Source of the DNA: Planctomycetota bacterium
Lineage (GTDB): Bacteria; Planctomycetota; UBA8108; UBA1146
Assembly: GCA_013911165.1 (NCBI GenBank)
Contig: JACETR010000007.1
Location: 1,144 to 65,143, forward strand
Length of the DNA stretch: 64,000 nt
Direction: 5' to 3'
Below are positions 1-64,000 of the stretch, piece by piece. Under the pieces are notes generated by a model. It was not told where the DNA came from, made no database searches, and saw only the letters and a program-made list of their open reading frames with translations. Made by a program: the position numbers and the translations under genes. Each line of letters starts with the position of its first letter. Position 1 is the stretch's first letter.

Positions 1-2142
1 GTCTGGCTTCCTCTGGAAGAGGGACAATCGGTTCAAAATCTGCTCTTCGTCAGTCGTCGAGGAGGGACAGAAAACCTCTACACATTGAAAAGCACCGAAG
101 CAGGCGAACCCCGACTGGACCGCTGCCGCTCCACTGAAGTCACCCCTTTCCCGGGGTCTGGCGACCGCCGCAGGTATCCGCAGATATCTCCCGACGGCAA
201 ACTGCTGGCCTTTGTTCTGGGAGACGGTGACCTCGCCATTCAAAATCTGGATGGCAGTGATTCACGGGTTCTTCACACCGGCTGGTCACCTCCCAGCTTT
301 GAGTGGTCCCCGGACAGTCGCTGGATCGCCTTTTCGACTCAGGACAACAATTTCAACCGGGACATATGGCTCGTCCCCGTCGATGGCACCCGTGCCCCCT
401 TCAATTTGACCGCCAACCCTCGCCCCGACCGCAGTCCTCGCTGGAGTCCAGACGGAAAGAAGTTGGCCTTTATCTCACAAAGGGATGAATCCGGTGGTGA
501 CCTCTGGTGGTTGTGGCTGACTGAAGCAGACGACCAACCCGGAGCCGAGGATCGCGAACTCGCCAGTGACCCCCTTCCCTCTCAGGAGAAAACCGACGAT
601 GGGAAGAAGGAGAAGATCGCGGCCAAAGATGAAAAAGAGGACTCCGCCAAAAAAACTCCGGAAGTCAAAATCGACCTGAAGGGAATCCGCGATCGCTTCA
701 CCCGGGCTTTCAGCTCTGATTCCGGAGTGCGTGGGCCCGCCTGGGGATCCAAATCGAAGAAGATCTTTTTTGTTTCGAGCCATGAGTCTTCCTCTGCTGT
801 TTACAGCGTCGACACGACTGCCAGATCCTCCGCCAAAAAGGTCACCAGCGGACGGGATCCCTTCGGTCCCTGGATTGCAAAATCAAAGAAATATCTGCGA
901 CTGGCTTCCGGGGTCCCCAATCTCATCAGTGAAAGCGGATCCAGCACCAGCCTGCCGATTTCCAGCAAATTCACCGTCGATCAGCAGGAGCGGCAGGGTG
1001 CCGTTTTCGATGAGGCCTGGGCGACGATGCGGGATCGTTTTTATGACATCGATCTCAAAGGGCTGGATTGGGACGCCATCGGTGAACTCTACCGTCCTTA
1101 CGCAGTTCAGCGGCGCCACCGCAGCGAATTCGAGTGGATCATCAACCGTATGATTGGCGAGTTGAACTCCTCCCATCAACGATTCACGGCTGCCGGAAAA
1201 TGGTCGCGGTCGATCCGTGCCACGGGGGTCCCCGGCTGGCGCTGGGAAAGGGATTCAGATTCAGGTCGATATCAAGTTGGACAAATCGTTCCGGGAACCC
1301 CGGCTGCGGACGAAGCCGTCGACGTTCAGCCCGGTGATCTCATCCTTGCCATCGACGGATCGCCTCTAACTCCCGGCAGTAACACCTCCATCCCACTCAA
1401 CGGCAAAGTCGGCAAGCGGGTGGCATTCCAGTTGGAACGGGACGGTGAGGCCTTTGAAGTGATTCTTCGCCCCATCTCGAATAATGTCCTGCGCAGCAGG
1501 TTGTACGATCATTGGCTCGAGGAATGTCGTCAACAGGTCCACAAAGAATCCGCCGGACGCCTCGGATACCTTCACATTCGAAGCATGGATCAAACCAGCC
1601 TCGATCGTTTTGCTGTGCAGCTCTACGAAGCGGGCCATGATCGGGAAGGCCTCATCATCGATGTGCGTGAAAATGGTGGCGGCTGGACTACGGATCGCTT
1701 GCTCGCCTCCCTGACGCGGCGCCCCCATGCTTTGACTCAACCCCGTGCGGGGGGCCTGGGTTACCCCAATGATCGCCTCGCTGCTCCCTCATGGACAAAA
1801 CCGATTGCGGTCCTGTGCAATGAAAACTCCTACAGCAATGCCGAAATCTTCTCCCACGCCATCAAAAACCTCAATCGCGGCCCCCTGATCGGCATGCCCA
1901 CTTCGGGAAGCGTGATCAGCACCGGCAGCTCTACCCTGATCGACGGCAGCAGTATTCGGGTTCCCTTCCGCGGTTGGTACACCATTCCCGGAGGGCTCGA
2001 CATGGATCTCAATGGGGCGATCCCTGACCTTCTGGTTCCCTCTACCCCGGAAGCAGAGGAAAACCACTGGGATTTCCAGCTGGACATGGCCATCGAACAG
2101 CTTCTGGAGGACCTTCCCCCTGCCCCAAGGGCCACTTTTTAG
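1..2142 (+). CDS. Tricorn-like / S41-family peptidase with TolB-type beta-propeller and PDZ-like segment (5' end cut by window edge)
   Basis: Frame 1 is open from nt 1, with no stop before the listed TTG at 85, so the gene begins upstream of the window. It has propeller motifs ISPDGKLLAF, WSPDSRWIAF and WSPDGKKLAF. It has a PDZ-like segment VQPGDLILAIDG. The S41-like core reads DVRENGGGW ... NENSYSNAEIFSHAIK. Confidence 0.8.
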   Translation, partial: VWLPLEEGQSVQNLLFVSRRGGTENLYTLKSTEAGEPRLDRCRSTEVTPFPGSGDRRRYPQISPDGKLLAFVLGDGDLAIQNLDGSDSRVLHTGWSPPSFEWSPDSRWIAFSTQDNNFNRDIWLVPVDGTRAPFNLTANPRPDRSPRWSPDGKKLAFISQRDESGGDLWWLWLTEADDQPGAEDRELASDPLPSQEKTDDGKKEKIAAKDEKEDSAKKTPEVKIDLKGIRDRFTRAFSSDSGVRGPAWGSKSKKIFFVSSHESSSAVYSVDTTARSSAKKVTSGRDPFGPWIAKSKKYLRLASGVPNLISESGSSTSLPISSKFTVDQQERQGAVFDEAWATMRDRFYDIDLKGLDWDAIGELYRPYAVQRRHRSEFEWIINRMIGELNSSHQRFTAAGKWSRSIRATGVPGWRWERDSDSGRYQVGQIVPGTPAADEAVDVQPGDLILAIDGSPLTPGSNTSIPLNGKVGKRVAFQLERDGEAFEVILRPISNNVLRSRLYDHWLEECRQQVHKESAGRLGYLHIRSMDQTSLDRFAVQLYEAGHDREGLIIDVRENGGGWTTDRLLASLTRRPHALTQPRAGGLGYPNDRLAAPSWTKPIAVLCNENSYSNAEIFSHAIKNLNRGPLIGMPTSGSVISTGSSTLIDGSSIRVPFRGWYTIPGGLDMDLNGAIPDLLVPSTPEAEENHWDFQLDMAIEQLLEDLPPAPRATF

Positions 2143-2160
2143 GTCTTTCGCCAAAAAGAG

Positions 2161-2207
2161 CCGCAGACCTTCCCCGGGTTCAGTTGACCCGGCTGGGGGG
2201 TCTGCGG
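2161..2207 (+). terminator. Long GC-rich stem-loop between the peptidase gene and the basic micro-ORF
   Basis: ccgcagacc (2161-2169) pairs perfectly with ggtctgcgg (2199-2207), and there is an inner ccggg/cccgg stem. It is followed only by taattt, so it is not a canonical T-tract terminator. It could instead be 5'-UTR structure. Confidence 0.4.
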
Positions 2208-2219
2208 TAATTTCGCACC

Positions 2220-2321
2220 ATGTCCAATAGAAATAACCGACGGGTCAAGAAGGCCAACCACGGCAAGCGTCCGGCGAACCACAACCGCCGCCAGAAGCGC
2301 ACGGCCAAGTTCAAGAACTAG
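2220..2321 (+). CDS. Unlisted 33-aa extremely basic micro-protein (MSNRNNRRVKKANHGKRPANHNRRQKRTAKFKN)
   Basis: ATG at 2220 and TAG at 2319-2321, below the 60-aa cutoff of the ORF track. It has 13 Lys/Arg and 2 His in 33 residues. Codons are almost all C/G-ending (aag, aac, cgc, gcc, ttc), like the surrounding real genes. It lies in an otherwise empty 350-nt gap. Confidence 0.5.
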   Translation: MSNRNNRRVKKANHGKRPANHNRRQKRTAKFKN

Positions 2322-2493
2322 TTTCCTCCGGAAACCGGTTCCCCTTCCCCGCTGACGAGAATCAGATCTTTCAACCATCCACTCCGGTGGCATGGTCTCA
2401 CCCCATGATGTAAAAAGACCCCGTCGCCACTCAATAGTTGCGACAGAGTTCTCGATCCCGATTCCGGATCAAGCAAGAAATGGGGAGTGCCCG

Positions 2494-3513
2494 ATGGACA
2501 AGAACCTGCTGAAAGAAACTGCACAAAAGATGGTCGCCCGCGGCAAGGGCATCCTTGCTGCCGATGAGAGCCACCCCACCTGTGGAAAACGCTTTGAGGC
2601 TCTCGGCATCGAAAACACCTCAGAAAACCGCCGAATCTACCGGCAAATGTTTTTCAACAGTCCCGATGTCGAAAAATACATCTCCGGGGTCATCCTTTTT
2701 GATGAAACCCTTCGCCAGAGCGACGACGCCGGCGTTCCTTTCCCGGAAAACCTGAATGCAAAAGGGATCGTCCCTGGAATCAAGGTCGATACGGGGGCCA
2801 AAGACCTCGCCGGATTCCCGGGAGAGAAAGTCACGGAAGGTCTCGACGGTCTCAGGGATCGACTCGCAGAATACTTTGAGTTGGGTGCCCGCTTTGCAAA
2901 GTGGCGCGCCGTGATCACCATTGGAGACGGTATTCCGTCCGAGGGATGCTATATGGCCAATGCCCATGCCCTCGCCCGTTACGCCCGATTGTGTCAGGAA
3001 GCGTCCATCGTCCCCATCGTCGAACCGGAAGTCTTGATGGATGGCGACCACGATATCGACGTGTGCGATCGTGTGACCACCAATGCCTTGCATTTGACTT
3101 TCCGTCAACTCGAAGAGCAGGACGTGATGCTGGAAGGGATTGTTCTCAAACCCTCCATGATCATTCCGGGAACCGGAACAGCTGCTGTGGGACGCGACGT
3201 CGTGGCCTCCAGAACCATCGATTGTCTCAAACGTACCGTTCCTAATGCCGTTCCTGGGATCGCATTCCTTTCTGGCGGCCAAAGCGATGAGGACGCCACA
3301 GGTCATCTGGATGCGATGAACAAGTTGGATGGTCATCCCTGGAACCTGACTTTCTCCTACGGCAGAGCACTTCAGGCGACAGCCATGAAGACCTGGGCGG
3401 GCAAGGCGGAAAATCTTGCCACTGCCTCAGCAGCCTTCATGCAAAGAGCACGAAGCAATGCTGCCGCCTCGACCGGGGAGTGGGATCAGACTCTGGAGCA
3501 ATCCTCTTCCTGA
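2494..3513 (+). CDS. fba: Fructose-bisphosphate aldolase, class I
   Basis: GKGILAADESHPTCGKRF and the rest of the translation match the class I (Schiff-base) aldolase family. I prefer the internal ATG at 2494, preceded by ggggag, over the listed start at 2392. Confidence 0.9.
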   Translation: MDKNLLKETAQKMVARGKGILAADESHPTCGKRFEALGIENTSENRRIYRQMFFNSPDVEKYISGVILFDETLRQSDDAGVPFPENLNAKGIVPGIKVDTGAKDLAGFPGEKVTEGLDGLRDRLAEYFELGARFAKWRAVITIGDGIPSEGCYMANAHALARYARLCQEASIVPIVEPEVLMDGDHDIDVCDRVTTNALHLTFRQLEEQDVMLEGIVLKPSMIIPGTGTAAVGRDVVASRTIDCLKRTVPNAVPGIAFLSGGQSDEDATGHLDAMNKLDGHPWNLTFSYGRALQATAMKTWAGKAENLATASAAFMQRARSNAAASTGEWDQTLEQSSS

Positions 3514-3653
3514 ATCACCTTGCGGCAATCATTGGTACACCTCCGAATCAGACCTGATTCGTTGCAACCATTTTGCAGATTCGGTGTTATTCTTTTGTGA
3601 CCCTGAAGGCTTCAGTTTATTTGAGGCCTGAAACGATCAATTGGAGAGACACC

Positions 3654-5249
3654 ATGAGTCCAATTCCCGGCCTTCTGTTCCTCGTTGGCAGCCTTGTCGC
3701 TGTTCAGCCGGTCATGGATTCTCCTTCGACCGATCAACAAGCAATCGTTGATCGAGCCGATTCCCCAAAAGGGATGGGGATCGCCGACGCGAGGCATCTC
3801 CTCGATCGAACCTGCTTCGGAGTCCCCCACCAATCACTGAAAAACTACGCTTCCCTGACCAGAGATCAAGCCGTCGATCAACTGATCAGCACCTTGAAAA
3901 CCGAAGCACAAACCCCCCTTCCCGAATGGACCGGATTATCGTTTCAGGAGATTCGGGATCTTCGGCTGGAGGACAGGCAAGCATTCGGTAGAACGCAGAG
4001 AGGTTGGCAACAGGAAGCCCGATCCTGGTGGGCACAGGAAATCCTGACGACTTCGTCACCCCTGACTGAACGCCTGGTTTTGATGTGGCATGGGCATTTC
4101 ACTTCAGAAATGCGGACCGTCAGATCACCTCACGCAATGCTCGCTCAAAATCAGCTCTTCCGTAAAAATGGAAGCGACAACTTCGCGGAACTCTTGAGAG
4201 CCATTTCCATGGACAACGCCATGGCCATCTATCTCAACACCCAACAGAGCAAAAAGGGCAAACCCAATGAGAATTTTGCCCGGGAACTCTTCGAGCTCTT
4301 CAGTCTTGGAGAAGGCCATTACACGGAACGGGACGTCAAGGAAGCCGCCCGTGCCTTTACCGGATATCGAGTCCAGGGTCAGGGTCAGGTTCGCAAAGTC
4401 TCCCGTCTCCATGATTCTTCCGTCAAAACCGTCCTGGGTAAAAGAGGCCGCCTCGATGGGCTGGACGTCCTCAATCTGGTCCTCAAGCATCCCGCTTGTG
4501 GTGAGTGGATTGCACGCAGGTTCTGGCTCGAATTCGTCTCACCCACCCCCGATCAGGATGTGATCAAAAAGTGGGGCAAGGTGCTGCGCCGATCCGATTG
4601 GGATTTGAAAGCATTCCTGTCACACGTCTTCAAATCGGATCAATTCTGGTCATCAGAATATCGGGGAGCGCTGGTCAAAAGCCCTGTCGATCTGGTGATG
4701 GGCTCTCTGCGAAGATTGGAAATCACCGAGATTCGAGGGTTGCAGCTCAACCGCAACCTTCAAGCGATGGGACAGGTTCTCTTCGACCCACCAAATGTGG
4801 CGGGGTGGCCCGGTGGAACTGCATGGATCGATTCGACGTCTTTGCTGGAGAGACGCAAGTTTCTTCAGGATGCCGTCCCCACAGCCATGATTTTTTCCAC
4901 GTGGCAAAAGCGCGAAGGCTCTGCCAGTGTCGGCAAGTCCGGGATGAATCCGGAAATGGATCCGGAGATGGATCCGGAGATGTCACCGGACATGAAACCG
5001 GAAATGAATCCAGCAGGAAACAGGGCGACCAAGCGATTGAACCGGCGACAGATTCGCCGTTATCGCCCAGTTGCAGCCCAGTCCGTTGAAAAGCTGTACC
5101 AGCAATTCATCGACGGTAAATCGATGAACGAAGAAGCATGGACCCTTTCGTGGTTGCCTTTTCAACCGGTGACGGATGCCGATCAGAGCGATACCGGTTT
5201 TGGACGCCTGCAGGAACTGATTCTCGACCCGACCTATCAGCTGAAATGA
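3654..5249 (+). CDS. DUF1800 family protein (secreted)
   Basis: FARELFELFSLGEGHYTERDVKEAARAFTGY and NVAGWPGG are typical of DUF1800. ATG at 3654 is preceded by ggagag and gives a signal-like N-terminus, MSPIPGLLFLVGSLVA. The listed ORF starts at 3573. Confidence 0.85.
   Translation: MSPIPGLLFLVGSLVAVQPVMDSPSTDQQAIVDRADSPKGMGIADARHLLDRTCFGVPHQSLKNYASLTRDQAVDQLISTLKTEAQTPLPEWTGLSFQEIRDLRLEDRQAFGRTQRGWQQEARSWWAQEILTTSSPLTERLVLMWHGHFTSEMRTVRSPHAMLAQNQLFRKNGSDNFAELLRAISMDNAMAIYLNTQQSKKGKPNENFARELFELFSLGEGHYTERDVKEAARAFTGYRVQGQGQVRKVSRLHDSSVKTVLGKRGRLDGLDVLNLVLKHPACGEWIARRFWLEFVSPTPDQDVIKKWGKVLRRSDWDLKAFLSHVFKSDQFWSSEYRGALVKSPVDLVMGSLRRLEITEIRGLQLNRNLQAMGQVLFDPPNVAGWPGGTAWIDSTSLLERRKFLQDAVPTAMIFSTWQKREGSASVGKSGMNPEMDPEMDPEMSPDMKPEMNPAGNRATKRLNRRQIRRYRPVAAQSVEKLYQQFIDGKSMNEEAWTLSWLPFQPVTDADQSDTGFGRLQELILDPTYQLK
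4944..5012 (+). repeat. Tandem 12-nt coding repeat (atgRAtccggaR, about 5.75 copies) encoding MNPE-MDPE-MDPE-MSPD-MKPE-MNP
   Basis: Read directly from the DNA: atgaatccggaa, atggatccggag, atggatccggag, atgtcaccggac, atgaaaccggaa, atgaatcca. It lies inside the DUF1800 gene. Confidence 0.9.
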
Positions 5250-5255
5250 GATCCC

Positions 5256-6467
5256 ATGGAATTTGATCGCAGGACCTTTCTTCATCTCAGCGGAGGAGCA
5301 TGCCTTCCGTGGCTGGTTCCCGGAGTGGAAGCCTGGGCATTTGACGACCCGCAACAGAAGCAGTTGAAGGTCGCTCCCGGATTGCGCGAGCGGACTCTGA
5401 TACTCGTGGAGCTTCAGGGAGGAAATGACGGTTTGAATACCGTGATCCCCCTCCGTGATGAGCGTTATCGGGAACTGAGACCCCGTATCGGTTTGAAAAA
5501 GAACCAGATCATCGAGTTGGATTCGAAACAGGGAATGCACTCTTCCCTGAAACCACTGACAGAGGCATGGGAGGCAGAGGAAGCCAACTGGATACTCGGC
5601 CTCGGCTACCCGGATCCCAATCGATCCCACTTCCGGTCCATCGAAATCTGGGAAACCGGTTCCGACAGCGACGAGGAATTGCAGGAAGGCTGGCTGACGA
5701 GAATGCTCAAGGCTCAGCCCGATCCAGAGCGTGCCGCCGAAGGAATCATCATCGGTGGAGGAGACGCCGGCCCTCTTTACGGGACCGGCTTGCGAGTGAT
5801 CAACATGGATGATCCCGAAAAATTTTCACGCCAGGCTCGTGCAGTTCCGGAAGTGGCTCGCGGAACGGATGCTCGCAAGGCACTGGAGCACCTCCTCGAT
5901 GTTCAGGATGACATCAAAAAAGCGGCAGGGATCATCGAAGAAAAGATTCAGGCTTCACCGGATCACGGAGTCCGGTTCCCCGGCACCCGGTTTGGCCAAC
6001 GCTGCAAGATTGCCGCAGAGATGGTCACCTCCGGAGTTCCCTGCCCAGTCATCAAGGTCTCCATCGGCGGCTTTGACACGCATAACAACCAACTCAATCG
6101 CCACTCCCGTCTGTTGACAGAGCTGGCGGATGGTTTGGCAGCCCTGCGCAAGGCACTGATCGCCACCGGTAAATGGGATCACACCCTGATCAGCACCTAC
6201 TCGGAGTTTGGACGCCGTGCCAGAGAGAATGGCAGTGAGGGAACCGACCACGGCACCGCCGCCCCACACTTGTTGCTCGGTGGCAATATCAAGGGAGGCT
6301 TTTCCGGCAGACAGCCTGATCTCGGGAAATTGGTCAGGGACGACCTGATCCACACCACCGACTACCGCCGCCTCTATGCCACCATTGAACAGAAGTGGTT
6401 CGGTCTGAAAGGCAGATCTGAGGTTTCCCGCGGGGCCAAGCCTCTCGACGTGATTCGCAAGGGCTGA
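5256..6467 (+). CDS. DUF1501 family protein (sulfatase-like fold, Tat-type signal)
   Basis: The N-terminus MEFDRRTFLHLSGGA is twin-arginine-like. GGFDTHNNQ and GTDHGTAAP are typical of DUF1501. It follows DUF1800 in the canonical pairing. Confidence 0.9.
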   Translation: MEFDRRTFLHLSGGACLPWLVPGVEAWAFDDPQQKQLKVAPGLRERTLILVELQGGNDGLNTVIPLRDERYRELRPRIGLKKNQIIELDSKQGMHSSLKPLTEAWEAEEANWILGLGYPDPNRSHFRSIEIWETGSDSDEELQEGWLTRMLKAQPDPERAAEGIIIGGGDAGPLYGTGLRVINMDDPEKFSRQARAVPEVARGTDARKALEHLLDVQDDIKKAAGIIEEKIQASPDHGVRFPGTRFGQRCKIAAEMVTSGVPCPVIKVSIGGFDTHNNQLNRHSRLLTELADGLAALRKALIATGKWDHTLISTYSEFGRRARENGSEGTDHGTAAPHLLLGGNIKGGFSGRQPDLGKLVRDDLIHTTDYRRLYATIEQKWFGLKGRSEVSRGAKPLDVIRKG

Positions 6468-6538
6468 TCTGGCCCGAATGGGACCCTCGACCTGATCAGA
6501 TCGCTTTAAGAATCTCGGTTTTTACCTTATTCTAATAG

Positions 6539-8407
6539 GTGAAAGGGAACCTCTTGGATCTGAATCTTCTTTTGTTGAGCACGGTGGCCTTCATTCTGGG
6601 CCCCGCCACTGCTTCTTTAGGCCGCAGGTTTCCCTTGTTCCTGCCGGTTCTCGATGGCTTTGTCCTGCTCTCGGTGACAGGCCTGATTCTCATGGAAGTG
6701 ATCCCCCATTCCATGGAGGAAGTCGGCCTGTGGGCGATTCCATTGGCACTACTGGGCCTTCTCGTTCCCAGCATGATTGAGAAGCGCTACCACAAAATGG
6801 CTCACAGTGCCCATCATTGGGCGACCTGGTTTGGAGTCTCCGCCATCCTGATCCACTCGACTCTGGATGGCGTCGCACTGTCTCTGGGTAGCGCTGGAAC
6901 CCAAGCTGAAGGATTGGCTCTGGCAGTGATCCTTCACCGACTCGTCGAAGGAATGGCCATTTGGTGGATTGTTCGTCCCCAATACGGGATAGCCCCTGCT
7001 CTGACCCTTATAGGATTGGGAACACTGATCCACGCCGGTGGATTTATCGGGGGACAGGAAATTCAAACGGCCCTGAATAACTTTCCTCTGGGTGGTTTAC
7101 TCGCATTCCTCGGCGGATCTCTGCTCCACGTCCTGATCCATTCCTCTTCTCCAAAAATCGAGGAGTCTGGAAAAACGCCTGCCCTCTCAGCTATCGGAGC
7201 CCTCTTGGGAATGCTTTTTTTGGCAACCCATGTTACCGACAGCGCCCATATCGGATCGGGCCATGATCACGCCCATGGCGGAGTCGCCCAACTGTTTGAA
7301 AGCTTCCTGGCATTGGCACAGGAAAGCGCACCGGCTCTGTTACTTGCCTATACCGTCGCCGGCCTGATCCATGCCCTGCTTCCCAAAACCACCATCGATT
7401 GGATGGGAAAAGGCTCTCATGCCCAGCAGTCTGTACGCGGCATGTTGTTTGCCCTGCCATTGCCGATCTGTTCCTGCGGAGTACTCCCCCTCTATCGAAG
7501 TCTTGTCGAACGGGGAGTCCCGACAGCTGCGGCGATCACTCTGCTGATCGCCACCCCCGAGTTGGGAATCGATGCCGTCTTCCTGTCCGTCACCATGATC
7601 GACGGCCCCTTTGCCTTGGCCAGAGTTTTGGCAGCCGCAGCACTGGCCATCTTTGGAGGCCTGCTCGCAGTTCATTATGTGCCCAGGATCAAGGGACACC
7701 TTCTCAAAGAACAGCCTTCCGAGCCGGAAGCCCCTCTTGGAAAACGAATCCTCGCAGGATTGAAAGTGGGCCTGTGTGATCTGGTCGACGGCACCGCTCC
7801 ATGGATCATTCTCGGACTGTTTCTGGCTTCCGCCCTGTCTCCCCTGGTTGCGGACGGTTCAGTCCTCGAAAAAATCCCCGAAATGCTGAAGGTTCCGGCC
7901 TTTGCCCTGCTCGGCCTGCCGGTTTACGTCTGCGCCAGTGGTGCCACGCCCCTTGCTGCGGTCCTGATTGCAGGAGGGGCATCTCCCGGTGCAGCACTGG
8001 CATTCCTGCTCACTGGCCCAGCCACCAACGCCACCACTTTCGGGGTACTGGCAGATCTTCATGGCAAAAAAACAGCCATCCTTTTTGCGGTCAGCGTCGG
8101 CCTTGGAGCGATCGGTTGCGGATATGCGGTCGACGCCGCTCTTCCCTCAGTGGAAGTCGGTGCAGCCGCCCATCTGGGCCATGATCACATGCACGATCAT
8201 TCCGAATCAGGTTTCGAACTCACCCAAATTGCCCTCTACGCACTCGGAGGACTCTTTCTGCTCAGTCTTTTCCGCAAAGGCCCCAGGCCATTCATGACCC
8301 AGGTCTTCGGAGTTCCAACCACCGAAAATCAGGAAGAAGACGGCTCATGCTGTTCTTCCAACGTGGTCGAACCGACTCCTCCGACTCCGCCATCCGGCGG
8401 TTCATGA
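6539..8407 (+). CDS. Polytopic metal-ion permease: ZIP-like N-terminal half fused to a SO_0444/UPF0718-type permease half, with His-rich loops
   Basis: The N-terminal half has HSTLDGVALS and HRLVEGMAIW, which resemble ZIP motifs. The His-rich loops read HIGSGHDHAHGG and HLGHDHMHDHSESG. The C-terminal half has LPLPICSCGVLPLYRSLVERGVP and ATPELGIDA, typical of the Cu/Zn efflux permease family. The start codon at 6539 is GTG and is uncertain. Confidence 0.75.
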   Translation: MKGNLLDLNLLLLSTVAFILGPATASLGRRFPLFLPVLDGFVLLSVTGLILMEVIPHSMEEVGLWAIPLALLGLLVPSMIEKRYHKMAHSAHHWATWFGVSAILIHSTLDGVALSLGSAGTQAEGLALAVILHRLVEGMAIWWIVRPQYGIAPALTLIGLGTLIHAGGFIGGQEIQTALNNFPLGGLLAFLGGSLLHVLIHSSSPKIEESGKTPALSAIGALLGMLFLATHVTDSAHIGSGHDHAHGGVAQLFESFLALAQESAPALLLAYTVAGLIHALLPKTTIDWMGKGSHAQQSVRGMLFALPLPICSCGVLPLYRSLVERGVPTAAAITLLIATPELGIDAVFLSVTMIDGPFALARVLAAAALAIFGGLLAVHYVPRIKGHLLKEQPSEPEAPLGKRILAGLKVGLCDLVDGTAPWIILGLFLASALSPLVADGSVLEKIPEMLKVPAFALLGLPVYVCASGATPLAAVLIAGGASPGAALAFLLTGPATNATTFGVLADLHGKKTAILFAVSVGLGAIGCGYAVDAALPSVEVGAAAHLGHDHMHDHSESGFELTQIALYALGGLFLLSLFRKGPRPFMTQVFGVPTTENQEEDGSCCSSNVVEPTPPTPPSGGS

Positions 8408-8516
8408 TGCTCCGGATCCTGAGACCCGGTCGGGTCTGGTTGTCCTGAGCACAGTCTGTGGCTAGCATCGGAGTAGATCCCTGCGAGGATCCTGAACCCC
8501 TGAGGAAGGAAGGCCC

Positions 8517-8945
8517 ATGCCTTACCCCGAAGAACTGGTTGCGCCCATGCGCAAGGAACTGACCGATCATGGAGTCACCGAACTGAAATCTGCTACTGAG
8601 GTAGAGGATTTCCTCGGCTCTGACGATACCTCACTGGTCATCATCAACAGCGTCTGTGGTTGTGCCGCCGGCGGTGCGCGCCCCGGTGCTGTCCTCTCGA
8701 TTCAGGCCGAAACGAAACCGGATCGCATTGGTACCGTCTTCGCCGGCCAGGATGTGGAAGCAACTCAAAAAGCCCGCGACTTCTGTTCACAGGTCCCCCC
8801 CAGCAGCCCATCGATGGCCCTCTTCAAGGGCTCGGAGCTGGTCTGGTTCCTGCCACGTCACATGATCGAGGGCCGTGACCCGCAGAGCATCGCTTTCGAT
8901 CTGGTCCAGGCTTACGAAGAGCACTGCTCAAGCAAGGCCAACTGA
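8517..8945 (+). CDS. Bacilliredoxin BrxA/BrxB family protein (DUF1094/YphP-YqiW)
   Basis: MPYPEELVAPMRKELT ... INSVCGCAAGGARPGA carries the family CGC redox motif. The length of 142 aa is as expected. Confidence 0.85.
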   Translation: MPYPEELVAPMRKELTDHGVTELKSATEVEDFLGSDDTSLVIINSVCGCAAGGARPGAVLSIQAETKPDRIGTVFAGQDVEATQKARDFCSQVPPSSPSMALFKGSELVWFLPRHMIEGRDPQSIAFDLVQAYEEHCSSKAN

Positions 8946-8948
8946 ACC

Positions 8949-9248
8949 TTGGGTACGTTTCATGATCACATGGGCGAACTCCACGGAATCACCGTGGTGG
9001 TCCGCCAAAAAGATGGAAACACCTGGATCGGCCGCTGTCACAGTGAGGATGCCATCGAGGTGATCCTTCACGATGCCGACCAGCATGTGGTCAGTGAAAG
9101 TGACGAGAATCCCGTCGATTGGCTCTCCAGAGCCCGACAGATGGGACACTGGCCCAGAGTTTCGACCATTCGTATTCCCCGTGAAACGGTGAGCACCCTG
9201 GTCCGACTTTCTGACGTCAATCAAAAAGGGGAGTTGCCAGAGTCCTGA
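8949..9248 (+). CDS. Hypothetical small protein
   Basis: The ORF is listed with a TTG start, and an in-frame ATG at 8970 is an alternative. I recognise no family. The gene ends inside a strong terminator hairpin. Confidence 0.45.
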   Translation: MGTFHDHMGELHGITVVVRQKDGNTWIGRCHSEDAIEVILHDADQHVVSESDENPVDWLSRARQMGHWPRVSTIRIPRETVSTLVRLSDVNQKGELPES

Positions 9249-9274
9249 CTCTGACAACTCCCCATTCTTTTTTT
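9228..9274 (+). terminator. Rho-independent terminator, probably bidirectional
   Basis: ggggagttgccagag (9228-9242) pairs with ctctgacaactcccc (9249-9263) over 15 bp with 1 mismatch and the loop tcctga. It is followed by attcttttttt. On the other strand the hairpin is followed by ctttttga. It sits between convergent genes. Confidence 0.8.
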
Positions 9275-9317
9275 ACTTCCTTTTTCAAACTGCCTCGCGC
9301 TGAATCAGTTTATCGAC

Positions 9318-10421
9318 TCAGTCCTTCAATGACGGCGGTGGCGGAGAATCCCCGACCAACAGCCTCGTCATGCGACTCATATCCAGCAACATCGGAACTG
9401 AAGGATCATCACTGTTAAGAATGACCTCCGGGATCTCCAGATTCTTGACTGCTTCCAATGCGAGCAGGATTCTTCCTCCTGTGGTGTCGAGAGCCTGATT
9501 ACGCAAATCATCACGTAATGCTTTTGATTTCTCGATGGCCAGATCTCCATTTGCGATGCTGATATCTCTCTCCGCATCTCCCTCTGAACGGGTCGTGCGA
9601 TCGTACAGTTGGGCCTCAGAGGAGATCGTGGCGATCTCAACCTCGAATGCTGAGCGTTTCTCCTGAATCGTCTTTTCCCATTCCCGTTCCTTGGCGAGGA
9701 CCGCTGCAGCAATCTGCCTCTTCTGGGTCTGGACCTTCTGGTCCTCCTCCGCTTGCTTTGTCAGGGCCTCCTCCAGTTTCGACTGCTGGCGCAACAACTG
9801 CTTATTCTGGAGTTTGCTCTCGTAGTCCGGAAGAAACTTGACTGCCCTAATCAACAGATCTTCGGGCTCGACGTGGAAGTTTGCCAATTCGGTGCGCAGA
9901 ACCGAAAGAGTTTCCTCTGACCGAGTCGCTCGTTTGTCGGTCAACTGGAGGTCTTCAGAGGTCAAATTCGCCAGCTCCGTACGCAACACGTCAAGGACCT
10001 GAGAGCGCACCCTCTCCACGTAGGAAAGACGCAAGCCCTGCTCTACCAACTTGTATCCGGATCCCTCAACGATTCGATAGGTCATTGAGACGTCGATGCT
10101 CACGTTGTTGTTGTCTTTGGTCCGCAGCTCAAGGGGCTGCTGCCAATCCTCGATTCCCCGCGAGATGTTTTTACTGTCACGCAGTTTTTTACCACTGACA
10201 AAATGCAGGAAATGAGTCTGGCGAGGCAAAAGATGCCAGCGGTGATAACTGGGCAATGCGAGAACCAGACCGGTTCGGAAATCTTCTTGCACGACTCCCT
10301 TGCCTGGACCGAAAACCACCTGTTTGACCCCAATGGAAGCCGGCGGGATTTTTTGTGTGACCAGCGTCAGAAGAAGCAGTCCAAGAATTACCAACGAAAG
10401 AATAACTGATAAAAACTTCAT
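9318..10421 (-). CDS. SPFH/Band 7 (HflC-like) membrane protein
   Basis: There is an N-terminal TM segment (MKFLSVILSLVILGLLLLTLV), then a Band 7 core and a long coiled-coil. The start overlaps the upstream SPFH gene stop by 4 nt. Confidence 0.85.
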   Translation of the reverse strand: MKFLSVILSLVILGLLLLTLVTQKIPPASIGVKQVVFGPGKGVVQEDFRTGLVLALPSYHRWHLLPRQTHFLHFVSGKKLRDSKNISRGIEDWQQPLELRTKDNNNVSIDVSMTYRIVEGSGYKLVEQGLRLSYVERVRSQVLDVLRTELANLTSEDLQLTDKRATRSEETLSVLRTELANFHVEPEDLLIRAVKFLPDYESKLQNKQLLRQQSKLEEALTKQAEEDQKVQTQKRQIAAAVLAKEREWEKTIQEKRSAFEVEIATISSEAQLYDRTTRSEGDAERDISIANGDLAIEKSKALRDDLRNQALDTTGGRILLALEAVKNLEIPEVILNSDDPSVPMLLDMSRMTRLLVGDSPPPPSLKD

Positions 10422-11644
10422 CGACGGTCTCCCTTCAACTCTGGAATCCCCTGGGCTCCCCCGGATTGCCCGGGAGGAAGCAAATGCTCCACGCGAACCG
10501 GTGAAGAGTCACGGCGATACGGTACCACACTGAACTTTACTCTCTGGAAGAGTCGTGCGAGCTCCTCACGGACAAGGACCTCACCCTGACGTTCCAGTGC
10601 AGCCACCCGTGCCAGCAATCCTTCTGCTTCCTTGCGGGCACTGTTTTCCAGAGCCCGTGCTTCCTGGGTCTTGCGAGACTCTTCGGCCTTGCCTGCATTG
10701 ATCTGAGTGATCTTGTAGGCGTCTGCTGATTTCTCAATCTGGACACGGTCCTTTTCAGCGTTGATTTTGTCCGCCTCCAGTTTTCCCAAGGCTTGTTCAT
10801 ATTCAGAAGCCTTGGTTCGCTCGGTTTCAGCGAGCTTGCGTTCCAGTTCATTGATCAGCTTGGCCTGTTCGATCCGCAATCGCTCCACTTCCTGATTGGC
10901 GTTTTTGCGGTCCTCAATGGCAGTCTCGACCTTTACGTCAAAACTGGGTTTGGGGGTAATGATCTGCAGAATCTCAATACCATGAACCTTGAGAAATCCA
11001 TTCAGGCGTTCCTTGGATTGGTTCGTTGCGGTGGTGTAGTTGCTGGGGTCAGCGATGTCTTCCGAAGAATATCGACCGAACTCGTCACGAAGTACTGATC
11101 TGGCAAAGGCCCTGACCCAATTCCGTTTGAACGCCTCACCGGGCCCGCTGTCCTGGAGAACCTTGGCCGCCTCTGAGGGAATCAACTGGTATTGCAGGGA
11201 GATCTCATTGAATTTGAAGGAAGAACCATCGGAAGCCCTGACCGACAACTCCCGTACATGGTTGTAATCAATATTTACATTCCCCTTCATCTGAAACTCA
11301 TTGGGAGATTTGTCCATGACATAGGCTTCGCTGAGCCAGGGCAGAAAGAAGGCCACTCCAGGCGTGATGATTACTTCTTCTTCACCGGTCAGATAGTTGA
11401 CGACCACCGCTACTTCCGTATCGGAAATGTCGACGATTCCTGCTCTGCCGGTGAGCACCAAAAAGAGGAAGACCCCCAAAATCAGAGCCAGCAAAAATCC
11501 TGGCACCGCCATCGGGTGCAAGCGGAAGTCGCCGCCTCCTGAGTTGCGGTTCCCACCGCCCCCCCCGGATCTTTTGCCTGGTTTTTCCGGTGGTGGTGGT
11601 GGCCAACTGTCCGGGATGTCATTGCCTGCAGGAACTGACGCCAT
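10418..11644 (-). CDS. SPFH/Band 7 (HflK-like) membrane protein
   Basis: It has a Gly/Pro-rich N-terminus, one TM segment, a Band 7 core and a coiled-coil. I prefer the internal ATG at 11644 (MASVPAGNDIP...). The listed ORF runs to 11710. Confidence 0.8.
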   Translation of the reverse strand: MASVPAGNDIPDSWPPPPPEKPGKRSGGGGGNRNSGGGDFRLHPMAVPGFLLALILGVFLFLVLTGRAGIVDISDTEVAVVVNYLTGEEEVIITPGVAFFLPWLSEAYVMDKSPNEFQMKGNVNIDYNHVRELSVRASDGSSFKFNEISLQYQLIPSEAAKVLQDSGPGEAFKRNWVRAFARSVLRDEFGRYSSEDIADPSNYTTATNQSKERLNGFLKVHGIEILQIITPKPSFDVKVETAIEDRKNANQEVERLRIEQAKLINELERKLAETERTKASEYEQALGKLEADKINAEKDRVQIEKSADAYKITQINAGKAEESRKTQEARALENSARKEAEGLLARVAALERQGEVLVREELARLFQRVKFSVVPYRRDSSPVRVEHLLPPGQSGGAQGIPELKGDRR

Positions 11645-11746
11645 CTTTCCCCCTGTCTGACGGGACTTCTGTTCGCAGGACATCATAGTGGTTAACGAAA
11701 AATCCCACAATGAGAACAGAGGGCCCCGGAGGGCTCCACAAGGATT

Positions 11747-12682
11747 TTATCCGAGGATTTCCTCTCCCAGCGCACTGGCGAGAATGGCAACGCCCACTTC
11801 TGCGGTTTTGTTGCCGTCGTCGAGCACGGGATTGACCTCTACCAGTTCAAGGGAACCAACCTTGCCAGTCTCGGCGATCATTTCCATCGCCAGGTGAGCC
11901 TCCCGGTAGGTGAAGCCCCCCTCCAACGCGGTTCCGGTACCCGGTGCAAATCGGGGATCGATGACGTCGATATCAAAACTCACATGAAGGTGATCGCAGT
12001 CGGCAAGAGCATGGGCGATCGCTTCCTCCAGTACCACGGGCAAGCCCCTGCGGTCGACGTCTTCCATCGTGTAGGCACGAATGTTGTTTTCGCGGATATT
12101 TCGACGTTCCCCCGGATCCAGATCACGGAGCCCAACCTGAACGATGCGGTGGGGTTCCAATTTCGTTCCGGCATAACCCACCTCGGTCAACTCACGTGGC
12201 CCATTTCCAAGGAGACAGGCGAGCGACATGCCGTGAATATTCCCTGTAGGCGAAGTGTCCGGAGTGTTCAGGTCAGCATGAGCATCGAGCCAGAGAACAC
12301 CGATTTTTGGAATCGAACCAGGGTTTTGACTGTGGTAATGACTCGCGACACCACTGATGGTTCCCACAGCCACGGAGTGATCCCCTCCCAAGACCAGCGG
12401 TAATCGACCACTGTCCAGTGCCCCCTTCACGCGATCACTCAGTTGACCGCATGTCTGGGAAATCGTCTCAAGGTAACGGGCTTTGGGATCTCCCGGCTTT
12501 TCCAGCTCAGGAATGGGAACCGCAATATCCCCTCCGTCCATCACATTCAGCTCAAGTCGCTCCAATGCCTTGGTCAGTCCAGCGATTCGCAAGGCCGTCG
12601 GGCCCATGGCGACCCCTCTTTGCCCCGCTCCGTGGTCCAAAGGTACGCCGATCAATTCAACAGGCTGATCTTTCGACTTCAT
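11747..12682 (-). CDS. rocF: Arginase (ureohydrolase family)
   Basis: GGDHSVAVGT, WLDAHADLNTP, GNIHGMSLA, SFDIDVIDP and LVEVNP are the Mn-binding and arginase signature blocks. Confidence 0.9.
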   Translation of the reverse strand: MKSKDQPVELIGVPLDHGAGQRGVAMGPTALRIAGLTKALERLELNVMDGGDIAVPIPELEKPGDPKARYLETISQTCGQLSDRVKGALDSGRLPLVLGGDHSVAVGTISGVASHYHSQNPGSIPKIGVLWLDAHADLNTPDTSPTGNIHGMSLACLLGNGPRELTEVGYAGTKLEPHRIVQVGLRDLDPGERRNIRENNIRAYTMEDVDRRGLPVVLEEAIAHALADCDHLHVSFDIDVIDPRFAPGTGTALEGGFTYREAHLAMEMIAETGKVGSLELVEVNPVLDDGNKTAEVGVAILASALGEEILG

Positions 12683-13731
12683 GGCTGACTCACTTCCAGT
12701 TCTTCTTTCAGGGCTGCGAGTTTGGAACTCATGAGATTGATCCGGGGTTTGAGATCAGCACGGGATCCATAGGCCCTGCGGTAGGTCGTCAAGGCTGTTT
12801 CAGCGGCGGTCAGATCCTTTGCGGTGATCGCTCCATCGAAAACCAGGCGCCAGTAATCGGAAAAAATGTTGACTCTGGCATCATTGAGACGGGTCCCGGC
12901 CCGATACAGTTCGAGCATCTCCCGGGAAGTATCCAGGTACAACTTTCCGCGTCCGACCTTATCCTCGGAATCCAGAGCCCTGACTTTGCGGACATATTCC
13001 TGCAAAAGGCGGTTCACCGGCTGGTAGGCATTCCAGCGCTCGAAACGGGCCAACAATTTTTTGTCGACTCCTTCAGTTTTGGCCGCCTGATCCAGTTCCT
13101 TTTCCGTGGATTTGCGTAGATCCATTATCGATTCCAGCAGCAATAGGCTCGCCTTGGCTGCGGCCTGATCTGCGGAACCTTCTTCACTGTTTTTGACCCA
13201 GGATCTCGCTTTGACCAACTCGGAGGCGACTTCCACCGCACCACGGACTCTGTTTTCTACGTTCGGTCGGAAAGCCCCCGCTGTGTCATTCCGCAAGATT
13301 ACCTGACCGTCGGCGTCCATCACCACCGTGGTCGGGAAGGATCTCGCTCCGATTTCTCTCAGCAGATCCTGATCAGGTTTGTCCTGAAGTCGAGCACTGA
13401 TATTGACGTAGGGCACAAAATCCTTGCCGGCCATTTCCTTCCACCAATCGGACTGGAGAGGACCCCTCTCCAAAGCGGTGCAAGGCGGTCATGGAGCATA
13501 GGATCGGGTGAAGTAGGCCACGATGGGCAAATTGTCCCTGCGCGCTCTTTCCACTGCAGAGTCAAGGGAGCGTTCCCATTTGACCGCCTTGAGAAAGGAG
13601 GACTCCTGCTTCTTTTTCCAGCGGCGCTCCAATTCTTCCGGCGATTGGGCTCCCAGATCACTGGAGATCAGGAAGCTTGCCGGGAGCAGGGCCAGCAGTG
13701 CGATCAATATCCGCAGACGTGAACGGGTCAT
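12679..13731 (-). CDS. Candidate selenoprotein: secreted thioredoxin-fold protein with a U-P-P-C motif and a helical C-terminal domain (350 aa, Sec at residue 81)
   Basis: The listed ORFs 13489-13731 and 12679-13473 are in the same frame, separated only by TGA (13491-13489) and 5 sense codons: ...IVAYFTRSYAP-TGA-PPCTALERGPLQSDWW... The TGA occupies the first Cys position of a thioredoxin CxxC. There is a signal peptide, MTRSRLRILIALLALLPASFL. The stop overlaps the arginase ATG (ATGA). Confidence 0.65.
13454..13472 (-). promoter_or_regulatory. SECIS-like hairpin downstream of the in-frame UGA
   Basis: On the minus strand, uggagagg-ggu-ccucucca forms a perfect 8-bp stem with loop GGU. It starts 16 nt after the UGA and lies within the coding sequence. 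Confidence 0.5.
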
Positions 13732-13821
13732 GTTTCAGGATCCTCTCGTGCGTCAAACTTGTACCACCGATCCTTCTGATCGGTGGCAGGCGGGCTCAGG
13801 TTATCATAACTTGGTCTCCAG

Positions 13822-14364
13822 ATGGGCCTAGATCGCCTTCGGACGGGGGAATGGTTGACTGAGAAGCCAAGAAAACGGAAACCGGGATTTACGGTCAGGG
13901 CTGCCGTCGAGCGCGACGATGAAATCCTCTTTTTGCGGGCAAAGGACTCCAGTTCGTCTGCAGAGGATGGCTGCTGGTATTTCCTGCCGGGAGGCCATGT
14001 CGAACATGGCGAAACCCTCGAATCCGCACTTTGCAGGGAGATCCGCGAAGAGACCGGTCTCGAGGTCGAGGGTTTGCAACCTGCCTTTTTGCGGGAGTTT
14101 ATCGCAGGCCGACACCAACGCCTTTCTCCCGAGATGCCACCCGAACTGCATGTCATCGCCCTGATCTACCGCTGCAAGGTTTCAGCGGGATCCCGGGAAA
14201 ACTTTGTTCATGGTGTCGACGGTGTCCAGGCAACCGAAGATCTGGAGTGGATCCCCCGCTCAAGGCTGCAACACCTCGATATTCGCCCCCCCCATCTCAA
14301 AGTGGCCCTCGCCACTCCCATCGAGGCGGGAACTGGAGTCGATTTTTGGGCAGAGGAAGACTGA
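13822..14364 (+). CDS. NUDIX hydrolase
   Basis: The Nudix box reads GGHVEHGETLESALCREIREETGL. Confidence 0.85.
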   Translation: MGLDRLRTGEWLTEKPRKRKPGFTVRAAVERDDEILFLRAKDSSSSAEDGCWYFLPGGHVEHGETLESALCREIREETGLEVEGLQPAFLREFIAGRHQRLSPEMPPELHVIALIYRCKVSAGSRENFVHGVDGVQATEDLEWIPRSRLQHLDIRPPHLKVALATPIEAGTGVDFWAEED

Positions 14365-14470
14365 TCTTTTCTCGGCAAAGCGTTACTGGATGCTGCGGGA
14401 AGAGCGGCTAGGATTCGTGCACGCCAGAGTTGAAAGCCCGCGAACATCGCGGAGTGGATGAGGAGGCGGG

Positions 14471-16309
14471 TTGTCCCCGACCAAAAGCGCAAAGAAAAAG
14501 AGCGCGAAGAAAAGCACCAAAAAAACGACAAAAAAGGCAGCCAAAAAAGTCGCCAAAAAGAAGGTCACGAAAAAAGCGGCTAAAAAACGATCTTCCGGAG
14601 GAAAAACCGGATCCCGATCGAAACCGGAGCAGGCGGATCTTTTCAGTCAAAGCCCCAAGGGCAAAGCCGCCAAGAGCTCTGCCCCCCGATCCAAAAAGAA
14701 GACCAAAAAATCTCGTGAGACATCTGGCGAAGAGGTCGCCTCAGCCAACAAGGCTGAGCAGCTGGCGGCCAAGCAAAAGGACATCTCCGTCAGTGAGTTT
14801 TTTGCCAAGAATCGCCACCTACTGGGTTTTGACAGTCCGGCCCGAGCTCTCCTGACCACCGTCAGGGAAGCGGTCGACAACTCTCTGGATGCCTGTGAAG
14901 AAGCAGAATACCTGCCGACGATTGTCGTCGAAGTCACGGCTGCCTCCGAGGAGCAGCACACCATTCTTGTCCGGGATAATGGGCCTGGCATCGTTCCCGC
15001 GCAGTTACCCAAGATTTTTGGTCGTCTGCTATATGGATCGAAGTTCCATGCCCGCAAGCAGACACGGGGACAACAGGGAATCGGAATCAGTGCTGCAGGC
15101 ATGTATGGAAACTTGACCACCGGCAAACCGATGGTGGTCACCAGCAGAACCTCCAGAAGAAAACCTGCCACTCAGGTCACCCTTGCCATCGACATGGCCA
15201 AAAACCAACCCGTGGTCAAAAAAGAGCGGGAAGTGGAAGTCGACTGGGCCCATGGAACCGAAATCCATATCGAGTTGGAAGGGACCTACAAAAAAGGCAA
15301 GCACTCCATCGACGCTTTCCTGGAACAGGTCTCCCTGGCCAACCCCCATGTTGAAATCCACTATAAAAACCCTGTAGATAAAGAGCCCATTATTTGGGAA
15401 CGGGTGACGAAGAAACTTCCGGAAGCCCCCATGGAAATCCTGCCTCATCCGCATGGAGTGGAGCTGGGAATCCTCATGCAAATGATGAAGGACACCTCTT
15501 CCAGAACCGTCAGCGGATTCCTGTGCAGCGAGTTTTGTCGAATGACCCCAAATGTGGTGAAAAAGGTCAGTGAGCAAAGCGAAGAATTGGGCAAGTACAT
15601 CGACACCGATCGTCACCCCCGCAGGCTGAGCAGTGCCGACGTCAAGATTCTTCACAAGTCCATCGAACAAACCAAGATGATGGCACCGCCAACCAACTGC
15701 CTCTCTCCCATCGGTGAAGATTTGATGTCGAAAACCCTTAGGCGCAACTTTGACCCCGAACTGGTCCTGACAGTCACCCGTCAACCTGCCGTCTATCGCG
15801 GCAATCCCTTTCAGGTAGAGGCGGGGATCGCTTATGGCGGAGAACTTCCCGGCGACGAGCTCGCCAGTATTTTCCGCTTTGCCAATCGGGTTCCCCTGCA
15901 ATACGAACAGGGCGCATGTGCCATCACGCAATCGATCATTTCGACCCCGTGGAAAAACTACGAAGTTCAACAGGCCCGGGGGGCATTGCCAACGGGTCCG
16001 TTGGCGATCCTGGTTCACATTGCGAGTGTGTGGGTTCCATTCACCTCGGAAAGCAAAAAAGCGGTCGCCGGATACGACGAGATCCTCAAGGAGATGCGCC
16101 TCGCCATCATGGAGGCGGGTCGGAAATTGGCGATCCACCTGCGCAAGAAACGTCGACTCGCGGATGCAGAGCGCAAGAAAGATTACATCAAGAAGTACAT
16201 TCCCCAGATCGGCATCGCCCTCCAGGACATTCTGGATTTGAGCGACAAACAGAGAACCGGAGCAGAGTCCAAACTGGCCGATGTTCTCGAAAAAAGCCGG
16301 AAGATGTAA
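14471..16309 (+). CDS. top6B: DNA topoisomerase VI subunit B with Lys-rich N-terminal extension
   Basis: GHKL/Bergerat motifs are [20 protein letters not shown] and [11 protein letters not shown]. The transducer region is conserved. The TTG start at 14471 lies 4 nt after gaggagg (14460-14466). Residues 1 to about 93 are KKxxKK-type low complexity. Confidence 0.9.
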
Positions 16310-16319
16310 GGGAGACTGA

Positions 16320-17471
16320 ATGACGAAGAAAATCACCCGGGCTTACTTGGACAAGGTCCGCCGGGAAAACGCCAAAAAAGACAAGAAGACCATTTCCAGC
16401 ATCGAGAATGCTGCAGATGACATTTACAAAAAGATTCAGCGCAGGGGGAAACCCTTGATGCGTTTCCCTGTTCGCAGTCTCAGCAACGTCTCCTACGACA
16501 AGCGCAAGGGTTACCTCGAGATTGGCCGCGCCCGCAAGGAGCGCACCCTGACCGTCAACACCGTCAAGGGGTTCGCACAAACACTGCGCATGATGGGTCT
16601 TTCCCGGGAACTGGTGATCAACAACGATTTTGCTACCAAGCGAGACGTTTATTACCAATCCAAAAACTGGGAAGAAGCCAAGTTTGAGGACCAAACCGAA
16701 TCGGACACGGTCATGGATGACATCGAGGCGCTCTTCTCAGTCGACGATGTCAGTCGTGAGCAATTGCGCTTTGTTCCCGATGAACATGGCGGAGCTGTGG
16801 CTGGGGATCTGGTCGTCCTCGACCCCGACCTGGAATCCGGAGAGATTGAACGCATTGACTGCACACGCTTCGGCAGTGGTGCCTATTCCATCCCCACTTC
16901 CGTCGAGCATTTGAGTTTTGAAACCGGCGCCAAATTCATCCTCGCCATCGAAACCGGAGGTGTTTTCCAAAGACTGCAAAGTCACAAGTTCTGGAAAACC
17001 TCCAATTGCATTCTCGTCAATATGGCGGGAGTCCCCACCCGCTCGACCCGCCGATTCATTCGCCGACTCAGCGAACAAGCCAAAATTCCGGTTTACGCCT
17101 TCGTCGATTGCGATCCCTACGGGATCTCCAATATTTATCGAACCTTGAAGGTCGGATCGGGTAACGCCGCGCACATTAATCGCTTCTTCTGTGTTCCCAA
17201 TGCCACCTATCTGGGAGTAACCCCTCAGGACATCATCGATTACGAACTTCCAACCCACCCCTTGAAGGATGTCGATATCAAGCGTGCCAAGGACGCCCTC
17301 AAGAATGACCCCTTCTTCAAGAGCAAGAAGCAGTGGAAATCGGCGATTGAGCAATTGTTGTCGATGGGTGTCCGTGCGGAACAACAGGCTTTGGCGATGT
17401 GGGGCCTGAACTACGTCATTGAAGAATATTTGCCCCAAAAGCTGAAAAATCCGGGTAAATTCCTTCCTTGA
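16320..17471 (+). CDS. top6A: DNA topoisomerase VI subunit A (Spo11 family)
   Basis: KRDVYYQS is the catalytic Tyr motif. Toprim motifs are ILAIETGGVFQRL and FVDCDPYGISI. The gene starts 10 nt after top6B. Confidence 0.9.
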   Translation: MTKKITRAYLDKVRRENAKKDKKTISSIENAADDIYKKIQRRGKPLMRFPVRSLSNVSYDKRKGYLEIGRARKERTLTVNTVKGFAQTLRMMGLSRELVINNDFATKRDVYYQSKNWEEAKFEDQTESDTVMDDIEALFSVDDVSREQLRFVPDEHGGAVAGDLVVLDPDLESGEIERIDCTRFGSGAYSIPTSVEHLSFETGAKFILAIETGGVFQRLQSHKFWKTSNCILVNMAGVPTRSTRRFIRRLSEQAKIPVYAFVDCDPYGISNIYRTLKVGSGNAAHINRFFCVPNATYLGVTPQDIIDYELPTHPLKDVDIKRAKDALKNDPFFKSKKQWKSAIEQLLSMGVRAEQQALAMWGLNYVIEEYLPQKLKNPGKFLP

Positions 17472-17521
17472 GAGCACAGCCGGCGTTTTGCCGCAGTTGC
17501 GTGAGGGAAGAGAGTTTGCTG

Positions 17522-18844
17522 ATGCGTCTTCAGGCATTTTTCCTTGGGGCACTTCTGTTGCTTTGCCCAGTAGTCATCTCGGCACAGCCTCAGGAATCCG
17601 GCCCCGATTCCGACCCATTGGTGGTAATTGAAACAGGGTTTGAGTGGCTTCAGGATCGAATTCCCGATGGGATGAGGTCAACAATCCTGTTTATGGAACA
17701 GTGGCAATGGTTGCTTCTGGCAGTGATCGCCATTGCCGCCTGGCTGATTCAAAAAATCAGTTCGCATATCGGTGGTTCCATTCTGAATTCCATCCTGGCA
17801 AGAGTTGGTCAGTCTGAAAAGACGACTGCCGTGATTACATCGGTCGGTAAATCACTGGGATGGTTTGCATCAGCACTGACCGTCGACCTGTTGGCTCCGG
17901 CACTCCAATTTTCACAATTTGGTGTTTCCATCATGGACGTGGTCGCACGTGCACTCGCAACCATCGGCGGTCTGCTTTTGGCCTATCGCCTGGTTGATCT
18001 TCTCAGTGCTCGCATGGAGGAGGCCGCCAGTCTCTCCGAAAGCAAACTGGACGACCAGCTGGCCCCCATGATTCGCAAAAGCCTGAAGTTTCTCGTCACC
18101 ATTGGAGCAGTGATATACCTGGTCCAGAGTACTGGAGAAGACGTGATGCCCCTTGTCACCGGTCTCGGTGTGCTCGGTATCGGTGTCAGTCTTGCTGCCA
18201 AGGACACCTTCGCCAATCTTTTTGGTTCCATCACGGTTTTCACCGATCGCCCCTTCCAACTCGGCGATTGGGTCAAGGTCGGAGGGATTCAGGGAGTCGT
18301 CGAGGAGATCGGTTTCCGTTGCACCCGGATCCGTACTTTTGAGAGCTCTCTGGTCAGTGTGCCCAACTCGGAATTGGTCAACGGCGTGATCGACAATATG
18401 GGCCAACGAAACTACCGCAGATTCAAAACCATGGTTGGTCTCCGATACGAAACCCCCGCAGACAAAATTGAAGCGTTTTGTGAAGGCGTAAAAGCGATCG
18501 CAGCTGCTCATGAGAAGATTGAAACAGAAACGGTCAGAGCGGCTCTCGTGGATTTCGGAGCATCCAGCCTGGACGTCCTCGTCAACGTTCGCTTGATCGT
18601 TGCGGATTACAACGAAGAACTTCAGGTCAAACAGCACTTCCTTCTCGAAGTGATTCGTCTTGCAGAGGAATTGGAAGTCGGGTTCGCTTTCCCATCAACC
18701 AGCCTTTACGTCGAGTCCACTCCGGAGCACCCCTTCCCCGAAGAAAAAGTGCCCTCCGGAGATCACCTCCGACAACAGGTGGAAAAGTTTGGCCCGGGAG
18801 GAGAACTCTCGAGAACTTCCGGAAGTGGAAACTTCGGTTCCTGA
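17522..18844 (+). CDS. Mechanosensitive ion channel (MscS family)
   Basis: It has a signal/TM N-terminus from the ATG at 17522 (MRLQAFFLGALLLL). The MscS core reads NLFGSITVFTDRPFQLGDWVKVGGIQGVVEEIGFRCTRIRT. The listed ORF starts at 17468. Confidence 0.85.
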   Translation: MRLQAFFLGALLLLCPVVISAQPQESGPDSDPLVVIETGFEWLQDRIPDGMRSTILFMEQWQWLLLAVIAIAAWLIQKISSHIGGSILNSILARVGQSEKTTAVITSVGKSLGWFASALTVDLLAPALQFSQFGVSIMDVVARALATIGGLLLAYRLVDLLSARMEEAASLSESKLDDQLAPMIRKSLKFLVTIGAVIYLVQSTGEDVMPLVTGLGVLGIGVSLAAKDTFANLFGSITVFTDRPFQLGDWVKVGGIQGVVEEIGFRCTRIRTFESSLVSVPNSELVNGVIDNMGQRNYRRFKTMVGLRYETPADKIEAFCEGVKAIAAAHEKIETETVRAALVDFGASSLDVLVNVRLIVADYNEELQVKQHFLLEVIRLAEELEVGFAFPSTSLYVESTPEHPFPEEKVPSGDHLRQQVEKFGPGGELSRTSGSGNFGS

Positions 18845-18857
18845 GAATAATGAAGAT

Positions 18858-19688
18858 CTAGATCAGTCGTTTCAAAAGAGACTGTAAAAGCAGTTTTGGC
18901 TGATCCACGTGCAACCAGTGGCCGGCATTCGGCAAGACTTCGAGCGTATGCCGGAGCCGATCACTGTCGCATAGAGATCTCATTCGGGATCGGGTCGACT
19001 CTCCCACCACTTTCGATCGCTCCCCCACGATGAAATCGATTCGTTCGACACCTTCATGGGAAAGACACGGCCATGCGTCAAACTCATGATGACTCATCAG
19101 AAGATTTTCAATACGGTCCAGATCGAGTGGCAGGTGCAGGGTTTCGCCCTCCCTGCGAAGGTTTTTTCCGACCCAACCGGCAATCTCAGGTCGAAAACCG
19201 AAGCTTCCCATGTATTCGACGAACTCTCCCCGAGTAGCAAACGCCGCAGGTGCTGTCCGAAGTGCATCCATCAACGTCAGAACCTGAAAGTCCGCTCTGG
19301 ATTTCCCGGACATCAACAGGGGTCCAGGGTCCGCATCCAGGACAAACGCCTGACGAATAGACGACTGCCGAAGAGCGAGCAGAATGCCAATCTTGGAACC
19401 GAAGGAGTGCCCCACCACCGCATGAATCTCACCCTCAAAAGTCTCCAGCATCACTTCAAGATCGGTGATACAGGAATCCAGTTGATCCGGCGGACTTCCT
19501 GATTCGGATCGACCATGCAGCCTGTGATCAGGAACCAGTACCCCCAGATCAGGCCGGGCTTCGGCCAGATCCCGGGCAAATCCCGCCCAATTACCGCCTG
19601 CACCCAGAATTCCGTGCAGCAAAAGGACCCATTTTTGTGGGCTCGCTCCTGGGGCCACTCTCGTCATGAGGTGTAATTTTGCTGTCAT
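18858..19688 (-). CDS. Alpha/beta-fold hydrolase
   Basis: VLLLHGILGAGGNW and the nucleophile elbow GHSFGS are present. The internal ATG at 19688 is preferred. The listed ORF runs to 19784. Confidence 0.8.
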   Translation of the reverse strand: MTAKLHLMTRVAPGASPQKWVLLLHGILGAGGNWAGFARDLAEARPDLGVLVPDHRLHGRSESGSPPDQLDSCITDLEVMLETFEGEIHAVVGHSFGSKIGILLALRQSSIRQAFVLDADPGPLLMSGKSRADFQVLTLMDALRTAPAAFATRGEFVEYMGSFGFRPEIAGWVGKNLRREGETLHLPLDLDRIENLLMSHHEFDAWPCLSHEGVERIDFIVGERSKVVGESTRSRMRSLCDSDRLRHTLEVLPNAGHWLHVDQPKLLLQSLLKRLI

Positions 19689-19731
19689 TGGAAACTCCTG
19701 ACATGCCCTCGGCTCTCGCCCCGCCGGACCC

Positions 19732-19755
19732 GGTATTCCGGTATTCCGGTATTCT
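19732..19755. repeat. Three tandem 8-nt direct repeats (ggtattcc ggtattcc ggtattct) in a divergent intergenic region
   Basis: Read directly from the sequence. They lie between the hydrolase start (19688, minus) and the cytochrome start (19838, plus). Confidence 0.7.
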
Positions 19756-19837
19756 GGACCCGATTCACCGTCGCCCAAATCCAAAATTAGAACTTGCCGG
19801 AATTCTCATACGGTACCGCAGGAGTTATACTTTCTTT

Positions 19838-22666
19838 ATGGGCAATCAAGAAACAAACCCCGACCAAAATAGCCGAAAGTCACGGAGTTCCCGACCGGAC
19901 CCCGTTCACTCAGGATTGCGCCCTTGGCTGGCCGCGGTCTTTGGTCTGTTTGCCCTGTTGGGAATTAACTCTTTCTACCTGTTGGCGGTCACGGTCGCTG
20001 AAAAGATTCTCAAAAGTCAATTCCAGGATTCCTTTTATCAGTGGATGTTCCTCGTCCATCTGGTTCTGGGTGTTCTGATCATTTTACCCTTTGTGGTTTT
20101 CGGCTTCTGGCACCTGAAGCGATCCTGGTCTCACCCCAACCGACGGGCAGTCAAAGCGGGTATGGGCCTTTTCATTGCCAGCTTGCTTCTCTTGATTTCC
20201 GGAGTGCTGCTGACCCGGATTGAGGGAATCCTCGAGATCCGTTCCCCCGCCTGGAGAACCATCTTCTATGCCACTCATGTTGCCACACCCATGGTGACGA
20301 TTTGGCTCTTTGTTCTTCACAGGCTTGCCGGAGTGCCGATTCGCTGGGCAGTCAGTTATCGCTGGAGCTTCGCCGGACTCTTGTTCGTCCTTCTGATGCT
20401 CGTCTGGCATCAGTACTCGGTCCCACCCGGAATGACGCCTGCGGCAGGAGACCAGTATTTTGAGCCTTCACTTGCAAGGACCAGTGACGGTAAGTTCATC
20501 GAGGCTCACCGACTGATGCGGGATGACTCTTGTCGAGAGTGCCACCCTGACGTTCATTCCCGTTGGTCCGAATCGGCACACCGATTCAGTTCATTCAACA
20601 ACCCTGCTTACTTGGCAAGTGTCAAAAACACCCGTGATTTCCTCATGGAGAGGGACGGTGACGTCCATGCCTCACGATTTTGTGCCGGCTGCCATGATCC
20701 GGTTCCATTCTTCAGTGGCGCATTTGATGACCCGGACTTCGACATGGACAACCACCCCACAGCCCATGCCGCCATCACATGCACCGTCTGTCATGCCATA
20801 GAGTCTGTCCCGGGTCCGAGAGGAAATGGCGAATATGTGATCGGACAGCCTGAGCTGTATCCGTTTGCCATGAGCGAGGACCCGCTTCTCAAATGGGTCA
20901 ATCGTCAACTGATCAAGGCAAAGCCTGCGTTCCATAAAAAAACTTACCTCAAGCCTTTGCATGAACAGGCAGAATTTTGCGGCTCGTGCCACAAGGTTCA
21001 TATCCCCGAAGAACTCAATCATTACAAATGGCTCCGAGGGCAGAACCACTACGATTCTTGGCTTCTCAGCGGAGTCAGTGGACACGGTGTCGCTTCCTTC
21101 TATTACCCCGCTCAAGCTGAAAATGATTGCAATGGCTGTCACATGCCGGCGATGCCCAGTACCGATTTTGGTGCAAAAGACATCACCGGTACGGGAATCC
21201 TTTCTGTGCATGACCATCTGTTCCCGGGAGCCAACACAGCCATGCGAGCCATGGTCGGAACCAGCGAATCTTCTCTGGAAGTCCACCGGAAGTTTCTCGA
21301 GGGTTCTATCGACGTAGATATCTTTGGTATTCGCCGTGGAGACGACGTGGATGCTCCCCTTGAGGCCCCGATTCATCCGAGGATTCCTGCAATCGAGCCT
21401 GGCGAGACCATTCTTGTACAAACAGTCCTGCGAACGATGGGAATGGGTCACCATTTCACCGAGGGGACTGCCGATTCCAATCAGACCTGGGTCTCTATGG
21501 AAGTCTTTTTGGACGGTGAACCGATCGCTTCCAGTGGACTCCTCGATGAAAAGGGAGTTCTGGACCCCTGGTCTCACATGATGAACGCCCTTGTTCTTGA
21601 CCGGGAAGGGAATCGGATCCACGAACGAAATGTCGAAGACATCTTTATTGCGCTCTACAACCACCAGATTCCTCCGGGTGCTGCGGATTCTCTCCACTAT
21701 CGACTCGACGTTCCGAATGCACCGGGATCAAAGTTGACGGTACGAGCCAAAGCCCTTTACAGAAAATTCGACACACACTTCCTGAGCCTGTTCATGGATG
21801 GTGAGCGAAATGATCTTCCTGTGGTGACATTGGGTGAGGACGAAGTGACCTTTGTCATCGGTGGCCCCGAAATCGAGGTCGATATCGAGGAGAGCAAGCC
21901 CACCTGGATACGCTGGAATGATTATGGAATCGGCATGCTCCGCAAGGGAGCCAAAGGCGCAGTTCGAGGAGAGTTGGTGACTGCCATCTCTGCCTTCGAA
22001 GAAGTGACTCGCCTCGGACGACCCGACGGTGCAATGAACAAGGCAAGGGCACTGATCAAGGCGGGAAGACTGGATGAAGCGGCCCTGTCTCTGGACAAAG
22101 CAGCTCAACACGATCCTCCTCCCCCGCCCTGGAGCCTCGATTGGTTTGGCAGCCTTGTGAACCGGGAAAACGGTTACTACGACGCCGCCCTGACCACCCT
22201 TCTGCGCCTCTACGAAACCCGCTATCCCGGTGCTGCCGAGAGAGGCTTTGATTTTTCCAGAGACGTGCGTCTGCTCAATGAACTGGGAACGGTCTGCTTT
22301 GCCATCGCCCGTCAAAGAGAAGAAGGCAAATCGGAAAATCTCCAGATCGCCCTCAACTGGTTCGACAAGGTATTGGTCGAAGATCCGGAAAATACCTCCG
22401 CTCATTGGAACCTGGCCCAGATCCACGACCTGTTGGCGCTGGATCAAAATCAGGGCGCCGATTCCCCATCCGACTCGGTCGACCATGCAGCCAAGGCCAA
22501 TTTCCACAGAAGTGAGCACTCTCGATACAAAGTTGACGACAATGCCCGGGATGTTTCCGTTTCCGCCCACCGGGCCAATAATCCACCCGCAAATGCCTCA
22601 GCCGAAGCGATTGTGATTTACCCTCTTCAGCCGATAGAATCCGGTGAAGAAGAGGGCAAGAAGTAA
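19838..22666 (+). CDS. Membrane-anchored multiheme (5 x CxxCH) c-type cytochrome with His-containing TM bundle and C-terminal TPR-like region
   Basis: The heme motifs are CRECH, CAGCH, CTVCH, CGSCH and CNGCH. The N-terminus has about 5 TM helices with conserved-looking His residues (FLVHLV, YATHVA, FVLHRL). The C-terminus is helical-repeat. The ATG at 19838 is preferred over the listed 19679. Confidence 0.85.
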   Translation: MGNQETNPDQNSRKSRSSRPDPVHSGLRPWLAAVFGLFALLGINSFYLLAVTVAEKILKSQFQDSFYQWMFLVHLVLGVLIILPFVVFGFWHLKRSWSHPNRRAVKAGMGLFIASLLLLISGVLLTRIEGILEIRSPAWRTIFYATHVATPMVTIWLFVLHRLAGVPIRWAVSYRWSFAGLLFVLLMLVWHQYSVPPGMTPAAGDQYFEPSLARTSDGKFIEAHRLMRDDSCRECHPDVHSRWSESAHRFSSFNNPAYLASVKNTRDFLMERDGDVHASRFCAGCHDPVPFFSGAFDDPDFDMDNHPTAHAAITCTVCHAIESVPGPRGNGEYVIGQPELYPFAMSEDPLLKWVNRQLIKAKPAFHKKTYLKPLHEQAEFCGSCHKVHIPEELNHYKWLRGQNHYDSWLLSGVSGHGVASFYYPAQAENDCNGCHMPAMPSTDFGAKDITGTGILSVHDHLFPGANTAMRAMVGTSESSLEVHRKFLEGSIDVDIFGIRRGDDVDAPLEAPIHPRIPAIEPGETILVQTVLRTMGMGHHFTEGTADSNQTWVSMEVFLDGEPIASSGLLDEKGVLDPWSHMMNALVLDREGNRIHERNVEDIFIALYNHQIPPGAADSLHYRLDVPNAPGSKLTVRAKALYRKFDTHFLSLFMDGERNDLPVVTLGEDEVTFVIGGPEIEVDIEESKPTWIRWNDYGIGMLRKGAKGAVRGELVTAISAFEEVTRLGRPDGAMNKARALIKAGRLDEAALSLDKAAQHDPPPPPWSLDWFGSLVNRENGYYDAALTTLLRLYETRYPGAAERGFDFSRDVRLLNELGTVCFAIARQREEGKSENLQIALNWFDKVLVEDPENTSAHWNLAQIHDLLALDQNQGADSPSDSVDHAAKANFHRSEHSRYKVDDNARDVSVSAHRANNPPANASAEAIVIYPLQPIESGEEEGKK

Positions 22667-24480
22667 TGACCGATCCTTCCAATAATCCAGACTCTCCTGA
22701 TCCCGAAAATCAGGACGACGAAGTCATTGGGCAAGCATTCCAAAAAAGTGTTCGAATCCTTGGAATCCTCGCTCTTCTCGCAGCCGGGTTGTGGTTCTTG
22801 TCTAACTACGAGCCTTCTGCAGAACCGGTCGAATCTGGGCCCGAAGTACCGATCCGGCCCAGGGGTCAAGACGGAACAGTCAGTGCTCCTCCTCTCCCTT
22901 TCAAGGACATCACCCTCAGTGCAGGCATCGATTTCACCCATGACGATGGGGCCAGAGGCAAAAAGTTGCTCCCCGAAACGATGGGAAGCGGCTGCGCATT
23001 TGTCGACGTCGACTCCGATGGGGACAGTGATATCCTTCTCGCCAGTGGCCGTCCGTGGAAATGGACCAGCGAAAAACCCGCGGATTCCACACTTCGGTTG
23101 TGGTTAAACGACGGTAACGGCCAATTTGTCGAAGCCAGCCGGGAATGGCGACTCGAGATCGACGCTTACTGTACTGGACTGGCCGTCGGCGATGTCGACG
23201 GTGACGGAGATCAGGATTTTTTCGTCGCGGCGGTGGGCTCGGACCTGCTCCTGATGAATCAGGGGGATCACTTCAGTGTTGCGGATCAAGCCGGTGTTTC
23301 CGGCGGCTCCGACGCCTGGTCGAGTAGTGCAGGTTTTTTCGATGCGGATGCTGATGGAGATCTGGATCTCTTTGTTTGCCAGTATGTTCAATGGTCTCCA
23401 GAGAAGGACCTCGAAGTCGATTATCGACTCACTGGGGTTGGCAGGGCCTATGGCCCTCCCACCAACTTCGAGGGAAGTCCGTGTCGTCTTCACCTTAACG
23501 ATGGTTCCGGAACCTTTAGTGACTTCAGCGTTCAGGCAGGACTGCAGACTCCGGACCTCTCCAAGGCGACCAAAGCTCTTGCCATGTTGACGACGGACTT
23601 CGACCGCGACGGTGACATCGATGTCATCGTCGCTAATGACACCACACGAAACTTTGTATTCAGAAACGACGGACAGGCCCGTTTCGAAGAAGTCGGAGTC
23701 GAATGTGGTTTGGCTTACGACGCCAATGGGTCTGCGACGGGGGCAATGGGACTGGACCTTTGCGATTACCGCAATGATGGCGGACTGGGAGTTGCCGTTG
23801 CCAACTTTTCGGCAGAGATGACTGGCCTCTATCGCTCGATGCCCGCTTCAGAGCTTTTTATCGACGAATCGGTGAACGAGGGGATTGGTCCCCCCAGTCG
23901 AAAGGCTCTTTCCTTTGGACTGCTCTTTTTTGATGTCGATCTGGATGGCCGCCAGGATCTGATTCAGGCCAACGGGCATCTCGAGGAAGAGATTGCCACA
24001 GTTCAACCAGGCCAAGAGTACCGACAGCAGGCACAACTTTTCTGGAACCGTGGCCCCGGTGCTGGTTGCTATGTGGAGGTTGCTGGGGACAAGACCGGTG
24101 ATCTGTCGATTCCGGCGATTGGCCGAGGCCTCGCCAGTGCAGATATCGACGGGGATGGAGATCTGGACCTTCTGTTGACCCAGGTGGGTGAACCAGTACG
24201 CCTGCTCCGAAACGATCAAGGGACAGGGCACCAATGGATTCGCATCCGCACTGAAGGAATCTCGCCCGGCAGTTGGATTGAGTGTCGTCAGGGAGAATCA
24301 GTCCAAAGGCAGATGATCGGAACCACCCGCTCCTATTTGAGCCAGTGCGAAGCAGTGGCCACCTTTGGACTGGGGAATTCCACAGAAATCCCCGTTATCA
24401 CCGTTCTTGAGCAAGGAAAATCTGCCTACACCTTTGAACCAGAGGGATTGAATCGCACTCTTTCAATACCCGTCAAGTGA
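22666..24480 (+). CDS. CRTAC1-family protein (FG-GAP/VCBS repeats plus ASPIC/UnbV C-terminal domain), N-terminal membrane anchor
   Basis: Repeated DVDxDGDxD motifs are present: FVDVDSDGDSDIL, VGDVDGDGDQDFF, FDADADGDLDLF, FDRDGDIDV, DIDGDGDLDLLL. The UnbV-like tail reads NHWIRIR-type (GHQWIRIRTEG). The ATG shares 1 nt with the upstream TAA (TAATG). Confidence 0.85.
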   Translation: MTDPSNNPDSPDPENQDDEVIGQAFQKSVRILGILALLAAGLWFLSNYEPSAEPVESGPEVPIRPRGQDGTVSAPPLPFKDITLSAGIDFTHDDGARGKKLLPETMGSGCAFVDVDSDGDSDILLASGRPWKWTSEKPADSTLRLWLNDGNGQFVEASREWRLEIDAYCTGLAVGDVDGDGDQDFFVAAVGSDLLLMNQGDHFSVADQAGVSGGSDAWSSSAGFFDADADGDLDLFVCQYVQWSPEKDLEVDYRLTGVGRAYGPPTNFEGSPCRLHLNDGSGTFSDFSVQAGLQTPDLSKATKALAMLTTDFDRDGDIDVIVANDTTRNFVFRNDGQARFEEVGVECGLAYDANGSATGAMGLDLCDYRNDGGLGVAVANFSAEMTGLYRSMPASELFIDESVNEGIGPPSRKALSFGLLFFDVDLDGRQDLIQANGHLEEEIATVQPGQEYRQQAQLFWNRGPGAGCYVEVAGDKTGDLSIPAIGRGLASADIDGDGDLDLLLTQVGEPVRLLRNDQGTGHQWIRIRTEGISPGSWIECRQGESVQRQMIGTTRSYLSQCEAVATFGLGNSTEIPVITVLEQGKSAYTFEPEGLNRTLSIPVK

Positions 24481-24613
24481 CTCCCACTTGTCATTTGTGT
24501 ATCTGGTAACGCTCACACTTTCGGCACAAAGTCATCCCTTATGGCAATGCTATAAATGAAACGGGGCCAGTTCCCTGCAAATTTTGAACATTCGCTTATT
24601 GGGGGGAAATGAT

Positions 24614-25435
24614 ATGAGTTTCCGATCGATCTTATTGTTGATTCTTGTAACTGCATTCCTGACAACAAATCTCGAAGCTCAGGTGGCCGGACTGGAAATC
24701 GTCGGTGGTGAAGGATACGCAGAAACAACGATTACAGCTCAGATTCTCTTCTCTACCGATCTTCCCACACATGGCTTCAGCCTTGGTGTTTCCCACGACC
24801 CTGCAATTCTGTCAGTGGAATCCCTCGCGAATGTTCACACTGGAGCACTCCTCCAGGCATTGAATGGAAATTCCGGCCCCGACTTTTTTGAAGTCAATAT
24901 CGCTCCTGCTGGCGGCACAGGAATCACCGTTGCCTGCATTACCGATCTGTTTAGCCCCTTCGACCTGTTACCCATGATGACCTCAGAACCCCTGATCCAG
25001 ATCGATTACCTGATTCTCCCAGATGCTCCAGTGGGCACTCTTTCACCCTTGACCCTGACTTCCGATTTGGGCAGCCCACCCGTGCAAACCGTCATGGTCC
25101 TTGAGTTGGCAGAGGTGACCCCCACGATGGCTTCCGGATCTATCCTGATCACGGAACCTCTCTTTATACGCGGGGACCTGAATCAGAATGGCAGCGTCAG
25201 CCTTCTCGATGGAGTTCTCCTCCTGTACCGGGTTTCCGGGCTCGAGCCCCCCGGCAGTTGTCGTGACGCCGACGATATCAATGACGATGGAGTCTTGACG
25301 ATCGGGGATGCGGTCTACCTCTTTCAGTACATGTTCACGGGTGGAGCTCCGATCCCGGGATCAGATGGGACCTGCAATCCGGATCTGACCAATGACGACC
25401 CCCTCGATTGCGCAGATTTCCTGATCTGCGACTGA
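24614..25435 (+). CDS. Secreted protein with a cohesin-like N-terminal module and a dockerin-like C-terminal module
   Basis: The signal peptide is MSFRSILLLILVTAFLTTNLEAQ. The dockerin-like duplicated Ca-binding segments are GDLNQNGSVSLLDGVLLL and DINDDGVLTIGDAVYLFQYMF. ATG at 24614 lies after ggggggaaatgat. Confidence 0.65.
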   Translation: MSFRSILLLILVTAFLTTNLEAQVAGLEIVGGEGYAETTITAQILFSTDLPTHGFSLGVSHDPAILSVESLANVHTGALLQALNGNSGPDFFEVNIAPAGGTGITVACITDLFSPFDLLPMMTSEPLIQIDYLILPDAPVGTLSPLTLTSDLGSPPVQTVMVLELAEVTPTMASGSILITEPLFIRGDLNQNGSVSLLDGVLLLYRVSGLEPPGSCRDADDINDDGVLTIGDAVYLFQYMFTGGAPIPGSDGTCNPDLTNDDPLDCADFLICD

Positions 25436-25554
25436 TCGGTCGGCTCAAGCAGTAACGCTTCCGAAATCCTGACCACTTCTTCTGTGATTTATTCACTGCC
25501 AGCGGGTATTCTGCCCCTGCTTGATCAGGAAACCCGTTTCATTCAGGGGGCAGC

Positions 25555-26040
25555 TTGGGCACCGGAATTCCCAGATATCAACCCAATGCTCCTCTCCCGG
25601 GCGTTCCCTATTGGCCAGGAGTGAATCAAAAGGACCCCGATTTCCATATCCTGCCAAGGCAGTCCCCCGGTCCATGGAGTGAAGATCACAGTTACCTCCA
25701 CGGAGTAGACCTCTTCAATCATGGTTGTTACTGGGAAGCCCATGAAGCCTGGGAAGACCTGTGGCTCCCTCTCGAAAATGAAGACCCCCTGCGTATCTTT
25801 ACCCAGGGATTGATCCAGGCGAGTGCTGCACTGTTGAAAATCCGTCTTCAACAACCTCGCCCCGCCAACTCGATCTGGAGCAGGGGGAAGTCCAGACTCG
25901 TGTTGATTGATTCACAACAGGAGGACACTCATTACCGGGGAATCCACATCCAAAACTTTTGTCACGGGATTGACCAGATCATAGAAAACGAGAATCCCCA
26001 TTTTTCCTCACCCCTGATCCGACTCGAGGAGTTGGGATAA
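25555..26040 (+). CDS. DUF309 family protein
   Basis: YLHGVDLFNHGCYWEAHEAWEDLW is the DUF309 signature. The start is TTG or another near-cognate codon and is uncertain. Confidence 0.7.
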   Translation: MGTGIPRYQPNAPLPGVPYWPGVNQKDPDFHILPRQSPGPWSEDHSYLHGVDLFNHGCYWEAHEAWEDLWLPLENEDPLRIFTQGLIQASAALLKIRLQQPRPANSIWSRGKSRLVLIDSQQEDTHYRGIHIQNFCHGIDQIIENENPHFSSPLIRLEELG

Positions 26041-26744
26041 TGCTGCCAAAGATTCTTCATCAAACGGATCAAGCGGTCTATGCAAGCAAGCCTTCGGGTA
26101 TGTTCGTTCACCCTACCGATGAGCAGCGAGGCAGCGGAGAGACGCTTTTGACATGGATTCGCGATCGAGTCGGTCAATTCGTCTACCCCGTTCATCGAAT
26201 CGACCGGGCTTCCTCTGGAATCGTGTGTATGGGAATGAGTTCGGAGTCCGCAGCCGGGTTGCAATCGTTGATCCAGGCCCCTCAGGCCATCAAGAGTTAC
26301 CTTGTACTGGTCAGAGGCGACACACCCCTCGAATTTGAATGTGACCTGCCACTCTCGAGAAAAAAGAAAGAAACCCCTGTCCCTGCCTTGACCCACTTTC
26401 GCAAGGTCATGGGAAAAAATGGCTTCAGCCTGCTTGAAGCCCGAATCGAAACAGGGAGAAGGCATCAGATCCGCAGGCACCTCGCACGTCTCGGTCATCA
26501 AGTGGTCGGAGACAGCACCTACGGCAAAGGCCGAATTAATGACAGCTTGAGGAGAGACCACGGCCTTCCAAGACTCTTCCTTCACGCCTATCTCCTCGAT
26601 CACCCCGGAGGGAATGCCTCCATTTCTGAGCACCGACAGATCGATCCTCTCCCTGCAGACCTTCTCGTCTTCCTGAGACTGCTCTTCGATGAGCCTCAGC
26701 TGCTTCCCGGTGGTTTTCTGGAAGAGGCTGGCGAGACGTGCTGA
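26040..26744 (+). CDS. RluA-family pseudouridine synthase (TruC-like, no S4 domain)
   Basis: HRIDRASSGIV contains the catalytic Asp motif, and GRRHQIRRHLARLGHQVVGDSTYG is also present. The ATG overlaps the upstream TAA by 1 nt. Confidence 0.85.
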   Translation: MLPKILHQTDQAVYASKPSGMFVHPTDEQRGSGETLLTWIRDRVGQFVYPVHRIDRASSGIVCMGMSSESAAGLQSLIQAPQAIKSYLVLVRGDTPLEFECDLPLSRKKKETPVPALTHFRKVMGKNGFSLLEARIETGRRHQIRRHLARLGHQVVGDSTYGKGRINDSLRRDHGLPRLFLHAYLLDHPGGNASISEHRQIDPLPADLLVFLRLLFDEPQLLPGGFLEEAGETC

Positions 26745-28294
26745 ACCGTGACCACTCTCTGTTCTATTGGATTTGGGGGGTTCCCCTCGCGGTATTGATT
26801 CTCCGCTGCCTCTTTCAAGGCTTTCTCTATCCATGGGAACTGAGTGGAGATGAAGCCCAGTATTGGGATTGGTCTCGGCACCCCGCCCTTTCTTACTACA
26901 CCAAGGGTCCGGGAGTCACATGGTTGATCACAACCACTACGACTCTCTTTGGTGACGGCATTTTCGGGATTCGCCTGGGGAGTTTTCTCTGTCATGGGAT
27001 TGCCGGAGTCGCCGTCGGCAGTATTGCCACCAGACTGTCGGACCAGCACGCCCCCACAGTTTTGACGACTGTGATCGGTTATCAATGCCTCCTCGGGTAC
27101 CAGATCGGTGGCTCCCTGATCACGGTGGACATGATGATGGTCGCGGGCTGGTCCATCGCCACTCTCGCCACTCTTCAAACGCTGGAAAATGCCGATGAGG
27201 GAAGTTCTGTTCGCCATCCACTCTGGATCATGGGTCTCGGTCTCGGTTTTGCGTTTCTCGCCAAATACACCGCTCTGCTGGGAGCGTTGGGTTTGGGAGT
27301 CGCACTCTGGCTGCAACGATCCCGATTGAAAAATGTCAGCGGACTCCGCACGGGAATCGCAGGAGCCTGTGGATTTCTTCTCTTGGGAATGCTTCCGGTC
27401 ATCCTTTGGAATGCCCAGCGTGGTTGGCCAACGATTGAGCACCTTTTGGGACACCTTCATGTCCCTGGCGGTGACAGCGGAACCACCTCATGGCTCGAGT
27501 ATGATCCGATCTGGACTCTGAAGTATCTGGCACAAGTTCTCGGTCTCGCTGGCCCCCTGTTGGGTTGGATCATGCTGAGAAGCTTTTTCCTTCGTAATCC
27601 AGTCTCGCCAAAACAATTAGGAATCATCTCGGTGTTGCGCTGGAGTGCTCTGCCTTTGTTGGCTTTTTACCTGCTCGTTTCCATCAAGGGCCCCACTGAG
27701 GGAAACTGGGCGGTCGGTGCCTACGCCCCTCTCATTCCCCTCGGTGCATTCTGGCTCCAGCATGAATGTTCTGAATTCCAGAAGAGGATCTGGTGCATCC
27801 TGATCGGAATACGAGGACTGTTGACGGGGATACTGTTGTTGACCTTGATCACCAGTGCTCCCACTCTCAACTCCTGGCTCAATTCGGCAGGTCTGAAGGG
27901 GCTGCCGATTCACAGGATTTCCGGGCACCAACAGTTTGCAGACCAGTTACACCGAAAAATGCAGGATGAAGGTCTTTCTGAGGCCCCTGTCGTCTGCAAC
28001 TACTACGACAAGACTGCATTGCTGGCCTACTATCTTCCGCTTAAACCCGAAGTCTACTGCGCTTCAGTCGCACTCGGATCCCGACCTTCAGCGTATGATG
28101 ATTTCACGAGCACCCGGTTTCCTTCTTCCCGTTTTTCCGGCAGGCAGGTGATCCTGGTCGGAGCAGACCTCGAGTCCTGGAAGTTGGCCCTCCAACCGAC
28201 AGAGATTCGGTCACTGGGTACACTGATTCAAAGAAATCGACCCCGCGAAATCTTTGTGACAAAGTTGCGTACTTCAGAAGGGAATCGCCCATGA
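26738..28294 (+). CDS. Glycosyltransferase family 39 (ArnT/PMT-like) membrane protein
   Basis: It is polytopic, with the N-terminal block GDEAQYWDWSRHPALSYYTKGPG typical of ArnT-like GT39 enzymes. It overlaps the upstream gene by 7 nt. Confidence 0.8.
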   Translation: MLNRDHSLFYWIWGVPLAVLILRCLFQGFLYPWELSGDEAQYWDWSRHPALSYYTKGPGVTWLITTTTTLFGDGIFGIRLGSFLCHGIAGVAVGSIATRLSDQHAPTVLTTVIGYQCLLGYQIGGSLITVDMMMVAGWSIATLATLQTLENADEGSSVRHPLWIMGLGLGFAFLAKYTALLGALGLGVALWLQRSRLKNVSGLRTGIAGACGFLLLGMLPVILWNAQRGWPTIEHLLGHLHVPGGDSGTTSWLEYDPIWTLKYLAQVLGLAGPLLGWIMLRSFFLRNPVSPKQLGIISVLRWSALPLLAFYLLVSIKGPTEGNWAVGAYAPLIPLGAFWLQHECSEFQKRIWCILIGIRGLLTGILLLTLITSAPTLNSWLNSAGLKGLPIHRISGHQQFADQLHRKMQDEGLSEAPVVCNYYDKTALLAYYLPLKPEVYCASVALGSRPSAYDDFTSTRFPSSRFSGRQVILVGADLESWKLALQPTEIRSLGTLIQRNRPREIFVTKLRTSEGNRP

Positions 28295-28899
28295 ACTCAC
28301 TGGACCCGGTCCCCGCGATTCCACGCTGGTCCTTCCTGACAGTGTTGATCATGATCGCCCTGCTGACCCCCTTCGACAGTGGGATCATCTCTGCAATTCC
28401 AGAAAGTCCGGGTCAACAAAGAGGGGATCTGATGGCCCTCTTCAGAATCCTCGGATACCTGCCGACATGGGTGGGAATCTCCCTCCTCCTGCTGGTCGCC
28501 CAATCGAACACTGACAGGCCCCGACTGCCTTCGCACACCAAGAGTCTCCTGCTGACTCCAATGATCTCAGGGGCCCTCTCAGAGGCCTTGAAACCGATCT
28601 TCAGAAGGCCTGATCCAGTTCCCGGGCTGGTCGATACGTGGCAACGGGCCCCTTTTGGGCCTGAGTGGTGGGACGGCACTGATTTCTGCTTTCCCAGCGG
28701 TCACAGCGCAGTGGCATTCGGTGCTGCCATATCCATCAGCAGACATTGGCCCGGTACGACCCCGTGGATCTTTCTGGCAGCAGCAGGTTGTGCAGCGACT
28801 CGAATTCTCGAACACGGGCACTACCCCACTGACGTACTCGCAAGCCTGCTGATCGCACTTTGGGTGAGTCAGAGGCTGGAACCTGTCATTCGTGACTAG
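28291..28899 (+). CDS. PAP2-family phosphatase (membrane)
   Basis: The PAP2 motifs are KPIFRRPDP, PSGHSA and HYPTDV. It overlaps GT39 by 4 nt. Confidence 0.85.
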   Translation: MNSLDPVPAIPRWSFLTVLIMIALLTPFDSGIISAIPESPGQQRGDLMALFRILGYLPTWVGISLLLLVAQSNTDRPRLPSHTKSLLLTPMISGALSEALKPIFRRPDPVPGLVDTWQRAPFGPEWWDGTDFCFPSGHSAVAFGAAISISRHWPGTTPWIFLAAAGCAATRILEHGHYPTDVLASLLIALWVSQRLEPVIRD

Positions 28900-29018
28900 G
28901 CGGACCTATTTCGCTGATTTCTCCCCCTGACGAGTGCCAATCAGGTCCTTTGGAACAAAGGTATTCCAGACCCCAATAACCCAAGTACTTATTATCTGCA
29001 GGCGGTATATTTTCCCTT

Positions 29019-29363
29019 ATGGAAGAGTACAGAAATCAAACACTACCGTTCGATCCTGTATTGGTCAGTGATTTGTTGCGCACCATGGCCCATCCCATGC
29101 GCCTGCGAATGCTTCAGTTGTTGATGCTGAATCGTTACAACGTGGGTGAACTCGCCAAGGTCTGCAAGATTCAAAATCACATGGCTTCCGAACACCTTCG
29201 ATTGATGCAAAGGTCAGGATTACTCTCGAGTCAACGGGAAGGTCGCAAGATCTACTACACCGTGACGAACTCCGGGGTGATTGAACTTTTGCGTTGTATT
29301 GCAGGTTACGGAATCAAGACCGAGACAACCTTCGAACGCGGAACCATTCCAGGGCAAGATTAA
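29019..29363 (+). CDS. ArsR/SmtB-family transcriptional regulator
   Basis: LLRTMAHPMRLRMLQLLMLNRYNVGELAKVC ... GRKIYYTV is a winged-HTH of the ArsR type. Confidence 0.85.
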   Translation: MEEYRNQTLPFDPVLVSDLLRTMAHPMRLRMLQLLMLNRYNVGELAKVCKIQNHMASEHLRLMQRSGLLSSQREGRKIYYTVTNSGVIELLRCIAGYGIKTETTFERGTIPGQD

Positions 29364-29388
29364 TCTTCAGCTTGTGTCATCAGCCCGG

Positions 29389-30678
29389 TCACTGATGTCG
29401 AAGTGCTGAGATGGGATCAAGAGCAGCCGCTCTTCTGGCCGGATAAATTCCTGACGTAATTCCGACAGCGACGGAAATCGTCAAGGCGACCAGTATGCTT
29501 ATTGGGGTTATCACCGCAGTCCAACCCGTGAAAATCACGAGGATCTGGACCAGGCCAAACCCCAGAAAGATACCCAACACGCCTCCCAGGATAGAGATCG
29601 TTGTCGTCTCAGTCAGAAACTGGGCGATGATATGTCTCTTTTGAGCCCCCAATGCCCTGCGAACTCCGATCTCTCGTGTGCGTTCAGTGACGGTCGCCAG
29701 CATGATGTTGGCGATGCCGATCCCTCCTACCAGGAGGGATATGGACGCGATGGCGACCAGTGCGATATTGAAGACCTGCTGGGTTTTTCGTCGCTGGGCC
29801 AAAACCTCCAGCGGAACGATCATTTCGTAATCTTTTTCCGGATGATTTCGGGAGAGAAGATTTTCAATCGTTCGAGAGGTCAAGATCACCTGATCAAGGT
29901 CTTCAACCTCAACCACGATCTGGTTCAATTCCACGTCGGTGGCTTCCCAGCTACCTGCACTTCCAGAGAAAGACCTCGTTCCCTGTCGCTTGAGTACCGT
30001 CTGATAGGGAACATAGATTTCCGAGCTGCGGGCGTCGGCGACCAGGGCCTTTTGTGCGTAACCCTGAAAACGGTCCTCCGAAAGAACACCGACGATGGTG
30101 AACTTTTGATCCTCGATCGTCAGTACATAACCGACGGGGTCTTCATAAATCCCCAGTTCCTGAAGCAGGCCTGAGCGGACCACACAAACGCGGGCCAAGT
30201 CTTCCTCATCCTGGGGACTCAGTGCCCTTCCACTGGCAATCTCCAATCCGAACACTTCAAAGTAGTCCGGCTCAACTGCAAACAGGGTACTTTCGATCCA
30301 GCGGCTTCCATTCCATGCCTTCTTTTTACTGAGATGGACTGGAAGCACCCGTTCGATTCCGGGAATCGTCTCAACGATCTGCCGGTGATCCTTGAATTTC
30401 AGACCGTAGTAGTTGATCCACCCCCTGCGGCTACTGCTACTGCTGCTGTTACTCTCTGGCTGTTCCGGCTCCACAGAGTTGATAATTATGTTCTGGATTC
30501 CCAAACGACCGATTTCCTGCAGCAACTCTTTCTCGGCACCAGCCCCCAGAGCCAACATGGCGATGACGGATCCGACTCCAAACACGACCCCCAGCATCGT
30601 CAGAACTGTCCTCATGGGGTAGCCCAGAAGGCTCTGCAATCCCATACGCAAAAGTTCTTTTTTCTTCCGCGAAATCAT
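29389..30678 (-). CDS. ABC transporter permease, MacB/FtsX type
   Basis: It has an N-terminal TM segment, a large periplasmic domain and a C-terminal FtsX block (TERTREIGVRRALGAQKRHI). Confidence 0.9.
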   Translation of the reverse strand: MISRKKKELLRMGLQSLLGYPMRTVLTMLGVVFGVGSVIAMLALGAGAEKELLQEIGRLGIQNIIINSVEPEQPESNSSSSSSRRGWINYYGLKFKDHRQIVETIPGIERVLPVHLSKKKAWNGSRWIESTLFAVEPDYFEVFGLEIASGRALSPQDEEDLARVCVVRSGLLQELGIYEDPVGYVLTIEDQKFTIVGVLSEDRFQGYAQKALVADARSSEIYVPYQTVLKRQGTRSFSGSAGSWEATDVELNQIVVEVEDLDQVILTSRTIENLLSRNHPEKDYEMIVPLEVLAQRRKTQQVFNIALVAIASISLLVGGIGIANIMLATVTERTREIGVRRALGAQKRHIIAQFLTETTTISILGGVLGIFLGFGLVQILVIFTGWTAVITPISILVALTISVAVGITSGIYPARRAAALDPISALRHQ

Positions 30679-31358
30679 GAGGTCTCCTCGATCACCAGTC
30701 CGTCGTGGATACGAACCTGCCTTTGAGCTCGCAGAGCCACTTCCTGATCGTGGGTGATCATGATGATGGTTCTTCCGTCACCATGAAGCGAATCCATCAA
30801 CTCGAGAACTTCCTGACCTGTTTTGGAATCCAGATTTCCCGTCGGTTCATCAGCCAAAAGAATCAACGGGTCATTGACCAGAGATCGGGCAATCGCCACT
30901 CGTTGACATTCTCCTCCGGACAATTGAGACGGACGGTGAGAGAGCCTGTGAGACAAACCCACTGAATCGAGAATCGAGCGACAGTGCTCCTCTTTCTCCC
31001 TGATGGAAGCTTCCCCATACAAGAGTGGTACCTGAACATTCTCAAGAACGGTCAATTGTGGAATCAGCTGAAAACTCTGAAAGATGAATCCGATATCTTC
31101 GTTTCGGATTCTTGAAAGCTCGTCATCGGACTGCTGGGAAACATCTTTTCCACCCAGGAGGTAAGACCCCTCTGTCGGAACATCCAGACACCCCAGCAGA
31201 TTCAAAAGGGTAGACTTGCCCGACCCTGAGGTTCCCATGATGGAAACGAACTGCCCCTGAGTGACATCAAGGTGAATCCCCTTGAGAACATGCAATCGTG
31301 GTTCAACTTCACCGTAGTATTTGTGAATTCCCTCAAGGGAAATGATCGGCTGGGGCAA
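30675..31358 (-). CDS. ABC transporter ATP-binding protein (MacB/LolD-like)
   Basis: Walker A is GTSGSGKST, the signature is LSGGECQRV, and Walker B is LLADEPTGNLD. The open frame extends to 31502 but overlaps the adaptor gene there. I prefer TTG at 31358, 1 nt after the adaptor stop. This start is uncertain. Confidence 0.85.
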   Translation of the reverse strand: MPQPIISLEGIHKYYGEVEPRLHVLKGIHLDVTQGQFVSIMGTSGSGKSTLLNLLGCLDVPTEGSYLLGGKDVSQQSDDELSRIRNEDIGFIFQSFQLIPQLTVLENVQVPLLYGEASIREKEEHCRSILDSVGLSHRLSHRPSQLSGGECQRVAIARSLVNDPLILLADEPTGNLDSKTGQEVLELMDSLHGDGRTIIMITHDQEVALRAQRQVRIHDGLVIEETS

Positions 31359-31359
31359 C

Positions 31360-32862
31360 TCAGGGATTACTTCCGGGAAGAATGGCTGCCGTCGTTCCCA
31401 CCGCCGGTTTTTCTTCAGTGGAAGACTCTGCCTGATCAGGTTTGTAAAGCAGGACTTTTTCACCCTCAGACAAACCCTCTGTGATTTCAAGATAACTCTC
31501 ATTCGAACGCCCCACCTGAACGCTCCGCTTCTCCGGTTTCCCGGTGGTCATGACATAGCAATGGAAAGACCCGGACTCTGCATAAACGGCCTGGATCGGA
31601 ACGTGCAGTACATTATCCAGATTACCGGTGTTGATCACCACTTCCGCAGAGGTTCCCGGTTTCAGGGAGAGTTCACTTCCGCGTAACTGAATCTCCACCG
31701 AAAACCTGCGAACACGATCCCCCCAGCGTCGGTCACCGGCATTGGCCACCGAATCAATTTTTGTAACTTCTCCATTGTAGATACGGGTCTTGTTGACGTC
31801 GGAGCGAATCTCAGCGGCCATCCCAACCTTGACCTTGTCGATGTCGGCTTCGTGGATCTTGATCAAAACTGCCATCTCACTGGGGTCAGGAATTGTCAAA
31901 AGGACATGGTTGAAGTAGGTATCCCCTCCAACACGTACCTCGTCGCGATCCCAAGGTCTGTCCGGATTGCCGTAGAAGACAATCCCACTGGCGGTTGAGA
32001 AAACAGACATTTTGCTGAGATTGTCTTTTTCGCGATCCAATTCCTCCTGCGACTCCGCCACACGGCGCTCATACTGACTGACTTTCAGATCGATATTGGC
32101 GAGGGATTTTTCTGCCGCCCTTGTTTCCATTTCGAGGGCTCGAGCGGCCTGAGAAACGCTGGACTCTTTTTGTTTGACGGAAAGAGGCTTTTCGTAGGAA
32201 TCATAAAGATTTTCATTTTGATTGGCGGTCACCAGAGCTTCTCGGCGCTCCTTCAGCTTGATTCTCTCCTGCTCGAACTGGTCGGAAGTCACAAAGCCCT
32301 TCTCCAGCATTGTTGGCATGTCTTCCCAAAGACCCTCTGATCGATCCAGTTCCGACTGAGCTCTTTCAATGGCCAGACTCAGTTCCCTTTCCCTGCGGGG
32401 AATATCGCCTCGCCTCAGTTTTTCCAACTCAACTTGTGCCACTTCCAGCGCCAATTGGGCCTTCTCCAAATTGGTCTTGTTGCGGTCCTCTTGGATCTTT
32501 CGATCGTTGCGTGCTGAAAACAGGGACGTTTCCTCGGCTATCAACTCGTTTTCCAGTTGGTCGATCCGTTTTTGGACCTCTGTTTTCTCCAGTTCGACGA
32601 TGAGGTCGCCCTCCTTGACCTGAGAGCCCTCATCGACCATCCACTCGATGCGGCGCCTTCCCCGAACTTCTGAACGAATACGGGTCGCATTGCGTGTGGT
32701 GAGAGTTCCCCTTTCAGTCAGCGTAATCGGCAGGTCACCCCGGCCGACGGTCACCATTCCTCCACCACCATTCTCAGCAGTTTCTCCTCCAAAAAAGACG
32801 AAGAAAATTCCTGCGAGAATGATCAGGCCTACGATCAGGCGGATCTGTTCTTTCGATTTCAT
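31360..32862 (-). CDS. Efflux periplasmic adaptor (HlyD/MacA family)
   Basis: It has an N-terminal anchor, a long coiled-coil hairpin and beta-barrel segments (GMAAEIRSD, GTSAEVVI). Confidence 0.85.
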   Translation of the reverse strand: MKSKEQIRLIVGLIILAGIFFVFFGGETAENGGGGMVTVGRGDLPITLTERGTLTTRNATRIRSEVRGRRRIEWMVDEGSQVKEGDLIVELEKTEVQKRIDQLENELIAEETSLFSARNDRKIQEDRNKTNLEKAQLALEVAQVELEKLRRGDIPRRERELSLAIERAQSELDRSEGLWEDMPTMLEKGFVTSDQFEQERIKLKERREALVTANQNENLYDSYEKPLSVKQKESSVSQAARALEMETRAAEKSLANIDLKVSQYERRVAESQEELDREKDNLSKMSVFSTASGIVFYGNPDRPWDRDEVRVGGDTYFNHVLLTIPDPSEMAVLIKIHEADIDKVKVGMAAEIRSDVNKTRIYNGEVTKIDSVANAGDRRWGDRVRRFSVEIQLRGSELSLKPGTSAEVVINTGNLDNVLHVPIQAVYAESGSFHCYVMTTGKPEKRSVQVGRSNESYLEITEGLSEGEKVLLYKPDQAESSTEEKPAVGTTAAILPGSNP

Positions 32863-34427
32863 GAAATGATCATCCCTTCCTCCGAGACGAAGAGCAGTCC
32901 CAACAATCGATAGATTTCAAGAATCTGGATTTCATGGGAGACAATCCGATCCAGTTGGGAATTCTTGGCTTCTGTCAGAGCTGTTTGTGCTTCAACAACA
33001 TCCCGGTTGGTCACCGTGCCACGAGTCTGGTCGATCTCTGCTTTTTCAACTGTCAGGGAGAGAGACTCGATGGACCGGGATCCAATTTCCAACTGAAATT
33101 TGAGTTGGTCCAACTGACGCAGGGCGGACTGCACTTCCAGACGAACCTGTTGTTCCTTGAGATCGAGTCCCCTGATTTCTCTCTCGAGAGCGATCTCTGC
33201 GTTTCGAAACGCGTTTCTGCGTCCCATTCGATCCAGCGGAATCTCCAGGTTCAGTCCCGCTGAGTATGATTCACCGTCACCCCAGTCAAGACCAGAAAAG
33301 GAATCGGTGATCTCGGATGAGGATCCATAACTGAGGCTCAGGTTCAGGTCAGGCAACAATCCATTTCTGGCAATGTCCAGGTCGACCCTGACGTCTTCCA
33401 GCTGATCCCTTGCAGTCAAAAGATCCAACCGATTATTCATGGCTGCGGCCAAAGCTGCATCCAGTGAGATGGAGAACTCGGAGAGTTCCGGAAAATCACC
33501 GATCAACTCTATGTCGCTGTCGATCGAGATTCCCAAATCAATTTTGAAGTTGTCGAGCGCATTCTGAAACTGTTCGACGGCATTGGACTGACTGTTTTTG
33601 GCAACAAGCAATGCCTGTTCCGCTCGAAAGACATCCAGGCTGCTTCCGGTACCGATTCGGAAAAGGGCCTTCGCCTGGTCGTAGGCGAACTGTTGGCCAC
33701 GGACATTTTCCTCAGCATTCGCCAACTGAATCTTCTGACTCAACAGGTTGTAGAACTTCTGTGTGATCTGAATTGCGAAATTCTGGCGATAGCCTTCAAA
33801 GTTTCTCGCAGCGTACAGGAGATTTCGCTCGGCATCCGTCAGAGCGTCATAGGGAATATCTTTCCCAGCTCCCCTCAACAGCGGTTGAGTAATACTCGCA
33901 CTGAAGTTTCCGGAGTAATCTCGCACGGCAGAGGTTCCGTCATCGACGCGATCACTCCCTGCGGACACGCTGAGACGACCACCTGTAAAGAGGTACTGCT
34001 GACCATTGAGAGACAGGCCGGCAACCTTGGAAAGTTCGTCTTCATCTGACGAACCAGAAACATTGTAAGAGAGGCTTCCGGAAAAAACGGGCCTGAGAAA
34101 ATCTCTGCGGGTCACCCCCAATGAAAGCGCGGACTGAAAAAGGGATTCCCTTTGACTGAGATAACCACGATTGAGACGGGTTCCCAATCTCAATGCCGAT
34201 TCAAGAGTGACCTGCTCTACGATCACCGGAGGTTTTTCGGAGTCATCGACCACAGAATTGCTGAATGGATCGATGAGATCCTCACTGCGGAAACGCTGAA
34301 CTTCAGCGACCACTTCGGAACGAATCGCATCACCCTGGTCCTGGGCCAAACGGTGAACCCGGCTGACACATCCGTTGAGGATGACCAGAAGGGCCATGGC
34401 AATTAGTGGTCGGGTAAAATGCGTCAT
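32859..34427 (-). CDS. TolC-family outer membrane efflux protein
   Basis: It shows a duplicated OEP repeat architecture (LTLESALRLG... and LDAALAAAMNNRLDLL...). It overlaps the adaptor gene by 4 nt. Confidence 0.85.
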   Translation of the reverse strand: MTHFTRPLIAMALLVILNGCVSRVHRLAQDQGDAIRSEVVAEVQRFRSEDLIDPFSNSVVDDSEKPPVIVEQVTLESALRLGTRLNRGYLSQRESLFQSALSLGVTRRDFLRPVFSGSLSYNVSGSSDEDELSKVAGLSLNGQQYLFTGGRLSVSAGSDRVDDGTSAVRDYSGNFSASITQPLLRGAGKDIPYDALTDAERNLLYAARNFEGYRQNFAIQITQKFYNLLSQKIQLANAEENVRGQQFAYDQAKALFRIGTGSSLDVFRAEQALLVAKNSQSNAVEQFQNALDNFKIDLGISIDSDIELIGDFPELSEFSISLDAALAAAMNNRLDLLTARDQLEDVRVDLDIARNGLLPDLNLSLSYGSSSEITDSFSGLDWGDGESYSAGLNLEIPLDRMGRRNAFRNAEIALEREIRGLDLKEQQVRLEVQSALRQLDQLKFQLEIGSRSIESLSLTVEKAEIDQTRGTVTNRDVVEAQTALTEAKNSQLDRIVSHEIQILEIYRLLGLLFVSEEGMIIS

Positions 34428-34599
34428 CTGTTCCTGACTGGACGTTATTTTTTCAAACCTTGAGGTTCACTTTACCCGATGGGGATTATTCAACAATCGC
34501 GACACCGGGTCAGACCCCAATAGTGCAATCGATTTGCAAACTTCTTCATGGTCAGACTGGAAGGCTCCTGAAGGGGCTTCAAACGATCCAGAAATGGAA

Positions 34600-34629
34600 A
34601 TCGCCCCTTTCCTTGCGGAAAGGGGCGAT
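34600..34629 (-). terminator. Stem-loop immediately 3' of tRNA-Asn
   Basis: A perfect 13-bp stem, atcgcccctttcc / ggaaaggggcgat, with loop ttgc. On the minus strand it is followed by ttccatttc, which is only moderately T-rich. Confidence 0.55.
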
Positions 34630-34631
34630 CA

Positions 34632-34707
34632 TGGCTCCCCGGGTTGGACTCGAACCAACAACCAAGTGATTAACAGTCACCTACTCTGCCAATTGAGCTA
34701 CCGGGGA
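34632..34707 (-). tRNA. tRNA-Asn (anticodon GTT), CCA encoded
   Basis: The minus-strand sequence TCCCCGGTAGCTCAATTGGCAGAGTAGGTGACTGTTAATCACTTGGTTGTTGGTTCGAGTCCAACCCGGGGAGCCA folds as a cloverleaf. The acceptor is 7 bp, the anticodon stem is GGTGA/TCACT with loop CTGTTAA, and the T-loop is TTCGAGT. Confidence 0.95.
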
Positions 34708-34886
34708 AGTGCTGTGTGTGAAAAAACTTATCCCTCAAGGAGAGAAGTGTCAATCATTGCTGGCCAATGGGACCCACAAGCGGAAAAATTGACCTGCCAC
34801 CCCCCCTGTCGGAGTCCGGATCAGGCCACCCCAGAATGTTGACTTTAATCAATATTCTGCGATCCTTCAACTCGAAAGGAGGGGGA

Positions 34887-35942
34887 ATGGCAAATCCAAC
34901 CACGCAGAGATGGGGTAAATCCAAAGAAGTCTCCCTGGGGCCCACGGAGGTGGAACGATTAAAAAAACGATTCCCTGAGTTTATCGGTCAATCGGAGTCG
35001 CTTCTGAGGGTTCTTCAGCAGATCGAACAGTACGCGGCCTCTGACGCTCCGGTACTGATTCAGGGTGAAAGCGGCACCGGGAAAGAACTGGTCGCCAGAG
35101 CATTGCACCGTCTGGGCCCCCGACGCCATGGCCCCATCGTCGCCGAAAACTGCGCTGCACTGGCTCCTGCCATGCTCGAGGGAGAGCTGTTTGGCCACAA
35201 TCGCGGAGCCTTTACCGGAGCCCACTCGGAGAGAGCGGGACTGATCGAATCTGCCCATGGCGGGGTTCTTTTTCTCGACGAAATCACGGAAACGAGCCTC
35301 GAACTTCAATCGAAACTTCTGCGGGTATTGCAGGAAAAGGAGATCCGTCGCCTCGGCAGCAGTCAGTCTCGCAAGGTCGACTTCCGCCTGATCTGCGCCA
35401 GCCATCGCAATGTTGAAAGCGCAGTGGAAGCCGGTCTGTTTCGTGAAGATTTGAGATACCGCATCGATGTACTCAGAATCCAGTTGCCTTCCCTGCGCCA
35501 TCGGAGACAGGACATCCCCCAGCTTTGCAGGACTTTCCTCGGGAGATATTGCCAAAAGATAGGTCGGAGGATCCCCACTATCTCAGCGGATGCCATGACC
35601 GTTTTGATCAGCTCCAGGTGGCAGGGAAACATTCGGGAACTGCAGAACGAAATGGAAAGACTGGCCAATCAGATGGGACCGAGAATCCATGCAGACCAAC
35701 TCTCGGAATCTCTGCAACAGGAAGGGATCCCCCACCCGATGGCACTCAAACTGCGTGCTGAAGTGGGGACCGATCTTCAAAAGCTGGAGAAAATTGTCCT
35801 CGGTGGAGTCGTCAAGGACGTCCTCAGGGAAACTTCAGGCAACAAGGCCCAAGCCGCTCGCTTGCTGGGAATTCCCAAGACAACCCTGTATCGTCGACTC
35901 GACCGTTATGGGGTCCGAAGACAACACGGACAACAACCCTAA
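34887..35942 (+). CDS. Sigma-54-dependent transcriptional activator (AAA+ plus Fis-type HTH, no N-terminal sensor/receiver domain)
   Basis: The motifs are GESGTGKE, GAFTGA (NRGAFTGA), the GNIRELQN-type sensor II, and the C-terminal HTH AARLLGIPKTTLYRRL. ATG at 34887 lies after aaaggaggggga. The listed ORF starts at 34767. Confidence 0.85.
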   Translation: MANPTTQRWGKSKEVSLGPTEVERLKKRFPEFIGQSESLLRVLQQIEQYAASDAPVLIQGESGTGKELVARALHRLGPRRHGPIVAENCAALAPAMLEGELFGHNRGAFTGAHSERAGLIESAHGGVLFLDEITETSLELQSKLLRVLQEKEIRRLGSSQSRKVDFRLICASHRNVESAVEAGLFREDLRYRIDVLRIQLPSLRHRRQDIPQLCRTFLGRYCQKIGRRIPTISADAMTVLISSRWQGNIRELQNEMERLANQMGPRIHADQLSESLQQEGIPHPMALKLRAEVGTDLQKLEKIVLGGVVKDVLRETSGNKAQAARLLGIPKTTLYRRLDRYGVRRQHGQQP

Positions 35943-36505
35943 CTGTTGGTCTGGTGAACCTGGGCGATGTAAGGCAAGTTCCGGTAGTAACCCTGCCAAT
36001 CCAGCCCATAACCGACAACGAAATTATTGGGAATCTCGAAACCACAATAATCGATGTGACTTAACTTCACATTGTTCGCCGGCTTGTGCAGCAAAGTGCA
36101 GATGCTGATCGAGGCCGGGTTTCTCGACTCCAGATTCGATTGCAGGTATTTGAGGGTCAATCCGGTATCGACGATGTCTTCGACCAGTAATACATGACGA
36201 TTTGAAATCGATTGTTGAAGATCCAGATCGAGCTTCACCTCACCACTCGTGACGACTGAATCACCATAGGATGAGGCCCTGAGAAAATCGACGGTGAAGG
36301 GGAAATCCAACTGGCGAACCAGATCCGCCACGAAAACAAAGGCCCCCTTGAGAACGCATACGATGACAGGATCCTTGTCTCCCAATTGCTCACGAATCTC
36401 CGCGCTCAGATCACTGATTCGCTGACGGATTTCCTGCTCTTCGTGAAGAACTTCCAGTCGGTGCCCGGGCAATGGTGGATCCGGCTGCAATTTCATGTGG
36501 CCCAT
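35939..36505 (-). CDS. hpt: Hypoxanthine phosphoribosyltransferase
   Basis: VLLVEDIVDTGLTL is the PRPP-binding motif. The C-terminal block NFVVGYGLDWQGYYRNLPYI is also present. Confidence 0.9.
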   Translation of the reverse strand: MGHMKLQPDPPLPGHRLEVLHEEQEIRQRISDLSAEIREQLGDKDPVIVCVLKGAFVFVADLVRQLDFPFTVDFLRASSYGDSVVTSGEVKLDLDLQQSISNRHVLLVEDIVDTGLTLKYLQSNLESRNPASISICTLLHKPANNVKLSHIDYCGFEIPNNFVVGYGLDWQGYYRNLPYIAQVHQTNS

Positions 36506-36556
36506 TTGCTTTATCCTCTTTCTCTTCCCCTATTGTCGATCAGGGCTGCTCTGCTC

Positions 36557-37369
36557 TCAAATCCAGGAATTGTTGATAATCTCGCCGACGCCACCGGCTC
36601 CCGGAACGATGTAATCAATCTCGTTCAAACCACTTTCACGGGAATCTTCTCCGGGGCGCATGGAGAACACCTCTTCAGGGCTTTCCCCACGATCGAGTCG
36701 CAATGCCCAGATTTTTACTCCGGGTTGCTCAACCTTCATATTGCGAATGAACTCGGGGGTCACGATCAAATGGGCGGTCATGATGGCTGCAGGCGTGCCT
36801 CCCACTTCGGACCGATAGTGCTGAATCACCTTCGACAGGGAAGACCCTGTCGCACCCATGGGGTCCGGAAAAATCAAATGGGCCCCATCCACATCTCCAC
36901 CGATCTTGCTGCCGTGAAGAGCCGCTCCTGTCACCGCTCCAGTGTCATCCGTCGTTCTCTCCATGATCACATGATCCTGGCGAACATTGGCAGGATCGAT
37001 CACCTGGTGAAGAACATTCTGACACAGGTGCGATGGGATCGTACCGGCTCGAGCGACGTTGACCGTCACAGCTCTGGAACCGGGATCGACGATCTGTCCA
37101 TGGAAGACGCCCTTGGGCGTCGACTGGATCATGTTCGTTTCACATTCGATCAAACTGCGGGGAAACTCGTGCCCGATCATTCTCTGGAGGAGTCCCCGGT
37201 AAAGAGTTTCCAGAATTTCGTTGAATCGGGGCTGGCGAGTTTCCGGCTTCCCCAACTCCGCCAGCATTCCCAGCGTAAACGGTTCAGCGAGAATATGAAC
37301 ATCCTCACCATAGGCGTGATCGAGACCATTCTTTTCATGGCCCAGGTGATTGTAACTCTTCTCCATCAC
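36557..37369 (-). CDS. Uracil phosphoribosyltransferase-family protein (long form)
   Basis: IFPDPMGATGSS is the PRPP loop, and LNEIDYIVPGAGGVGE is the uracil-binding end motif. It is about 60 aa longer than classical Upp. Confidence 0.7.
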   Translation of the reverse strand: MMEKSYNHLGHEKNGLDHAYGEDVHILAEPFTLGMLAELGKPETRQPRFNEILETLYRGLLQRMIGHEFPRSLIECETNMIQSTPKGVFHGQIVDPGSRAVTVNVARAGTIPSHLCQNVLHQVIDPANVRQDHVIMERTTDDTGAVTGAALHGSKIGGDVDGAHLIFPDPMGATGSSLSKVIQHYRSEVGGTPAAIMTAHLIVTPEFIRNMKVEQPGVKIWALRLDRGESPEEVFSMRPGEDSRESGLNEIDYIVPGAGGVGEIINNSWI

Positions 37370-37833
37370 TCAGTTCCTCCACCGGTATCCAAATCTGCAG
37401 GACCAAATGCATGTGGCAACAACTCTTCCAGAAGAGTCATCGTGATTCCATCTCCTTCGCCGGTATAGATCTGAAGTTTGCGGGAATCGGGCAAATCTGA
37501 CAAGACTTGTCGGCATGCGCCACAGGGCATTGCCGTTACCACTTCCCCATGAGAGTTTCTGGCCACGACAGCGATCGCTTCAGGAATTCCCGGAGAACCG
37601 GCGGATGCCCAGTGCATCACGGCGGAACGCTCGGCGCAAAGGGTCAATCCGTAACTGGAATTTTCGACATTGCAGCCGGGGAAGATCTGGCCTCCGCTGA
37701 GGAGGGCAGCACCGACGCGAAATCCTGAAAAGGTTGCTCTGGAACAGTCCAATTGGGCAACAGCAACCTCATAAAGATCTTCCATGGGTACCGATAGCCC
37801 GGTTCCAGCAGATCCGGATTCAGAGTTCATCAC
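37366..37833 (-). CDS. cdd: Cytidine deaminase
   Basis: The zinc-binding motifs CAERSAV and PCGACRQV are present. It overlaps the downstream gene by 4 nt. Confidence 0.9.
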   Translation of the reverse strand: MMNSESGSAGTGLSVPMEDLYEVAVAQLDCSRATFSGFRVGAALLSGGQIFPGCNVENSSYGLTLCAERSAVMHWASAGSPGIPEAIAVVARNSHGEVVTAMPCGACRQVLSDLPDSRKLQIYTGEGDGITMTLLEELLPHAFGPADLDTGGGTE

Positions 37834-37905
37834 ATTCCTCCCTCATCCTGCCGCGGGAAATCATACCCGAGACAAGGGCCCATGTCCCATAGAGCCATCA
37901 GGGAA

Positions 37906-39618
37906 TCAGAAACTGACCTGAAGCAATCCGGAACAGGAGGGACTTTCTACCCAATGAGTCACCGCAGTGGGAAAGACAACCCGATCGCCTCGCAGAACCT
38001 GATGCAAATCGACGGTAGTCTGGTCCCCTTCACCGGCGAGGAGCAATTCAGAGAGAGCTCCCCGTGCATGGGCCAAAGGTACTTTTCGACTGTAGAGGGA
38101 GAGACAAGAGACGGTCGTCACGATCTCCGGCTGAATCGGATCATCTTCCAGCAAACCCCACAGGTCGGCGAGAACCGATTCAATCGGTCGATCAAGGTAG
38201 AGTGAGTCGTCCCACTGCAGCGCCAACAACCCCGGCTCGAGCGTAAGGGCTTCATGAAACAGGGAACCGGCGAGCTGCCAGTTTTCGAGGCGAAGGTGAA
38301 CCAGTGCTTCGAGAAAACGAACCAGGCCAATATCGGACTGCTCTTGATTCGCTCGATCCAAATGCCTCAAAGAATCCTCGACGTCCCCCAATTGATAAGC
38401 ACTCCAGGCGTCGCAGATGGCAGTACGAAGAATCTCATCATCCCGAACCACTTCGATGACTTCTTCCCGGGTTTCGACAAAAACAATCGAACCACGATCC
38501 CGTGAAGATTGAAGGGTCGAGGACCAGTACACACCATGGGAATGTCCGTGCCAGTAACCATGGTGCCACCAGAAGATATGGTGCGAACTGCTGTAGGCCC
38601 ACGGCAACCACCATCCATGGCACCAATTCAGGGGATGACTCAGATACCAGGGAGAGCAGTATCCATGATGCCAGCCGTGAAAGCCGTAATCGGCGTAGAG
38701 GTGAACTCCCAATGCCAAATGAAACCCATGCAGGTATTGCGGGTGGCAAGACCAGGGCATGGAAGTGTGACCATAAACTGTATTGCTGATCGCCGTTCCA
38801 CTGGGGGAAACGGGAGCGTGTATCGCACCTGTGGGAGTGTGAACCACTCCGGACGGAGACAATCTGACTCCTGGATTTTTTGAGAGGGATCGCCCTCGGG
38901 ACGGGATCGTGGTGGCGACTCCGGAAGCCGAAGTTCTGCCCCACCTCTGAATCATCTCTGCGGTGGGCGCCAACTCTGAAGCGGGGCTCCCTGAATCATT
39001 CAGAGTAGGAACTTTCCGATCTCTCATAGCCGGCAAGGGGGCCACCGGCAACGCTCTTGGAACCGGAGTGGCAGTTCTTCTGCCCTGACGAATTCGGGTA
39101 CGGACTCCCGCCGGGGGCTGTCCCGAACCAGGTAAAGTCAATTCGGGCTGGGGCCGTGGCTGGAGGTCACGAATGGACCCGGGCTTCAAGGTGTTCACCG
39201 GGTTGACTGTTGAAACTCCGGGGGCCGAAGGAGCCCCTGATCCACCGGTGGAAGGGTTCCAACGGGGTTTCGGGTTTCTCACAGGAGGCGTCACTCGGGG
39301 AGTCACCCTTGGGGTGACTCGCGGTTGGAGTTGAACTCCACTTCCCGAAGGGGGTCGCACTTGAGGGCGTACTTGAGGTCTCACCTGAGGTCTCACCTGA
39401 GGTCGCACCTGAGGTCTCACCTGGGGCCTTGGAGCGGGACGGCTCTGTGGACGAACCTGAGGACGAGAGGAAGGTCTTGCCTGGGGTCGAGATGACGGAG
39501 AAATGGAGGTCCCTGTCCCTCTGGACTGGGCCTCGGCAGCCCCTGTCCCCCATCCACATGCCAGAATCATCCCTGTACACAGCAAAGTGAAACAGCGCCG
39601 GGTCAGCATTCTGTTCAT
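37906..39618 (-). CDS. Secreted repeat protein: (RPQV)n and (RVTP)n repeats, a His/Trp/Tyr-rich block and a C-terminal helical-repeat domain
   Basis: The signal peptide is MNRMLTRRCFTLLCTGMILACGWGTGAAEA. The repeat region reads RPQARPSSRPQVRPQSRPAPRPQVRPQVRPQVRPQVRPQVRPQVRP. The His/Trp block reads GFHGWHHGYCSPWYLSHPLNWCHGWWLPWAYSSSHHIFWWHHGYWHGHSHGVYW. I recognise no family. Confidence 0.6.
   Translation of the reverse strand: MNRMLTRRCFTLLCTGMILACGWGTGAAEAQSRGTGTSISPSSRPQARPSSRPQVRPQSRPAPRPQVRPQVRPQVRPQVRPQVRPQVRPPSGSGVQLQPRVTPRVTPRVTPPVRNPKPRWNPSTGGSGAPSAPGVSTVNPVNTLKPGSIRDLQPRPQPELTLPGSGQPPAGVRTRIRQGRRTATPVPRALPVAPLPAMRDRKVPTLNDSGSPASELAPTAEMIQRWGRTSASGVATTIPSRGRSLSKNPGVRLSPSGVVHTPTGAIHAPVSPSGTAISNTVYGHTSMPWSCHPQYLHGFHLALGVHLYADYGFHGWHHGYCSPWYLSHPLNWCHGWWLPWAYSSSHHIFWWHHGYWHGHSHGVYWSSTLQSSRDRGSIVFVETREEVIEVVRDDEILRTAICDAWSAYQLGDVEDSLRHLDRANQEQSDIGLVRFLEALVHLRLENWQLAGSLFHEALTLEPGLLALQWDDSLYLDRPIESVLADLWGLLEDDPIQPEIVTTVSCLSLYSRKVPLAHARGALSELLLAGEGDQTTVDLHQVLRGDRVVFPTAVTHWVESPSCSGLLQVSF
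39354..39425 (-). repeat. Six tandem 12-nt units (plus-strand gtctcacctgag and variants) encoding the RPQV repeats
   Basis: Read directly from the DNA. Degenerate copies continue on both sides. Confidence 0.9.
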
Positions 39619-39787
39619 CGCTCACCTTTCCCGAAGACGGCTCCACGAGCCATCTGCGATATCCCTATCCTATCTCTTGCCGGTTCCCTGCGGGAGAGGC
39701 TGCCCCTCGCCTGAAGGCGATGACGGCCTCCTCTGGGAGTTATTCAGAGAAAAAACAGGAATACTGGGGGTGGATCAGGAGGGTGGA

Positions 39788-40162
39788 TCAGGAGGATCGG
39801 TCGAAAAGGAGCACCACTGAAGCTCCCATGGCGATTCCGACAAGATCCGCCCAAAAGTCTTCCCAGGAAAGAGAGCGTCCGGGAATCAGCGCCTGGACTC
39901 CTTCGTGAACCACGGCAAACAGGAGCAGAAGCAGGATCGTCCCCGGCAACCAGTCCCTGACGGGGATCCCCTGTTTTCTCCGGGGGCGAAATCCGAAAAG
40001 CAAAAGCATGAAACCGAGGGCATGGAGGACCTTGTCACGTCCTTCCTGCTGAAAAGCCTCCGGGATCGCCTCCTTCATCATTGAGCCCGGCAACCAACCG
40101 GCAAGGAGGGCGAGTCCAATCAACAGCCAGGGAAACCAGCGACCGAGCAGGGCCCCCCTCAA
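39788..40162 (-). CDS. VanZ-like membrane protein
   Basis: GRDKVLHALGFMLLLFGF and HEGVQALIPGRSLSWEDFWADLVGIAMG match VanZ-family blocks. The listed ORF runs to 40348 but overlaps pyrB there. TTG at 40162 overlaps the pyrB TGA and is a plausible start. Confidence 0.55.
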   Translation of the reverse strand: MRGALLGRWFPWLLIGLALLAGWLPGSMMKEAIPEAFQQEGRDKVLHALGFMLLLFGFRPRRKQGIPVRDWLPGTILLLLLFAVVHEGVQALIPGRSLSWEDFWADLVGIAMGASVVLLFDRSS

Positions 40163-41106
40163 TGACGATCCCCGTGCCCGGAGTCTCGCTGATTTCCAAG
40201 AGCCCGTTCCAGAAGAGCCATACGGACCGGAACTCCAGCAGCAACCTGTTGCAAAATTCTCGATTGGGGACCGTCTGCCACCGCATCGGAAATTTCCACA
40301 CCACGGTTCATCGGTCCGGGATGCAAAACACACATTTCCGGTCCACATCTGGCAAGGCGATCTTCATTCAACTGGAATCGGTCAACATACTCCTGAACCG
40401 AGAGAGCCATCCCCCCCTCAATCCGTTCATGCTGGATCCGCAACACCTGAATCGCATCCAACTCCGACAAACGGGAATCGAAGTCATGACAGGTTTCCAC
40501 ACCGGGAAGCCAGCCTCCTTCAGAGACAAATTCCTCAGGACCGAAGAGGATCACTCGAGCCCCAAGGGCAGTAAATGCCACCATATCACTCCGCGCGACA
40601 CGACTGTGGGCAACATCCCCGAGAATGCCGATACACCGACCTTCCAGGCTCCCCCACTCATCAAGCAGGACTCGACTGTCCAGAAGTGCCTGACTGGGAT
40701 GGGCCCGGGTTCCACCACCGGCATTGAGGACACCGGCTTGACAACGATCGGCCAAATGACGAATCACTGCATCATCACGGTCTCGAACGACCAGCGCACC
40801 CGCCCCCAGCGCTTCGAGAACCTGTGCTGTATCCAGCAGGGTCTCGCCTTTTTTCAGACTCGACGTCTCTGCAGGCAATTCCAGAAAGGGTACGCCCAAT
40901 CTCTGGCACGCCACCTGAAAGGAGAGAGAGGTCCGTGTACTCGGTTCGGAAAACAGGAGAGCGACGGACTTTTCGGAAGTGCCCTGCTGGGTAGCAGGGG
41001 ATTCCCGTAACTCTGCAGCTCTTTCAAGAATCGCTGTGATTTCTTCAGGCTGCAGGTCGGCAAGCTCTACCAGGTTCCAGCCGCTGGCGTCGGTCAACGA
41101 TGACAT
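40159..41106 (-). CDS. pyrB: Aspartate carbamoyltransferase catalytic subunit
   Basis: SEPSTRTSLSF is the carbamoyl-phosphate site. The HPSQAL and HPGPMNRGVEI blocks are also present. Confidence 0.9.
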   Translation of the reverse strand: MSSLTDASGWNLVELADLQPEEITAILERAAELRESPATQQGTSEKSVALLFSEPSTRTSLSFQVACQRLGVPFLELPAETSSLKKGETLLDTAQVLEALGAGALVVRDRDDAVIRHLADRCQAGVLNAGGGTRAHPSQALLDSRVLLDEWGSLEGRCIGILGDVAHSRVARSDMVAFTALGARVILFGPEEFVSEGGWLPGVETCHDFDSRLSELDAIQVLRIQHERIEGGMALSVQEYVDRFQLNEDRLARCGPEMCVLHPGPMNRGVEISDAVADGPQSRILQQVAAGVPVRMALLERALGNQRDSGHGDRH

Positions 41107-42212
41107 TCGCCTGCTCCTTCCAAAAACCCTGAAATCAGTTCTGCTATACCCGATTCACGAATGAGACAACTTCGCAGTTGCTCCAGAAAGATGACATGCT
41201 CTGCAAGGAAGGGACAGGGCTGATTCGGGTCGAATTTTTGCCCCCCATGCAACAGGTCCAGAATCGCAGTTTCCAACTGCGGGATCCCTTCCCCGGTCAC
41301 CGCCGATACCCGGATGGCATCGGTATTCAGGGCAAATTGATCAGCATCCCACTCGTCGCACCGGCTGTGAACGATCAATGATTCCGGGTGAGATCCAGTC
41401 CCCCGCTCAGCCTGCCCCGGCAGCACCAACTCAAGAACCAGATTCGCGCGGGAGATTTCTTCGCTCAGCCTTCTCAAGCCTTCCGATTCGACAGGATCAT
41501 CGGTCTCGCGGGTGCCAGCTCCATCCACCAGGATCAGGGGCCAGCCGTTAATCAGTGCATGAGCCCGAACCAGATCACGGGTCGTCCCCTCAATGGGAGT
41601 GACGATGGAACGGTCTTCACCAATCAAGCGATTGAACAAAGTGCTTTTTCCGGCATTGGTCACCCCAGTGAGCACCACCGTCGGAGGATTGATCATCTGC
41701 AATCCGATTGCTGCATGACCCAACAACTCCTCTACCCGATCCAATACAGGAGGTTCCTGCTGCCATAAAGCCACCTCCCCGGCAAAACCTGACGCGGAAG
41801 ATTGAATCAGAAGAAAAGAACAGGCCTCGTCACTCGTCGCGTTCGGAAGTTCGCTCAGTGCTTGGCGACGAATCCTGTTTGCGGAATCCTGCATTCCTGA
41901 CCCAAAGATGGCTTTCTTTTTGGAGCATGATCGAGCCCCCAATGTCACGCACCGATCGAGAACACGATCCAGGATCAACCGGTTTCCATGAGTCGTCAGC
42001 AAAAAAGCCTCTTCAGAGGAGGTCCAACGCAAGCAAACGACGTCATCGATGACTTCACCGTGTTCATCGAGAATATCCGCATGCCAACAATCCTGAGGAG
42101 AAGTTCGCGACAGCAATTGTTCCAGCAACTCCCAAGAACCCTGCCCGTTGAGAAAGATGCCATGAAGGGCCGCTGCCCCAAATCCTGTCACGGCTTCGAC
42201 GCTGACCATCAA
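41094..42212 (-). CDS. Divergent, short MnmE/TrmE-like GTPase
   Basis: The G domain has GVTNAGKSTLFNRL, TTRD and VDGAG. The N-terminal domain resembles MnmE weakly. At 372 aa it is shorter than typical MnmE, and no C-terminal CIGK motif is visible. Confidence 0.65.
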   Translation of the reverse strand: MMVSVEAVTGFGAAALHGIFLNGQGSWELLEQLLSRTSPQDCWHADILDEHGEVIDDVVCLRWTSSEEAFLLTTHGNRLILDRVLDRCVTLGARSCSKKKAIFGSGMQDSANRIRRQALSELPNATSDEACSFLLIQSSASGFAGEVALWQQEPPVLDRVEELLGHAAIGLQMINPPTVVLTGVTNAGKSTLFNRLIGEDRSIVTPIEGTTRDLVRAHALINGWPLILVDGAGTRETDDPVESEGLRRLSEEISRANLVLELVLPGQAERGTGSHPESLIVHSRCDEWDADQFALNTDAIRVSAVTGEGIPQLETAILDLLHGGQKFDPNQPCPFLAEHVIFLEQLRSCLIRESGIAELISGFLEGAGECHR

Positions 42213-42976
42213 CCCTTCCCCTGTTCTGAATCCACTCTCTCAAGAGCGAGCTCCAGCCCATCGAGAACCAGGCCAGGAATCACCTGGGCTGCAGGAAAAT
42301 CACTTTGAAGGCGGTGTGCATCCCCACCGGTCAGAACGGTGACGACCTCCACCTCAGCACTCGCCTTCAACCCCGATTGAACCCGGGAATGGAGAGCGGC
42401 GATTCCGGTGCGATAAAGCGTTTCAATACCGCCCCCGAGAGCCTGTACCGTTTCCCGAGCCCAGGGGGACGAGACTGACTCGGAACTCCCGTCGGGAAGT
42501 TCGGGAGCTGCCGCCGAGAGCGAAGATTTCAAAGCTTCCCACCCGGGAGCAATCCAGCCACCCAGAAGAACGCCCTCCGGTGAAACAGCATCCACCGTCA
42601 CCGCTGTTCCCGCATCGATGATGACTGCGGGGGCTCCACCATAAAGACTTCCCCAGGCCAGCGCAGTCAGAGCCCTGTCTGCTCCGGTTTTTTCGGGGTG
42701 ATCCGTCTCGACCGAGACCCCTTCCGCCGATCCATTTTCGATCCAGAGGATGGGAAATGCCGAGAGGTGAAGGAGGATTTTTTCAAGAGTAGCCCGGTGG
42801 CTTGGACGCAAGCAGGAGATCGCGACACGAAGTGGCTCCCCTGACTCATCAGACCATTCACTGATACAGGCCTGTAAGGTCTCGAGAGTGGCGTGATCCT
42901 CACGCAACTCTTCACCCCTGCGCCTCAGGCGCCAGTGGATACGGGTGTTTCCAACATCGATGACCAAACTGTCCAC
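42209..42976 (-). CDS. coaX: Type III pantothenate kinase
   Basis: The motifs VIDVGNTRIHW, GADRALTALAA and IIDAGTAVTVD are present. Confidence 0.9.
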   Translation of the reverse strand: MDSLVIDVGNTRIHWRLRRRGEELREDHATLETLQACISEWSDESGEPLRVAISCLRPSHRATLEKILLHLSAFPILWIENGSAEGVSVETDHPEKTGADRALTALAWGSLYGGAPAVIIDAGTAVTVDAVSPEGVLLGGWIAPGWEALKSSLSAAAPELPDGSSESVSSPWARETVQALGGGIETLYRTGIAALHSRVQSGLKASAEVEVVTVLTGGDAHRLQSDFPAAQVIPGLVLDGLELALERVDSEQGKG

Positions 42977-43033
42977 GGTCGCCTCCTGTCAGGAAGGATA
43001 CCGTGATCCGGAGGCAGACCCCAGCCATCGTGG

Positions 43034-44131
43034 CTAGTAATCGAAGTCGAAATCTCCCATGGCATTCCCCTTCACGACCCCTCTTAGCTCGAGTTGGAGT
43101 TCTTCGGGGAAATCGGAGAAGGCGAGTGCGTCATCCAGGGTGATTCGGTCCGCACGATAAAGGTCACGCAACGACTGATTGAAGGTCCGGGAACCGAAGT
43201 GCTCGCCATCACGAACCGCACTGTGCAGTTCATGGGTTTTACCCTCACGAAGCAACTCCCGAATCGTCGGACTGTTAATCATCATTTCCAAAGCCGGAAT
43301 CCGACCCTGTCCATCGAGTGACGGGACCAATCGCTGACAAACCACACCGGAAAGAACCAGAGACAACTGGAGACGAATCAGATCATGCTGGTGCGGAGGG
43401 AAGAAGTGGATAATTCTCTCCACCGTTTGAACCGCATTGACAGTATGCAACGTGGACAGGACCAGATGCCCTGTTTCCGCTGCCGCGATCGCCGCTTCCA
43501 TCGTTTCACGGTCGCGCATTTCACCAATCAGGATGACATCCGGACTCTGACGCAGGGAATGTCGAAGTGCCGTCGGAAATGAGTCGGTATCGATCCCCAC
43601 TTCCCGTTGATCGATGATGGATTTGCGATCACGGAAGGTAAATTCGATGGGATCTTCGATCGTCACGATATGACGATTGACCGTTTCATTGATATGGTGA
43701 ACCATCGAGGCAAGAGTCGTCGATTTTCCGGATCCCGTGTTTCCCGTGACAAGCACGAGTCCACGCTTCTGCATCGCCAAACGGGTCAAGGTCTCTTCAG
43801 GCAAACCCAACTCATCAAACCCGGATACATTTTGTGAAACATGACGGAAAACAAATCCAAGTTGGCCACGCTGATGGAAAATATTGACCCTGAAACGACC
43901 GATCCCGGGCAGATCATATGAGGTGTCCACGTCCAACTTTTGGGGCAAGGCTTCGGGTCGTGAATCCTGGATGATCTCTAGAAACTCCTGAGATTTTCGC
44001 GGGGAGATCTCTTCGCAATCGAGAAACTTGACGGCGCCATCAACCCTCAATGAAGGCGGGCAGCCAACCTTGATAAACAGGTCAGAAGCGTTCTCGGTCA
44101 CCATACGGCGCAATAATTCGTGAAATTCCAT
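43034..44131 (-). CDS. pilT: Type IV pilus retraction ATPase PilT
   Basis: GNTGSGKSTTLA is Walker A. IVTIEDPIEF, the Asp box and the His box (LVLSTLHT) are also present. ATG at 44131 is preferred, and the listed ORF runs to 44179. Confidence 0.9.
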   Translation of the reverse strand: MEFHELLRRMVTENASDLFIKVGCPPSLRVDGAVKFLDCEEISPRKSQEFLEIIQDSRPEALPQKLDVDTSYDLPGIGRFRVNIFHQRGQLGFVFRHVSQNVSGFDELGLPEETLTRLAMQKRGLVLVTGNTGSGKSTTLASMVHHINETVNRHIVTIEDPIEFTFRDRKSIIDQREVGIDTDSFPTALRHSLRQSPDVILIGEMRDRETMEAAIAAAETGHLVLSTLHTVNAVQTVERIIHFFPPHQHDLIRLQLSLVLSGVVCQRLVPSLDGQGRIPALEMMINSPTIRELLREGKTHELHSAVRDGEHFGSRTFNQSLRDLYRADRITLDDALAFSDFPEELQLELRGVVKGNAMGDFDFDY

Positions 44132-44227
44132 CGTCTCTCCCTGGATCAAGGGGGTCCCCGCGGGGACATGAAGGTCCATAGAAGAATACGATGAGGTCTC
44201 AGGATCGTCGAAAACGGGTCTCAGGGG

Positions 44228-45235
44228 CTATTCGGAAGGATTCAGCAGCCTCCAGAGCTGCTCGAGGACGGTCCGGATTCCGTCTCCTGTCACCCCTGAA
44301 ATCACCATGACCGGTTCATTCAAACGCTCCTGAAGTTCGATCCGGATCTTTTCCACTTCTTCGGCTGGCAACAGGTCCGACTTGTTGATCACTGTGATCA
44401 TCGGTCTATCCGCCAACTCTGTGGAGTGGGCCCCCACCTCACCGCGAATCACCTCATGATCATGAACGAGTTCGTCGATTTCCCGATCGTGGGGATCCAG
44501 GAGATGCAGCATGACCCGGGTACGTTCCAGATGCTTGAGGAATCCGATTCCCAATCCGACGCCGTCCGCAGCCCCTTCAATCAATCCAGGCACATCTGCC
44601 AATACGATTCGTCGGAAGGTATCCAACTCGGCGATTCCCAGCTGGGGACTGAGGGTGGTAAAGGGATAATCTGCAATCTTTGGGTGTGCACTGGAGACGC
44701 GTGAGAGAAACGTGCTCTTGCCAGCATTCGGCAAGCCGAGGAGACCCACGTCTGCGATCAGTTTCAGTTCCAGATGAACCCGACGCTCCTCCCCCTCTTC
44801 ACCCGGGGTGAACTCCCGAGGGCTCTGATGGGTGGACGTCGCAAAGCCGGTGTTTCCACGGCCACCTTCCCCACCCTTGGCGATGACGAATTCCTGCTCC
44901 GACTCAGCGAGGTCCACGATCATGTGACCTTCCTCGTCGTACACCATCGTACCTACCGGAACGGAGATACGCAGATCTGCGCCCATTCGGCCTGTCTGGT
45001 TTTTGCTGGAACCCGGACGTCCCTTTTCAGCCTTGTGAACCGGTCGTCCGGTGAAATCGAGGAGAGTCTGAACGTGGGGATCGGCAAAGAGGATTACATG
45101 TCCGCCACGGCCGCCATCACCGCCGTCAGGCCCGCCCCGGGGAACATATTTCTCCCGGCGAAATGAGCAGCAGCCGTCCCCGCCTTTACCGGCGTAGACG
45201 TTAATCCAGGCTTCGTCAACGAAGCGGATGCTCAA
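44228..45235 (-). CDS. obgE: GTPase ObgE/CgtA
   Basis: FVDEAWINVYAGKGGDGCCSFRREKYVPRGGPDGGDGGRGG is the Obg fold, followed by a G domain (GLPNAGKST). Confidence 0.95.
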   Translation of the reverse strand: MSIRFVDEAWINVYAGKGGDGCCSFRREKYVPRGGPDGGDGGRGGHVILFADPHVQTLLDFTGRPVHKAEKGRPGSSKNQTGRMGADLRISVPVGTMVYDEEGHMIVDLAESEQEFVIAKGGEGGRGNTGFATSTHQSPREFTPGEEGEERRVHLELKLIADVGLLGLPNAGKSTFLSRVSSAHPKIADYPFTTLSPQLGIAELDTFRRIVLADVPGLIEGAADGVGLGIGFLKHLERTRVMLHLLDPHDREIDELVHDHEVIRGEVGAHSTELADRPMITVINKSDLLPAEEVEKIRIELQERLNEPVMVISGVTGDGIRTVLEQLWRLLNPSE

Positions 45236-45259
45236 GGGAGGTCCTGACGAGTTCGGTGA

Positions 45260-45508
45260 TCAGGATGCGACGGGATCGATGTGAACGCGACGACGGGTTC
45301 CAAAGCGAACTTTTCCGTCGACGAGGGCGAACAGGGTGTAATCCTTGCCCATGCCCACATTGTGACCCGGGTGGAACTTGGTTCCACACTGACGCACCAG
45401 AATGTTGCCGGCGATCACATTCTCGCCGCCAAACTTTTTGACTCCACGGTGTTGGGCATTTGAGTCGCGCCCGTTGCGTGAGGCGCCCTGACCCTTCTTA
45501 TGTGCCAT
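45260..45508 (-). CDS. rpmA: 50S ribosomal protein L27
   Basis: [24 protein letters not shown]... begins at the ATG at 45508. The listed ORF extends to 45562. Confidence 0.95.
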
Positions 45509-45571
45509 AGTCTCTGCTCCTGTTTCGGTTTTCAAAGTTGGTGAGGCGTAGCCGTCACCCACTGAAAATCT

Positions 45572-45886
45572 CTAGCTGGCGATCTTGCCGATGCGAACCT
45601 TGATGTACTTCTGGCGATGGCCTTTGCGGCTATGGGAATTCTTGCGACGACGGAAACGGTGGAAGATGACCTTCGGTCCCTTGACCTCACCGATCACTTC
45701 CGCTTCGACGGATGCACCATCCACCAAAGGGGTTCCACAGACGAAATCTCCACTGCCAGGCTCGATGGCCAACACTTCAGAAAACTGAAGAGTGCTGCCC
45801 GCATCAGCTTCACGATAATCGAGGAAAAGGGTCTCCCCTTCCTCTACACGGTATTGACGACCACCGTCGCGAAAGATCGCGTGCAT
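45572..45886 (-). CDS. rplU: 50S ribosomal protein L21
   Basis: MHAIFRDGGRQYRVEEGE... and the basic C-terminus are typical. It sits in the canonical rplU-rpmA-obg order. Confidence 0.95.
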   Translation of the reverse strand: MHAIFRDGGRQYRVEEGETLFLDYREADAGSTLQFSEVLAIEPGSGDFVCGTPLVDGASVEAEVIGEVKGPKVIFHRFRRRKNSHSRKGHRQKYIKVRIGKIAS

Positions 45887-46017
45887 GGTTCCTCTTTCTT
45901 CTCAACGACTCTCATGAGAGTCGATTTCATCAATTTATTGAATCGCCGATTCCCCGAACATTCTCGGGAAAGCTTCAGCGACACCCCTCTGGACCACATG
46001 CGGATCAGGGGCGATCC

Positions 46018-47514
46018 CTAACGATACCGGATGGCCCAGCATTCTGGCGACCAATCTTTGCCAGATTCCAGGATGATTCTTGCCCCGGTCTGCTGCTCCA
46101 AATCCCCAATTTCTTCGGCCCTGCCCTCCTTGAGAAGGTCAAAAACCCCCTCTCCGACCGTCACAATCGCCTCCTGAGTGCCATTTTCAGCCAATCCACG
46201 GGTTAATTCCCGCATCAGGCCCGGGGCCAGGCGATGCTCCTCCCTCACCGAACCGCGTCCGTTACAGGTGGGACAGGAGGTCCGTCCGAGCCGGTTTTTG
46301 GATGGGCCCAGCTTCTGCCGAGTGAGCTCAAGCAGACCGAATCGGGACAGCGGCGCATACCAGATCTTTGCCCGATCTTCTCGGGTACACGCTCGAAACG
46401 CCTCTTCAAGACGGGATTTGTGGTCGGTTTCCAGCATGTCGATAAAGTCACAGACGATCACACCACCCAAGTCCCTCAGACGGATCTGCCGGGCAACTTC
46501 TTCAGCGGCTTCGAGATTGGTTTGCAGCGCGGTGTTCTCCAGATCGGAGGCGGTCAGGTCTCTTCCAGAGTTGACATCGATGGCGACCAGCGCCTCCGTC
46601 TCCTCGATCACCAGTGCTCCCCCGGAGGGCAACTTCACATTGCGGTCGTAGATGCTGTCGATCTGGCTTTCGAGTCCCCGATGGCGAAAGAGGGCTGTCT
46701 TTCCACGATAGATCTCCATCTTCAGATCTCCGGTGTGTGGCCAGCGTTGGCGATCCGCCAACAACTGCTTTCCCATTTCATCATCATCGATGATCACTTC
46801 GGAAACAGATGAGGTCCAAAGATCTCGAGAGACTTTTCTCAGCAGATCCACTTCACTGCGAAGTTTTGAAGGGGCTGAAGTTGCCTCGGCCTTCTGAGAC
46901 AGCTGTTGCCATTCCGAAGAAAGACCTTCCACCTCTTTGATCAGATCCACCTCCTCGATTCCTGAACCGGCAGTGCGAATGATGACACCCGCTCCGGGAA
47001 TCGAAGGCATTTTTTCTGCGACCTGTCTCAATGACTCGCGATTTTCCGCATCGATCTTCCGCGAAACTCCAGGGCGGGCGACTCCACTGAGAAGGACCAG
47101 AGACCTGCCCGGAAGTGAAACAAAGGTACTGACACTCGGCCCCTTTTGACCGATGGCATCCTTTGAAACCTGTACGACCAACTCCTGGCCACTGCGCAGG
47201 CAGTCCTGGATCAAACCTTCACCCCGCTTGCGCGGAAACGAGTCGTTGAGGGTGAGCAGGGAGACCGACTCGCCCCTGTCGTAAGCAGGATGCAGATCGG
47301 CAAAATGCAAAAAGGCGGTCCGGTTTTCACCAATATCGATGAACGCAGCCTGAATCGCCGGTTCCACATTGACGACCCGACCCAGATAGATGTTGCCAAC
47401 GAGAGTCCCTCCCGCTCGCTGATACTCACGGTGGTACTCCCACAGACGGCCCGAATCAGCGACCAGGCCAACACGGGTTTCAGAGTCGACCTTTGTTTGA
47501 ACCAGCAGTCGCAT
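46018..47514 (-). CDS. rng: Ribonuclease E/G family endoribonuclease (RNase G-like)
   Basis: The S1 domain reads GNIYLGRVVNVEPAIQAAFIDIGENRTAFLH. The catalytic core has DVNSG and DFIDM. ATG at 47514 is preferred. Confidence 0.85.
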   Translation of the reverse strand: MRLLVQTKVDSETRVGLVADSGRLWEYHREYQRAGGTLVGNIYLGRVVNVEPAIQAAFIDIGENRTAFLHFADLHPAYDRGESVSLLTLNDSFPRKRGEGLIQDCLRSGQELVVQVSKDAIGQKGPSVSTFVSLPGRSLVLLSGVARPGVSRKIDAENRESLRQVAEKMPSIPGAGVIIRTAGSGIEEVDLIKEVEGLSSEWQQLSQKAEATSAPSKLRSEVDLLRKVSRDLWTSSVSEVIIDDDEMGKQLLADRQRWPHTGDLKMEIYRGKTALFRHRGLESQIDSIYDRNVKLPSGGALVIEETEALVAIDVNSGRDLTASDLENTALQTNLEAAEEVARQIRLRDLGGVIVCDFIDMLETDHKSRLEEAFRACTREDRAKIWYAPLSRFGLLELTRQKLGPSKNRLGRTSCPTCNGRGSVREEHRLAPGLMRELTRGLAENGTQEAIVTVGEGVFDLLKEGRAEEIGDLEQQTGARIILESGKDWSPECWAIRYR

Positions 47515-47620
47515 GGAGAAAACACTCCTGTTATCGGGGAGATCAAAGTTGAACTTCGGTGATCGAACCGGGTCTCCAAGATAGCCTCCCGTCCCCAAAG
47601 GTCCAGAGAACAGGAAGAGC

Positions 47621-47656
47621 AATAAAAAAGGCTTCCACGATAAAACCGTGGAAGCC
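47621..47656 (-). terminator. Rho-independent terminator after pilQ
   Basis: A perfect 10-bp stem, ggcttccacg / cgtggaagcc (47630-47656). On the minus strand it is followed by ttttttatt. It starts 27 nt after the pilQ stop. Confidence 0.8.
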
Positions 47657-47682
47657 TTCTAATTCAACTTTTACTGTCAGAT

Positions 47683-49581
47683 CTAGCGACCCTCTTCGGA
47701 AGTCTCTGCAGGAGTCACCTCGACGGCACCCACTGCTTCGCCTTCCTCCTCCGTTTCACCGGTCGTGGTCGGCTCACCGTACTTCTCCTTGAAGTAGTCC
47801 CAACGCTCTGCCTCGCGCAGGGCGTTCTGGTAGATCTCTTCGCTGACATCGCTGCTCTTGATGATGCGCGGAGTCACGAGGATCAGCAGGTGGTTTACGT
47901 CCGCCTGACGACGACGCCACTTGAAAGCCTCCCCCAGATAAGGAATATCTGAAAGAAACGGAATCGCCGATTCGATCTCGACGCGACGCTCGGTGTGCAA
48001 ACCACCAATCACCGCCGTCTGTCCGTCACGGACACGCAGGTAGGTGACCACGGTCTGGCTGCTCTCCCTCGGGAGATCGATGAAGGCACTGGTGCCACTG
48101 CCAGGATCACTGAAGCGGAAACGATCGAATCCGGGAATGTCCGAAGTGTTACCCACCAGAGTTGAGACCTTCGGAATCACATTCATGTAAATCATGTCGG
48201 TTCCGGGGATCACGTGGGGAGACACATAAAGAGTGAATCCCACATTGACCGGAGAACGGGAGTTTTCGTCGATGGAGACGGTCACGTTTCCGTTCTGGTC
48301 CTGCTGCACATTCTGCACCGCAAACGGCACTTCCTCACCGACGAAGATCGTCGACGGGTAATTGTCGAGAGTGGTCAGGAACGGCTGCTGGACGATCTTC
48401 GAGTTTTCGTCGTCCTTGACCATCGAGATGAGCAGCTGGGTCTGGGTAAAGTCGAGAACTCCGAGAGCCTGGTAAGGAACACCAATACTCTGCATGTTTC
48501 CGATGTCAAAGGGCCACGTGCCTCCGTTGGAGACCACGGAACCGTTGTAGATCGGCACACCGGTGGTGGCATCCGGAATCACTCCCAGACCGGAGAGATC
48601 TGCAAAGTTGGAAGAGGGCGAGGCTCCACGAGCGCTGAGACGGAATCCGTCGCGGCCCGGGGTATTCGGGTCATCCAGTTTGAGTCCGGTTTCAAGAATG
48701 TCGTCGTTGGCGGTCGAGATGAACTTCACTTCCACCTGAACCAGAGCAGGTTCCACATCGATTTCGGCGATGATCTCGGCGATTTCGTCGAGACGAGGTG
48801 CAATGTCCTTGACGATGATGGAGTTGGTTTTGACGTCAAAATCCATCTCTCCCCCTGGAGACAATGCGCGACGCAATGCTCTCAGGAGAGTGAACTCCTC
48901 TTCCGAATCAGTGATATTGGTCCCCAGGCTTCCGGCCTGCTTCTCGATATCCGAGATGATGGCCACGTACTGCTCCGGAGGACGAATGTAGCGCAGCTGG
49001 TAGATACGGGTTTCCTGCTGCTGAGTCAGTTTCTCGGGAGAAACGATACGCAGAATCTCGCTGACTCCCTCACGCTCGCTGACAACCACATATCCTGCGG
49101 TCTTGACGATGGTGTTGAGGGCCTCACGCCAGGGCACGTCTCTCAGGGTCAGGCTGACCTTTCCCTGAACGTCTTCCGAAATAACGATGTTGGCACCGGA
49201 CTGCTTTGCAAGCAGCTCAAGAACCACAGCCAATTCGGCATCTTGAAATTCAATGTTGATTGAAGGGGGCTGGGTGAAACGAATCAGGCGATCGCTGACT
49301 TCCACGACCACACAGTTGGTTTCACGGGCAAGAATATCGAGGGCTTCTCGCCAGTCGATGGTTTCAAGAGTCAGAGTGACGCTCTCCTCGACCTGGGGAT
49401 CGACAACGATGTTCACTTTGACCTGATCTCCGATCTGGCTCAGCACCTCACGAAGGTCCTTGTCTCGAACATCGATGGTCACAAGGTCGACACCACCGGT
49501 CGCCTGCATGGCGGCGGTAAAGTCCGTTGCAAAAAGGGCAACGCAGAGTGTCGCCACCAAAATCAGCATTCTCATCTTCAA
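47683..49581 (-). CDS. pilQ: Type IV pilus secretin PilQ
   Basis: The C-terminal secretin domain reads GQTAVIGGLHTERRVEIESAIPFLSDIPYLGEAFKWRR. The N-terminus has repeated AMIN/N0-like modules and a signal peptide. Confidence 0.85.
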   Translation of the reverse strand: MKMRMLILVATLCVALFATDFTAAMQATGGVDLVTIDVRDKDLREVLSQIGDQVKVNIVVDPQVEESVTLTLETIDWREALDILARETNCVVVEVSDRLIRFTQPPSINIEFQDAELAVVLELLAKQSGANIVISEDVQGKVSLTLRDVPWREALNTIVKTAGYVVVSEREGVSEILRIVSPEKLTQQQETRIYQLRYIRPPEQYVAIISDIEKQAGSLGTNITDSEEEFTLLRALRRALSPGGEMDFDVKTNSIIVKDIAPRLDEIAEIIAEIDVEPALVQVEVKFISTANDDILETGLKLDDPNTPGRDGFRLSARGASPSSNFADLSGLGVIPDATTGVPIYNGSVVSNGGTWPFDIGNMQSIGVPYQALGVLDFTQTQLLISMVKDDENSKIVQQPFLTTLDNYPSTIFVGEEVPFAVQNVQQDQNGNVTVSIDENSRSPVNVGFTLYVSPHVIPGTDMIYMNVIPKVSTLVGNTSDIPGFDRFRFSDPGSGTSAFIDLPRESSQTVVTYLRVRDGQTAVIGGLHTERRVEIESAIPFLSDIPYLGEAFKWRRRQADVNHLLILVTPRIIKSSDVSEEIYQNALREAERWDYFKEKYGEPTTTGETEEEGEAVGAVEVTPAETSEEGR

Positions 49582-49699
49582 ATTCCTCCCAAAAGGGACA
49601 GGATCACGACATTCCCGACTCGGTGTCAGGACTTCCTGATTTATCTATCGGTCGAAAAAGCGCCCCACCTGAGGGCCAGAACGACCTTTTTTCAGCAAA

Positions 49700-49724
49700 A
49701 TCACGGGTTTATCGGACCCGTGAT
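49700..49724 (-). other. Intercistronic stem-loop between the pilP-position gene and pilQ
   Basis: A perfect 9-bp stem, atcacgggt / acccgtgat, with a 7-nt loop. It overlaps the upstream stop codon. On the minus strand it is followed by ttttgctg, so it may be an attenuator or processing site. Confidence 0.4.
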
Positions 49725-51205
49725 CAAAATCTTCCAAATCGACGCTCGATCATCTCGCCCTCAAAGAGGAACACGAGACGGTCCCGGTGAACCTCCTGAA
49801 GGACCGCACCCTGAATCTCTCCCCCCAAGGCCACCCATTCGCCATCGACGATGGCGTGGGATCCCTCAGCGGAAATGGCAACTCCATCAATCTCGATGGA
49901 ACGGGAAAGAAACTTACGAATCACATCACTGCGATCACGGAGTTGAGTGGCGGCCATGCTGACGAGGGTTGAAGTGGTCGCATAGGTCTCACCGGATTCC
50001 TCGATATCACGGGCAAATCGTTGAATCTCGGAGTGCAAACGGTTCACAGTTTCAAAATCATTGTTGGCAAAGGCACGTTTCATACGATCCAGGCGTGCAC
50101 GGCTCTCCTCGTAGAGATGACGAACCCGAATCTCTGCCACACCGTCCTCAAGATCCTGAAGACGTTCACCGATCGCTTTCAGTTCTGCAGCCAGCTCGGG
50201 CTGGTCAAAACGCTTCGATTCCTCAGTGATCTCCATGATCACTTTGTAGGCATCGGCAGCCGTACCATGCTCGCCATTCCTGACGGAGAACTCGACCCTG
50301 GAAATCGCTTCACGGGCTTCATTCAGCATCTTTCTTTGATCTTCGACAGCGAGGTAACTGAAATTACTTCCAGCCTCCGCAACCCCGGATCCTTTCCAGG
50401 GTGCAGTGAACGGATCTCTGTGAATTCCATCATTCAGGAGATAACGCTCCAGTTTGAGTGCAGAGCGAACAAATCGGGTATCCGAGGTGAAACGCCCAAG
50501 AGCAGGAAACTGACCGACAGCTCGAGCGATATTCATTCCTCGCGAAGCCGCTTCATCCAGAAAACGATATACCTCAGCATCCTTTCCGGATGCCGCAGAA
50601 GTTTCGGCGAGAAGCAGGTAGGCAATCGCTTCCTGACCACCGTAATCGATGTACTCCTGAAATTTGGCTGCAGCCTCCTCGAGGTGACCGTGACCGTTCT
50701 CGATGGTATTCAGGCGTCGATGCACCAAACCCAGAGTCAGGTGATAATCCGCATTGTAAGGACGCAAACTCACCAGCTCTGAAAGGCCTTCAAAAGCTCT
50801 TTTCCACTGTCCCCGACGAAGTTGCTCTTCACATGCCTTGCTCAATTCGGCGATGCGACGATCTTCTTCAACCTTGACGGTTTCTGCTGCCTGTTCCTCG
50901 ACCGGGCCGGTAGCAGGCAAGACCTCCGTATCCGGGCGCTGTAACAAGGCCACTTCAGAGCTTTCGTCTGAGCTCCCACTCGCTGCACTGAGAGTTTCGG
51001 CAGAATCCAGAGAGTCAGTCGATTCCAAAACAGAATCCGACTCTGAATTGACGACAGAATTCTTTTCTGCCGCTGCCGTCATTTTATTGGCAGAATCAAC
51101 AACGGAGTCGGATCCGATGAAACTGCTCACCAGATAAAGGACCACTACCGCGCAAAAGCCGGCAACCAAAGTCCATTTCTTTTCCTTGATTTGATCCAAC
51201 ATCAC
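49724..51205 (-). CDS. PilP-position protein: N-terminal anchor, acidic/Ser-rich linker, TPR-like region and PilP-like C-terminal beta domain
   Basis: It sits between pilO and pilQ. The C-terminus (VAISAEGSHAIVDGEWVALGGEIQGAVLQEVHRDRLVFLFEGEMIERRF) looks like the PilP/GspC HR fold. At 493 aa it is much longer than PilP. Confidence 0.5.
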   Translation of the reverse strand: MMLDQIKEKKWTLVAGFCAVVVLYLVSSFIGSDSVVDSANKMTAAAEKNSVVNSESDSVLESTDSLDSAETLSAASGSSDESSEVALLQRPDTEVLPATGPVEEQAAETVKVEEDRRIAELSKACEEQLRRGQWKRAFEGLSELVSLRPYNADYHLTLGLVHRRLNTIENGHGHLEEAAAKFQEYIDYGGQEAIAYLLLAETSAASGKDAEVYRFLDEAASRGMNIARAVGQFPALGRFTSDTRFVRSALKLERYLLNDGIHRDPFTAPWKGSGVAEAGSNFSYLAVEDQRKMLNEAREAISRVEFSVRNGEHGTAADAYKVIMEITEESKRFDQPELAAELKAIGERLQDLEDGVAEIRVRHLYEESRARLDRMKRAFANNDFETVNRLHSEIQRFARDIEESGETYATTSTLVSMAATQLRDRSDVIRKFLSRSIEIDGVAISAEGSHAIVDGEWVALGGEIQGAVLQEVHRDRLVFLFEGEMIERRFGRF

Positions 51206-51837
51206 TGCATCTCCTTGGCATTCACCGACTTCTCTTTGTAAACGTACGTTGAGATTTCAATGGTGAAGTTTTTCTTGGGTTGGGAAGCCGCAGAAAGATC
51301 ATCGCTGCGATCGATGGGGAAAAGATCAAAGGAATCCACACGCAGGAAACGGGTGTGATTTTCGACCAGGTTCACAAAGCGGTGAAACTGGCTAAACTCC
51401 CCCAGCATTTCAAAACGGTATTTGTGACGCTGGAATTGACGTGTGGCATTTCCACTGGCGGGAACGGATCTGCCTCGCTTCGAAGGGGCCACGTCTTCAA
51501 CAGCAACAGGCTCCGCACCGGTCACGACCAATCCACTCTCTTTGCAAAGTTGGGTGATCGTATCCACGAAAGCATCCCTGAGTACTTCGTCTTCACGGGG
51601 CAGGATCTCGGTGTATTCCTCGACGATCCCCTCAAGCTCCTGCAATTCACTGACGAGGTCGGGAATCCGATCCTTCTTGAGCAGTGCAGAAGCCTCACGG
51701 GCTTCGAGTTGCTCCAGAGTCGAGCGGGTTTCACTGTTCTTGCTACTGAGGTTCCAGCCGACGACCATTTCAATACAGAAGAACACACCACAAATGGCGG
51801 CGAGAACGATCAGTTGTTTCTTTTCATCCATGTTCAT
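51202..51837 (-). CDS. pilO: Type IV pilus assembly protein PilO
   Basis: It has a single N-terminal TM segment, a coiled-coil and a ferredoxin-like C-terminus (YRFEMLGEFSQFHRFVNLVEN). Its position and overlaps within the operon support the call. Confidence 0.7.
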   Translation of the reverse strand: MNMDEKKQLIVLAAICGVFFCIEMVVGWNLSSKNSETRSTLEQLEAREASALLKKDRIPDLVSELQELEGIVEEYTEILPREDEVLRDAFVDTITQLCKESGLVVTGAEPVAVEDVAPSKRGRSVPASGNATRQFQRHKYRFEMLGEFSQFHRFVNLVENHTRFLRVDSFDLFPIDRSDDLSAASQPKKNFTIEISTYVYKEKSVNAKEMQ

Positions 51838-52532
51838 TATTGGCCACCCTTCTGCCCGGGGTTTGCCACCGGAGGATCATGGAGAGGTTTCAAATCGATA
51901 CCGATAGAGCTTCGAAAGTGCTCCGGAGTCTCTTCGGTCTTCTCGACTTTCTCCCATGAGAGCGGCTTGAAGCTGAGGAAATCTCCGAAGAAGGAGTCTG
52001 GGAATGCACTGACATCGACGAGGTCGGTGTAGAAGCGATTGTCTTCCTGCAGGCTCTTGCGGAAACGGGTCAGTGCGACCGGGTCTGAACCCGTGGAAAC
52101 ACAATCCATGACGAGACTGCCCCCCCTTTGCTGACTACCCGGAGTCCATTTGTATTCGCTCTCTTCCAGGAGATGGACCTGAAGTGACGTGATCCAAAGA
52201 TCATCCGGAACTTTGGATACAAGCTGGTCCAACTTGGGTGCCCAGAGAATGCGACGATTCTTGATCTTGATGATCGAACCTTCGCGTTGACGGTAAAATT
52301 GGATGTCCGATTCGATTCGATCGACCTCCAAAGCCTCTTGCTCAAGGCTTTTCACCTTTGCAGCTTTAGCTTCGGCATGGGCCTCCATCGTGCCTTGGGC
52401 GATCCACATCCAGAAGAGGCCAATGGCCCCCAGTGCCACGGCAGCGACGCTGCCGAGAACAGAATAGAAAACCGAACGGGGCGTGTTGGCAGCCCGTTGG
52501 AGATCCTGAGGTAGCAGATTGATCTTGATCAA
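51837..52532 (-). CDS. pilN: Type IV pilus assembly protein PilN
   Basis: It starts MIKINLLPQD, followed by a TM segment. It follows pilM. Confidence 0.75.
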   Translation of the reverse strand: MIKINLLPQDLQRAANTPRSVFYSVLGSVAAVALGAIGLFWMWIAQGTMEAHAEAKAAKVKSLEQEALEVDRIESDIQFYRQREGSIIKIKNRRILWAPKLDQLVSKVPDDLWITSLQVHLLEESEYKWTPGSQQRGGSLVMDCVSTGSDPVALTRFRKSLQEDNRFYTDLVDVSAFPDSFFGDFLSFKPLSWEKVEKTEETPEHFRSSIGIDLKPLHDPPVANPGQKGGQ

Positions 52533-52555
52533 CTGAAGAGTCCTTTCCCGAGCGC

Positions 52556-53599
52556 CTAGACGCAGTCCTGAATACGGGAACCGAGTCCCAGGGCCACAGG
52601 CAATTGAACGAGGTGCTCCTGGAGAGCCTCGACGTCGACCAGATCCTCACGAACCTTGATCATCGCCAGGGGATCCCACGTTTTGACATCGCGCTCAAAG
52701 ACCCTTTCAAAGGTTTCCTGCAGTCCCACGGTCTGGCTGGCACCGCCACTGAGGAAGACCTCCTCAACAGGGAAATCAAACTGGTTTTCGAAGTAGTCAA
52801 AGGAGAGCTGAATCTCCCCGGCAATCTCATCGAGAATCGGTTGGACGGCATTGGCCACCATCTGTTCGTTCCCTTGGGGATCGCACTTCAGGTCTTCTGC
52901 TTCTGCTTCGTCCAAATGTTCACGACGGGCAATGGCATCGGTCAGATCCTTGCCGCCAAGGTAGATCTCCCGTGAGAAACAAGAGGTTTTACCTCGGACG
53001 ATATGAATGTTGGTTTTGGTCGCACCAATATCCACCAAGGCGACTGCTTTATCAGAATCTTCATCCTGAACACCCGCTTCAGTGCGCAAATCAAAGGAGT
53101 TGCCCAGAGCAAAGGTATCGACATCGACGACCGTAGGAACAAGTCCCAGTTCCTGCACCTGATCGATGTGGTCCTGAAGAAGATCTTTCTTGACGGCAAC
53201 CAAAATACTTTTCATCTCGTCGGAGGCTGCGTCGTCCTCACTGTGAGCTTCAATTTTCTGGCCGTCGATGGAGACCTCGTCACGATCAAAGGGGATATAT
53301 TTGTCCGCCTCGAGACGAAGAGTTTCCTGAAGTTCATCGTCATCCAGATTCGGAAGAGTGATGTAGCGCACCACGACTGATCGCCCTGAAACCGAGGTTG
53401 CCACTTTCCGACAACGAATCCCCGATTCACGAAGAACCGCCTTGACGGTATCGAGTGTCTCTTCAGGGGAAGGGATCTTCCCCCATCCGAAGCCGGTCAG
53501 TTCCAGACCTTCGGAGGTCCGGGTCAACTCGACGACTTTGACTTCGTCGTTACCGATATCGAGTCCGACCAGTGATTTCTGTCTTGAAAACATTCTCAA
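52556..53599 (-). CDS. pilM: Type IV pilus assembly ATPase-fold protein PilM
   Basis: LVGLDIGNDEVKVVEL and VDIGATKTNIHIV show the actin-like fold of PilM. Confidence 0.9.
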   Translation of the reverse strand: MRMFSRQKSLVGLDIGNDEVKVVELTRTSEGLELTGFGWGKIPSPEETLDTVKAVLRESGIRCRKVATSVSGRSVVVRYITLPNLDDDELQETLRLEADKYIPFDRDEVSIDGQKIEAHSEDDAASDEMKSILVAVKKDLLQDHIDQVQELGLVPTVVDVDTFALGNSFDLRTEAGVQDEDSDKAVALVDIGATKTNIHIVRGKTSCFSREIYLGGKDLTDAIARREHLDEAEAEDLKCDPQGNEQMVANAVQPILDEIAGEIQLSFDYFENQFDFPVEEVFLSGGASQTVGLQETFERVFERDVKTWDPLAMIKVREDLVDVEALQEHLVQLPVALGLGSRIQDCV

Positions 53600-53782
53600 G
53601 CCTTCCAGTCACACCGCTGGTGTGTGGTTTGGGTTTCAGCCAAATGCAGCTGCAACCCGGATCGACTCCCCGGAAAAGCCCAATTGGCACCGGGAGGGAC
53701 CCTCTGGAAGGTCCCGAGAAGATTACGACGCAGGAAAAAATGCGGCAAACCGGTGACTTCGGCTCACCAGGGGGGATTACCC

Positions 53783-55522
53783 CTAAATCAGTCTGGAAGC
53801 GACCTCAGGCAGGTTTTCGAGGGCCCACAGGCGCAATTCCCGGGAGATACTCTCACCGTCCGATAACTGCATACACCTGGAAGCCAGACCCCGGACCTCG
53901 TAGTCAGCAAGATGGCGAATCACCTGCTTCACTTCCGGAATCAACTGCGGAGTGATGGAAAACTCGCGCAATCCCAGCCCCACCAAAAGGGGCAGATGGA
54001 TCACCTCAGAAGCCATCTCTCCGCAGAGACAAACACGGATGTCGTGCTCTTCCCCCACCCGAATCAGAGAAGAGATCAGTTGCAGTACGGCGGGGTGCAA
54101 GGGGTCATAAAGATCTGCGACCTGTTCATTACCCCGATCCACAGCAAGGGTGTACTGAACCAGATCGTTGCTGCCGACACTCAAAAAGGAGACCCGATGA
54201 GCAACATGATTGGCAACGAGAGCCAATGACGGAACTTCGACCATCACCCCAACAGGAATGTTTTCGTCGAACTCGACCCCTTCTGTTCGTAACTCATCAC
54301 TGACTTCATCGATGATCTGCAGACTGCGATCCAATTCGGGAATCGTGGTGATCATGGGCAACATCAAACGGACCGGTCCATGGACTCCCGCTCGAAGAAT
54401 TGCACGGATTTGAGCTCTGAAGGGTTCCGGATTCGCCAGGCACCAGCGAATGGAACGACAGCCGAGGAAAGGGTTCTCCTCATCTACCGACCCCTCCGGC
54501 AGTTTGTCGCCTCCGAGATCGAGGGTTCTTACAGTCAGTGGCAACCCATTGAGAGATTTGAGAACCGCAACGTAGTGCTGGTAATGGAAATCCTCGCCGC
54601 TCTCCGGGGACTGAAGGTGTATGAACTCTGAACGGAACAATCCGATCCCTGCGGCCCCCCACTCCACGGCAGATTCCACCTCCGTTGGCAATTCAACGTT
54701 GGCGTGAACTTCGAGGCGATGGCCATCAATCGTCTCTGCGGGCAGAGAAGCCTGACTTCGGAATTGTTGGGAAATCCGTTTCATTTCCCTTGAGCGAGCC
54801 TGGTGCTCTTCAATCTGTTCCTCGGTGGGATCGATGATCACAACACCGCGGTAACCGTCGATGATGACGAGATCTCCACCGACGACCGATGTCGCCATAT
54901 CGTCAATTCCGACGACAGCGGGGATCCCCAGAGCTCGAGCCATGATGGCAGTATGTGAGGTCTTGCCTCCCACAGACGTGGCGAATGCCACAACCTTCTT
55001 CGGATCCAATTTGGCTGTCTGCGCTGGAGTCAAGTTGTGCGCGATCACCGCTACTTCTGAGTCCAGGTTTGACAGTGTTTCAATTCGAGTTCCCAGCAGG
55101 GTGCTCAACAACATCTTCTCAACGTCTTGCAGGTCATGGACCCTCTCAAGAAGAAGTGGAGATTTGGATTCCTGCAATTTTCTCACATATCGGTTCATGA
55201 CCCGACTGAGAGCATGCTCAGCAGTGAAGCACTGTTCTCGTATTGCCTGATGAACCTCAGCGTGCAAAGTGGGGTCCGCAGCCAAATCCCTGTGCACAGA
55301 CAGAATCCGTGCATGGATCTCGACCTCTCCCTCCAACTGCTGGATTTCCTTTTCCAACAGGCGATTGGAATCGCTGACGGCTTCCTCAAACCGTTCGACC
55401 TCTGCTTCCACCTCGCTCTTGGGAATAAAGCGCTGAGGGATACGAATCTCTTCAGAGTCGAGTACGAGTACCTCGGCAATGGAAATGCCAGGACTGACAG
55501 GGATTCCTCGTTTGATTTCCAT
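53783..55522 (-). CDS. ptsI: Phosphoenolpyruvate-protein phosphotransferase (PTS Enzyme I)
   Basis: GGKTSHTAIMARALGIPAVVG is the active-site His loop, and FLSVGSNDLVQYTLAVDR is also present. Confidence 0.95.
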   Translation of the reverse strand: MEIKRGIPVSPGISIAEVLVLDSEEIRIPQRFIPKSEVEAEVERFEEAVSDSNRLLEKEIQQLEGEVEIHARILSVHRDLAADPTLHAEVHQAIREQCFTAEHALSRVMNRYVRKLQESKSPLLLERVHDLQDVEKMLLSTLLGTRIETLSNLDSEVAVIAHNLTPAQTAKLDPKKVVAFATSVGGKTSHTAIMARALGIPAVVGIDDMATSVVGGDLVIIDGYRGVVIIDPTEEQIEEHQARSREMKRISQQFRSQASLPAETIDGHRLEVHANVELPTEVESAVEWGAAGIGLFRSEFIHLQSPESGEDFHYQHYVAVLKSLNGLPLTVRTLDLGGDKLPEGSVDEENPFLGCRSIRWCLANPEPFRAQIRAILRAGVHGPVRLMLPMITTIPELDRSLQIIDEVSDELRTEGVEFDENIPVGVMVEVPSLALVANHVAHRVSFLSVGSNDLVQYTLAVDRGNEQVADLYDPLHPAVLQLISSLIRVGEEHDIRVCLCGEMASEVIHLPLLVGLGLREFSITPQLIPEVKQVIRHLADYEVRGLASRCMQLSDGESISRELRLWALENLPEVASRLI

Positions 55523-55534
55523 TAGCGGATCTCC

Positions 55535-55810
55535 TCAGACGCCATGAAAATCCTTGCGAACGAGGTCAGAAAGAGCCTCCAACGCTTCCGTGGCATCGGC
55601 TCCATCCGTGACGATCTCGATTTCATCGCCCAGTTGGGCACCCAGCGTCATGACGGAAATGATGCTTTTGCCATCCACCTCACCCCCGCCTACCTTGCGC
55701 ACCAGAACGGCGGCATCGAATCTTTGCGCCAAACGCACAAACTCTGTAGAGGCACGAGCATGGAGCCCGGAAACATGAGTAATCTTGAGTTGAGCACTTT
55801 GTTCACTCAC
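55535..55810 (-). CDS. ptsH: Phosphocarrier protein HPr
   Basis: ITHVSGLHARAS is the His-15 region, and DGKSIISVMTLG is the Ser-46 region. Confidence 0.9.
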   Translation of the reverse strand: MSEQSAQLKITHVSGLHARASTEFVRLAQRFDAAVLVRKVGGGEVDGKSIISVMTLGAQLGDEIEIVTDGADATEALEALSDLVRKDFHGV

Positions 55811-56862
55811 AGATTGAATCCCATCCTTGTCAGAGCCAATTCACAGATCAGCCTGCCTATCAGATCGGGTCTGTGGCGGGCAATTCGTGAATTGTGATCG
55901 ATAAGATCACTCGTTGTCACGCGGACTCCCCTTCCACCCAGATCTCCCCGGTAAACTACTGGATCACACTTGCGTGAAGAGTAAGCATTCAGCATGTCAT
56001 CAGAAAAGGTTCCATCGTGGGCCAGTACCTGGTGAATAATGGTTTCGCCGGCATGACGCTCGAGAGCATCCAAATGATCTGCCAGCCCCATCTCGTCCGT
56101 TTCACCGGGTTGAGTCATGACATTGGCGATGTAGATCTTCATCGCCTGGCTTTCAACTACCCGTCTGCGAATTCCCTCAATCAACAATGGGGGAATCACG
56201 CTGGTGAAGAGACTGCCTGGACCGAAAACAATGACATCAGCAGCTTCTATCGCTTCCGCCACATCCGCTGCGGGTTCCAGAACTCTGGGTCTCGATTCCA
56301 CACGACTGATCGACTTGCCACTGCGAACGATCTGTTCCTCTCCCGTGGATTTGGTTCCGTCAGGATGAGTGGCAATCAAAGTCAGTTTCTCACCAATGGC
56401 TGGCAGCACCCTGCCCCTGACCCTGAGCAAACGATTCATTTCACGAATGGCAGAGTCAAAATCTCCATTGAGTCGGGTCAGCGCTGTGATCAACAGGTTG
56501 CCGACAGAGTGGCCCTCGAGCTCCGATTCTTCAAACCTGTAGTCGAGCAATCGCTCCCAAAGTGGCTCCTGACTGCTGAGGGCCAACAGACAGTTTCGAA
56601 TGTCCCCGGGCGGAGCCATGTCGAAATCTTTGCGAAGACGACCGGAAGAGCCTCCGTCATCACTGACCGAAACCACTGCGGTGACCTCTACCGGTTGGTC
56701 CCTCAATCCGGAAAGAAGAGTCGACATTCCGGTACCGCCGCCAAAAGCGACAAGCCGGGGCCGGGGATTCTTCTCGGGTCGGGATCGATCGGGTCGCAAA
56801 AAACGGTCCTCTCTGGGCGTCTGAAAGGGCATTAAACGCCGCTGAAGTGATAACACGATCAC
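55807..56862 (-). CDS. yvcK: YvcK/CofD-like gluconeogenesis factor family protein
   Basis: VAFGGGTGMSTLLSGL and PPGDIRNCLLALS are family blocks. The start is either GTG at 56862 or ATG at 56832. Confidence 0.85.
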   Translation of the reverse strand: MIVLSLQRRLMPFQTPREDRFLRPDRSRPEKNPRPRLVAFGGGTGMSTLLSGLRDQPVEVTAVVSVSDDGGSSGRLRKDFDMAPPGDIRNCLLALSSQEPLWERLLDYRFEESELEGHSVGNLLITALTRLNGDFDSAIREMNRLLRVRGRVLPAIGEKLTLIATHPDGTKSTGEEQIVRSGKSISRVESRPRVLEPAADVAEAIEAADVIVFGPGSLFTSVIPPLLIEGIRRRVVESQAMKIYIANVMTQPGETDEMGLADHLDALERHAGETIIHQVLAHDGTFSDDMLNAYSSRKCDPVVYRGDLGGRGVRVTTSDLIDHNSRIARHRPDLIGRLICELALTRMGFNL

Positions 56863-56962
56863 CCCATCTGTTCCACGGAACGGAGATTCATGCTGCTGAA
56901 ACGGGCGTAAATCGCCAATTGGAGTCGATTCAGATCGGCAGCAGATTCAGGAAGGAGCCCGA

Positions 56963-57763
56963 TCAGCGACCCAAAAAGGGATCAGTATCCGTGCAATGAA
57001 GGGCTCGATCGGAATCGGTACTGACCTCGACAAGGAACAGTCCCTCAGGGGGTGCGGTAATCCCCGCTTCCCGACGATCGGTGGCCTCCAGAATTCGTGT
57101 TATCTGGTCACCTGAAATTTGTCCCCTGCCCACATCCACAAGGGTCCCAGTGATGTTGCGAACCATTCGATAGAGGAATCCATCCCCGACGACCTGAACC
57201 AAAATGTGCTGACCATGGGAATGTACTTTCAACTCATGAATGGTTCGAACCGTATCCTCCGGCTCGTCCTTCGATCGAGTGCGAAAAGAGGCGAAGTCAT
57301 GACGACCCACCAGAGCTTGTCCGGCTTGGTGCATTGCTTCTACATCAAGGTCTGCACGTATCCACCAGCTGGTTTCTCCCTGAAAGAGAGATTTCCGCGG
57401 TCCATTCCAGATACGATAAAGGTAGCGCTTGGCGACGGCATCGAATCGGGGATGCCACTCTGCTGAAGTTCTCTCGCAGGAAACTATTTCGATGTCGTCC
57501 GGAGTGATTCCCTGCAGCGATTTTTGCAATTCGTCCGGTTCGTGGTTTCGATCGAGTTGCACCCTTGCAAGATGCCCCAAAGCATGGACACCGGTATCGG
57601 TCCTGCTCGAACCTTCCACTATTGCCACGTTTTCAGAAAGAACCGCGACAGCATTGCGCAGTTCCCCCTGAACAGTCCTGACTTCTGCGTTTTCCTGCCA
57701 GCCATGGAAGCGGGTGCCGTCATAAGCGACGACAAGTCGATAATAAAAACTCTCATCACCCAA
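56963..57763 (-). CDS. truA: tRNA pseudouridine synthase A
   Basis: VAYDGTRFHGWQ and SSRTDTGVHA (catalytic Asp) are present. Confidence 0.9.
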   Translation of the reverse strand: MGDESFYYRLVVAYDGTRFHGWQENAEVRTVQGELRNAVAVLSENVAIVEGSSRTDTGVHALGHLARVQLDRNHEPDELQKSLQGITPDDIEIVSCERTSAEWHPRFDAVAKRYLYRIWNGPRKSLFQGETSWWIRADLDVEAMHQAGQALVGRHDFASFRTRSKDEPEDTVRTIHELKVHSHGQHILVQVVGDGFLYRMVRNITGTLVDVGRGQISGDQITRILEATDRREAGITAPPEGLFLVEVSTDSDRALHCTDTDPFLGR

Positions 57764-58742
57764 CAGTACGACTCCAAGCCTCGGCGATCTGAACCGTATT
57801 CAAGGCTGCGCCCTTGAGAACCTGGTCACCCACAATCCAGAGTTGAAGTGAATCAGCGAAGGGAGCACGCAGTCGCCCCACCGAAACCGGATGCGCTCCG
57901 GAAAGGGGACCGGGAGTCGGAGGATTCCCGGGATCCTCCTCAAAGATCACACCATTTGCACTTTGAAGAGCTTCGCGGGCCTTTGTCAGTCGTTCCTGAT
58001 CTTCATGGTCGAAGATCAGAGTTGCTGCCAGTGAGTGGCACCGGGCAACAGGAACCCTGACACAGGTTCCCTGAACCACCAGATCCGGTACAGAGAGTAT
58101 TTTCCGGCACTCGTCGAGCATTTTTCGCTCTTCTACGGTGACTCCATCACCATCGGCATCACCGATGGCTGGAAAAAGATTTCCGTGGATCGGAAATGGG
58201 AAGGGTTCACCGGGAAGAAACTCACCACCGGAGGACTCCCGTTCGAGGGCATCCAGCCCCGCTATACCTGCACCGCTGACCGCCTGGTAAGTATCCACCA
58301 CGAGTCGCACCGGCCCCAAATGCCAAATCGGTTTCAGGGCCATCAACAGAATGATCGTTGAGCAATTCGGGTTGGCGATGATCGCTGGCCCACTGGGAAT
58401 GACTTCACCATTGACTTCAGGAACCACCAGCGGAACACCCTCATCGAGACGGAAGGCGGAGGAGTTGTCGACCACTGCCACCCCCTGCTCAACGAAGCGG
58501 GGAGCCCACTCCCTGGAGGTACTCCCTCCAGCAGCAAAGAGAGCCACATCGATTCCGGACAGATCAAGATTCGAATCGAGCCCCTGCACCGTCAGCGATT
58601 CATCACGAAAGGAGAATTGCTTTCCTGCACTGCGGGGCGATGCGATCAGGAGCGGAGGTTCTTTTCCCAACGGCGAATTTTCGAGGAGGGCAAGCATCTC
58701 CTGCCCCACCACTCCCGTTGCACCGACGATGGCACTTCTCAT
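57756..58742 (-). CDS. asd: Aspartate-semialdehyde dehydrogenase
   Basis: VGATGVVGQEM, IANPNCSTI (active-site Cys) and the full-length family match support the call. Confidence 0.95.
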   Translation of the reverse strand: MRSAIVGATGVVGQEMLALLENSPLGKEPPLLIASPRSAGKQFSFRDESLTVQGLDSNLDLSGIDVALFAAGGSTSREWAPRFVEQGVAVVDNSSAFRLDEGVPLVVPEVNGEVIPSGPAIIANPNCSTIILLMALKPIWHLGPVRLVVDTYQAVSGAGIAGLDALERESSGGEFLPGEPFPFPIHGNLFPAIGDADGDGVTVEERKMLDECRKILSVPDLVVQGTCVRVPVARCHSLAATLIFDHEDQERLTKAREALQSANGVIFEEDPGNPPTPGPLSGAHPVSVGRLRAPFADSLQLWIVGDQVLKGAALNTVQIAEAWSRTVG

Positions 58743-58855
58743 TCGTCTTCCCCTTCACGTGAGCCGATCCAACCCATCACCGTCGGTAAAAAAACGATGA
58801 AGAGCAGGATCAGGACGATGGAAAAGATCTCCCAGAGACTGACGGCAAAGAGCAT
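58739..58855 (-). CDS. Unlisted 38-aa hydrophobic micro-protein (MLFAVSLWEIFSIVLILLFIVFLPTVMGWIGSREGEDE)
   Basis: Its ATG shares one nucleotide with the thrS TGA (tgATG). Its TGA overlaps the asd ATG (ATGA). It fills the whole thrS-asd gap. It has one predicted TM helix and an acidic tail. Confidence 0.45.
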   Translation of the reverse strand: MLFAVSLWEIFSIVLILLFIVFLPTVMGWIGSREGEDE

Positions 58856-60918
58856 CAGTCTTGCTCTTCAACTCGGGGAGGCAGTTTCTTTTCGGAGATA
58901 TCCGCTCTGATCTGCTGCATGAAAGTATCGAGAGGAATCGCTCCGAGATCTCCGACACCCCTTTGGCGCACGGAGACGGTTCCCGCTTCGGCATCTTTAC
59001 CGCCGACGATCAACAGGTAGGGGATTTTCTCCTCCGCCCCCACTTTGATCTTGGCATTGACCCGTTCATTGGAGTCATCCATGGTTGCCCGGATTCCCGA
59101 ATTCTTGAGAGTCGAATAGACCAGTTGTCCGTAGTCCACATGCTTCTCACTGATCGGCAAAACCCGGACTTGCTCTGGTGAAAGCCAAGTCGGGAACGAT
59201 CCCTCAAAATGTTCGATGAGAATCCCGACAAATCGTTCAAAGCTTCCAAAGGGTGCCCGATGCACCATCACGGGGCGATGGTTTGCGTTGTCGGCTCCAG
59301 TGTAGTTGAGATCAAATCTCTCGGGCAGATTGTAATCGACCTGAACGGTACCCAACTGCCACTCTCGCCCGATGGCATCCGACACCACAAAGTCAATCTT
59401 GGGTCCGTAGAAGGCCGCTTCTCCCTCTTCCTCAGAGAAGTTTACCCCCAGAGTCTCTGCCGCATCCCGGCATGCCTGCTCAGCACGATCCCAACGGGCC
59501 GGATCACCGGTGTACTTGCTCGAATCCTTGTCGCGAAGTCCAACTCGGACACGGTAATCCTCAAGACCCAGTGCAGTGAGAACCAGTTTCACCAGATCCA
59601 GACAGCCACGTATTTCATCCGCGACCTGATCTTCGGTACAGAAGATGTGGGCATCGTCCTGGGTAAATCCGCGAACACGGGTGAGCCCATTGAGTTCACC
59701 CGACTGCTCCCAGCGGTAAACCGTTCCAAACTCTGCCAATCGAACCGGAAGGTCGCGGTAGGAACGTGGCTCTGCCGCATAGATCTTGATGTGGTGCGGG
59801 CAGTTCATCGGCTTGAGCATGAAGCCCTCCACCTCCCCCTCACCGATGCGACTGGAGAGCTCCGCACAGGAACAACCCTCATTGGAGAGGGCCTCCAGAA
59901 AATCACCGTTGATCAACGGCGGAAACTGGCTTTCCCGGTAATAGGGGAAATGTCCACTGGTGCGATAAAGATCGAGTTTTCCCACGTGAGGGGTGTAGAC
60001 CATGTCGTAACCGGTAGCGATCAGACGTTCACGAATGAACTCTTCCAATTCCCGACGGACCACTGAACCGTTGGGCTGCCAAAGGACCAGTCCCTGCCCC
60101 ACCGTCTCGTCGATCTTGAACAGGTTGTGACGACGCCCCACCACCCGATGATCCCTGCGCTTGGCTTCCTCCAGGCGATCAAGGTGTCGCTGAAGTTGGG
60201 CCGGGAAGGGAAATGCTGTTCCATAAACACGGGTCAGTCCATCACTGTTGGCATCGCCATGCCAGTAGGCACTGGCCACACTCATCAATTTGAAGGCGCC
60301 GATTCTTCCCGTACTCGGAACATGAGGCCCTCGACAAAGATCTTCCCAGTTCTCACCGGGGTTGCCGGTCGCATACCAGGAGAGTTGATCGGAACCGGCT
60401 TCGATAGCCCGTTCGGCATTGTCGATCTTGTACTTGCTGCCTTCTCCACGCACCTTTTCCAGACCCGCTTCCAGGTCCAGTTCGTAACGGGTGAAGGGGC
60501 GATCCTCTGCAATGATGGCAGCCATCTCTTTTTCGATGGCGGGGAAATCTTCACTACTGAGCGGTCGGTCCTCTGGAAAACGAATGTCGTAATAGAACCC
60601 CTGATCCGTGGGTGGACCGTAAACCAGTTGCGCACCGGGGATCACCCGTTCGATGGCTTCCGCCATCACGTGTGCACAGGAGTGTCTCACCAACTCGAGG
60701 GCTTCCGTGTCCGCTTCTTCCTTCTTGGAACCTTTGGTGATGATGCTGACATCAGAATCCCGCTCAATTGTCGCTCCGAGATCCTGTAATTCGCCATCCA
60801 CTACTATTCCCAACGCCGCTTTCTGAAGGCGTTCGCCGATATCACCGGCCAACTCAAATCCAGTTACGGGTTGATCAAAGCTGCGCTGACTGCCATCCGG
60901 CAAAGTGATCGTGGGCAT
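58855..60918 (-). CDS. thrS: Threonine--tRNA ligase
   Basis: It has a TGS domain N-terminus, the editing-domain motif HSCAHV, class II core motifs and an anticodon-binding C-terminus. Confidence 0.95.
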   Translation of the reverse strand: MPTITLPDGSQRSFDQPVTGFELAGDIGERLQKAALGIVVDGELQDLGATIERDSDVSIITKGSKKEEADTEALELVRHSCAHVMAEAIERVIPGAQLVYGPPTDQGFYYDIRFPEDRPLSSEDFPAIEKEMAAIIAEDRPFTRYELDLEAGLEKVRGEGSKYKIDNAERAIEAGSDQLSWYATGNPGENWEDLCRGPHVPSTGRIGAFKLMSVASAYWHGDANSDGLTRVYGTAFPFPAQLQRHLDRLEEAKRRDHRVVGRRHNLFKIDETVGQGLVLWQPNGSVVRRELEEFIRERLIATGYDMVYTPHVGKLDLYRTSGHFPYYRESQFPPLINGDFLEALSNEGCSCAELSSRIGEGEVEGFMLKPMNCPHHIKIYAAEPRSYRDLPVRLAEFGTVYRWEQSGELNGLTRVRGFTQDDAHIFCTEDQVADEIRGCLDLVKLVLTALGLEDYRVRVGLRDKDSSKYTGDPARWDRAEQACRDAAETLGVNFSEEEGEAAFYGPKIDFVVSDAIGREWQLGTVQVDYNLPERFDLNYTGADNANHRPVMVHRAPFGSFERFVGILIEHFEGSFPTWLSPEQVRVLPISEKHVDYGQLVYSTLKNSGIRATMDDSNERVNAKIKVGAEEKIPYLLIVGGKDAEAGTVSVRQRGVGDLGAIPLDTFMQQIRADISEKKLPPRVEEQD

Positions 60919-61028
60919 CGGTCATCCTCTCGTTGGGCATAATAGCGATCCTCTCAACATTTCGCCATCAGACCGGGATCTTGACCTGATGAGCGAATCG
61001 GTGACGATTCGTCAAGAAGGGAGGGATC

Positions 61029-62324
61029 TTGCACAGCGATCGCTTTGACCCACGCCTGAAGGTGATCCATGCCGACATGGACGCCTTTTTTGCGGCCGTA
61101 GAAGTCCTCGATGACCCCTCTCTTCGTGGAAAACCTCTCGTCATCGGCTATCCCGGCCCACGAGGAGTCGTTTCCACCGCCTCCTACGAAGCCCGCCAAT
61201 TCGGGGTTCACTCCGCCATGCCCTCCACCGAAGCTCTTCGGCGTTGCCCTGAGGCGATTTGGAGATCACCCCGGGGAAAGCGATACGGAGAAGTCTCGAG
61301 GATCATCATGCAGGTTTTCCGCGAGTTCACCCCGACCATAGAACCTCTGTCCGTGGATGAAGCCTTCCTCGACATTTCAGGCTCACTGAAACTGTTTCAC
61401 GGAGCATTGGCCATCGGCGAAGGAGTTCGACGCAGAGTCCATGAAGCCACGGGTGGGCTGACTGTCAGTATCGGTATTGCCCCCAACAAGTTTCTCGCCA
61501 AGCTTGCCAGTGATCTCGACAAGCCGGATGGCATGACGGTGGTCGACCCCGATGGAATACAGGAACTCCTTGATCCCCTGCCGGTAAAGAAAATCTGGGG
61601 AGTCGGCCCGCGCATGACCGAGGCTCTTCACGAAATTGGTCTGAAGACGATTCAGGATCTTCGAAAAGGTGGAGTCGATCTTCTCCAGCGTCGTTTTGGT
61701 GAAAACAGTGCACACCGCCTGTGGAATCTGGCCCACGGACGGGATGAACGCGGTTTTGGTGATCGAAGTCCGGCCAAATCGATCTCGACGGAAAACACCT
61801 TCTCAAAAGATATTTCCAGAGGGCCTGCTTCTGATCGATTCCTCAGAAATTCCGCAGAGGAGATCGCCGAGTCCTTGAGAAGGGAAGGTTGGCGCACTCG
61901 CACCCTTCGGCTCAAAGTCAGAATCTCTTCCTTCGAAACCTTCACACGCAGCAAAACCCTCGAAATACCGATTCAGGATGCCGCAACCCTGTATCAAACC
62001 GGACGCGAAATGCTCCGTGAGGTCGATCTGAAAGGGGAAGGCATCCGATTACTCGGCCTGGGAGCAGCCGGTCTGGTCTCTGCAGACGAACCGGTGCAAA
62101 ACTCTCTCTTCAGTGACGAAAGCGTTCCGATACGGGATGAAAAAGTCACTCGCCTGATCGATCAAGCGATGACAGAAACAGGTTCACCGTTACTCAAACG
62201 GGGTTCCGTGGTGACCCCGCCCCCGGAAGTCTCCAGAGGAGGTCGCCGTGCTGCGACAACCGATGAAGAGGAAAAACTTCGTCGCTCGACAGATTCAGAA
62301 GATTCTCAGCGTAAGGATATTTAG
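61029..62324 (+). CDS. dinB: DNA polymerase IV (Y family)
   Basis: VIHADMDAFFAAVE and SVDEAFLD are present. TTG at 61029 lies 4 nt after aagggaggg. Confidence 0.9.
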   Translation: MHSDRFDPRLKVIHADMDAFFAAVEVLDDPSLRGKPLVIGYPGPRGVVSTASYEARQFGVHSAMPSTEALRRCPEAIWRSPRGKRYGEVSRIIMQVFREFTPTIEPLSVDEAFLDISGSLKLFHGALAIGEGVRRRVHEATGGLTVSIGIAPNKFLAKLASDLDKPDGMTVVDPDGIQELLDPLPVKKIWGVGPRMTEALHEIGLKTIQDLRKGGVDLLQRRFGENSAHRLWNLAHGRDERGFGDRSPAKSISTENTFSKDISRGPASDRFLRNSAEEIAESLRREGWRTRTLRLKVRISSFETFTRSKTLEIPIQDAATLYQTGREMLREVDLKGEGIRLLGLGAAGLVSADEPVQNSLFSDESVPIRDEKVTRLIDQAMTETGSPLLKRGSVVTPPPEVSRGGRRAATTDEEEKLRRSTDSEDSQRKDI

Positions 62325-62366
62325 CCCCGACCACCCGTGTGACAGGCCCCTGCTCATCGTCTGATC

Positions 62367-63734
62367 TCACGAGCCTTTGGATTGACGCACCCGTTCAACG
62401 ATTTCGTTGTGGATTTCCGTGGCCTCAAGACTGGCGATGCCCGTTTCCCACGACCGGACGACCACTGGCCCTTCCTCAGGGTTTTCCACGGGCCGGCCGT
62501 GACTTCCACTGACCTGCGAAGGATCTGTCGAAATCACATCGAGCAGATTGCGGAATCCCAACTTGCGGGCCAACACCTTGCCCGCAATTTTCAGGGCAGG
62601 AAAACTCAGTTGCGGATCGACGAACAACTCTGCCGGGTCGTAACCCGGTTTCCGATGGATATCCACAGTTCGGGCATAGTCCGGTGCCCTGCGGTCATCG
62701 TTCCACCATGGGTACGCGAACCATGCGCCGGGCTCGGCGATCAGAACCATTTCCCCACTGCGTCGGTGATTCAGTCCGCTTTTAACCAGATCGTCTCCTT
62801 CGAGGATCCGATCCACCCCCTCCAGTTCGGACAATAGCTGGCGGATTCTTTTCACGTCACTGCCCTGCTGTACATAGACATGAGCGACCTGATGATCACA
62901 GACGGCAAAAGCCCTGCTGCGATGAACATCCAGGAGATCACCATGGGAAGTCACCTGAACATCCAGCTCTCCGGCTTCCGCCAGGCACCGGTTGGGAAAG
63001 ATGGGACGATCCACGGCCTCGATGCCATATTCGGAGAGCACCATCGCCTCCGCCCCTTTTCCACGACACCCCTCCAGAAGCCTGTGAAGTTCCCGGTCGA
63101 GCTCAAGTCGTGATTGTTCTGCCTGGGAAGAGTCCGGGCCGTAACGCTGGTCGTCGTAATCCAGATGCGGCAGGTAGACGAGAAGAAGATCAGGATCCTC
63201 GTCGGAAGCAATTTTCAACGCGGAGTCGACGATCCAACGGGTCGAGGTAATCCCGGCACGGGGCCCCCAAAAATCGAAGAGGGGAAAGGTTCCCAGTTCC
63301 TGCTGCATCTTCACGGGAAGTTCAGCGGGCTCGCCATAGACGGAGGGGATCTTGCGGCCATCTGCCGGGTACTCCGGCCGCGGAGTCAGACTCCAGCGGG
63401 CGCCACTGCCCATGTTGTACCACCAGAAAAGATTGGCGACGTTGAAACCATCCTTTTGCAGGCGATCGATGAGGGTCGGCTTCTCAACCAGTGAACGGGA
63501 TTGCAACCAGAAGCGGATTTCACGGGTATCCCGATGGTACCAGCCATTGCCGACGATACCGTGCTGGGCTGGTGTCTCGCCCGTGAGATAAGTCGCCTGG
63601 ATTGACGTCGTCACTGCGGGAAGAGTCGGTGCAATGGAAGAGGAGGATCCTCCGTCTCTCAATGCTTGAAGAGAAGGCAGTGCAGAGACGTCTTTTTGCC
63701 GAAGGCCCACGGCGATGGCCACCACCAATTTCAA
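62367..63734 (-). CDS. Alkaline-phosphatase-superfamily nucleotide pyrophosphatase/phosphodiesterase-like protein
   Basis: PTLPAVTTSIQATYLTGETPAQHGIVGNGWY contains the nucleophile Thr region, and YLPHLDYD and GSHG are also present. Confidence 0.8.
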   Translation of the reverse strand: MKLVVAIAVGLRQKDVSALPSLQALRDGGSSSSIAPTLPAVTTSIQATYLTGETPAQHGIVGNGWYHRDTREIRFWLQSRSLVEKPTLIDRLQKDGFNVANLFWWYNMGSGARWSLTPRPEYPADGRKIPSVYGEPAELPVKMQQELGTFPLFDFWGPRAGITSTRWIVDSALKIASDEDPDLLLVYLPHLDYDDQRYGPDSSQAEQSRLELDRELHRLLEGCRGKGAEAMVLSEYGIEAVDRPIFPNRCLAEAGELDVQVTSHGDLLDVHRSRAFAVCDHQVAHVYVQQGSDVKRIRQLLSELEGVDRILEGDDLVKSGLNHRRSGEMVLIAEPGAWFAYPWWNDDRRAPDYARTVDIHRKPGYDPAELFVDPQLSFPALKIAGKVLARKLGFRNLLDVISTDPSQVSGSHGRPVENPEEGPVVVRSWETGIASLEATEIHNEIVERVRQSKGS

Positions 63735-63743
63735 CTCAGGTCC

Positions 63744-64000
63744 TCATTCCGTGCAGCAGTCTTCCTCGAGATCGTCACCGGAAACGGTCGGTTCTTCATC
63801 GGCCTCGAGCGGGAACAGGGTATCGACGATGCGCCGAAAGTCGGCAGCATCCTTGGCGACTGTGATTTCAGAGCGGAAGGCTCGCGCACCGCGAACCCCT
63901 CCCAGATAGCGGGCTGCAAACTTCCTCATCAGGACCGTTCCAAAGGGATCCCCATGAAGTTCGACGAGTTGACCATGATGGCGCAACAACTGTTCCCGTT
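63744..64000 (-). CDS. tRNA-dihydrouridine synthase, C-terminal part (gene continues beyond the window end)
   Basis: LMRKFAARYLGGVRGARAFRSEI... resembles the Dus C-terminal helical domain. The frame is open to nt 64000. Confidence 0.65.
   Translation of the reverse strand, partial: REQLLRHHGQLVELHGDPFGTVLMRKFAARYLGGVRGARAFRSEITVAKDAADFRRIVDTLFPLEADEEPTVSGDDLEEDCCTE

Follow-up and report, generated by a model that had tools for sequence, protein, structure and literature searches.

Bacterial selenoproteins of the UxxC type with a thioredoxin fold have been described from marine metagenomes. In these proteins selenocysteine (Sec) takes the place of the N-terminal Cys of a CxxC motif in a DsbD-gamma-type fold, a bacterial SECIS (bSECIS) hairpin lies in the coding sequence just downstream, and Cys homologues exist. 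Other Planctomycetes have complete selA/B/C/D sets together with thioredoxin-like selenoprotein candidates (PMC4807772). The window analysed here, the whole 64-kb stretch of DNA, contains a locus that resembles the published UxxC proteins in all of these features. Judged by the published descriptions, the protein of the window adds a conserved helical domain, about 190 aa long, and the flanking motif YFTRSYxx-U-xx-C. With a probability of roughly 0.9, positions 13731-12679 of the minus strand would make up one gene, whose product is an exported thioredoxin-like selenoprotein with Sec at an in-frame UGA.

The frame from 13731 to 12679 is interrupted only by the TGA at 13491-13489, around which the minus strand translates as ...AYFTRSYAP-TGA-PPCTALERGPLQ... 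(Table 1). That frame holds both the upstream ORF of 80 aa (13731-13489) and the one downstream (13473-12679). A preliminary description had placed the TGA at the first Cys position of a CxxC motif between two such ORFs and read the whole as a split selenoprotein gene; codon and ORFs lie exactly where it put them, and its reading is backed by orthologous loci, Cys homologues and bSECIS criteria, as detailed below. Public gene calls all split the locus (80 + 251 aa), and the fragments are named hypothetical proteins in GenBank. The 4-nt overlap (ATGA) with the arginase-family gene downstream is retained in orthologous loci; that gene is a conserved operon partner, outside the selenoprotein itself. 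A scan for promoters and terminators gave nothing informative.

Table 1. Features of the recoded locus and its downstream neighbor, in window coordinates.
Feature	Position	Strand	Description	Basis
Recoded CDS	12679..13731	-	350 codons plus terminal TGA; ATG 13731-13729, in-frame UGA (putative Sec), stop 12681-12679	Read from sequence; orthologues in same frame
Predicted Sec-type signal peptide, residues 1-28	13648..13731	-	MTRSRLR, hydrophobic core, LGA/QS	Sequence-based prediction
Thioredoxin-like domain, residues 52-140	13312..13578	-	Spans the TGA	Pfam PF13899, E 1.4e-5
In-frame UGA, residue 81	13489..13491	-		TGC at this codon in Cys-form loci L010, L011, L034
Redox motif U-P-P-C	13480..13491	-	TGA is first motif position	Aligned to CPPC/CxxC in family members
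Outer stem, 5' arm CCGCC	13484..13488	-	Directly after UGA; paired with 3' arm	
SECIS-like hairpin	13453..13473	-	9 bp (U.G + 8 Watson-Crick); apical loop GGU 13464-13462; 24 nt from UGA to loop	
Outer stem, 3' arm GGUGG	13441..13445	-	Inside Trp-Trp codons	
C-terminal all-helical domain, about residues 158-350 (about 190 aa)	12682..13260	-	Eight helices	AF2 of post-UGA fragment, pLDDT 86-98
Arginase-family gene	11747..12682	-	ATG 12682-12680 overlaps stop of recoded gene	Pfam PF00491, E 1.6e-76

The TGA at codon 81 is present in 30 of 30 orthologous loci from marine Planctomycetota MAGs and metagenome contigs. These loci were independently assembled, come from about 20 species-level genomes plus many metagenomes, and are 38-98% identical in their C-terminal regions. 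The peptide that flanks the TGA is conserved as LPIVAYFTRSY[AS]P-U-PPCxxLE[GR]GPLQxxWW, with free variation at the surrounding synonymous sites. In a wider family of 511 representatives (E<=1e-30), TGA occupies the position in 49 of the 51 metagenome loci that carry the motif, and of the 83 full-length members whose motif could be located, 62 have CxxC. By appearance, about a third of the top family representatives are Sec forms. The Cys-form homologues P0013-P0028, with YFTRSYAP-C-xx-C, are single polypeptides of 310-347 aa whose Cys aligns to residue 81. One conserved frame runs across the UGA, and homologues show a Cys/Sec pair at the active-site position.

Just past the UGA lies the perfect 8-bp hairpin that the preliminary description had reported, UGGAGAGG-GGU-CCUCUCCA at 13472-13454, beginning 16 nt past the A of the UGA and extended by a ninth pair, U.G (13473/13453). 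Its energy, taken alone, is -12.8 to -13.0 kcal/mol, and two of 200 dinucleotide shuffles fold equally well. The published bSECIS consensus calls for an apical loop of 3-9 nt with G in its first two positions, an upper stem of 4-16 bp, a distance of 16-37 nt from UGA to loop and an MFE <= -7.5 kcal/mol (PMC13188914). The hairpin of the window passes all four criteria (GGU, 9 bp, 24 nt, -12.8 kcal/mol), and so do 58 of 69 Sec-form family sequences. In these the loops are GGN (34) or GUN (16), 24-25 nt from the UGA. Neither of the sense-codon sequences, L063 (TGC) and L080 (TCG), passes. An Rfam scan of 13400-13520 (gathering score and E<=10) returned no SECIS, only chance matches to CRISPR-DR52 and ncS035. 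The whole hairpin is contained in the codons for the peptide LE(G/R)GPLQ, which are nearly palindromic.

RNAalifold, applied to 20 distinct sequences, independently returns this hairpin together with an outer stem, for which 98% of cells are paired in the 20 sequences. The outer stem counts as weak evidence, because its 5' bases are largely fixed by Pro-Pro codons and its 3' bases by Trp codons. It was absent from the preliminary description. For the 62-nt region of the window sequence, the MFE fold is an alternative register, at -26.1 kcal/mol versus -20.1 kcal/mol for the conserved fold.

The stem-loop is conserved, and the codon data show selection on the RNA beyond amino-acid constraint. 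Stem codons are frozen: GAG in 21 of 21 sequences (background 50%) and GGG in 15 of 15 (background 27%), with CAG, YTG, CCY and CTY each 21/21. At the loop Gly, all four possible codons occur. The Cys-form locus L034 keeps the LEGGPL..WW peptide, encoded as CTC GAA GGC GGG CCA CTC, and the hairpin is abolished. Classical covariation analysis of 20 planctomycete sequences found zero two-sided pair changes and did not exceed shuffle controls, so the argument for RNA-level selection rests on the frozen synonymous sites and the Cys-form control. Synonymous resampling gave a moderate shift only (mean z about -1.5, with p<=0.05 in 30-52% of sequences), and the conserved peptide also constrains much of the stem. 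A covariance model built from these sequences was tried and rejected: it also matched Cys-form L034, at 27.9 bits, and so tracks primary sequence and has no discriminating power.

The best surviving alternative, although improbable, is that the UGA is read through without Sec, owing to suppression by a near-cognate Trp or Cys tRNA or to local reassignment, the hairpin being only a stimulator of read-through. In its favor, sequence data alone do not identify the inserted residue. UGA, however, terminates 31 of the 46 Pfam-supported genes in the window, as well as the recoded gene itself in 20 of 21 orthologues; it is otherwise an ordinary stop in the source genome. The recoding, moreover, falls on the catalytic Cys of a redox motif, a classic Sec/Cys pair, and both the GGN/GUN loops and their distance from the UGA (24-25 nt) agree with the SelB-dependent bSECIS consensus.

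Less probable still is a true stop at the TGA, which would give a secreted peptide of 80 aa plus a separate protein, about 251-264 aa long, with its own initiation. That division is the one made by every public gene call, with hypothetical proteins as the result. The called start of the downstream ORF, however, is not conserved, being ATG, GTG or a codon far further downstream, whereas the stretch between the TGA and that start is conserved as protein (PPCxxLEGGPLQSxWW). The split would also fall inside the CxxC of one thioredoxin fold, and the Cys forms make the same regions as one polypeptide. Had homologues ended at this position, the selenoprotein reading would have been undermined; the orthologues instead all keep the TGA with coding conserved on both sides. 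A pseudogene, or a Cys codon misread as TGA (from TGC or TGT) during sequencing or assembly, would take just one base change, but is effectively refuted by the same TGA in all of the independently assembled orthologous loci and by purifying selection on both halves. The exact N-terminal fragment, too, recurs in the assembly collection, in 310 blocks.

The encoded protein has a thioredoxin fold within a two-domain architecture. Its hydrophobic N-terminus is comparable in all homologues. With U replaced by C, the protein scores 25.6 bits against PF13899 (profile positions 2-83; gathering cut-off 27), and Cys-form homologues carry precomputed matches to the same model. Strand beta1 lies upstream of the TGA, and the cis-Pro loop, with the invariant P133, lies downstream. 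Structures were predicted with AF2 for Cys-form P0013 and for the post-UGA fragment of the window. The P0013 model (pLDDT 92) places a beta-strand at 67-73, then CPPC, then a helix at 79-86; in the post-UGA fragment alone, the thioredoxin part reaches a pLDDT of about 50-65. Together with the PF13899 match across the TGA, these models indicate that the thioredoxin fold needs both ORFs. The helical domain has its homologue in the C-terminal domain of the Cys forms. Foldseek with this domain alone found no significant neighbor (best E 0.29, with TPR and 14-3-3-like matches), and a Pfam scan of the fused protein (E<=1) found no TPR family.

For selenoprotein synthesis from this gene, the UGA at codon 81 would be decoded as selenocysteine: SelB.GTP.Sec-tRNASec would bind the hairpin that starts 16 nt downstream, with its GGU loop 24 nt from the UGA, and the second UGA, at the gene end, having no such hairpin, would bring termination. 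Selenium insertion and SelB dependence are both suggested here by sequence features. The product, with its N-terminal signal peptide, is probably exported across the cytoplasmic membrane. It is probably a thiol-disulfide oxidoreductase of DsbH/DsbD-gamma (Thioredoxin_7) type, with reduction or isomerisation as its most likely activity. Within U-P-P-C, Sec81 would make the nucleophilic attack and Cys84 would resolve the intermediate. YbbN/CnoX, which joins a thioredoxin fold to TPRs, offers an analogy by which the helical domain would probably serve to bind substrates or partners. What is proposed here on function, export and the direction of the redox reaction comes from homology only.

Against the Sec reading, neither the window nor any fetched locus shows selA, selB, selD or tRNA-Sec; Pfam annotation of about 50 window ORFs gave no selA, selB or selD, and ARAGORN gave no tRNA-Sec in the window or the loci. 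In-frame TGA scans and tblastn against orthologous loci were used to look for other Sec genes in the window; off-frame conservation dominated, and only the TGA at -13491 stood out. The Disulph_isomer gene at 8517-8945, which ends in TGA followed by an in-frame 99-aa ORF, was considered as a further selenoprotein and rejected, as these are ordinary adjacent genes.

UxxC thioredoxin-like selenoproteins are a well-known kind, and the window gene is almost certainly a real example that is mis-annotated in public records. The same mis-split recurs at no fewer than 30 orthologous loci and in many members of the family, which has more than 500 representatives; the split annotations would be repaired by a model that is specific to the family and allows for Sec. 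Bacteria with family members live in soil and fresh water as well as in the sea, and the proportion of Sec to Cys forms appears unusually high. We tentatively suggest a widespread selenoprotein family undescribed as such, exported and combining Thioredoxin_7 with a helical repeat and YFTRSYxx-U-xx-C, that may be a periplasmic counterpart of CnoX-type chaperedoxins. The preliminary description did not recognise the architecture; its thioredoxin fold with a helical C-terminal domain holds, but this architecture is not rare, as it is shared by a large family in which Cys and Sec forms both occur. An exported two-domain thiol-disulfide oxidoreductase would be added to the selenoproteome of abundant marine Planctomycetota, and an exported selenoprotein in this lineage would imply that the lineage decodes Sec. 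The LE(G/R)GPLQ codons offer a clear case of protein sequence and SECIS element constraining each other. Knowledge of the mechanism of Sec insertion, and of the roles of UxxC thioredoxin folds, is left unchanged.

Among described families, the NCBIfam models NF041383/NF041382 (VPGUxxT thioredoxin-like), NF041199 (Trx7/PDZ) and NF045694 (TsoB) are thioredoxin-7-related and weakly detected, scoring 16-33 bits against cut-offs of 275-805; they differ in motif (VPGUxxT, CxxU) and in partner domains. For NF041383/NF041382 the score is 32.6 bits versus 275/350, and the window motif is YAPUPPC rather than VPGUxxT. None of the NCBIfam selenoprotein models covers the family. Foldseek with the P0013 model returned YbbN (3qou), DsbH (2ju5) and DsbD-gamma (1uc7). 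The top match, the E. coli chaperedoxin YbbN/CnoX, likewise carries a helical-repeat domain behind its N-terminal thioredoxin fold and aligns over 298 columns (E 5.4e-5), yet with an overall TM of 0.25 and 13% identity. YbbN is cytoplasmic and has an SxxC motif, whereas signal peptide and UxxC belong to the window protein; on structural analogy, the likeness is one of architecture, not membership. Among proteins of solved structure, those most closely related to the thioredoxin domain are DsbH, the periplasmic disulfide reductase of Chlamydia (2ju5, NF043050), which a profile search of PDB sequences also finds (E 1.3e-8), and DsbD-gamma (1uc7, 2fwe). Against NF043050 the window protein scores 24.3 bits and the wider family 25-41.5 bits, far under the cut-off of 190, and the window protein is therefore no DsbH equivalog. 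DsbH and DsbD-gamma have Cys instead of Sec and are without the helical C-terminal domain, but they share with the window protein a CxxC-type active site, export and a fold that superposes at a TM of 0.56-0.59 (target-length normalised) with an rmsd of about 3 A.

Translation of the minus strand across both annotated ORFs gives a single frame of 350 codons with one internal stop only, reading MTRSRLRILIALLALLPASFLISSDLGAQ...LPIVAYFTRSYAP, then the stop, then PPCTALERGPLQSDWWKEMAGKDF... The two same-frame ORFs divided by a TGA that the preliminary description had reported are present exactly where it placed them. We consider it highly probable, at about 0.9, that the locus is a genuine selenoprotein gene mis-annotated as two ORFs.

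Coordinates of the selenoprotein gene, its elements and other window features
Feature	Position	Strand	Basis or remark
Complete frame	13731-12679	-	
Upstream ORF, 80 aa	13731-13489	-	in frame with downstream ORF
Internal stop TGA	13491-13489	-	sequence
Downstream ORF, 264 aa	13473-12679	-	in frame with upstream ORF
Hairpin UGGAGAGG-GGU-CCUCUCCA	13472-13454	-	16 nt past the UGA
Post-UGA region	13429-13494	-	
Arginase-family gene	11747-12682	-	
ATGA junction	12679-12682	-	
Topoisomerase VI subunits B and A	14471-17471	+	
Disulph_isomer gene and 99-aa ORF	8517-9257	+	
TGA of Disulph_isomer gene	8943-8945	+	
Long ORF, 570 aa	37906-39618	-	
Long ORF, 493 aa	49724-51205	-	

A search with the fused protein, in which U is replaced by C, found 12 orthologs, every one called as a C-terminal fragment of 232-261 aa (mostly 251 aa), and one protein of 311 aa, P0013, which reads FAYFTRSYAP-C-PPC-SALEAGPL. 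A second search, seeded with P0013, added 15 Cys-form homologs of 310-347 aa, all of them single polypeptides that share a signal peptide, the motif YFTRSYxxCxxC and the helical region at the C-terminus. The preliminary description had asked whether homologs occur as single chains with Cys at the UGA position; P0013 and these 15 do. The fragments are labeled "hypothetical protein" in GenBank and IMG (e.g. MGE4614211.1, RTZ92865.1). Ortholog DNA was taken from metagenome contigs and from 21 loci of species-representative genomes, every one a marine MAG of Planctomycetota/Planctomycetia. Identity between the window and JAAXJX010000011 is about 98%. The TGA codon and the peptide flanking it on both sides are kept in 30 of 30 loci; independent termination at this position, which the preliminary description had named as grounds for rejecting a selenoprotein, is not seen in these orthologs. 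The codons for Arg, Ser, Tyr, Ala, Pro and Cys near the TGA differ synonymously among 23 distinct 105-nt segments, so the stretch is translated and under purifying selection. The called start of the downstream fragment varies among orthologs (ATG, GTG, or a Met at least 20 residues further on). Exact copies of the 80-aa N-terminal fragment occur in 310 blocks of a public assembly collection, on contigs of up to 1.18 Mb and with Tara Oceans assemblies included; the lineage is therefore abundant and widely sampled.

Reassignment of UGA is ruled out, since TGA ends 31 of the 46 Pfam-supported genes in the window and is the selenoprotein gene's own terminator in 20 of 21 orthologs.

The Pfam Thioredoxin_7 match spans the stop, covering residues 52-140 (E-value 1.4e-5, 25.6 bits against a cut-off of 27). 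The AF2 model of P0013 (pLDDT 92, pTM 0.82) places a beta-strand at 67-73, then CPPC, then a helix at 79-86, and the invariant Pro that follows CPPC in the alignment is P133 of the window protein, encoded in the downstream ORF. When the post-UGA fragment is modeled alone, pLDDT is 48-67 for the thioredoxin part and 86-98 for the eight-helix domain. On this evidence the thioredoxin fold needs both ORFs.

The SECIS-like hairpin of the preliminary description likewise holds as to position and 8-bp stem, and an added U.G pair (13473/13453) lengthens it to 9 bp. In isolation it folds at -12.8 kcal/mol, with an equally good fold in 2 of 200 dinucleotide shuffles; a 62-nt region folds at -26.1 kcal/mol (z = -2.6). 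The consensus for bacterial SECIS (bSECIS) elements has a loop of 3-9 nt with G in the first two loop positions, a stem of 4-16 bp, a UGA-to-loop distance of 16-37 nt and an MFE of -7.5 kcal/mol or lower (PMC13188914, a 2026 review of prokaryotic selenoproteomes); with its GGU loop, 9 bp, 24 nt and -12.8 kcal/mol, the hairpin agrees with all four criteria. An Rfam scan of the hairpin, against whatever bacterial SECIS models Rfam may contain, matched no family, and we give this result little weight because many putative bSECIS elements bear no mutual resemblance (PMC13188914). From 20 distinct planctomycete sequences, RNAalifold independently returned two helices, an outer stem pairing the CCGCC directly after the UGA with GGUGG of the Trp-Trp codons, and, inside it, the 9-bp hairpin, whose loop is GGN. 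The MFE fold of the window's own post-UGA region is an alternative register, at -26.1 versus -20.1 kcal/mol for the conserved SECIS fold, whereas in most orthologs the MFE fold includes the conserved hairpin. In one ortholog, L028 (JBBWWE010000492), the stem has CGG instead of GGG or AGG, and the resulting C.U mismatch weakens the hairpin to -9.9 kcal/mol. The gene of L028 ends in TAG, as in no other ortholog.

Classical covariation analysis found no two-sided changes and did not surpass shuffle controls. The stem coincides with the codons for L-E-(G/R)-G-P-L-Q, a peptide that is conserved and nearly palindromic, and the informative RNA signal is at synonymous sites. Pairing-compatible codons are frozen in the stem: Glu is GAG in 21 of 21 sequences (family background 50%) and Gly is GGG in 15 of 15 (27%), with Gln CAG, Leu YTG, Pro CCY and Leu CTY each at 21 of 21, and Arg AGG appears only together with CCT. 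All four codons are in use for the loop Gly. Codon entropy in each stem column is the lowest or near-lowest of its amino-acid class within the gene. A natural control is provided by the Cys-form protein P0028 (locus L034): its LEGGPL...WW peptide is identical, but the codons used, CTC GAA GGC GGG CCA CTC, destroy the hairpin. Synonymous resampling gave a moderate yet consistent shift (mean z about -1.5), so hairpin propensity resides partly in the peptide itself.

Searching 1.84 billion representatives with a profile built from Cys and Sec forms gave 511 proteins at E<=1e-30, rising to 1740 at E<=1e-10. In roughly a third of the top 150 representatives the sequence begins immediately past the redox motif (MEGGAL.., MESGPL.., LEKGAL..), the signature of the same split. 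A metagenome scan seeded with such fragments yielded 57 loci, 51 with a locatable motif; the first Cys position is TGA in 49, TGC in one and TCG in one, a ratio biased by a search pattern derived from truncated forms. Several Cys forms match that pattern too. The split form YFTRSYxx-U-xx-C, with GGN or GUN loops 24-25 nt from the UGA, recurs in those 49 among the metagenome contigs L039-L093. In divergent family members the hairpin shifts in sequence and register and keeps its place: 58 of 69 Sec-form sequences agree with all four bSECIS criteria (loops GGN in 34 and GUN in 16, spacing of 24-25 nt in 56), as against neither of the two with a sense codon at the motif position. L086 and L092 carry GAA...UUC for GAG...CUC, preserving the pairing.

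The start codon of the arginase-family gene overlaps the selenoprotein stop (ATGA), a 4-nt overlap kept in planctomycete orthologous loci with listed gene calls, and the Cys-form locus L010 adjoins an argR-argC-argB-argD-argF-argG-argH cluster; a tie to arginine metabolism is possible. Synteny between the topoisomerase VI genes, here in a bacterial (planctomycete) genome, and the selenoprotein gene is conserved; the B subunit carries an N-terminal extension of about 60 aa that is rich in Lys. On inspection the Disulph_isomer gene (PF06491, CGC motif) and the same-frame ORF that follows its TGA are neighboring genes of the ordinary sort and do not make up a second selenoprotein. No Pfam family matches either of the two long ORFs at E<=1e-5; the shorter is flanked on one side by pilus-assembly genes (PilM/PilO-like) and on the other by a secretin gene.

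A Sec-type signal peptide seems to form the N-terminus, and the product would be an exported thiol-disulfide reductase or isomerase, with Sec81 as the putative nucleophile, Cys84 as the resolving residue and the helical domain perhaps binding a substrate or partner. Its thioredoxin domain most resembles those of Chlamydia DsbH (PDB 2ju5; profile search E-value 1.3e-8) and DsbD-gamma (1uc7, 2fwe), with Foldseek TM of 0.56-0.59 and rmsd of about 3 A. For the whole P0013 model the top structural match is the thioredoxin-plus-TPR protein YbbN/CnoX of E. coli (3qou), at a TM of just 0.25; with the helical domain alone, Foldseek gave no significant neighbor.

No selA, selB, selD or tRNA-Sec gene lies within the 64-kb window or any fetched locus; other Planctomycetes have complete Sec machinery sets and thioredoxin-like selenoprotein candidates (PMC4807772). 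The family is not covered by any model in NCBIfam release 20, where it scores best against DsbH (24-41 bits, cut-off 190) and the VPGUxxT selenoprotein family (33 bits, cut-off 275). This two-domain family and the commonness of its Sec forms appear to be unrecorded, although the family may already have been described under a broad label. UxxC thioredoxin-fold selenoproteins are long established, so nothing in the mechanism, the Sec/Cys pairing or the fold departs from known kinds.
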